In this document: in pieces, positions 1 to 32,854 of the stretch
Numbering within the stretch: position 1 is the stretch's first letter
Layout of the letters: the number at the start of each line of letters is the position of its first letter
NCBI GenBank assembly: GCA_041571435.1
Contig: JBFFUI010000024.1
Coordinates: 1 to 32,854 of the forward strand
Origin: Sulfurimonadaceae bacterium
Lineage (GTDB): Bacteria > Campylobacterota > Campylobacteria > Campylobacterales > Sulfurimonadaceae
Direction of reading: 5' to 3'
Length of the DNA: 32,854 nucleotides
The notes under the pieces: model-generated
Told to the model about the DNA's origin: nothing
The model's database searches: none
What the model saw: only the letters and a program-made list of their open reading frames with translations
Position numbers and translations under genes: made by a program

Positions 1-843
1 ACACCGATGTTGAACATCATCAACGGCGGTTCACACGCAGACAACTCGGTTGATTTCCAGGAGTATATGATCATGCCGGTCGGTTTCGAAGATTTTTCGA
101 CAGCTCTTCAGGCATCTGCAGAGGTCTACCACAATCTGAAAAGTATTTTGAAAGAGGCTAAGCATAACACGGCACTGGGTGATGAAGGTGGTTTTGCACC
201 GGACCTTAGCTCAAATGAAGAGCCTATTCAGGTGATCATGCAGGCGATCGAAAAAGCCGGCTACAAAGCAGGCGAAGAGATCGCTATCGCACTTGATGTC
301 GCCTCAAGTGAACTTGTCGTTGACGGCGGTTATCGTCTTGAATCTGAAAATCGTACCGTCACTTCTGAAGAGCTTGTTGCCTATTATGAAGACCTATGTG
401 CAAAATACCCGATCGTCTCTATCGAAGACGGTCTGAGCGAAGATGACTGGGACGGCTGGAAAGTGCTTACTGAAAAACTTGGTGACAAGGTACAGCTAGT
501 CGGTGACGATCTTTTCGTTACAAACGTGAATATTCTGAACGAAGGTATCCAAAAAGGTATTGCAAACTCAATCCTGATCAAACCAAACCAGATCGGTTCG
601 GTCTCTGAGACGATGCTTACTGTCCGTCTCGCTCAGCGAAACGGTTATACCTGTGTCATGAGTCACCGTTCAGGCGAGAGTGAAGATGCTTTCATCGCCG
701 ATTTTGCAGTGGCACTAAACTGTGGCCAGATCAAAACAGGTTCAACTGCCCGCGGCGAGCGTACAGCCAAATACAACCGTATTCTGGAGATAGAGACTGA
801 AGTCGCATACGGTGAATACCTGGGCAACGTGCTGTTCAAATAG
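1..843 (+). CDS. eno: Enolase, 5'-truncated by the window edge
   Basis: Motifs [51 protein letters not shown]; stop TAG at 841-843. Confidence 0.98.
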
Positions 844-861
844 ACATTTGAATATAGATCT

Positions 862-1170
862 ATGTCTGATGAAATAAGCCCGGCGCAGCAACCAGACCAT
901 AAAGAGGAGCTTTATGCCGCTCCGACAGAAGGCATCACCGAGAAATATCTCGGTCTTTCACTTCCAAAATTCCTGCTTTTTCTCTCTATTATCATCGTTT
1001 TTGGGCTCTATCTGAATATACTATTGTTCGGAGACAACTCTCTGGAGGTGTATCTGCAGCTCGAAGAGTACGAAGATTACCTCACGCATGAAGTCAATAA
1101 CTACCGCTTTGAAAATGCGGCCTTACAAAAAGAGTATTTTGAACTCAAAGAGTTGGAACCCGAGAAATAG
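862..1170 (+). CDS. FtsB/DivIC-like septum formation initiator (single TM plus coiled coil)
   Basis: One hydrophobic segment, then LFGDNSL and a heptad-like coiled coil (ENAALQKEYFELK); lies directly after eno, the conserved ftsB position. Confidence 0.65.
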   Translation: MSDEISPAQQPDHKEELYAAPTEGITEKYLGLSLPKFLLFLSIIIVFGLYLNILLFGDNSLEVYLQLEEYEDYLTHEVNNYRFENAALQKEYFELKELEPEK

Positions 1171-1190
1171 GTATAATAAACCAAAGGATT
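1171..1190 (+). promoter_or_regulatory. Putative -10 box (TATAAT) and AAGGA ribosome-binding site for the AMIN gene
   Basis: gTATAATaaaccaAAGGAttatcATG. Confidence 0.5.
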
Positions 1191-1193
1191 ATC

Positions 1194-1718
1194 ATGCGTT
1201 TTCTGATCGTGCTACTACTTGCTTTGCCCCTTATGACCGAGGCACGCGAAAACCCCTTTGCTCCTGCGACTGAAGATGAGAAGAGCGTTGAAAAAGAGGC
1301 GATAATCGTAAAACAAGAGACGGAAGAGGTCGAAGCAACCAATATCGATCCTATGCCGGTAGAGATAGAAACGGTAACGGAAGTATCGCAAGAGGAAGAA
1401 CCAAGTACAGACGCAAAAAAAGAGGTTGTTAACTACGCCGTAGCGCGCTTTGTGTTCCGAGAGAACAGCGCCTATATCGAGACGAAAGACGAGGTCTTGC
1501 GTCATTTTGCCGTCAGCAGCCCACCTAGTATCGTTGTCGACTTTAAAGCAGCTGCTGATTTTGCATCTAAACGTAAAGAGCTGACTGTTAAACCGTTTAA
1601 AAAAGTTGAGATGGGCGCACATGGCGACCTCTACAGGGTCGTGCTCCGCTTGGACAAAAAACATAGATACAAGATCGAAAGCGCCCAATACGGTCAGTTG
1701 ATCACTATCCTGGATTGA
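1194..1718 (+). CDS. Secreted AMIN-domain protein
   Basis: Signal peptide ending AR-ENPF, acidic linker, C-terminal AMIN-like region (PPSIVVDF ... GAHGDLYRVVLRLD). Confidence 0.8.
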   Translation: MRFLIVLLLALPLMTEARENPFAPATEDEKSVEKEAIIVKQETEEVEATNIDPMPVEIETVTEVSQEEEPSTDAKKEVVNYAVARFVFRENSAYIETKDEVLRHFAVSSPPSIVVDFKAAADFASKRKELTVKPFKKVEMGAHGDLYRVVLRLDKKHRYKIESAQYGQLITILD

Positions 1719-1821
1719 GACTGTTTTAAAGTTTTTTAGTAGCTTCTGCAATAGCGACTATTCTGACGACAGCGGTAGATACTTGTCGTTGTGACTAACA
1801 GCCGGGCGCTGTGTTCCGCTT

Positions 1822-3018
1822 CTATTTAAGCGCTATCTCCTGTTTGGCAACAAACATCTTCTTACTCCATACAGCATCTTTGAGCTTTAAAATACCGATG
1901 ATCTCGTCGTTGACAAGACGGTATGAAACGGTGACAACGGCTTTTTGTACATTAGCCGGAATGTCGACTTTGTAGACCTTTTTGCCCATGGCCGGGATCG
2001 AGACATCTTCACTGGCTGCAACAGCACATTCAGGGATCGTTTTCTTCTTGCGCTTGCTGGTAAAGTGCGATGTCAAAGATACCGACTTGTTGATTGTTGT
2101 ACTGCCATTTTGGTAGCTGATGTCAATAATGATCTCGCGTCCGCCATAACCGGTTGGTACGTTGTGCGGGTTCGGGTTCTCAAGCTCTATCAGCAGCTTG
2201 TTCTGAACATGTTGCAAGGAGAGGTTCAATGCGCCATTGATAAGTTCCGGAGAGTGTGCCCCTTTGAACCCGTGTGCACGCACCATGCGTTTTTTCGGTT
2301 TGCCGTTATCTATCTTTTGCGTCGAGGCAATACCGCTCTTCTTTTCGCTCATATGGCAATCCACACAGAGCTTTGGATTTTTCTGCTTTTTGTACTCTTT
2401 CTCGGTGTCTGAGAAGGTGAATCCGCGAATGGAACGCTGGTTGGCATGACAGACAAGACAGAGGTCATTGACCTTCTTCGTCATAAAATCACGTTGGTAT
2501 GTTTGATGATATGATGATTTCGCATCGTCGAACGGTCCGCTCATCTTTCCTGCCGGCAGCCATTCAAGCAGCTCTATACCCCGGACAGAGGGATCACTGC
2601 TTTTATGGATTTTGTCTACGTTGTGACAGACGGCACAGTTGATCCCTTCGTTAATGTCCTTGCTGTGTACCGCATTTTCAATCGGTTTATGTGTCTTTAG
2701 TTTCAGGTAGGCGGCCACTTCGTCGTCTGCGGTGGTTTGTGTGATAGAGATACGCGGGTTATGGCATTTTGCACATTGAACCTGCAGTGTATCAATACTT
2801 TTTTCGCGGACTTTGCGGGCCATATATTTTATACTTTTTTGGAAGTACTCGTCATTTTCAAAATGCGATTTGGCATGCCATGAACTTTTCCACTGCTTTA
2901 CGATGTGAAAGTGACACTTCATACATTTGCCACTTTTTGCATACTTGGCATCCAGCGGAACCGGCTCACCGGCGTATATAAACGTAACCATTAAAACCAA
3001 CAGTGTCACTAATTTCAT
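1822..3018 (-). CDS. Periplasmic pentaheme c-type cytochrome (c554-like N-terminus, beta-rich C-terminal domain)
   Basis: Signal peptide; five CxxCH motifs (CMKCH, CAKCH, CAVCH, CLVCH, CVDCH); WKSSWHA and HNVPTG motifs. Confidence 0.88.
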   Translation of the reverse strand: MKLVTLLVLMVTFIYAGEPVPLDAKYAKSGKCMKCHFHIVKQWKSSWHAKSHFENDEYFQKSIKYMARKVREKSIDTLQVQCAKCHNPRISITQTTADDEVAAYLKLKTHKPIENAVHSKDINEGINCAVCHNVDKIHKSSDPSVRGIELLEWLPAGKMSGPFDDAKSSYHQTYQRDFMTKKVNDLCLVCHANQRSIRGFTFSDTEKEYKKQKNPKLCVDCHMSEKKSGIASTQKIDNGKPKKRMVRAHGFKGAHSPELINGALNLSLQHVQNKLLIELENPNPHNVPTGYGGREIIIDISYQNGSTTINKSVSLTSHFTSKRKKKTIPECAVAASEDVSIPAMGKKVYKVDIPANVQKAVVTVSYRLVNDEIIGILKLKDAVWSKKMFVAKQEIALK

Positions 3019-3227
3019 TCAAAACCTTTTATAAATAATGCTTATAGCAATATCGCATCTAACCTAGTACTACTATTTAATAGTAATTATGCTTGTTACA
3101 ATCTTAAAAGGGTTCATGAAGAGAAATTTGTGCGAATATCAATGCTGTCAATACCGGATTAAAAATAATAGTGCGTTATGTCAAAAGAATAAGTGGTCTG
3201 TTCGACAGGGGCCTGGAGCGATATGCC

Positions 3228-3253
3228 AAAAGAAAGGTGCCAAAGGCACACTT
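3228..3253 (-). terminator. Rho-independent terminator of metH
   Basis: Minus strand GTGCC-TTT-GGCAC hairpin followed by CTTTCTTTT, just after the metH stop. Confidence 0.6.
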
Positions 3254-3259
3254 GTTTGA

Positions 3260-6200
3260 TTAAACGTTGTAGTAGGTTGCATCAGGATGGTAGACAACCA
3301 GCGCGGAAGTGGACTGTTCGGGGTGGATCTGGAACGTTTCACTTAACTCGATGCCAAACTCTTCGGGTTTCAACAGGTCAAAGAGCGGGCGGTTGAGCTC
3401 AAGATCGGGACAGGCAGCGTAGCCGAAAGAGTAACGGGCACCCTGGTACTTGCTCATCTGAACGTCTGAAAGTTTCGGCCCTTCGTTTTCGGTGATGTTG
3501 AGATCAAGACGGATCTGTTTATGGGCGATCTCTGCCAGGGCTTCAGCCAGTTCGACACCCAGCCCATGCACCATATAGTACTCTGTGAACTCACCCGCAT
3601 CATAGAGCGTTTTTTCGTAAGCACTCAGTTTTGCTCCGGCACTGACACAGGTCATCGCCAGCACATCATGGCGGTCGCTGTGGAAGAAGTCGGAGAGCGC
3701 GCGGTGGGGCTGTTTGCCCTGACGCGGGAAAGTGAACTGTTTCTCTGCACGGCCGATGACATGTTCAAGCGGTTCACGGTTCACTTCGTCCGGGTTGTGC
3801 CATCCTTCGGACTCGTCAAAGACAAGCAGCGTCGTGTCGTCTGAACGGACAGGCCAGTAGCCGTAGATGATCGTTGCGTCAAAGAGCCCTTCGTCAAGGA
3901 ACTGCGCCTTGAGACGGTCGAATGCCGGCCAAAGCACCTCGTCAACCTGTTTCTGCATCGCCTCTTTGGTCATACCTTTGCCGTTATAGCCCCAGCGCTG
4001 TCTGAAGAGCATACGGTGGTTGATCCATTCGAAGGCCATCTCAAGCTGTGCTTCGGTCAGTGTGACCACGCGGCGTCCCCAAAACGGCGGCGTCGGCACT
4101 TTGGTCTCGCGGTCCGGCATCTTGAGCTCATTGAAAGGAGGGATGATCACCTCTTTCTTCTCTTTTTTGACACGCGCTTTTTTATCCTCGCCGTGGAGGT
4201 TGGTGTCAAAGTTACCGGCTTCGATACGGCTCATCGCCGTTACGCCGTCAAAGGCATCTTTACAGTAGAAGATAGGACCATCGTAGGACGGACGGCAGAA
4301 ATCGTCGATGAAACTGCGTGTGAGCGCTGCTCCGCCAAGAAGAACAGGCGCCGTGATCCCTGCCTCTTTCATGGCCTCGAGGTTCTCTTTCATCACCTGT
4401 GTGGACTTGACAAGAAGACCGCTCATCCCGATAGCCTGGGCGTTAGAGTTCTTAATCGTCTCGATGTAGTCTTCCAAAGGCACTTTAATACCGAGGTTGA
4501 TCACCTTGTAGCCGTTGTTGGAGAGGATGATGTCAACCAGGTTCTTGCCGACATCGTGAACATCCCCTTTGACGGTACCGAGAACAAGTGTGGTGTCAAC
4601 GGCTTTGTCGACTTTCGGCAGGTAGGGGTTGAGGTGGTCCACCGTCTTTTTCATCGTCTCGGCACTCTGGAGGACAAACGGCAGCTGCATCTCGCCGGCA
4701 CCGAAGAGCTCGCCGACCACCTTCATGGCATCGATCAGGATCTTATTGACAATGACCTCCGGTTTGATACGGTGACGTGCCTCTTCGACCAGCGGTATCA
4801 TACGATCTTTGTCCCCGTCCATCAGCAGTTTGGCGATCTTCTCCTCGTCGCTCATGGCGAGATAGGCTTCATCAACCTCGTCACCGCTGGCTTTGGCGTT
4901 TTTGTCAAAGTAGTCGATAAATTCGAAGAGGGCTTCGCCGTTGGGTTTTTTGTCAAAGAGCAGGTTGTTACAGATCTCGCGATCTTCATCACTGATCTTG
5001 TTGTTCGGGATGATATGTTTGACGTTGATGATGACGGTACTCAGTCCTGCATCGATACAGTGGTTGAGAAAGATGGTGTTGAGGTAGGGTCTGGCATCTT
5101 TATCAAGACCGAACGAGATGTTTGAGAGTCCGAGGGTTGTCCCCACTTCCGGATGGCGACGGTTGAGTTCTCGTATCGCATCGATGGTCTGAATGGCCGC
5201 ATCACGGTACTCCTCATCACCCGAACCAACCGTAAAGGTCAAAAGGTCAAAGACAAGGTCTTCGGGGTTGAGACCGTGCTTTTCGGTCGCCAGCTGATAG
5301 ATGCGCTCTGCCACTTCAAGTTTGCGCTCTGCTGTCTTTGCCATCCCCACTTCGTCGATGGTCAGACAGACCAGCGAGGCACCGTATTTTTTGGCCAATT
5401 GGCAGATAACGTCAAATTTTTCGATACCGTCTTCGAGGTTGACGGAGTTGATGATCGGTTTTCCGCCGATCAGTTTAAGGGCGGTCTCGATGCCGGTGGT
5501 CTGGGTCGAATCGACCATCAGCGGGAGCGGGATCTTCTGGGCATAGAGAGACGCGACGGCGTTCATATCTTTGGTCTCGTCGCGGCCTGCAAAACCGACC
5601 GAGAGGTCAATGGCGTGGGCACCGGCACGGACCTGCTGCTGGGCAACGCTGAGTGTCCCCTCATAGTCCTCTGCTAACAGCAGCTCCCTGAAGGCCTTCG
5701 ATCCGGTCGCATTGGAGCGCTCTCCGATAAGCAGCGGTGCAGGGTCCTGCACCAGCGGGGTCGTGTTGAAGAGCGAGGCCAGCGACGTCGGCTGAGAACC
5801 GCTCGGTGCTTTAGGGGTGTTAGAGGTGACGCGGTTGGTCAAGGCGCGGATATGCTGTGGTGTCGTTCCACAACAGCCGCCGAGGAACGCGACCCCGTCA
5901 AAGGCCAAAAATGCCTCTTGGCGGTCAGCAAACTCATCAGGCCCCATCGGGTAGTAGCTGTAACCGCCGCGGTTCTGAGGCAGTCCCGCATTGGCATGGA
6001 CAGAGATCGGTTTGCCCCATACCTCTGAGAGGGTCTTGACATGCTTGAGCACCTGTTCCGGTCCTGTTCCGCAGTTGAAACCTAGTGAAAGGATATCAAA
6101 CGGCTCAAGGATGGTCGCAATCGTCTGAGCATCGGTACCTATCAGCATGCTTCCCGCCAGTTCGATGGTCACCGAGACCATAACAGGTACATCGGTGCCG

Positions 6201-6751
6201 CGCTCTTTGTTGGCTGCTTCGCAGGCGTGTAGCGCTGCTTTGATCTGCAACGGGTCCTGGCAGGTTTCAAGAAGGAATACGTCGACACCGCCGTCGATGA
6301 GCCCAAGGGCACAGGTGGTATAGCCTGAAAGCATCTCGTCATAATGGATATGCCCAAGCGAAGGGAGTTTGGTCCCCGGCCCGATAGACCCGAGTACATA
6401 GCGCGGCTGTTCCGGTGTGCTGAACATGTCACACATCTTTTTGACCACTTCGGCACCGGCTTTCGCCAACTCGTACGCACGGTCGCCGATATCGTATTCG
6501 TCGAGGACCCAGTCAAATGCACCGAAGGTGTTCGTCGTAATGAGGTCGGCACCCGCTGTCAAGTAGGCACTGAAAATGCTCTCCAGCACTTCGGGTGCAG
6601 TGACGTTGAGAAGTTCGTTACACCCTTCGTTGCCTTCCCACGCCTCTTCTGATATCTGGTCGTCTTTGGCCTGCAGCTGGGTACCCATCGCACCATCGAT
6701 GATCAATGGACGCTTGGCAATTGTTTCTAAAATCTGTTGTTTGACTGACAT
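3260..6751 (-). CDS. metH: Cobalamin-dependent methionine synthase
   Basis: DGAMGT, NCGTGP and GGCCGT Zn motifs, IGERSNATGS pterin domain, DVHDVGKN B12-binding motif, C-terminal reactivation domain (YSFGYAACP). Confidence 0.97.
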   Translation of the reverse strand: MSVKQQILETIAKRPLIIDGAMGTQLQAKDDQISEEAWEGNEGCNELLNVTAPEVLESIFSAYLTAGADLITTNTFGAFDWVLDEYDIGDRAYELAKAGAEVVKKMCDMFSTPEQPRYVLGSIGPGTKLPSLGHIHYDEMLSGYTTCALGLIDGGVDVFLLETCQDPLQIKAALHACEAANKERGTDVPVMVSVTIELAGSMLIGTDAQTIATILEPFDILSLGFNCGTGPEQVLKHVKTLSEVWGKPISVHANAGLPQNRGGYSYYPMGPDEFADRQEAFLAFDGVAFLGGCCGTTPQHIRALTNRVTSNTPKAPSGSQPTSLASLFNTTPLVQDPAPLLIGERSNATGSKAFRELLLAEDYEGTLSVAQQQVRAGAHAIDLSVGFAGRDETKDMNAVASLYAQKIPLPLMVDSTQTTGIETALKLIGGKPIINSVNLEDGIEKFDVICQLAKKYGASLVCLTIDEVGMAKTAERKLEVAERIYQLATEKHGLNPEDLVFDLLTFTVGSGDEEYRDAAIQTIDAIRELNRRHPEVGTTLGLSNISFGLDKDARPYLNTIFLNHCIDAGLSTVIINVKHIIPNNKISDEDREICNNLLFDKKPNGEALFEFIDYFDKNAKASGDEVDEAYLAMSDEEKIAKLLMDGDKDRMIPLVEEARHRIKPEVIVNKILIDAMKVVGELFGAGEMQLPFVLQSAETMKKTVDHLNPYLPKVDKAVDTTLVLGTVKGDVHDVGKNLVDIILSNNGYKVINLGIKVPLEDYIETIKNSNAQAIGMSGLLVKSTQVMKENLEAMKEAGITAPVLLGGAALTRSFIDDFCRPSYDGPIFYCKDAFDGVTAMSRIEAGNFDTNLHGEDKKARVKKEKKEVIIPPFNELKMPDRETKVPTPPFWGRRVVTLTEAQLEMAFEWINHRMLFRQRWGYNGKGMTKEAMQKQVDEVLWPAFDRLKAQFLDEGLFDATIIYGYWPVRSDDTTLLVFDESEGWHNPDEVNREPLEHVIGRAEKQFTFPRQGKQPHRALSDFFHSDRHDVLAMTCVSAGAKLSAYEKTLYDAGEFTEYYMVHGLGVELAEALAEIAHKQIRLDLNITENEGPKLSDVQMSKYQGARYSFGYAACPDLELNRPLFDLLKPEEFGIELSETFQIHPEQSTSALVVYHPDATYYNV

Positions 6752-6822
6752 ATTGCTCTTTCCGAAAATTCATGACATTTTTGAGATACTCTTGTAAAAG
6801 AACATGTCAAAAATGTTAGTCA

Positions 6823-6831
6823 ATTTTAACA
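6823..6831 (-). promoter_or_regulatory. Extended -10 promoter of metH (TGTTAAAAT)
   Basis: TGnTAAAAT on the minus strand about 70 nt upstream of the ATG. Confidence 0.55.
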
Positions 6832-6978
6832 AACCGGAGCATAAAAGGGGGTGAGAAGCGGATCCAATCTCTGTTTTTATGGTTTTTTTAAGGGAGTCGC
6901 AGCGGACAGAGCGTATCGCCATTCGTACGGTTTTATGATAGACTCTTCCCTAAACTCCCGAACTGCAAAAGTGAGATC

Positions 6979-7968
6979 ATGAAATATCTCTTGTTGCTCT
7001 TGTTCATTACACATGTCATGGCCGGTGCCGATGAGGGAGAGTGGGAGGCTGAACGCATCAATTTCTACTTCGAGAATGATGTCTTTTTCAATACCGACAG
7101 TGACTACACGGACGGTTCGCGATTATCCGTGCTGATGTACCGCCCTGACGCAAAAGGGGATTGGCTTTCGATCCCTTTTGCTGAGCACCAAAATGGTGCG
7201 GACTTTATCTCTTTTTCACTGACACAGAAGATCTATACACCCGATGATCTTTCACAGCAGGCGCTGATCGAAGATGACCGTCCATATGCAGGCTGGCTCT
7301 ATTTTGAAGTAGGGCTGCATGAGAGTTCCGAAACAGATCTCGATTCGCTGATGATACAGGCGGGGATGATCGGCCCCGCTTCGGGTATGGATGAGCTGCA
7401 ATACCATGTCCATAAAATACTGGGTTCGGAAGAACCTATGGGATGGGAAAACCAGCTGAACAACGAGGTCGGTGTGCAGCTCAACTATCAGCACAAATGG
7501 CGCTTTCTGCCCGAACCTGTTTGGGGTGTTGAGTCGAGTGTTGTGCCTTACCTCGGAGGCGAGTTAGGTAATGTTGCCATCAAGGCGAATACGGGTCTCC
7601 TGTTTCGTATGGGATGGAATGTTCCGGAAGATTTCGGTTCCAGTGTCATTGATGGTTCCAGCGAGAACGGTATTCCGATCCATAGAGGCGTTGTCTGTAC
7701 CGATGCCAAGCCCTGGAGCTTCAACTTCTCTTTCTCTGCAGGTGGTTCCGTGGTGGCCAGGGATATCTTTCTCGATGGAAACACCTTCAGTCAAAGTCAT
7801 TCAGTCGACAAAAAATATCTTACAGGTTTCGGCAGTTTGGGTTTCTCAGGACGATACAAAAATTTCAGTCTTGACTACATCGGTACCATTAACAACAAGA
7901 GCTTCAAGAGTGAGAAATCCAGACACAGTGTCGGCAGCGTCATCTTCTCCTATATCTACTCTCCGTAA
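6979..7968 (+). CDS. LpxR-family (DUF2219) outer-membrane lipid A deacylase-like protein
   Basis: Signal peptide; ENDVFFNTDSDYTDG, QKIYTP, DRPYAGWLY, GWENQL, RDIFLDGNTF motifs; aromatic beta-signal near the C-terminus. Confidence 0.85.
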   Translation: MKYLLLLLFITHVMAGADEGEWEAERINFYFENDVFFNTDSDYTDGSRLSVLMYRPDAKGDWLSIPFAEHQNGADFISFSLTQKIYTPDDLSQQALIEDDRPYAGWLYFEVGLHESSETDLDSLMIQAGMIGPASGMDELQYHVHKILGSEEPMGWENQLNNEVGVQLNYQHKWRFLPEPVWGVESSVVPYLGGELGNVAIKANTGLLFRMGWNVPEDFGSSVIDGSSENGIPIHRGVVCTDAKPWSFNFSFSAGGSVVARDIFLDGNTFSQSHSVDKKYLTGFGSLGFSGRYKNFSLDYIGTINNKSFKSEKSRHSVGSVIFSYIYSP

Positions 7969-7978
7969 AGAGGCAGCT

Positions 7979-8092
7979 CTATTTAATGAGCATCCAGCTC
8001 GTTTTTACGGACTTTCTCAACTTTTTTATGATCATCTTTTCCAGTGCGCTCAACTTCAGTTTTTCAGGGGTTGTTTTGTGTACAAAAGACAT
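7979..8092 (-). CDS. Unannotated 37-aa basic small protein MSFVHKTTPEKLKLSALEKMIIKKLRKSVKTSWMLIK
   Basis: Open frame with AAGGA 5 nt before the ATG, fitting the gap after lpxR; own putative promoter at 8146-8177. Confidence 0.5.
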   Translation of the reverse strand: MSFVHKTTPEKLKLSALEKMIIKKLRKSVKTSWMLIK

Positions 8093-8145
8093 GGGTATCC
8101 TTCGGTGTGTTGTTTGAAAACAGTTGCTTGTTAACGTGTTAAAGG

Positions 8146-8199
8146 ATCTTATCGTCTGGAGATTACGGCGCTGTTACGCCATTGGACATGAATGGTTAC
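8146..8199 (-). promoter_or_regulatory. OmpR/PhoB-type direct-repeat box plus -10
   Basis: Minus strand GTAAC-N6-GTAAT-N10-TAAGAT, with another GTAAC 22 nt upstream in 11-bp phase; same layout recurs at 19191-19222. Confidence 0.5.
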
Positions 8200-8295
8200 A
8201 AAGATGACAGGCAGTTGTTTTCACAAAGCGGGGAGTTCGTTTTTTTATCTTATCGCTAAGCCTTCGGTGATGCTCTGCATAACACCTTCGGTTTC

Positions 8296-8337
8296 GCACG
8301 GATTAAAGCCAAGCAGTTGGCTTTGACTGTTCCGTGC
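8296..8337 (-). terminator. Stem-loop directly after the sqr stop (terminator or stabiliser)
   Basis: Outer GCACGGA/TCCGTGC and inner AAAGCCAA/TTGGCTTT inverted repeats. Confidence 0.55.
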
Positions 8338-9528
8338 TCACATCCCAGGGAGGCGGGGGAATTTGCATAGTTTGGTGTTTCGGCAGTACCAGCCCCACCC
8401 TTTTTTCATCATATGGCCGAGGATCGGCATCGGGAGCATAAAGGCGCGTTTGTCATCTCTGAAGACAAAACCGGCACCGTTACCGGTGTCCATGACGCAG
8501 AGGATGTTGAGGTGTTTCTGGTACCCTTTGCGCGCACTCGAGTCTTTGTCGCGCTCCTGGATGTTGTAGGCGACATTTTTTGCCATGACCTCGGCAACGT
8601 GTCCCTGTTTTGCACGCCAGTCCGGACCTTCCAACGCTGCCGTGTCGCCGATGGCAAAGACATTGCTGACTTGGCCGTCTATCGTGACCTCACAAAAATC
8701 GTTGATGGTGACAAAGCCGGCCTCGTTGGTCGGCAGGTCGGAGTTGACAACCACCTCATGACCCGTACCCGCAGGGATAAACATGGTAAAGTCTGATTCC
8801 AGCTTGCTGTCGTCTTCAAAGACAACACCGTCTTGTTCAAAGCGTTTGATCTTTTTGCCGAACTGCTTTTTGAGCTTCAGGTTTGTGAACATCTTGTCCA
8901 TCATAGAGAGGGCCTGCTCTCCCATACGTGCGCCAGGTTTTGGCATCGGTGCAAAAAAGGTGAGCTCGAAGTTGTCGCGGACCCCTTTTTTCGTCAACAT
9001 GTTGTGGACGTTGAACATAAGCTCAAATCCCGGTCCGCCGCGAACGGCAGAGCTGTCTTTGGGGTTACCGCCGAAACCGAAAGCGATCTTGCCGCTCCCT
9101 TTTTCGACCAGTCTGTCCAGTGCCTCGGCAATGGCGATAGACTGCTCCGGGGCAGAACAGATGGAGAGGGTATTCTCGATGCCCGGGTGTTTCATCTTGT
9201 GGGCGCCTATAGCAACGACAAGATAGTCGTAGTCATCGATGACCTTGCCGGAGGCCAGGGTGACCCGGTTCTCTTTGGCGGCGATCTCGCTCACACCGTC
9301 GACAAGAAGTTTGAAGCCGTGTGCCTTCTGCAGCTCTTTGAGATCGACGCAGACATCTTTGAAAGCCACTTCACGTGTCGGGATCCAGATAGAGGTCGGA
9401 TAGATATAAAAATAGTCACGGTCGCTGACCAGTGTAACGTCATAGCCTGCTTTAGAGAGATAACCGGCCGCATCAACACCGGCAAAACCGCCACCAAGGA
9501 CAAGAACTTTTTTACGACTTGACATCAT
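8338..9528 (-). CDS. sqr: Sulfide:quinone oxidoreductase, type VI (SqrF-like)
   Basis: GGGFAG Rossmann motif, GFGGNPKDSSAVRGGP signature, FAIGD, KQGH, ILCVMD cysteine; AGGAG RBS. Confidence 0.85.
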   Translation of the reverse strand: MMSSRKKVLVLGGGFAGVDAAGYLSKAGYDVTLVSDRDYFYIYPTSIWIPTREVAFKDVCVDLKELQKAHGFKLLVDGVSEIAAKENRVTLASGKVIDDYDYLVVAIGAHKMKHPGIENTLSICSAPEQSIAIAEALDRLVEKGSGKIAFGFGGNPKDSSAVRGGPGFELMFNVHNMLTKKGVRDNFELTFFAPMPKPGARMGEQALSMMDKMFTNLKLKKQFGKKIKRFEQDGVVFEDDSKLESDFTMFIPAGTGHEVVVNSDLPTNEAGFVTINDFCEVTIDGQVSNVFAIGDTAALEGPDWRAKQGHVAEVMAKNVAYNIQERDKDSSARKGYQKHLNILCVMDTGNGAGFVFRDDKRAFMLPMPILGHMMKKGWGWYCRNTKLCKFPRLPGM

Positions 9529-9658
9529 GACTCCTATGTTACAATCATAATTAAATTATACATTTGTACATATTATAAAAATTATTATTAAAGTAATATA
9601 TAAAATGACGATTTTAGTCAATTGAACACTATATTTTTTTCGTCAAAAAGGAGCAGGT

Positions 9659-10546
9659 ATGCGAATAGTGGTAGCGGGTGTCGGCGGTGTCGGCGGTTAT
9701 ATAGGGGCACATCTTTGCAATCTTGAGGACGAAGTGATCTTTCTGGCCAGAGGGGCACACGCCGAGGCGATCAGAAACAACGGCCTCTTGGTCAAAACAG
9801 ACGAGGGCGAGCTGACCGCCCACCCGGACAAGGTCGTAAGGGCTCAAGAGCTTGAAGACGAGATCGAACTGCTGCTGCTCTGTGTGAAAAGTTATGACAT
9901 TGAGAATGTTCTTGCCGAACTTTCAGACAACATCACACCTTCCACTATTGTGCTTCCGTTTGCGAACGGGGTCGAGCACAAAGAGCAGATCGAGTCACTT
10001 GTAAATGCCAAAGTGCTGCACGGGGCTCTCTACATCCTGGCACATAAAGAGGCCGACGGTGTCATCGTGAAAAAAGGGAAGGTCTTCGCCGCGCTTTTTG
10101 GGGCAAAAGAGTACCCAAAGGAGACGGAACAGGTTGCTGAACTTTTCGAGAAAGCGGGACTGCGGTATAAAACACCGGAAGATATTGAAGAAGCGATCTG
10201 GAAGAAGTACCTTTTTATCAGTGCCTTTGCGGCGCTTACGAGCTATTTCGACACCACGATGCGCAAGGTCTACGAACTGCACAAGAACTGGGCCGACACC
10301 CTTTTACATGAGATCGCCGATGTGGCTGAGGCGAAAGGGATCCATATTCAAGATGAGGTCGAAAAAGCCCTCAAGACTGCCTCGTCATTGCCAGAAGACG
10401 CCAGCAGCTCCATGCACCTTGACTTTCAAAACGGCTCAAGGACAGAGCTTGAGACACTCTGCGGCTACATTGTCCGTGAAGGAAAGCGGCTGCGCTTGCC
10501 TACACCTTTGATGGCGAAGATATATGGGGTGTTAAAATTAAAGTAA
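9659..10546 (+). CDS. panE: 2-dehydropantoate 2-reductase (ketopantoate reductase)
   Basis: GVGGVGG, CVKSYD, NGVEH, IWKKYLF, SSMHLDF...TELETLCG; AAGGAG RBS. Confidence 0.9.
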   Translation: MRIVVAGVGGVGGYIGAHLCNLEDEVIFLARGAHAEAIRNNGLLVKTDEGELTAHPDKVVRAQELEDEIELLLLCVKSYDIENVLAELSDNITPSTIVLPFANGVEHKEQIESLVNAKVLHGALYILAHKEADGVIVKKGKVFAALFGAKEYPKETEQVAELFEKAGLRYKTPEDIEEAIWKKYLFISAFAALTSYFDTTMRKVYELHKNWADTLLHEIADVAEAKGIHIQDEVEKALKTASSLPEDASSSMHLDFQNGSRTELETLCGYIVREGKRLRLPTPLMAKIYGVLKLK

Positions 10547-10629
10547 CTTTCTAATATTTTGCCGTTCGCGAACGATAGGGTTACTAAAGCCAAAAACGCG
10601 CATAATCTCAGAAAAAATGAGGAATGATC

Positions 10630-11163
10630 ATGGCAAATATACAAAAAGCACTTTTGGGCGGCGGCTGTTTCTGGTGTATCGAGGCGGTGTATAATCGTGT
10701 AAAAGGGGTGAAGTCGGCGATCAGCGGCTATGCCGGCGGGCCGAACCCGAACCCTACATACAGGGATGTATGCAGCGGGACGACGGGGCATGCCGAGGTG
10801 GTCGAGATCACTTTCGATGCCGATATTATCAGCTTCAGTGAACTGCTGGACATCTTCTGGGTCATTCATGATCCGACCACGCTCAACTATCAGGGTGCGG
10901 ACCGGGGCACGCAGTACCGCTCGGTCATCTTCTATTATAATGAGGAGCAGAAAGAGCAGGCGATCGCATCGGCGAAGGCGGTCCAAAGCGAGTTTCGCGA
11001 TCCTATCGTCACGGAACTTTCGCCGGCGCCGGAGTTTTTTGTGGCCGAAGAGTATCACCAGAACTATTTTACTATCAACCCTAATCAAGGCTACTGCCAG
11101 GCCGTTGTCGCTCCCAAAGTGCAGAAGTTTATGACGAAGTTCAGCGACAAGCTGGGACGTTAG
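10630..11163 (+). CDS. msrA: Peptide methionine sulfoxide reductase A
   Basis: GGCFWC, TTGHAE, HDPTTLNYQGADRGTQYRS, AEEYHQNY; start could also be 10624. Confidence 0.96.
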   Translation: MANIQKALLGGGCFWCIEAVYNRVKGVKSAISGYAGGPNPNPTYRDVCSGTTGHAEVVEITFDADIISFSELLDIFWVIHDPTTLNYQGADRGTQYRSVIFYYNEEQKEQAIASAKAVQSEFRDPIVTELSPAPEFFVAEEYHQNYFTINPNQGYCQAVVAPKVQKFMTKFSDKLGR

Positions 11164-11784
11164 ATGCAGTTTGGGGTTTCGCCTTACAGTCATATTGCCG
11201 AGGTGATCTTTGTGGGCGATCCGATGTGTTCCTGGTGTTACGGCTTCGGACCCGAACTCACAAAACTTCGCGATGCGCTTAAAGGGGTCTCTTTTTCGAT
11301 GATCATGGGCGGTCTGCGTGACGGCGAGATCTTCGATGAGGTCAAGTTGAAAAACCATCTGGGGTATTGGCAGGCCGTGCATGAGGCAACAGGACTTCCC
11401 TTTGACGATACCGCACTTTCGCAAAAAGATTTCAACTATACGACGGAACCGGCCTGCCGTGCTGTCGTGACGGTACGCACACTGCAACCCGCTAAAGAGT
11501 ACGCGGCATACAGTGCGTTGCAACAGGCCTTTTACGCCCAAGGAAAAGACATCACGCAACAAGCTATAATTGCAGACGTTATCGCTTCGATCGGCGTTGA
11601 CAAAGCAGCATTTTCGGCGCTCTTTGCGAGTGAAGCGATGCACAAAGCAACGGCTGCAGACAAACAAAAAGCACGTACCTACGGGGTAAGCTCTTTTCCG
11701 ACGCTGATCATTATCGATAAACAGGGACACCTCTCCCAGATAAGAGGATATAAAAGATATGGCGAATTACTCGCCTTGTTGTAA
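11164..11784 (+). CDS. DsbA/FrnE-family thioredoxin-fold protein
   Basis: DPMCSWCYGF active-site motif and GVSSFPT cis-Pro loop; no signal peptide. Confidence 0.85.
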   Translation: MQFGVSPYSHIAEVIFVGDPMCSWCYGFGPELTKLRDALKGVSFSMIMGGLRDGEIFDEVKLKNHLGYWQAVHEATGLPFDDTALSQKDFNYTTEPACRAVVTVRTLQPAKEYAAYSALQQAFYAQGKDITQQAIIADVIASIGVDKAAFSALFASEAMHKATAADKQKARTYGVSSFPTLIIIDKQGHLSQIRGYKRYGELLALL

Positions 11785-11793
11785 AGGCTGCAG

Positions 11794-12264
11794 ATGTTTG
11801 AACCAGGTTTTTTAGGAACGCGGGCCCCGCTATTTATGGATCTTGTCACGATCTTTTTTGGTCTCTTGCCGTTTTTGGTGGGATATGCCATCTATTTGGC
11901 GGTTATCGGAAAACACCGTGCCCATTTTAAGTGGCAGGCGTCGCTTTTTCTCATTACCATGGTGATGGTCGTCATCTTTGAGGGAGGCGTTCGTATAGGT
12001 GGCGGCTTCAATGATTTCATGGAGGGGAGTGAACTCTCCTACAGCGGGGTTCTGGGGTATCTCTTGGTGCATATCGCTATTGCCCTTGTCACGGTTGTTG
12101 CCTGGGGTGTGACGATCTACAATTCGATGAGAGTCTATGTCAAAGAGGGCACGGATGCTCCTTATTTTAAGGCACACAAGCGAAAAGGAAAATGGCTCTA
12201 TTTTGGTATTGTCGTCACGTCGTTGATGGGATGTTCCATGTACCCGATCCTTTTTGTTGTTTAG
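11794..12264 (+). CDS. DUF420-like integral membrane protein
   Basis: About four TM segments with conserved His residues (HRAHF, LLVHI, AHKRKGK). Confidence 0.7.
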   Translation: MFEPGFLGTRAPLFMDLVTIFFGLLPFLVGYAIYLAVIGKHRAHFKWQASLFLITMVMVVIFEGGVRIGGGFNDFMEGSELSYSGVLGYLLVHIAIALVTVVAWGVTIYNSMRVYVKEGTDAPYFKAHKRKGKWLYFGIVVTSLMGCSMYPILFVV

Positions 12265-12355
12265 CGTTAAGAGACAAGTCGTCTTTATATCCATATAGTG
12301 TAAAATAATGAAAATTATCAATGAGGGCCTTCTGCAGGTCGATAAGCGAGCATAA

Positions 12356-14284
12356 ATGTTAAGCATCAATTCTTTTTTAATTCTTTTAAAAGAGTCGTTT
12401 CGCGACCTGATGCCGATCGTTCTTGTCATTCTCTTCTTTCAGCTGGCGATCATCCAGAGTGTTCCTGCCGGCTGGTTGGCAACGACGATAGGTCTTGCTA
12501 TCGTTGCTGTCGGTCTTGCCGTCTTTTTGCTTGGCCTTGAGGTCGCGATCTTCCCGGTCGGCGAGAACCTGGCGAGCGATTTTGCCCACAAGGGCTCGAC
12601 CTTCTGGATCATGCTCTTTGCCTTTATGATCGGTTTCGGTACGACGATCGCCGAGCCGGCACTTTATGTCATCGCGCAGAAAGCGGCGGCGATCAGCAGC
12701 GGGCGTATCGATGCCGAAGTCCTGCGTAGTGTCGTCGCCTTCTCGGTCGGTTTTGCCATCGTATTGGGTTCATGGCGTATTATCACCGGGCATCCGATCC
12801 AGTACTACATCATCGCCGGCTATATTCTGGTCGTCGCAACGACAGCGTTTGCACCGGATGAGATCGTGGGTCTGGCGTATGACCTCGGCGGGGTGACGAC
12901 CTCGACAGTCACGGTACCGCTGGTCGCAGCACTGGGCATCGGGCTGGCAAGTACCATCAAGGGACGTAACCCGGTGCTCGACGGTTTTGGACTGATCGCC
13001 TTCGCCTCATTGACACCGATGATCTTTGTGCAGGTCTACGGTATCGCGGTTTATGAGTTTTTTGAACCGGTTGCTGTGACACAGGTTGCTGAAGTCGTTG
13101 CCGCTCCGGAGAAACAGGCGGTTTTCGACCATTCGCTTACGGGCATTTTAATGGGCCTTGTCGGTGTTATCAAAGATGTCGCTCCGATCCTGGCTATCAT
13201 TATCTTCTTTCAGTATGCCGTCCTTAAAAAACAGATCGCTGACCTCAAGACTGTCGTTATCGGTTTCGGATTGGTCATTATCGGTCTGTATGCCTTTATC
13301 CTCGGTCTTGAGATGGGCCTCTTCTCACTGGGAGAGACGATGGCCTATCAGCTGACCCGCGGGGACAGTCACTTTATTATCTACGCCTTCGGTTTTGCGA
13401 TCGGTTTCGCAACGACGATGGCCGAACCTTCATTGACGGCGATCGCCAAAAAAGCGAAAGAGATCAGTGACGGCAAGATCAACGATTTTGCTCTGCGTCT
13501 CTTTGTCGCCTTTGGTGTGGCCTTCGGTATCGCTTTGGGGTCGTTTCGAATTGTCGACGGCGGACAGATCGTCTACTACATCATTGCCGGATACATCGTC
13601 GTCATCGCACTGACGGTGATCGCACCAAAATACATTATCGGTATCGCTTACGACAGCGGCGGGGTAACGACCTCGACGGTGACGGTACCGCTTGTTGCGG
13701 CGCTTGGACTCGGACTGGCCAACAATATCGAAGGGCGTGACCCGCTTGTTGACGGTTTCGGCCTGATCGCTTTTGCTTCGCTCTTTCCGATGATCACGGT
13801 CATGCTCTATGGGGTTGTTTCCGCTAAATTGGGTCTGAAAGGTGAACAGGAGAAAGAGGCTGAACAGATCTTTGAACTGCGTCAGGCGATCGAAGATGCC
13901 AATGATATGGGCCTAGTTACGATCAATGTCGACGGTATCGGAAACCGCCACTCGATGGTACTCCCTTTTTCTGCCGTCTATATCATCGTCCCTAAAGAGA
14001 AGCGTGAAGAGGCTTTGCGGGTGGCGCATGAAGCAGGTGCAACAGGGGTGACCGTAACACAGGCGCATGGTATGGGGCTGGAAAACGACGAAAACTTTTA
14101 TAACCGCCTTGAGCAGGAGAGTACCGATGTGAAGCTGATGTTCCTGATGCCGACGAAGATGGTCGACAATGTCATCAGAAAAGCGATGACGGAACTTGAC
14201 ATTGTCGGCGAGGGACACGGTATCGTCTACGCGTACCCGCTTTCGCATCTCAAAGGCATCTCGATGAAACGAGAGCACCTCTAA
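12356..14284 (+). CDS. Tandem DUF1538 membrane protein fused to a C-terminal PII-like domain
   Basis: Two repeats of TT(I/M)AEP ... [21 protein letters not shown] ... [12 protein letters not shown]-terminal [15 protein letters not shown] ... [13 protein letters not shown]-like fold. Confidence 0.82.
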
Positions 14285-14288
14285 AAGT

Positions 14289-14312
14289 CAAAAAGGTCTG
14301 ATAAAAGACCTT
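14289..14312 (-). terminator. Hairpin between convergent genes
   Basis: AAGGTCT-N6-AGACCTT; T-run follows on the minus strand. Confidence 0.45.
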
Positions 14313-14323
14313 GCAAGGCAGTC

Positions 14324-14545
14324 CTAGAGGCGGCCCTGTTTGACCAGTGAAAGGACCATCGCAAGAGAGTAGCCGTCATTTTCGTACCCATCTTCGTGGC
14401 AGGATTCACACTTGTCGCCAACCGGACAGACCTGGTTCTCAAGTAAGGCCTCCATGGTTTCAATGTTGTTTGTTTTGATGCATTCTGCAATCTCTGCCAT
14501 AGTAAGTGAGTTACAAACACATATCTCTTTCTCTTTGTCGAACAT
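14324..14545 (-). CDS. BFD-like (2Fe-2S)-binding ferredoxin, 73 aa
   Basis: Start MFDKEKEICVC; CxC ... CxxC (CESC) pattern typical of BFD-like proteins. Confidence 0.8.
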   Translation of the reverse strand: MFDKEKEICVCNSLTMAEIAECIKTNNIETMEALLENQVCPVGDKCESCHEDGYENDGYSLAMVLSLVKQGRL

Positions 14546-14767
14546 GGTCTCTCTTTTTTTTGTCGGAATGATATCGAAAAAAATTGCATATATAAATATG
14601 TTATAGTGCATTTTTCTAATTGATTGTTGTTGACCTTTGATGTATAACATAATAAAACACATATGATATGTATTTTGTTTCTTTCCATTTAAGGTTTTAA
14701 ATGCTATAAACGTGCAGATGTTTATCATAAAGCTGTAAAACATAACAATAAATCACAAAGGTAAAAT

Positions 14768-16849
14768 ATGAAGATCAATCATAATTTTATGGGTGTTTCT
14801 ATAGCGACAGCAATGTTGCTGACAGGTTCTGCATATGCAGCAAATGTATCGAAGATTGTGACTACAGATAAAAGTACAGTACAAAAAGAGGCGCAGACAG
14901 CAGCAAAAGGAGCAGTTGAAAAATTAGCGCCACAATATGCAGAGGGCGAAGTTATTGTCCAGTACAAAGCTAATGTGGCTACTTCTAAAGTCAATTCACT
15001 GGCAGCTGCCAATGGACTGGCAGTAGCGAAACAGTACAAAATGCTTTCGGCTCAGGGGAAGGGGACTTACATAAAAGTTACTGGCAAACAGTCAACTGAA
15101 GAGCTTGTTGCGATGCTTAAGGCAGATCCAAATGTCGAGTCAGTGTCTCCGAACTACATTAGAAGACTGGATGTTGTGCCGAATGACACAGACTTTAGGC
15201 AGGTATGGGGACTTCATAATACTGGTCAGACCGTAAATGGAATTTCTGGTACATATGATGCAGACATAGATGCACCTCAGGCATGGGAAGTCTCTACCGG
15301 TAGTCCGGATGTTGTTGTTGCTGTTTTTGATACAGGAGTCGATTATGTCCACGAAGATCTCACGGCTAATATGTGGGTCAATACGGGTGAGATTGCAGGA
15401 AATGGTATTGATGATGATGCCAACGGATATATTGATGACGTGTATGGTGCCGATGTCGCTGTTGATCTTGCAGGGACATTGGTCGATGGCGACCCGATGG
15501 ATATCATGGGACACGGAACACATTGTGCCGGTACGATCGGTGCAGTTGGTGACAACGGTGTCGGCGTAGCAGGCGTCAACTGGGATGTCAGCATAATGGC
15601 GATGAAGGTTTTTCGTCCGGACCTAGGCGCGTATGACTCAGATATCCTTGATGCAATCGACTACGTGTTGGCACAAAAAGCCAATGGAGAGAACATCGTC
15701 GCTGTCAATGCCTCGTACGGAAGTTACGGCGGAGATCAGGCAGACCCGATGAATGCAGCTATTCAAAGTCTTGGCGATGCAGGTATCGTTTTCTGTGCGG
15801 CGGCCGGTAATGATGGGATCGATAATGATGTAGCGCCACATTTCCCTTCTTCGTATAATGCCTCAAATATAATCGCCGTTGCAGCAAGCGATCAAGACGA
15901 TCAGTTGGCAACCTTTTCAAACTTTGGTGCGACATCAGTTGATCTGGCAGCACCGGGTGTGAATATTCGTAGTACTTTACCAAGAACGTATGTACCTCAA
16001 AGTAGTGACATCTTCTTCGATGACATGGAGAGTGGTAGTTCAAAATGGGTGACAACAGGTACAAATAATACTTGGGCTATATCGACGGATCAGGAAATTT
16101 TTGAAAATCCGACTTTTCCTGTCCCAAGTCCAACCCATTTCTGGAGTGACAGCCCAGGAGTGAATTACGTACCTAATACTGATTCAGTGCTGACAGTTGC
16201 TGATGCTATTGATCTTTCAGGATATGTGGGACAGCCTGTTTATTTTGCATTCGGTGCAGCGGCATATATTGAAGGTGGTGGATGGGATCATGGTTATGTT
16301 CAAGTGTCGGGTGATGCCGGAGCAACATGGACGACAATTCACGATTTCGGAGGCTACGCAAACTACTGGGGTCACTATGAATTTGTGATACCGGATGCGT
16401 ATAAAACAGCACAATTCAAGTTCCGTTTTAATTTGACGACTGATTCTAGTGTTCAATATGACGGCTGGCTAATTGATGATGTCGGAATCGGTACAACGTT
16501 GACGAGTAGCTATGCGAACTGGGATGGAACATCAATGGCAACACCGGCAGTGACTGGTGCAGTTGCACTTCTAGCTTCAGCATATCCTGCAGAGACGGCT
16601 GCAGAACGTCAAGCACGTTTGTTAAGCACAGTTGACACCAAAACTAATCTAAATGGTGCCGTTTTGACATCAGGCCGTATGAATGTTGCTGCAGCGATTG
16701 GTGGTACGGTGGATTCTCCGACACCACCGGCACCACCGGCATCAGATGATGGCGGCGGACTTCCTGTGAACGACATCTATAGCCTACTGTTCACTATCTT
16801 TGGTTTCCTAACCATCGGTGGATTGATTGCACGTCGTAAGCTGGCATAA
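14768..16849 (+). CDS. Secreted S8 (subtilisin-family) serine peptidase with propeptide, inserted beta-sandwich domain and C-terminal sorting signal
   Basis: Signal peptide; triad VFDTG / HGTHCAG / GTSMATP; oxyanion AAGND; Pro-rich linker, GGGLPVND, TM helix, RRK. Confidence 0.93.
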   Translation: MKINHNFMGVSIATAMLLTGSAYAANVSKIVTTDKSTVQKEAQTAAKGAVEKLAPQYAEGEVIVQYKANVATSKVNSLAAANGLAVAKQYKMLSAQGKGTYIKVTGKQSTEELVAMLKADPNVESVSPNYIRRLDVVPNDTDFRQVWGLHNTGQTVNGISGTYDADIDAPQAWEVSTGSPDVVVAVFDTGVDYVHEDLTANMWVNTGEIAGNGIDDDANGYIDDVYGADVAVDLAGTLVDGDPMDIMGHGTHCAGTIGAVGDNGVGVAGVNWDVSIMAMKVFRPDLGAYDSDILDAIDYVLAQKANGENIVAVNASYGSYGGDQADPMNAAIQSLGDAGIVFCAAAGNDGIDNDVAPHFPSSYNASNIIAVAASDQDDQLATFSNFGATSVDLAAPGVNIRSTLPRTYVPQSSDIFFDDMESGSSKWVTTGTNNTWAISTDQEIFENPTFPVPSPTHFWSDSPGVNYVPNTDSVLTVADAIDLSGYVGQPVYFAFGAAAYIEGGGWDHGYVQVSGDAGATWTTIHDFGGYANYWGHYEFVIPDAYKTAQFKFRFNLTTDSSVQYDGWLIDDVGIGTTLTSSYANWDGTSMATPAVTGAVALLASAYPAETAAERQARLLSTVDTKTNLNGAVLTSGRMNVAAAIGGTVDSPTPPAPPASDDGGGLPVNDIYSLLFTIFGFLTIGGLIARRKLA

Positions 16850-16870
16850 GGCCCATTAAGAAGGAGTGGC

Positions 16871-17386
16871 ATGAAAGGCTACGTTATACGATACGCCTTT
16901 TGGGCTCCCCTCTTATTTGGGCTCATCTACTTTCAAAATTTTTCTCCTCTCTTCTTCATCAGTACACTACAAACTGACCTTACAACTCTATTGACAGCAG
17001 CAGGTATCGATCTTTTGCAACTGCCAATACAGATGCAGGGCATTGAGATGGTGCTTAGAGACGGCCTTCATCTGCGCATCTTACATGAGTGTAATGCCAT
17101 GGCCCCGCTTTTGCTTTTTGCAGCTGCCGTCTGGTCATATCCGACACATTTTCAGACAAAAGCATTTTGGACACTCCTGGGTTATCTGCTGCTTATGCTG
17201 TTGAACATAGGGCGCATCATGTTTGTGCTCTATGTCGTCGACATAGATAGAGAGAATTTAACATGGAGCCACCACTATCTCGGCAGGTACGGTATGGGAG
17301 TGATGACGCTAGTTCTGTTCTGGGTTTTTACCAATGTGGTTGAGGTCAAAAACTATAGATATAATATAGGTATAAAAAGGACATAG
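16871..17386 (+). CDS. Exosortase/archaeosortase-family protein (short, XrtH-like)
   Basis: Multi-TM; Cys in HECNAM, Arg in LNIGRI, His in WSHHYL in the family order; AAGGAG RBS; directly follows a protein with a C-terminal TM sorting signal. Confidence 0.82.
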   Translation: MKGYVIRYAFWAPLLFGLIYFQNFSPLFFISTLQTDLTTLLTAAGIDLLQLPIQMQGIEMVLRDGLHLRILHECNAMAPLLLFAAAVWSYPTHFQTKAFWTLLGYLLLMLLNIGRIMFVLYVVDIDRENLTWSHHYLGRYGMGVMTLVLFWVFTNVVEVKNYRYNIGIKRT

Positions 17387-17387
17387 T

Positions 17388-17747
17388 ATGAAAAAGTTGT
17401 TATTTTTATGTGCGGCTACGGTTGCCGTTGTGTCGAGCAGCGGCTGTGCGGCCAAAGATACGAATTTCGAAAATACACCTGTTGAGATAGAAACACAAAA
17501 GAGCGATGTGATGCAAAGTGAAGCAATAGTTGTTTTCAACAAGGGGATTACTCTTGGTGAAGCAAAAAAGATAGTGGAAGGTTACGGCATAGCCGTCGTC
17601 AAAACATACAAAACACTCTCCGAGCAAAACAATCAGCTCTACCTTCTGGTCAAATCATCCGCAACGACAGAAGAGTTGGTTAAGACACTTAAAAACGACA
17701 GTGCGGTTCATTCTGTCTCACCAAATCGAAAAAACCGACTTTTTTAG
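17388..17747 (+). CDS. Lipoprotein consisting of a stand-alone subtilase propeptide (I9-like) domain
   Basis: Lipobox-like SSGC; last 75 aa align without gaps to the propeptide of the 14768 protease; AAGGA RBS overlapping the exosortase end. Confidence 0.8.
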   Translation: MKKLLFLCAATVAVVSSSGCAAKDTNFENTPVEIETQKSDVMQSEAIVVFNKGITLGEAKKIVEGYGIAVVKTYKTLSEQNNQLYLLVKSSATTEELVKTLKNDSAVHSVSPNRKNRLF

Positions 17748-17815
17748 CGAGCAGCTTTTTTGATTGGTTATATCCTGCTAGAATAATGGCATTTACGTAA
17801 ACGCAGGGGGATTGT

Positions 17816-18766
17816 ATGTCAGATAAAATGTATCAACTTGCCATTATCGGGGCGGGACCTGCGGGTATTGCAGCGGCAGTGGAGTGCTATTTGCTTGGGA
17901 TGAGAGACATCATCCTTCTTGAAAAAGATGAGAACCATAACGCAACGATCCGCAAATTTTATAAAGACAACAAACGTGTCGACAAGGACTGGAAAGGCCA
18001 GAAGGTCGAGCTTGACGGCAACATCTATTTTATTGACGGGACCAAAGAGAGCACCCTGGACTTTTTTGATGAGGTGCTTGAAAAACACTCCGTCGAGTTG
18101 AAGACCCATACTGAAGTGCAGAAGATCGTCAAGCACGAGAACCATTTTGAAGTGATGATCACGGGCAGTTCGATCCTGGCAAAACATGCCGTCGTGACCA
18201 TCGGGCGGATGGGCAAACCCAACAAACCGGACTACAAGATCCCGGGGAGTATCAAAAAACAGGTCAATTTTACCCTGGACAGCTGTTCGGAAAACGAGAA
18301 GGTGCTGGTCGTCGGCGGGGGTGATTCGGCCATCGAGTACGCAGTCGATTTGGCTGACAAAAACACGGTAAGCATCTGCTACCGCCGCGAGAACTTTCGC
18401 CGTGCCAACCCGACCAATCAAAAAGACATTGCCGATGCACTGGAAAAAGGACGTGTCAGAGCGATCCTCGGCGTTAATATTATGGCGCTAGAAGATGACG
18501 ACGGGAAGGTCAGAGTCATACTGGACGAAGGCGAAGCGGAGAGCTACGACAGGGTCATCTACGCCATCGGCGGAACCACGCCAAGCGCCTTTTTGAGCGC
18601 CTCAGGCATCGATATTGAAGATGGCAAACCGGTGCATGATGATAACTATATGAGTAATGTAGAAGGGCTCTATGTCGCGGGAGACATTACGCAGGAGAGC
18701 GGTGGTTCCATCGCGCTCGGTCTAAATCACGGCTACGCAATAGCCAACCACATCTTAAAGGGCTGA
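17816..18766 (+). CDS. TrxB-like NAD(P)/FAD oxidoreductase lacking CxxC (FqrB-type flavodoxin/ferredoxin-NADP reductase)
   Basis: IIGAGPAG, VVGGGDSA, YVAGDI; no redox-active CxxC; upstream TGCTAGAAT promoter-like motif. Confidence 0.8.
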   Translation: MSDKMYQLAIIGAGPAGIAAAVECYLLGMRDIILLEKDENHNATIRKFYKDNKRVDKDWKGQKVELDGNIYFIDGTKESTLDFFDEVLEKHSVELKTHTEVQKIVKHENHFEVMITGSSILAKHAVVTIGRMGKPNKPDYKIPGSIKKQVNFTLDSCSENEKVLVVGGGDSAIEYAVDLADKNTVSICYRRENFRRANPTNQKDIADALEKGRVRAILGVNIMALEDDDGKVRVILDEGEAESYDRVIYAIGGTTPSAFLSASGIDIEDGKPVHDDNYMSNVEGLYVAGDITQESGGSIALGLNHGYAIANHILKG

Positions 18767-18800
18767 TGTCACTGCACCTTGTGTCTAACGCTACTTGCTG

Positions 18801-19184
18801 CTAATAGGTGTCATAGGCCCACGACGCTATCTCTTCAATCGTCTCGGAAGGGAGCTGGCCTTTTTGAGTGGGCATAACGCCGAATTGGGAAAAACAGGTG
18901 GCACGGCATATGCCTTTATCGATGCTCGGCTGCAAGACATAATCTTTTATAAAGGCAACGGTAACGGCCTTTTTCACATCGTCATCATCTATCTTCACCT
19001 CTATCACGTTCTTGAGCCGCTGTATGACAATACTCATCGGCGGTGCCAGCAGGCCCGCTCTTTTCTTTTTCATCTCTTTAAAGCTTGTTTTCTCTTTGAG
19101 GTGACAGGTTTGACAATATTGGTCAAACAAGCTTTCCGATGCCCACAATGTGTATGAGGTTAAGAGGATGATTAATAGTTTCAT
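18801..19184 (-). CDS. Periplasmic monoheme cytochrome c
   Basis: Signal peptide, CQTCH, APPM, FGVMP (candidate axial Met). Confidence 0.85.
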   Translation of the reverse strand: MKLLIILLTSYTLWASESLFDQYCQTCHLKEKTSFKEMKKKRAGLLAPPMSIVIQRLKNVIEVKIDDDDVKKAVTVAFIKDYVLQPSIDKGICRATCFSQFGVMPTQKGQLPSETIEEIASWAYDTY

Positions 19185-19190
19185 GAGAAG

Positions 19191-19222
19191 AGAATAGACC
19201 GATGAGATTACGACAAGATGAC
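19191..19222 (-). promoter_or_regulatory. OmpR/PhoB-type direct-repeat box plus -10, leaderless layout
   Basis: Minus strand GTCAT-N6-GTAAT-N10-TATTCT-N6-ATG. Confidence 0.5.
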
Positions 19223-19266
19223 GGCAGGGTATCAGCCGGGTAACAGAGTCCCCCTCTCGCAGGAAG

Positions 19267-20448
19267 CTATCTGTTTTGTTGCGTAAAGGCGTTTGGCAGA
19301 GCGTCCGGCTTGGGCTCTTTGTGAATAAGCTTGATCAGTACGGTTACGACGATCACCTGGAAAAGCGCCGCGAGGATGAATGCAAAGTAGTGGAGTTTAT
19401 CAATACTGCTGCTGTGATACGCGATGGTTGCAACAGCGATGAGAAGGGTCAAAGGCATGGAGTGGCTGAGACCGAGCAAGATCGCAGAGCGGTATCCCAG
19501 AATATTTTTAAAGACAAGGGCACCGGCGACCCGCATAGCGACCATGGCCGCGGTGATCACCAGTGATGTGGTGACAAGGCCCTCCATAAGCAGCGATTCA
19601 AGATTGAAAGTGCTGCCGATATAGATAAAGAAGACCGGGATCAAAAAGCCGAAGCCGTAACTGGCCAGTCGGTGCGGAAGGTCCTGCTTGTGGGTGAAAA
19701 AAGTAGGGATGAACATACCGGCGATAAAGGCACCGAATGCAAGTTCAAGATGCAGGTAGAGCATAACGGAAACAAGAATAAGCAGGATTCCTATAGAGAG
19801 ACGAAGGTCCTGCTCCTGGTTGTCTTCATGCGGCATAAGGGCTGTTCCGACTTCCGGAAACCACCAAAAGAGAATCTGCAGGGCACGAAAGAGCAGATAG
19901 ATGATAAAGATAAAAAGTATCAAGGCCCCCATTGACTTGAGAAATTCAAGCCCGAACCCTTCCTGCAGAGCCGTAGAGGTAAGCGTCAAGGCGGCAATAC
20001 TGATGACCTCGCCGATGCCCCCTGCTGTCATGCCCAGTGTCAGCCACGGGGTCTTGCCGTACTCTTTGGAGAGGGTCACGACCAGCCCGACAGAGATAAG
20101 CGGCAGCAAGACGATAAAGATCTTTCCGAGGTCGAAATAAAGCGTAAATGTGATGGAGAAGAGGTAGAGCAGTGCGAGGTAGATCAAGATCCGTTTCATC
20201 AAGGCGCTGTTGGTACGCAGCACCTTTTTAAGATCGACCTCGGTACCGGCGATAAACATCAGGTAGAGAAAACCGACCTCGGCTACAAGCTCAAAAAGGT
20301 AGTGGTGATGTAAAAAACCGGCATAGGCAAAAATTGCCCCCAAAATGATCTCTATAGGGGTGGTTGGCATCTTTATAAGCTTCGCGATAAACGGCGAAAA
20401 GATAACAATCAAAGAGAGGGCTATTAGGAGTGTAATATCATCAAACAT
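19267..20448 (-). CDS. Cation:proton antiporter (CPA2/NapA-like)
   Basis: About 12 TM; AEVGFLYLMFIAGTEVDL, AFGAFIAGM, GFLIPVFFIYIG; start MFDDITLL chosen because the longer ORF overlaps the divergent gene. Confidence 0.88.
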   Translation of the reverse strand: MFDDITLLIALSLIVIFSPFIAKLIKMPTTPIEIILGAIFAYAGFLHHHYLFELVAEVGFLYLMFIAGTEVDLKKVLRTNSALMKRILIYLALLYLFSITFTLYFDLGKIFIVLLPLISVGLVVTLSKEYGKTPWLTLGMTAGGIGEVISIAALTLTSTALQEGFGLEFLKSMGALILFIFIIYLLFRALQILFWWFPEVGTALMPHEDNQEQDLRLSIGILLILVSVMLYLHLELAFGAFIAGMFIPTFFTHKQDLPHRLASYGFGFLIPVFFIYIGSTFNLESLLMEGLVTTSLVITAAMVAMRVAGALVFKNILGYRSAILLGLSHSMPLTLLIAVATIAYHSSSIDKLHYFAFILAALFQVIVVTVLIKLIHKEPKPDALPNAFTQQNR

Positions 20449-20455
20449 AGGGATG

Positions 20456-20464
20456 ATTATAGCA
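20456..20464 (-). promoter_or_regulatory. Consensus extended -10 (TGCTATAAT) 7 nt before the antiporter ATG
   Basis: Minus strand TGCTATAAT-CATCCCT-ATG; no Shine-Dalgarno sequence. Confidence 0.65.
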
Positions 20465-20527
20465 GGATATACAGTTATAGAACTTATGTTAGAATATTTG
20501 GACAGTGAGACAATGAAGGGTGTATGC

Positions 20528-21121
20528 ATGAATTTTAAAACGATGACGTTAATAGCTTTTTTGATGACGACGATGGTCACTTTCACGGCCTGTTCGAGCG
20601 GACCGAAACCGGATGAGATCGATGCCGATGAAGATCTGAAATGTACAAAAAACGGTGCCCCGGCACCGGAATGGGTCTGTAAAAATGTTGTCGGTGACAA
20701 TATGCAGACGGCAGTTGGGCACAGTGACTACAGCCGCATCGGGGAAAACTTTATGCTGCAAGAGGCGACCTCTGACGGTCAAGAAGCGATGCAAAAAGTG
20801 GTCTCAGACTATATTGAAGACGCGCTAGCCGGCTTTTCACGTCAGATCGGCGGCAAGGTGGCCGCAATGACGGATAGTATTGCGCCGGATATTGCAGAAG
20901 AGATCAGTAAGACCAAGCGCGAAGACTATAAACAGATCAGATTGTGGAGCAACCCTACTGACAGCTCAATAGAGGTGCTGATGGCCGTTCAGAACAAAAA
21001 CGTCAATAAAGATGTGCGTCAAAAGCTGCTGCTGGCACTTCAAAAAGATGATGCGGTATTTAAAGAGTATGAAGAGAATGACGGTGAAGATATTCTGGAT
21101 GATCTTCTGCCGTTAGATTAA
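20528..21121 (+). CDS. LPP20-like lipoprotein
   Basis: Lipobox FTAC, GAPAPEWVC, AVG...A.SDG pattern of Lpp20-type proteins; AAGGG RBS before 20528. Confidence 0.7.
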   Translation: MNFKTMTLIAFLMTTMVTFTACSSGPKPDEIDADEDLKCTKNGAPAPEWVCKNVVGDNMQTAVGHSDYSRIGENFMLQEATSDGQEAMQKVVSDYIEDALAGFSRQIGGKVAAMTDSIAPDIAEEISKTKREDYKQIRLWSNPTDSSIEVLMAVQNKNVNKDVRQKLLLALQKDDAVFKEYEENDGEDILDDLLPLD

Positions 21122-21165
21122 CCATTAAATGCCGAGAGGATGGTTGAAAAGGTAAGTCGGGTTAC

Positions 21166-22008
21166 CTAGACTTTCTTGGCCACATCAAAACCAAGCTCTT
21201 TGATCATCTCAAGGTCACTCATCTTGTCGCGTCCTTCTGTCGTGAGATAGTTCCCGATCACGATAGAGTTGGCCCCTGCATCAAAGATCTCGTCTTGACG
21301 ATGACCAAACTGCAGTTCACGGCCGCCGGCAACCATAATACGGTCGGCATCGCTGATGATCTCACGTGCGGTTTTGATGAGGCCCAGCGCTTCGTCGGTT
21401 GTCAGCGGATTAGGGTTCAGCGGTAGAGCAGGGTTATGGTGATAAAAGTTGAGCGGAACCGAAATCGGGTTCAGGCTTTTGATCGATTTCAGCATAGAGA
21501 TACGGTCCTCTTGGGTTTCACCCATGCCGAAGATACCGCCGGTGATGAGTTTTAATCCTGCCTTGTTGACATTTTCACAGGTCTCATAGCGTTCGCGCCA
21601 GGGGTGTGTCGTACAGACCTCCGGGTAGAAGGCTTCGGCTGTTTCAAGGTTATGGTTATAGGCTTTGATACCGGCCTCTTTCAAAGTCAGCAGCTGCTCG
21701 ACAGAGGCCGTGCCGTTACAGGCGATCAGGCGAAGCTCCGGTACAGCGGCAGTGATGGCGCGTGCCACTTCACAGACAAATTTCAGTATCTTGTCATCGA
21801 TCCCTTTATTGGCTGTCACCAGACAGAAGCCGAGTGCGCCGGATGCTCTGGCCGCTTTTGCCTCTTCGACAATCGCGTCAATCGGTTTTTGGATGTAGCG
21901 CTCGATGTCCGCTTTATATTTGACGCTCTGCGAACAGAACTTGCAGTCCTCGTTGCAGGTACCGCTGTTGATGTTGGAGATGGCGCATAAAAAGATCTCT
22001 CTAGCCAT
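21166..22008 (-). CDS. bioB: Biotin synthase (radical SAM)
   Basis: CNEDCKFCSQS, YNHNLET, VPLNF, AGGRE, GANSIVIGNYLTT. Confidence 0.95.
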   Translation of the reverse strand: MAREIFLCAISNINSGTCNEDCKFCSQSVKYKADIERYIQKPIDAIVEEAKAARASGALGFCLVTANKGIDDKILKFVCEVARAITAAVPELRLIACNGTASVEQLLTLKEAGIKAYNHNLETAEAFYPEVCTTHPWRERYETCENVNKAGLKLITGGIFGMGETQEDRISMLKSIKSLNPISVPLNFYHHNPALPLNPNPLTTDEALGLIKTAREIISDADRIMVAGGRELQFGHRQDEIFDAGANSIVIGNYLTTEGRDKMSDLEMIKELGFDVAKKV

Positions 22009-22526
22009 TAGTTTGTCCTTTCAAACGAAAAGTGCTGCTCAACAAACTTTTTGGTTTTGAGCGCACGTGAGTAGTAGGTGACATTGAAGTGTGTATCGGT
22101 GACCTCAAGCATGGCACATTCGCTGACCGCTTTATTACGGGCACAGGCTTCACCCGGGTTGAGAAACAACGTACCGTTGGTGAATTCACAGTCAAAAGAG
22201 TGGGTGTGGCCATAGAGAATGATATCCGCGTCAGGTGACATATAAAAGGGCAGGTGCATCAGTTTGAACTTGGTCTTGGCCAGTTTGAAGTAGTGGGGCT
22301 CCTGGACAAGATTATAATCGTTATGGACTTCATGAAGGTGCGCATCATTGTTGCCGTAGACAGCGACATAACGCAGTCCGCTCTTCTCGAGCTGATCAAG
22401 CATTTCGGGTTTGACGATATCCCCGGCATGAACAAGAAACTCTGCACCGCTTTTGACGAGATGGTCGACCACTTTTTGGGATCGTTTCTCTTTTTTATGG
22501 GTGTCGGAGAGGATGCCTATTTTCAT
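22008..22526 (-). CDS. YfcE-family metallophosphoesterase
   Basis: SDTH, HAGD, GNND, GHTH, NPGE calcineurin-like motifs. Confidence 0.9.
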   Translation of the reverse strand: MKIGILSDTHKKEKRSQKVVDHLVKSGAEFLVHAGDIVKPEMLDQLEKSGLRYVAVYGNNDAHLHEVHNDYNLVQEPHYFKLAKTKFKLMHLPFYMSPDADIILYGHTHSFDCEFTNGTLFLNPGEACARNKAVSECAMLEVTDTHFNVTYYSRALKTKKFVEQHFSFERTN

Positions 22527-22535
22527 CGAACGCTC

Positions 22536-24773
22536 CTACTGCTGCTCTTCTACGGGTGTACGGTCTTTACATCGGACACATTCGTAGACCTCTTTGCCAC
22601 GGTAGGTGCGTCGTGCCAGTGCACCGCCGCACCCCTCGACCTGGCACTTCTTCTCGGTCGGTTCGAACTTTGAGATGAACTTACAGTTAGGGTAGTCTTC
22701 ACATCCCCAGAACGGCCCGCGGCGCGACTGGCGGTAGACAAGTTTTTGTCCGCACTCCGGACAAGGTGTTTTTGACTCTTTGGTTTCAACCTCCATGGAC
22801 TTCGTGTTTTTGCACTCAGGGTAGTTGCTGCAAGCCAAAAACTTTCCGTTACGACCGTTTTTGATCACCATGTCTCCGCCACATTTTTCACACTTCTCAT
22901 CGGTTGTCTCGACCTTTGGTGCTTCGCCTTCTTCACCCTCTTCGGTCACCTGTTCGGTGTATTTACACTTAGGGAAGCCGCTACAGGCGATGAAGTTGCC
23001 ATAGCGTCCTGAACGAAGCAGAAGCTCCGAACCACACTGAGGGCAGTTACGGCCAAGAGGTTTGGCAAGTTTAAGAGAGACGATCTTCTCTTTACCCTCT
23101 TTAACGCGTTCGATAAACGGGAAGTAGAAGTCGCTGAGGACTTTCTGCCAGTCTTTTCCCTCTTCGGCGATTTTGTCAAGGACCTCTTCCATATTGGCCG
23201 TAAAGTTGGCATCAACGATGTCATTAAAGTGCTTCTCCAGCATCTCAATAACGGTAAAGGCGACTTCTGTCGGTGCGATCTGGCGCTTTTCGATCGTGAT
23301 GTAATTACGGGCCTGAAGTGTTGAGATGGTCGGTGCGTAGGTAGACGGACGGCCAATCCCTTCGGATTCGAGTTGTTTGATTAGGCTTGCTTCGGAGTAG
23401 CGAGACGGCGGTTCGGTAAAGTGCTGTACCGGTTTGATGGTCTCGATATTGATATCCTGCCCTTTTTCAAGCGTCGGCAGAAGCTTGTCTTTGTCATCGT
23501 TGCCGACGACTTTGTAGAAACCGTCAAAGACCAGTTTGCGTCCGCTTGCTCTGTACTCGGCACTGTCACTTTTGAAGATGATCGACTGCTGCTCAAAGAT
23601 GGCATCTTTCATCTGACAGGCCAGGAAACGGTTATAGATCAGGGTATAGAGTTTAAGTTCGTCCGGTTTCAAGAAGGCTGCGGCGATCTTGGGTGTGAAC
23701 GAGAGTATGGTCGGGCGAATCGCTTCGTGCGCTTCCTGTGCCCCTTTTGACTTTTTGTTATAGCTTTTTGGTGCTTTTGGAAGATACTGCTCACCGTAGG
23801 TGTTCTTGATGGTCTCACGGGCAGCCTCGACCGCTTCTGCAGCCATGTTCAGTGAATCGGTACGCATATAGGTGATGACTCCGGAGGTGCCTTCAGGTGT
23901 CTTGACACCTTCATAAAGCGTCTGTGCCAGCATCATGGTCTTTTTAGGCGACATGGAAAGTTTGCTTGATGCCGTCTGCTGCAGTGTCGATGTCATGAAC
24001 GGCGGCGGCGTCGAACTTTTACGCTGTTTTGTCTCGATTGAGGCAACGTTGAACGACTCCCCTTTGATGACGGCTGTCATCTCTTTCGCTTTTTCGCCGT
24101 TTTCGATAGAGAGCTTAGAGAGTTTCTCGCCTTTGTAAGTGATCAGGTTCGCATCGATGTTCGGTGCGAAAAGCGTGTCAATGGTCCAGTACTCGACAGG
24201 GATGAAGGCTTTGATCTCACGTTCACGGTCAACGACGATCTTCAGTGTCGAGGACTGTACACGACCGGCTGAAAGGCCTTTCTGGATCTTGGATGCCAAC
24301 AGAGGTGAAAGCTTATATCCCACTACACGGTCAAGAAGGCGGCGTGTCTGCTGCGCATTGACCTGGTCCATGTCGATCTTGCGCGGATTCTCCAGGGCTG
24401 CATTGATAGCCGTTTTGGTGATCTCATGAAAAACGATGCGCGGCAGCTCTTCCGGATCAAGTTTGGTCGTTTTGGCGATCGCGTGCCCGACATGCCAACC
24501 GATAGCCTCCCCCTCGCGGTCCTCATCGGTCGCGATATAGACGGTGTCGGCTTTTTTTGCCAGCTCTTTGATCTGTTTGACGGTTGCCGCATTCTCTTTG
24601 GCAACACTGTATTCGGGTGTAAGCTCTTTAGTCTCTTCATCGACTTTAATTCCGAAACGGCTCTTTGGCAGGTCGCGGATATGGCCTTTTGAGGCGATGA
24701 CTTCATACTCTTTGCCTAAAAAGTTTTTAATGGTCTTGGCTTTGGCAGGGGACTCGACGATGATGAGTTTCAA
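22536..24773 (-). CDS. topA: DNA topoisomerase I
   Basis: TTG start with AAGGA; IVESPAKAKTI, ATDEDREGE, SAGRVQS, ITYMRTDS, GIGRPSTY; C-terminal zinc ribbons. Confidence 0.98.
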   Translation of the reverse strand: MKLIIVESPAKAKTIKNFLGKEYEVIASKGHIRDLPKSRFGIKVDEETKELTPEYSVAKENAATVKQIKELAKKADTVYIATDEDREGEAIGWHVGHAIAKTTKLDPEELPRIVFHEITKTAINAALENPRKIDMDQVNAQQTRRLLDRVVGYKLSPLLASKIQKGLSAGRVQSSTLKIVVDREREIKAFIPVEYWTIDTLFAPNIDANLITYKGEKLSKLSIENGEKAKEMTAVIKGESFNVASIETKQRKSSTPPPFMTSTLQQTASSKLSMSPKKTMMLAQTLYEGVKTPEGTSGVITYMRTDSLNMAAEAVEAARETIKNTYGEQYLPKAPKSYNKKSKGAQEAHEAIRPTILSFTPKIAAAFLKPDELKLYTLIYNRFLACQMKDAIFEQQSIIFKSDSAEYRASGRKLVFDGFYKVVGNDDKDKLLPTLEKGQDINIETIKPVQHFTEPPSRYSEASLIKQLESEGIGRPSTYAPTISTLQARNYITIEKRQIAPTEVAFTVIEMLEKHFNDIVDANFTANMEEVLDKIAEEGKDWQKVLSDFYFPFIERVKEGKEKIVSLKLAKPLGRNCPQCGSELLLRSGRYGNFIACSGFPKCKYTEQVTEEGEEGEAPKVETTDEKCEKCGGDMVIKNGRNGKFLACSNYPECKNTKSMEVETKESKTPCPECGQKLVYRQSRRGPFWGCEDYPNCKFISKFEPTEKKCQVEGCGGALARRTYRGKEVYECVRCKDRTPVEEQQ

Positions 24774-24929
24774 ATAGTTTCCTTGTGGGATAGATCTGTT
24801 TATGGGCCATATAAAGGCACAAAAACTGTTTTCCTATATATAGTATAGAAAGAAAAAGTTTGAAAGTGTAGCAAAAAAAATATAAACGTGCTAATGCCGA
24901 GCGGGTTTTGTCCGGATGTTAAGCCTGGA

Positions 24930-25994
24930 TTAAAACGAACAGCCCCGATAACCATAGGTCTCCAAAACATTTTCGACGGTCTGAAGAACATGCTCCGCAT
25001 CATCAAGTGTCATCAGGTGATGTGCCGGCAGCAGAAGCTGCGCTTTGAAGACCTCTTCGGCACCGAAGAGTGAAAGGGCTTCGTCTTTGAACGCAGTTGT
25101 TTTGTAAACGGGTTTGTTGCCTACCTTGACAGGGATGCCTGCGTCAACCAGCGCTTTATAGATATCCTCTTTGGGACAGAAGAGCGCAGGAACAAGGGCA
25201 ACCTGGAAATAGGGAGCACCGATTAGGCCGGAGACGGTCGGCAGTTCAATAAGGCGGTTGGACGAAAGGCCTTTCAGGTAGATGCTTTGTATCGCATGGA
25301 CGCGCTGCTCTTTTTCGTTGATGCCACGCATAGCATTCACTGTCAATTGGGCCGTCAAAGAGGCGATGGTCAGGTTTGCATCGGTGTTGAGCACATCATA
25401 GTTCCAGAACTTTTTTTGGACATACCCGCCCCGTGCTTTATGCCGAAGCGAAGCGGCTAAAGCGTCGTTGTCCGTAGCGATGAATCCACCGCCGGCAAGT
25501 GACGCGGGGATCAAGGCATCAAGAGAGTAGAGCACCAGTTCTGCACCGCTTTTCTTTTTTTTGCCAAAGGCCTGGGTCGCATCTTCCAATAGTATGATGT
25601 CCTGTTCCTCAGCAAAACTTGAGGCTCTTTCGGCGTCCGAAAGGATGCCATGATTGTGGGAGAGAAGAAGGGCGCTGGTCCGTGCTGTGACCGATTTTGA
25701 AAACAGTCGTGTCTCCATAGTACCATCCAGTCTCAGATCACAGTATTCCGCATGCAGGCCGTGCTGAACAAGTGCGTTGAAAAGTCCAAGAGGCGCATTG
25801 GGCGAACAGAGCAGACCACACTTTTTTTCCAGAGTGGATAAGGCAATGACAAAGGCACTTTCAACAGAGTTCAGTGCAATGACCTCCCTGTAGCCGAGGT
25901 AAGAAGCCAAACTTTTTTCCAGCTCTTGGACAGCGTTGCCAGAAACTGTGTCGGTAAGCGTCAACGGGTAGCTGCTGCCTGTAAATTCTAACAT
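24930..25994 (-). CDS. DegT/DnrJ/EryC1/StrS-family (PseC-like) aminotransferase homolog lacking the PLP-binding Lys
   Basis: ELEKSLASYLG, NSVESA, LLEDATQAFG, KKFWNYDV, FCPKEDIY, KPVY, LLLPAH; start MLEFTG after AAAGGGA. Confidence 0.8.
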   Translation of the reverse strand: MLEFTGSSYPLTLTDTVSGNAVQELEKSLASYLGYREVIALNSVESAFVIALSTLEKKCGLLCSPNAPLGLFNALVQHGLHAEYCDLRLDGTMETRLFSKSVTARTSALLLSHNHGILSDAERASSFAEEQDIILLEDATQAFGKKKKSGAELVLYSLDALIPASLAGGGFIATDNDALAASLRHKARGGYVQKKFWNYDVLNTDANLTIASLTAQLTVNAMRGINEKEQRVHAIQSIYLKGLSSNRLIELPTVSGLIGAPYFQVALVPALFCPKEDIYKALVDAGIPVKVGNKPVYKTTAFKDEALSLFGAEEVFKAQLLLPAHHLMTLDDAEHVLQTVENVLETYGYRGCSF

Positions 25995-26107
25995 TATGAT
26001 CCCTTTAGCCAATGCAGACCTAGATGGTGTTGGCGTAGCATACAATCTGTTCGTATTGTAGCTAATTGAGCAAAGCCTCCGGATGTTATAGTATATTTAA
26101 TTTTTTT

Positions 26108-26116
26108 TGCTATAAT
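26108..26116 (+). promoter_or_regulatory. Extended -10 promoter of the SRP RNA gene
   Basis: T-run followed by TGCTATAAT. Confidence 0.7.
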
Positions 26117-26160
26117 TTCGCTACTTTTCAAGCGCTCAGCACCGTTCGCGGTTTTGAACG

Positions 26161-26263
26161 CTTCCCTTTAGACCTGTGCAATGGTCGTTTGGAACAATGA
26201 GTCAGGGTGGGAACACAGCAGCTCACTCCACTCGGTTATGTGCCGCAGGTATCTGGAGGGGAG
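26161..26263 (+). ncRNA. ffs: Small signal recognition particle RNA (4.5S)
   Basis: Domain IV motif GTCAGGGTG-GGAA-CACAGCAGC inside a long hairpin closed by CTTCCCTT.../...GAGGGGAG. Confidence 0.92.
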
Positions 26264-26287
26264 TACTTTTCTCACCACTTTTTCATT

Positions 26288-26335
26288 TTAATCATCGTCG
26301 TTACAGTCGTCATGCACATCAGTACACTTCCTCAT
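26288..26335 (-). CDS. Possible 15-aa acidic Cys/His micropeptide MRKCTDVHDDCNDDD
   Basis: AAGGAG-TATA-ATG; biased composition; too short to be sure. Confidence 0.25.
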   Translation of the reverse strand: MRKCTDVHDDCNDDD

Positions 26336-26468
26336 TATACTCCTTGTTAAAATCAGAAACCATATGTTTATATATTTTGAACAACTGTATTTGTACTAAA
26401 TTTTTTTCAAGAAGACAAAAACTCTTCTGCTGTATGATAAAAGATATAAGTCATCAAAGGGGTGTAGT

Positions 26469-27134
26469 ATGATACGAATGATGATAGCGATAACAGCTGT
26501 TGTATTGTTGGCCATCCTGAGCTGTAGCGGCGGTATTGATGCTCCGGTACGGGTTGCGTATAACAGTGTCTATGGCGTCAATGCCCTTAGCACGGATGAG
26601 AATATCACATTGCATGTCGGTGATGAGATGATCGAGACGGTCGTCCGGTACGATCAAAACGCTTCGCTCATCGAAAAGGCTGTCGGTAGTGATAATCACG
26701 CTTATTACAGTGTAGGAATGAGCGGTGATTACGGTGATACAGTCCTGGAAAGCAGCAGGACCTATTTTTATACGGCGACAGATTGTAATGATTCACTGGG
26801 AATAGAACAGCGGACACTGTCTCATATAGTGGATGATGACGTAAAGATCAAGATCATCAACACAACGAGTACCATTATTCCGGAAGGAAATGTCACCATT
26901 TCACTTTCAGGTGGCGGTGGAGTTGTGGTCGATTCAGGTGCAACGGAAGCATGTGCGCTAAGAACGCTTCCTATAAATAGTATAGTGGGGGATACGCTTA
27001 CGGTTGACTTTGCCGGAACGCACTATACGTACCCGATTACGGTGCAATCCTCCATCGATATCGTAATCTATGACATAGCCGACGAAAATGCTACGATTAT
27101 TCCGCTCCCCCGTCTGACAACGGATGCCCTCTAA
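26469..27134 (+). CDS. Hypothetical lipoprotein (beta-rich, loosely DUF4397-like)
   Basis: Lipobox ILSC; AAAGGGG RBS; VRVAYN ... ITLHVGD ... VRY and KIKIINT strands. Confidence 0.7.
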   Translation: MIRMMIAITAVVLLAILSCSGGIDAPVRVAYNSVYGVNALSTDENITLHVGDEMIETVVRYDQNASLIEKAVGSDNHAYYSVGMSGDYGDTVLESSRTYFYTATDCNDSLGIEQRTLSHIVDDDVKIKIINTTSTIIPEGNVTISLSGGGGVVVDSGATEACALRTLPINSIVGDTLTVDFAGTHYTYPITVQSSIDIVIYDIADENATIIPLPRLTTDAL

Positions 27135-27312
27135 AGAGGGCATTGCTTCTTTCCTCAACAATTAAATATATTGACTTAATTTTTTTTACAAGCTGAACAT
27201 TAATATTTTTTATAATAGGCTATATGAATGTTATGTGATCGGTGTTACGAGAGCAGTTTTGTTATTTGACGATACTGTTCACATAATTCGAAAAAATTCA
27301 AAAGGATCGAAG

Positions 27313-27591
27313 ATGAAAAAGATGCGTCTGATGGCACTACTGGTTGGTGCGGCGTTTTTGACAGGTTTTGGCGGTACGGCAGTATTGGCGGACGGCAAAT
27401 GCGGGGCAGGTAAATGCGGTAGCGAAGTCAAAAAACCGGTAGAAGGCAAGTGCGGTGAGAATAAAATGATGCAGCCTGCCGGCAAATGCGGTGCGAAGCA
27501 AGACGGTAAATGCGGTGACGGCAAACCAATGCGACCCGGCAAGTGCGGCAGTGAAGAGAAAGCACCGATAAAAGGTAAGTGCGGCCAATAG
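27313..27591 (+). CDS. Secreted low-complexity GKCG-repeat peptide (HvfA/BufA2-like RiPP metallophore precursor)
   Basis: AAAGGA RBS, signal peptide ending AVLA, seven GKCG motifs. Confidence 0.8.
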   Translation: MKKMRLMALLVGAAFLTGFGGTAVLADGKCGAGKCGSEVKKPVEGKCGENKMMQPAGKCGAKQDGKCGDGKPMRPGKCGSEEKAPIKGKCGQ

Positions 27592-27606
27592 TTCTTACGG
27601 TTTTGT

Positions 27607-27668
27607 CCGGGCTGTACCAGCCTGGCCATGAGTGCAGTCATAATGGGAAGATGGGTATCCGTTATGAC
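27607..27668 (+). other. Two intergenic stem-loops between the precursor gene and doxX
   Basis: CCGGGCTG-TAC-CAGCCTGG and GTCATAATGG...CCGTTATGAC. Confidence 0.5.
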
Positions 27669-27709
27669 GGTACTAAATCATAAACCGATTTAAATAAAAG
27701 GAGTCTATT

Positions 27710-28153
27710 ATGCAATGCCGGTTTACAAAACTCTGTGAATATCTCGAACCTGTATTGGAGAAGTTCCAGGATCTCTCGCTTCTCTTTTTGCGACTTATTC
27801 TGGCCTACGGTTTTTACGATCCGGCCACGATGAAGTGGAGTGACATCGACTCTGTCGCCGAATGGTTCGGTTCAATGGGCTATCCGCTGCCGACACTGCA
27901 AGCCTATATGGCCGCTTCAACGGAAGCGTTGGGTGTGTTGCTGCTGACGTTGGGTCTGGCAACACGTCTGATCTCGATTCCGCTGATCATCGTGATGATC
28001 GTAGCGATCGTTACGGTACATCTTCCGCATGGTTTTAGTTCAGGTGATAACGGCTTTGAGATACCGCTTTACTATATATTGATGCTTTTTGTCTTGATAG
28101 CGCACGGTGCAGGCAAGTTCTCTATCGATTACCTTATCAAGAAAACAAAATAA
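27710..28153 (+). CDS. DoxX-family membrane protein (HvfX-like)
   Basis: LRLILAYGFYDPA.MKW..ID.VAEWF, LGLATR, IVTVH, NGFEIPLYY, GAGKFSID; AAGGAG RBS. Confidence 0.88.
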   Translation: MQCRFTKLCEYLEPVLEKFQDLSLLFLRLILAYGFYDPATMKWSDIDSVAEWFGSMGYPLPTLQAYMAASTEALGVLLLTLGLATRLISIPLIIVMIVAIVTVHLPHGFSSGDNGFEIPLYYILMLFVLIAHGAGKFSIDYLIKKTK

Positions 28154-28159
28154 TCTTAC

Positions 28160-28182
28160 GGTGACGCAGTCACCTCTTTTTT
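28160..28182 (+). terminator. Rho-independent terminator after doxX
   Basis: GGTGAC-GCA-GTCACC followed by TCTTTTTT. Confidence 0.7.
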
Positions 28183-28186
28183 CGCA

Positions 28187-28417
28187 CTAGCTATCTTCTC
28201 TGTGCTTCGAGATCCCGCATGGCTGATTCGGTGTCGGCGGGTTCTCTTTCAGGTAGGTCAGGTCTTCAAGTGTCTGTTGCAGTACTCTCTTTTGCTGTAA
28301 AAGCGGCAGCATCAGGTTGTCTTTTTCTGTCAGGTTGATCGACCAGTCCATCAGGATGGTCTCGACCTCTTTATCCAGATCTGCCAAGGCATTGTTGATA
28401 TGTTCAATTGATTTCAT
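28187..28417 (-). CDS. Hypothetical 76-aa helical protein
   Basis: MKSIEHIN ... EKDNLMLPLLQQKRVL ... QPCGISKHR; TGTTACACT 6 nt upstream of the ATG. Confidence 0.7.
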   Translation of the reverse strand: MKSIEHINNALADLDKEVETILMDWSINLTEKDNLMLPLLQQKRVLQQTLEDLTYLKENPPTPNQPCGISKHREDS

Positions 28418-28585
28418 GGTGCAAGTGTAACAGCAAAAAAATATAGCGCGGATGAAGTGCGGCAGATAATCATAAACCTTAAATATTTTCCTTGAAAGCA
28501 AGCTGTGTCATGGATTTGAAATTTCTGTAGATATTTTCAAAAAGTGCGCTCAGGATACGGCAGGACTTGAAAATAGAGTGCAGTG

Positions 28586-29134
28586 TCAGAAGAGGGTCGG
28601 CTCTAGAGCTTTGAGCCGGAAGCTGCGACGATGCTCTGGTGTGTAGCCGTACGCTTTAATGGCATCGACATGTGCTTTTGTACCATACCCTTTGTGCTTT
28701 TCAAACCCGTATTCCGGATACTCTTTGGAAAAAACGATCATCTCTCGGTCATGGGTCACTTTAGCCAGGATGGATGCGGCACTGACTTCAGCGACTTTTG
28801 TATCTGCTTTGACCATGGTCTCCAGGTTGGCCACTCCGAAGGTCGTATTGCCGTCAAAAAGATAACGCTCACACACTATTTTGGACTGGATCTCCTGCAG
28901 TGCGATGGTCATACATTCTGAGATACCCAGTTCATCAACACTGTGGGCGGGAAAAGAGACGATGTGATAGGTGGCGTTCTCAATGATCAGAGGGTAGAGC
29001 AGTTCACGCTTTTTTTCACTGATCTGTTTAGAGTCCATCAGCCCTTCGACCGGTCGGTTGAGCACAACCCCTGCGACCACTAATGAACCGGCGATCGGTC
29101 CTCTTCCTGCTTCATCGATTCCACACAGTGCCAT
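28586..29134 (-). CDS. rnhB: Ribonuclease HII
   Basis: GIDEAGRGP, DSK, DG, SAASILAKVTHD, HKGYGT, HRRSF. Confidence 0.96.
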   Translation of the reverse strand: MALCGIDEAGRGPIAGSLVVAGVVLNRPVEGLMDSKQISEKKRELLYPLIIENATYHIVSFPAHSVDELGISECMTIALQEIQSKIVCERYLFDGNTTFGVANLETMVKADTKVAEVSAASILAKVTHDREMIVFSKEYPEYGFEKHKGYGTKAHVDAIKAYGYTPEHRRSFRLKALEPTLF

Positions 29135-29165
29135 TTTTATCCTTTATTCGATAGAGAAATAATAA

Positions 29166-29666
29166 CTAAAACTTCCATGAAAAATAGGTGAAAAGAAAGC
29201 CGGTGATATCAATCTCTTTATGGTGAAAGGAAGGGACATACATAAAATTCACGCTGGCTGCTTTGTAGTAGATGTTGAGTGCCGGGGCAACACCGCCGGT
29301 CAGACCGTATTTCCCGCCACTGCGGTCAAGGTCGTTGTCGTCATAGATCTTTTTCCAGCCTATAAAACCCGACAGACCTACGGCACTCTGCAGGGCGCCG
29401 ATGTCAAAACGCATGTAGTGCCCTGCACCAATCGAAAACTGGGGGTTGTAAAAAGAGTCTTTTAAAAGGAGTGCATTCATACCGAAGTAGAGCCGTTCAG
29501 GCTTTTCGTAGAAGTTGTACTCGTATCCAAGGCCGTAGTTGTATGCGTTATAGGGTTCGTCAAAACGGTTGTTGGGCTTGTCATGAAGCGTGAAACCCGA
29601 AAGTAAAAAACGCTGTTCGTCTGCAAACAACAGCAGAGGCAAAAGTAAGAGTAGGTATCTGTTCAT
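29166..29666 (-). CDS. Small outer-membrane beta-barrel, PagP-like
   Basis: Signal peptide, alternating amphipathic strands, terminal YFSWKF; TLH, N..N.GLG, KDSF and YVP motifs. Confidence 0.55.
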   Translation of the reverse strand: MNRYLLLLLPLLLFADEQRFLLSGFTLHDKPNNRFDEPYNAYNYGLGYEYNFYEKPERLYFGMNALLLKDSFYNPQFSIGAGHYMRFDIGALQSAVGLSGFIGWKKIYDDNDLDRSGGKYGLTGGVAPALNIYYKAASVNFMYVPSFHHKEIDITGFLFTYFSWKF

Positions 29667-29717
29667 GAAAAGACTATGACATTTTTAGAGTTAAGAAGCG
29701 TTTGTCGCGGATGGCGT

Positions 29718-30056
29718 TTACTCCTGCGCATCACTTTGACTGTCTTTACCCAGGGTGCTTAAAAAAGCTTCAAGATCGTACCGGCTGCGGTACTCCGGTG
29801 TCATGATATGGATAAGAATGTCACCCAGGTCGACGGCGATCCATTCGCCGCTCTCATCTGTACCCAAAAACTGCTCCTCAGGTTTCAGACCGCGTTTCAG
29901 GTGGTCAAGCAGTGCTTCGGTGTGACGCGTACCAAGTGATGAAGCGATGATGACATAGTCGACGAAATAGTCGCGGTCACGAAGGTCAAAGACCTCAATA
30001 GCTTCAGCTTTGTTGGTGTCCAGTACGTTAATAATCTTGTTAATGCGATCTTGCAT
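29718..30056 (-). CDS. rsfS: Ribosome silencing factor
   Basis: KAEAIEVFDL, DYVIIAS, WIAVDLGDILIHIM..EYR..YDLE; GAGGA RBS. Confidence 0.93.
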   Translation of the reverse strand: MQDRINKIINVLDTNKAEAIEVFDLRDRDYFVDYVIIASSLGTRHTEALLDHLKRGLKPEEQFLGTDESGEWIAVDLGDILIHIMTPEYRSRYDLEAFLSTLGKDSQSDAQE

Positions 30057-30585
30057 GTTTTTCCTCATAATATGTTTTTATGGATGCGGCGACCTCTCGG
30101 GGCAGGTGCGCATCTTCTATCTGTTCTCTCAGTTCGCTTGAACTGATAGGCTGTTCAACGTTCAGTTGAATATATTTTTTGTCGATCTCGATGTCACCGC
30201 GTGTCGCGACAACCCATGTGACCAGACTGTCGAGCTCATCGAAGCGATACCACTGTTTCAGAGAAGCAAGGTTGTCGGCTCCGATAATAAAATAGATCTT
30301 TTCATACATTGCAGCATAATGTTGCACCGTCTCAATACTTCTGACAGCTCTGTTCGCTTTGACCTCTATGTCACTGACTTCGACGTTTTCGTCGTTGCTG
30401 AATATCGCCTGCAGCCATTGAAGCCGAAGCTCTGCCGGGGCATGTGTTCCGCTTTTAAAAGGGTTGACAAAGGCAGGGACGATGATCACTTTTGCAATGT
30501 CAAGGCGCTTCAATGCTGCATGGACGACATGTACATGACCGAGATGCGGCGGGTCAAACGAACCGCCATAGAGTGCTATATTCAT
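30040..30585 (-). CDS. nadD: Nicotinate-nucleotide adenylyltransferase
   Basis: GGSFDPPHLGH, NPFK, FIIGADN, ISSSELR. Confidence 0.95.
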   Translation of the reverse strand: MNIALYGGSFDPPHLGHVHVVHAALKRLDIAKVIIVPAFVNPFKSGTHAPAELRLQWLQAIFSNDENVEVSDIEVKANRAVRSIETVQHYAAMYEKIYFIIGADNLASLKQWYRFDELDSLVTWVVATRGDIEIDKKYIQLNVEQPISSSELREQIEDAHLPREVAASIKTYYEEKHARSH

Positions 30586-30732
30586 GACTGAAACCTAATT
30601 TATCGAAATTATAGCTGAATTTAGCTAGAATCCACTCAATAATAATCTACCAAAATCTTGCAGATAAGAAATTTTGGAATCTAATTTTTATGGCGCACAT
30701 AATAGGCGTCCATAGCTAATCAGGATATAAAC

Positions 30733-31725
30733 ATGGCAGTAAAGATCGCAATTAATGGACTAGGACGAATCGGTAGATGTGTAGCACGTATTATTGCAGA
30801 CAGAGACGATATTGAGCTTGTAGCTGTTAATGCAAGCGGTGCACACGAGATGATCGCATATAACGTAAAATTCGATTCAGTACACGGTACACGAAACGAT
30901 GTCAAAGTTGAAGAGGGATACCTCTGTATCGGCAAAGACAGAGCGAAGATACTCTCAGAGCGCGATCCGGCAAAACTTGACTTTGCGGGCCTCGGCGTCG
31001 AGATCGTTCTGGAGTGTACAGGTGCCTTTCTAACGCAAGAGAGCGTACAGCCGTATCTGGACAACGGTGTCAAAAAAGTACTCTTCTCTGCTCCGGCAAA
31101 AGATGATACCGCTACCTTTGTCATCGGTGCGAACGAAGAGAGTTATGCAGGGCAGTCTGTTGTCTCCAACGCAAGCTGTACGACCAATGGTCTGGCGCCG
31201 GTTGCCAAAGTGCTTGATGATGCATTTGGCATTGTCAACGGTCTGATGACGACGATCCACAGTTATACGTCGTCACAGCCTATCCTCGACAGTAAACATA
31301 AAAAAGACCCGAGAAAAGGGCGTTCTGGCGCGACCAACCTAGTTCCGACAACGACGGGAGCGGCAAAAGCGATCTCGAAAGTACTTCCGAACCTCGAAGG
31401 CAAGCTTAATGGTCAGGCGATCCGTGTTCCGACACCGGATGTCTCAATGGTCGATCTGACGGTCACACTCTCGAAAGAGGCAACACTCGAAGAGATCAAA
31501 GCGGCGTTCAAAACAGCAAGTGAAGGGTCGCACAAAGGTATTTTGGGTGTGGATGAAGAGTACAGAGTCTCTCAGGATTTCGTTGGTGAGTCATTGAGCT
31601 CGGTCGTGGCTATGGACACGATTCAGGTGATCGACGGAAACCTGGTCAAAGTCCTCTCCTGGTATGACAATGAGTGGGGATACTCCTGCCGTTTAGTCGA
31701 TATGGCTATGCACATCAGTAAATAA
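30733..31725 (+). CDS. gap: Type I glyceraldehyde-3-phosphate dehydrogenase
   Basis: [41 protein letters not shown]. Confidence 0.98.
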
Positions 31726-31733
31726 GGACAGAA

Positions 31734-32854
31734 ATGCAACTTCTAAATATCAAAGACCTTGACCTTTATCGTAAAAAAGTCTTTATCCGTTGCGACTTTA
31801 ATGTTCCGATGGACGAGTTTGGCAACATCACGGATGACCGCCGTATCCGTTCTGCTGTTGCGACGATCAACTACTGTCTTGACCAGGACTGTGCTGTCAT
31901 CCTGGCATCACACATGGGCCGTCCAAAAGGCGAGGTCGATAAAAAGTACTCACTGGAGCCGGTACAGCTCCGTCTTCAACAGCTTTTGAAACGTCATGTC
32001 GACCTTGCTAAAGATGTCGTAGGCGAAGATGCACTTAAACGAGCCGCGGCACTTCCAAACCATGAAGTGCTTCTGCTTGAGAACCTTCGTTTTGAAAAAG
32101 GCGAGACCAAAAATGATGAGGCACTTTCAAAAGCATTGGCCGGTATGGCAGAGATATATATTAATGATGCCTTCGGCGTCAGCCATCGGGCACATGCTTC
32201 GGTAGAGGGGATCACGCACTTTTTCGACAATGATCACAAAGCCGCAGGTTTCCTGCTCCAAAAAGAGATCAAGTTTTTCGGTACGCTGATCAAACGTCCA
32301 ACGCGTCCGTTCGCCGCGATCGTCGGAGGTTCCAAGGTCTCCGGTAAACTGGAGGCGCTAATCAACCTTCTGCCAAGAGTCGACAAAGTTCTTATCGGCG
32401 GTGGTATGGCATTCACCTTCTTGAAGCAGTTGGGGTATGATGTCGGGAACTCCCTGGTCGAAGACGACCTTCTTGAAGAGGCGCAGCACATCATGGACGA
32501 GGCACGCCGTCTTGGGGTCAAGTTCTACCTGCCGGTTGATGTCGTTGCGGCACAGACCTTTACTGCGGAGTCCGTCAGTAAAGTCACTTCGTCGCAGGAG
32601 ATCCCCTCCGGCTGGATGGGGCTGGATATCGGACCGGCAACAGTGCGTCTTTACCGTACCGTGCTCTCCGATGTACAGACGGTTCTATGGAACGGCCCGA
32701 TGGGTGTCTATGAGATGGAACGTTTTGCCCGCGGTTCGAACAAGATCGCGCATTTTGTGGCTGATTCGTACGCGACAACGGTCGTCGGCGGCGGTGATAC
32801 GGCCGATTTAGTACAGCGTGTAGGACTTGATGAAGAGATGACCTTTATTTCGAC
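31734..32854 (+). CDS. pgk: Phosphoglycerate kinase, 3'-truncated by the window edge (absent from the ORF track)
   Basis: [18 protein letters not shown] ... IRCDFNVP ... [50 protein letters not shown]. Confidence 0.97.

Follow-up and report, generated by a model that had tools for sequence, protein, structure and literature searches.

A three-gene locus from a Sulfurimonadaceae bacterium combining a C-terminally tailed subtilase, an exosortase-family protein and a lipoprotein copy of the subtilase prodomain

Three principles relevant here are already known: sorting enzymes encoded in tandem with a client, inhibitors that resemble propeptides and stand alone, and lipoproteins that inhibit the sorted proteases next to which they are encoded. 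The exosortase/PEP-CTERM and archaeosortase/PGF-CTERM systems were reportedly set out in the Haft papers of 2006 and 2012. Among the stand-alone propeptide-like inhibitors of subtilisins are yeast PBI2 and Pleurotus POIA1, and MEROPS groups such proteins in family I9. In the JDVT-CTERM/MrtJ system, the gene for a client with a tripartite signal adjoins that for an intramembrane sorting enzyme, usually with one client per genome, and the main text of the preprint mentions neither subtilisin, peptidase, lipoprotein nor propeptide (bioRxiv 10.1101/2023.06.07.544157). In the rhombosortase/GlyGly-CTERM system, according to parts of the published accounts, the secreted serine protease VesB is kept on the surface by means of a tripartite signal that is cut by an intramembrane enzyme, and there is a link to type II secretion (PMC3237569; bioRxiv 10.64898/2026.02.05.703148). 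For Plasmodium, sections of one paper describe SUB1-ProM as a free propeptide homologue that is encoded near a subtilase gene and acts as a potent and selective inhibitor (PMC6993865). The potempins of Tannerella forsythia are small lipoproteins of 98-132 residues whose genes adjoin those of secreted proteases with C-terminal sorting, among them the S8 protease mirolase; each inhibits exactly its genetic neighbour, and their fold is a beta-barrel, OB-fold or eight-stranded, and not propeptide-like (PMC9890683).

The locus described here lies in a window, by which we mean the whole stretch of DNA that was analysed, of 32,854 nucleotides (contig JBFFUI010000024.1 of assembly GCA_041571435.1). 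Its features are as follows.

14768..16849, + strand: S8 subtilase precursor, 693 aa, with a Sec signal at aa 1-24 (assigned by eye), a prodomain at aa ~49-134, a catalytic domain (D188/H249/N348/S589), an inserted domain at ~aa 410-575 that interrupts the catalytic domain, and a Pro-rich linker
14912..15169, + strand: the protease's own prodomain, aa 49-134, paralogous to the lipoprotein (PF22148, BLASTP)
16760..16846, + strand: tripartite C-terminal sorting signal, aa 665-693, consisting of an LPVND motif, a hydrophobic helix with GFLxIG, and ARRKLA
16871..17386, + strand: small exosortase-family protein, 171 aa, with the putative catalytic residues C74 (17090-17092), R115 (17213-17215) and H134 (17270-17272)
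17388..17747, + strand: lipoprotein, 119 aa, with the lipobox Cys20 (17445-17447), a low-confidence linker at aa 21-40, a beta-alpha-beta-beta-alpha-beta core at aa 44-112, and a C-terminal tail at aa 113-119 whose end corresponds to the site of prodomain cleavage
14583..17735, no strand: variable segment comprising the operon and its AT-rich upstream region (blastn against the same-genus genome G270)

The gaps between the three co-oriented genes amount to 21 and 1 nt, and each ATG is preceded by a purine-rich motif resembling a ribosome-binding site, AAAGG for the protease, AAGGAG for the exosortase and AAAGGA for the lipoprotein. The single nucleotide between the exosortase stop and the lipoprotein start has its counterpart in genome G275, where the equivalent genes abut or overlap. 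When the operon was scanned for promoters and terminators, sites were no more numerous than in shuffled sequence. An earlier note on this DNA had read the locus as three tightly packed genes, each with such a motif, that encode an S8 protease with an intact triad and a motif-TM-basic tail, an exosortase-like protein with Cys, Arg and His, and a lipoprotein homologous to the propeptide of the protease, and all of these readings agree with the data presented here. In comparison with G270, the blastn alignment runs up to position 14582 and resumes from 17736, and the proteins flanking this variable segment are 90-91% identical to their G270 counterparts. The cassette is absent as a whole unit from this sister species, where a different S8 gene occupies its position.

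The protease matches the Peptidase S8 family of Pfam (PF00082) with an E-value of 2.7e-43, and its triad occurs in the order D-H-S. D188, H249 and S589, as well as N348, are invariant across 13 aligned protease homologues. The prodomain model PF22148 matches residues 49-129 (E 2.4e-9; 37.9 bits, cut-off 21), and the PDB match ranked first for the prodomain-family profile was the prosegment of subtilisin BPN' (1spb_P, E 0.0014). Two other assignments were considered. Identity with the dentilisin PrtP was rejected, as the respective model gave 74.9 bits where 300 are required, and a role in anti-phage defence was discarded, as PADLOC returned a generic subtilase match for the protease and none for either of its partners.

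The tail of the protease is of a type found in three of the 17,768 open reading frames of the genome (E ≤ 3.6e-23, with the next best at 0.066), the protease being one of the three. When the last 50 and 70 residues of the protease were compared with the NCBIfam CTERM models at E-values up to 10, one unrelated match was obtained (E 2.4), and a scan of the full-length protein at E-values up to 0.1 gave no match to any CTERM model. Judged from its sequence, the tail is a C-terminal signal outside the types named in NCBIfam, such as PEP-CTERM, JDVT-CTERM or GlyGly-CTERM.

As in the exosortase/PEP-CTERM and archaeosortase/PGF-CTERM systems, the enzyme of the window passes the family signature and possesses Cys, Arg and His, and motif-TM-basic tails occur on proteins of the same genome. 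The 171-residue protein reaches 44.9 bits with the NCBIfam exosortase/archaeosortase signature TIGR04178 (cut-off 23), and C74, R115 and H134 are invariant across 12 aligned exosortase sequences. The comparison with NCBIfam/TIGRFAM exosortase models that the earlier note had called for thus succeeded at the level of the family and failed for every named subtype, the scores being 44.4 bits for XrtX (cut-off 170), 43.1 for XrtH (86), 35.3 for XrtF (90), 31.2 for XrtG (102.75), 30.7 for XrtY (160) and 24.2 for XrtM (125). Unlike the small exosortases of the subtypes XrtX, XrtH, XrtF, XrtG and XrtY, the window's enzyme therefore stays under every cut-off and is accompanied by a tail outside the named CTERM models; by these sequence comparisons it belongs to the exosortase family and to a subtype without a name. 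In Pfam there is no match for it, and PF09721 is precomputed for five of its six homologues. These homologues, with identities of 42-77%, were the only other relatives among 5.8 billion proteins searched, and a profile search of genome and metagenome contigs with a closer exosortase alignment found no relative. In the exosortase tree the deep nodes stay open, and a single clade for the protease-linked enzymes is neither supported nor refuted. Inspection by eye also showed that exosortase homologues in related genomes adjoin pseudopilin- and GspF-like genes.

The earlier note had considered the exosortase to be dedicated to the protease, a claim that is not borne out in strict form, in view of the three tail-bearing proteins and two exosortase paralogues in the genome. 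Because there is a second paralogue, located at G000:C2:130345-130887, and there are two other tail-bearing proteins, what pairs this exosortase with this protease within the genome is their adjacency.

BLASTP aligns residues 34-118 of the lipoprotein with residues 50-134 of the protease at 36% identity over 85 aa (E 2e-14), and the lipoprotein ends exactly at the prodomain/catalytic junction, as do seven of eight aligned free copies to within three residues. The PF22148 model itself gave 15.9 bits with the lipoprotein (E 0.017), under its cut-off of 21, and in Foldseek the lipoprotein model did not retrieve propeptides specifically, as 3whi_B came at rank 3 and 1spb_P at rank 47 in a list that also contained ribosomal S6 and ACT-like folds. 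The lipobox reads VSSSGC at residues 15-20, with a non-canonical Ser at position -3, and G19 and C20 are invariant in six homologues. Seven of eight free copies have the lipobox Cys; the copy of G275 carries a C-terminal hydrophobic tail instead. Among 21 short representatives, 12 match a lipobox regular expression, three more were recognised by eye, and two possess C-terminal hydrophobic tails. As far as these sequence motifs indicate, membrane tethering of the free copies is conserved and the means of tethering is variable. In the prodomain tree the deep nodes are again open, and no free copy is sister to the prodomain of its own protease, with weak support.

Like SUB1-ProM, the lipoprotein is homologous to a subtilase propeptide, stands by itself and is encoded near a subtilase gene. 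However, SUB1-ProM, PBI2 and POIA1 are eukaryotic and soluble, whereas the copy in the window is a bacterial lipoprotein, a predicted inhibitor that ends at the cleavage position and whose gene shares its operon with that of a sorting enzyme. Like the potempins, it is a small lipoprotein encoded beside a C-terminally tailed S8 protease; unlike their beta-barrel, its model predicts a beta-alpha-beta-beta-alpha-beta sandwich with two helices. The potempin genes, in the sections of the source used here, lie upstream of their proteases, which take the T9SS route, and have no sorting enzyme in the operon (PMC9890683), and the operon of the window differs on all of these points.

The neighbourhoods of protease homologues were studied in a sample of 401 genomes of the order. 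A protease homologue was present in 24 of them, all of which were examined, and extending the search to the family to which G275 belongs added none, as the 22 genomes it yielded were already in the sample. The earlier note had asked whether all three genes co-occur elsewhere. Protease, adjacent sorting enzyme and free prodomain copy were found together in 5 of the 24 genomes, the enzyme being an exosortase (Xrt) in G000 and G275 and MrtJ in G169, G143 and G387. In another six the protease was accompanied by an enzyme without a free copy (Xrt in G212, G155 and G081; MrtJ in G381, G333 and G293), in one (G029) by the lipoprotein without an adjacent enzyme, and in 12 by no partner at all. Six of the 11 loci with protease and enzyme lack the lipoprotein gene, which is hence facultative in such loci. 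In all five trios, with either enzyme family, the sorting-enzyme gene lies between the protease and the free copy. A contig search with the lipoprotein alignment returned a single locus (L063), a MrtJ-type trio, which duplicates a locus already counted and was left out. In the phylum sample the module is uncommon, being present in 4 of 401 genomes. Because it was found again in other genomes, the three-gene arrangement is more than chance.

The closest homologues of the window's protease (54% identity) are clients with a JDVT-CTERM signal, whose neighbours pass the MrtJ model; at locus L054, NCBIfam gave 102.8 bits for MrtJ (cut-off 75) and 35.3 bits for JDVT-CTERM (cut-off 27). As in the JDVT-CTERM/MrtJ system, the client gene of the window, with its tripartite C-terminal signal, directly adjoins the gene of a sorting enzyme; in contrast to that system, the tail is Cys-less and does not match JDVT-CTERM, and the enzyme belongs to the unrelated exosortase family. 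Pairing of the closest protease homologues with MrtJ and JDVT-CTERM makes the exosortase an exchangeable part. With rhombosortase/GlyGly-CTERM the locus would share a secreted serine protease retained at the surface by way of a tripartite C-terminal signal and an intramembrane enzyme, and the pseudopilin- and GspF-like neighbours of exosortase homologues recall the link to type II secretion in that system. The locus differs from it in enzyme family, signal and protease family, and VesB, as presented in portions of the literature, has no propeptide-copy partner. Tails with GGC[TS]YNP are found in all six MrtJ-linked genomes and Cys-less tails in all five Xrt-linked ones, so that the type of tail tracks the adjacent enzyme in 11 of 11 loci. 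These loci amount to a natural swap experiment, in which orthologous pairs of protease and propeptide copy are served by two unrelated sorting enzymes and the C-terminal tag changes to match. The swap provides strong comparative evidence that these small exosortases and MrtJ would each recognise the neighbouring tail. The module proposed in the earlier note, composed of protease, sorter and tethered propeptide mimic, thus stands with regard to the recurrence of the trio and the co-variation of tail and enzyme, and does not stand as a fixed set, as the enzyme can be exchanged for MrtJ and the lipoprotein is absent from 6 of 11 loci.

The complex of protease and lipoprotein was modelled and obtained a score of 0.86, whereas the best of three controls reached 0.00. 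In a benchmark, 116 of 157 solved complexes attained this mark, compared with 2 of 215 mismatched pairs. Contacts agreed to at least 95% between runs, and the pLDDT of the partner was at least 87. Residues 188-189, 249, 348 and 587-589 of the protease contact residues 109-119 of the lipoprotein, and the model thus predicts that the C-terminus of the lipoprotein sits in the active site of the protease. The score may nevertheless reflect mere likeness to solved propeptide-subtilisin complexes rather than binding by this particular copy.

The sequences show three genes with their motifs and homologies, an arrangement that recurs, and a tail that co-varies with the adjacent enzyme. From these we infer that the exosortase probably cleaves the tail of the protease for envelope sorting and that the tethered propeptide copy probably inhibits the mature enzyme. 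After export by Sec, the subtilase would at first stay anchored in the inner membrane through its C-terminal helix, the basic tail remaining cytoplasmic, and its own prodomain would fold it and would then be cut off near L134. The small exosortase, with Cys74 as the presumed nucleophile together with Arg115 and His134, would recognise the [V/M]-[D/N]-[D/N]...GFLxIG...ARRKL tail and remove it, which, by analogy with other exosortases and archaeosortases, would commit the protease to the envelope or surface. The lipoprotein would be an old copy of the prodomain, free-standing, pre-cleaved and flexibly tethered. It would bind the catalytic domain of the mature protease, its C-terminal residues lying in the substrate cleft as a product does, and so would keep the protease latent in the envelope.

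Alternatively, the lipoprotein might not inhibit the membrane-held protease but help it to fold, as a steric chaperone (foldase) acting in trans, or hold it on the envelope as its docking partner. Subtilase propeptides are both chaperones and inhibitors, as stated in parts of one source (PMC6993865), the predicted interface would be compatible with either role, and conserved membrane tethering is what one would expect of a foldase at the export site. However, every linked protease keeps its own prodomain, and a second chaperone is therefore not obviously needed; moreover, six enzyme-linked proteases manage without the lipoprotein, and the copy, which ends at the cleavage position and is modelled in the active site, would adopt the geometry of an inhibitory product complex. 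We thus regard a foldase or docking role as unlikely.

Less probable still is a portable, plug-and-play cassette for the display of a latent protease, in which the tethered, pre-cleaved copy would capture the freshly matured protease at the membrane and hold it for exosortase or MrtJ, and in which removing the tail would be mechanistically linked to the latch being handed off or released. If true, it would constitute a natural system that links sorting with zymogen-like control of a protease, and would define a new exosortase subtype together with its cognate signal. An integrated relay, in which the mature protease is caught by the tethered copy and passed to the sorting enzyme, with cleavage of the tail and release of the latch coupled, could explain why the sorting-enzyme gene is central in five of five trios, whichever the enzyme family, and why it is tightly coupled to the gene for the free copy. 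Yet either accessory gene is dispensable, the free copy being missing at six loci and the adjacent enzyme at one, and therefore two independent accessory functions fit better; with nothing pointing to a contact between lipoprotein and enzyme, we consider such a relay very unlikely. That the adjacency is incidental, the exosortase being inactive or serving the other two tail-bearing proteins while the protease stays anchored in the inner membrane by its C-terminal tail, would agree with these two putative clients and the second exosortase paralogue but is extremely improbable given the co-variation of enzyme and tail at all 11 loci, which holds even across a change to an unrelated enzyme family, the invariance of Cys, Arg and His in the exosortase, and the gain or loss of the cassette as a unit relative to G270.

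In the preferred reading, with tail cleavage by the exosortase and inhibition by the tethered copy, the parts are each of a known kind and the trio seems to be undescribed. The locus contributes an exosortase subtype and a C-terminal signal that both lack a name, and with only three putative clients the system is small enough for testing. Membrane-tethered free copies of subtilase propeptides seem to be uncharacterised in bacteria, the cases found in the literature being eukaryotic. Such copies might find use as specific inhibitors or in display cassettes, and may be a general means of keeping envelope proteases harmless.

The three packed, co-oriented genes that the earlier note had described were recovered as open reading frames (ORFs), with intergenic gaps of 21 and 1 nt and an RBS-like purine-rich motif 5' of all three ATGs. 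The start codon of the lipoprotein gene lies one base after the stop codon of the exosortase gene.

14768..16849, + strand: S8 subtilase ORF, 693 aa
16871..17386, + strand: exosortase-family ORF, 171 aa
17388..17747, + strand: lipoprotein ORF, 119 aa

The presence of PF00082 (E 2.7e-43) identifies the first protein as an S8 subtilase, and the prodomain model PF22148 matches its residues 49-129 with 37.9 bits. Triad motifs place D188, H249 and S589, plus N348, and all four residues are invariant in an alignment of 13 homologues. The protease terminates with ...LPVND, a hydrophobic stretch and then ARRKLA. The middle protein passes the NCBIfam exosortase/archaeosortase signature TIGR04178 (44.9 bits, cut-off 23), and 12 aligned sequences all share its residues C74, R115 and H134; exosortase subtype models all scored below their cut-offs (XrtX 44.4 versus 170, XrtH 43.1 versus 86, others lower) and the subtype is left unnamed. 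The signal peptide of the lipoprotein ends in ...SSGC, and its residues 34-118 align to residues 50-134 of the protease (36% identity, E 2e-14). As ORFs, profile matches, conserved residues and alignment agree, the earlier observation of a protease with triad and tail, an exosortase-like protein with Cys/Arg/His and a propeptide-like lipoprotein was correct in every item.

The protease tail gave zero matches to curated C-terminal sorting models. When a tail profile was searched against the window's genome (2.16 Mb, 66 contigs, 17,768 ORFs), exactly three of the ORFs matched at E <= 3.6e-23, the next best having an E value of 0.066.

Tail-bearing proteins in the window's genome (C2 and C4 are contigs)
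14768..16849: window protease
C2:122868-124688: protein of 606 aa
C4:12889-15120: protein of 743 aa

Because three proteins of one genome carry it, the tail is a small family signal, roughly [V/M]-[D/N]-[D/N]-x-[S]...GFLxIG...AR[RK][RK]L. No Pfam domains were found in the 606-aa and 743-aa proteins, and no sorting enzyme was seen near the latter (L082:3889-6120, minus strand). A second exosortase paralogue, 42% identical, is encoded at C2:130345-130887, some 6 kb away from the gene of the 606-aa client. Since the genome has two enzymes and three clients, the window exosortase is paired with the protease by adjacency only. The paralogue is part of a second cluster (C2:122868-133065, locus L081), conserved as L033 in the same-genus genome G270, which comprises the 606-aa tail-bearing protein, a DUF2202 protein, a Gly-rich 110-aa secreted protein, a LuxR-type regulator, two paralogous proteins of 427 and 453 aa, with a CxxCH motif close to the N-terminus in both, and, at its end, the 180-aa exosortase followed by a long gene that by eye looks like a polyphosphate kinase.

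Among 5.8 billion clustered proteins, only six other relatives of the window exosortase (42-77% identity) were found, all on contigs shorter than 2.4 kb, and the clustered protein search returned only two relatives of the lipoprotein. Of 401 genomes representing the order, 35 had an exosortase homologue (identity never above 42%) and 24 a protease homologue (E <= 1e-20). A sample of 401 genomes of the phylum contained 4 with a match to the lipoprotein profile. The protease loci of all 24 homologue genomes were scanned with neighbour profiles for the prodomain or its stand-alone homologue (free copy), for exosortases and for enzymes like MrtJ, a sorting enzyme unrelated to exosortases. Protease, adjacent sorting enzyme and free copy, always in this gene order, occurred together in five of the 24 genomes. 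The enzyme of the trio is an exosortase in the window's genome and G275 and of the MrtJ type in G169, G143 and G387. Protease and enzyme without a free copy occurred in six genomes (exosortase in G212, G155 and G081; MrtJ type in G381, G333 and G293), and in G029 protease and lipoprotein were present with the enzyme between them absent. No partner genes were seen beside the protease homologue in the other 12 genomes, of which one is represented by a 3.1-kb contig and ten by distant homologues matching the catalytic core only.

The alternative enzyme passes the NCBIfam MrtJ model (102.8 and 105 bits, cut-off 75), and the protease beside MrtJ passes the model for its C-terminal signal JDVT-CTERM (35.3, cut-off 27). 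All MrtJ-linked proteases carry GGC[TS]YNP...RRK tails and all exosortase-linked ones Cys-less tails, and tail type was concordant with the adjacent enzyme in 11 of 11 loci, with the limit that related genomes are not independent. The closest relatives of the window protease are MrtJ-linked proteases (54% identity over the full length), and thus an orthologous protease/free-copy pair has swapped both tag and sorting enzyme. No other comparative evidence speaks as strongly as this swap for an action of the middle gene on its neighbour's tail. In one of these loci (L054:1594-3440, minus strand), a JDVT-CTERM-type protein of 464 aa and a second MrtJ-like protein are encoded side by side, within a few kb of the same genome's protease trio, giving two dedicated tandems at one locus.

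In G270, a sister species, the flanking genes are 90-91% identical, and the nucleotide alignment to the window breaks off at 14582 and resumes at 17736. G270 gave zero matches to the window protease or to the lipoprotein profile, and the single exosortase hit in it is that of the C2-type cluster. As the flanks align while all three genes are missing, the trio is present or absent as a unit. In place of the trio, G270 carries the gene of an S8 lipoprotein that is a distant relative (29% identity over 138 aa; L066:744-1670 on contig G270:C67) and runs into the contig end; its signal reads ...ALSAC and a prodomain is not evident. The chromosomal site of the trio seems to exchange envelope protease genes.

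Eight free copies were aligned with six cognate prodomains. Seven of the eight end at, or at most three residues from, the prodomain/catalytic junction ...SPNxxxRL[F/Y], and a lipobox Cys, the lipoprotein signal residue, is present in seven. The free copy of G275 has an ordinary signal peptide and a hydrophobic C-terminal tail resembling that of its neighbouring protease, and may itself be an exosortase client. The copies L035:7558-7998 (minus strand) and P0019 are of this kind: a lipobox is lacking, and the C-terminus consists of a hydrophobic helix with a basic tail. Among 1.84 billion representatives, the free-prodomain profile matched 89 proteins at E <= 0.001, 42 of them of at most 200 aa; from 21 short representatives fetched, 12 match the lipobox pattern, 3 more do so by eye, 2 have C-terminal hydrophobic tails and 2 are N-terminal fragments. 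Because most free copies carry a lipobox and others a hydrophobic C-terminal tail, the conserved property of free copies is probably membrane tethering, achieved by different means. A subgroup of free prodomain-like lipoproteins (P0023, P0024, P0026) extends past the junction with a conserved ...[IKH][RK][IL]EPDP[TAS]KPQ. P0011 (3678 aa), in which 53 separate stretches match profile positions 64-117, may be a giant repeat protein of prodomain-like units or a low-complexity artefact.

The AlphaFold model of the lipoprotein (mean pLDDT 73) contains a beta-alpha-beta-beta-alpha-beta core at 44-112 and a low-confidence linker at 21-40. Foldseek matches with this model were non-specific; the best solved match of the free-copy family profile was the subtilisin BPN' prosegment (1spb_P, E 0.0014). 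When the catalytic region of the protease (135-655) was modelled with lipoprotein residues 36-119, a score of 0.86 was obtained, compared to 0.00 for the best of three controls; solved complexes attained this mark in 116 of 157 cases and mismatched pairs in 2 of 215. Runs agreed in at least 95% of contacts with a partner pLDDT of at least 87, and lipoprotein residues 109-119 contact protease residues 188-189, 249, 348 and 587-589 in the model. As propeptide-subtilisin complexes are already solved, the pass shows likeness to these complexes rather than binding by the lipoprotein copy.

We infer all functional steps of a model in which the operon would add two accessory functions, sorting and control, to a protease. 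Until the exosortase cuts the tail, the C-terminal helix would anchor the exported protease in the inner membrane; with the tail gone, the protease would be committed to a place in the envelope or on the surface. The propeptide copy, tethered and pre-cleaved, would bind the mature protease in a product-like manner and confer latency. The interpretation in the earlier note is partly supported: comparative evidence speaks for a module of protease, sorting enzyme and tethered propeptide copy in one operon, and a dedication of the exosortase to the protease is putative. The genome's GspF homologue (41% identity) and the pseudopilin- and GspF-like genes near exosortase homologues hint at type II secretion as the sorting route, by analogy with rhombosortase clients. 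Read by eye, such genes lie beside the exosortase homologue in 8 of 20 related loci (L037-L040, L043-L045, L049), the pseudopilin-like ones showing an N-terminal ...FTLIELL..., and in L059 the exosortase homologue has an S8 protease gene on one side and GspF/E/D-like genes on the other. The main rival to the inhibitor reading, a lipoprotein acting as chaperone or docking partner, seems unlikely to us, and the boldest reading, a coupled three-way relay of all three genes, more improbable still.

An inhibitory role of the lipoprotein would have precedents. Stand-alone propeptide-like subtilase inhibitors such as SUB1-ProM are characterised in eukaryotes (PMC6993865), and potempins are described as bacterial inhibitors that are lipoproteins and have their genes next to those of sorted proteases, although they are beta-barrels, unlike the core modelled for the window lipoprotein (PMC9890683). 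JDVT-CTERM/MrtJ tandems are reported to have usually one client per genome, and the words subtilisin, peptidase, lipoprotein and propeptide are absent from the main text of that preprint (Haft, bioRxiv 10.1101/2023.06.07.544157). In a literature search that covered few of the subscription journals, no paper on the three-gene arrangement was found, which does not prove absence. Each part of the trio is of a known kind; new are the sorting enzyme within the operon and its exchange between two enzyme families, as well as an unnamed exosortase subtype with its C-terminal signal.
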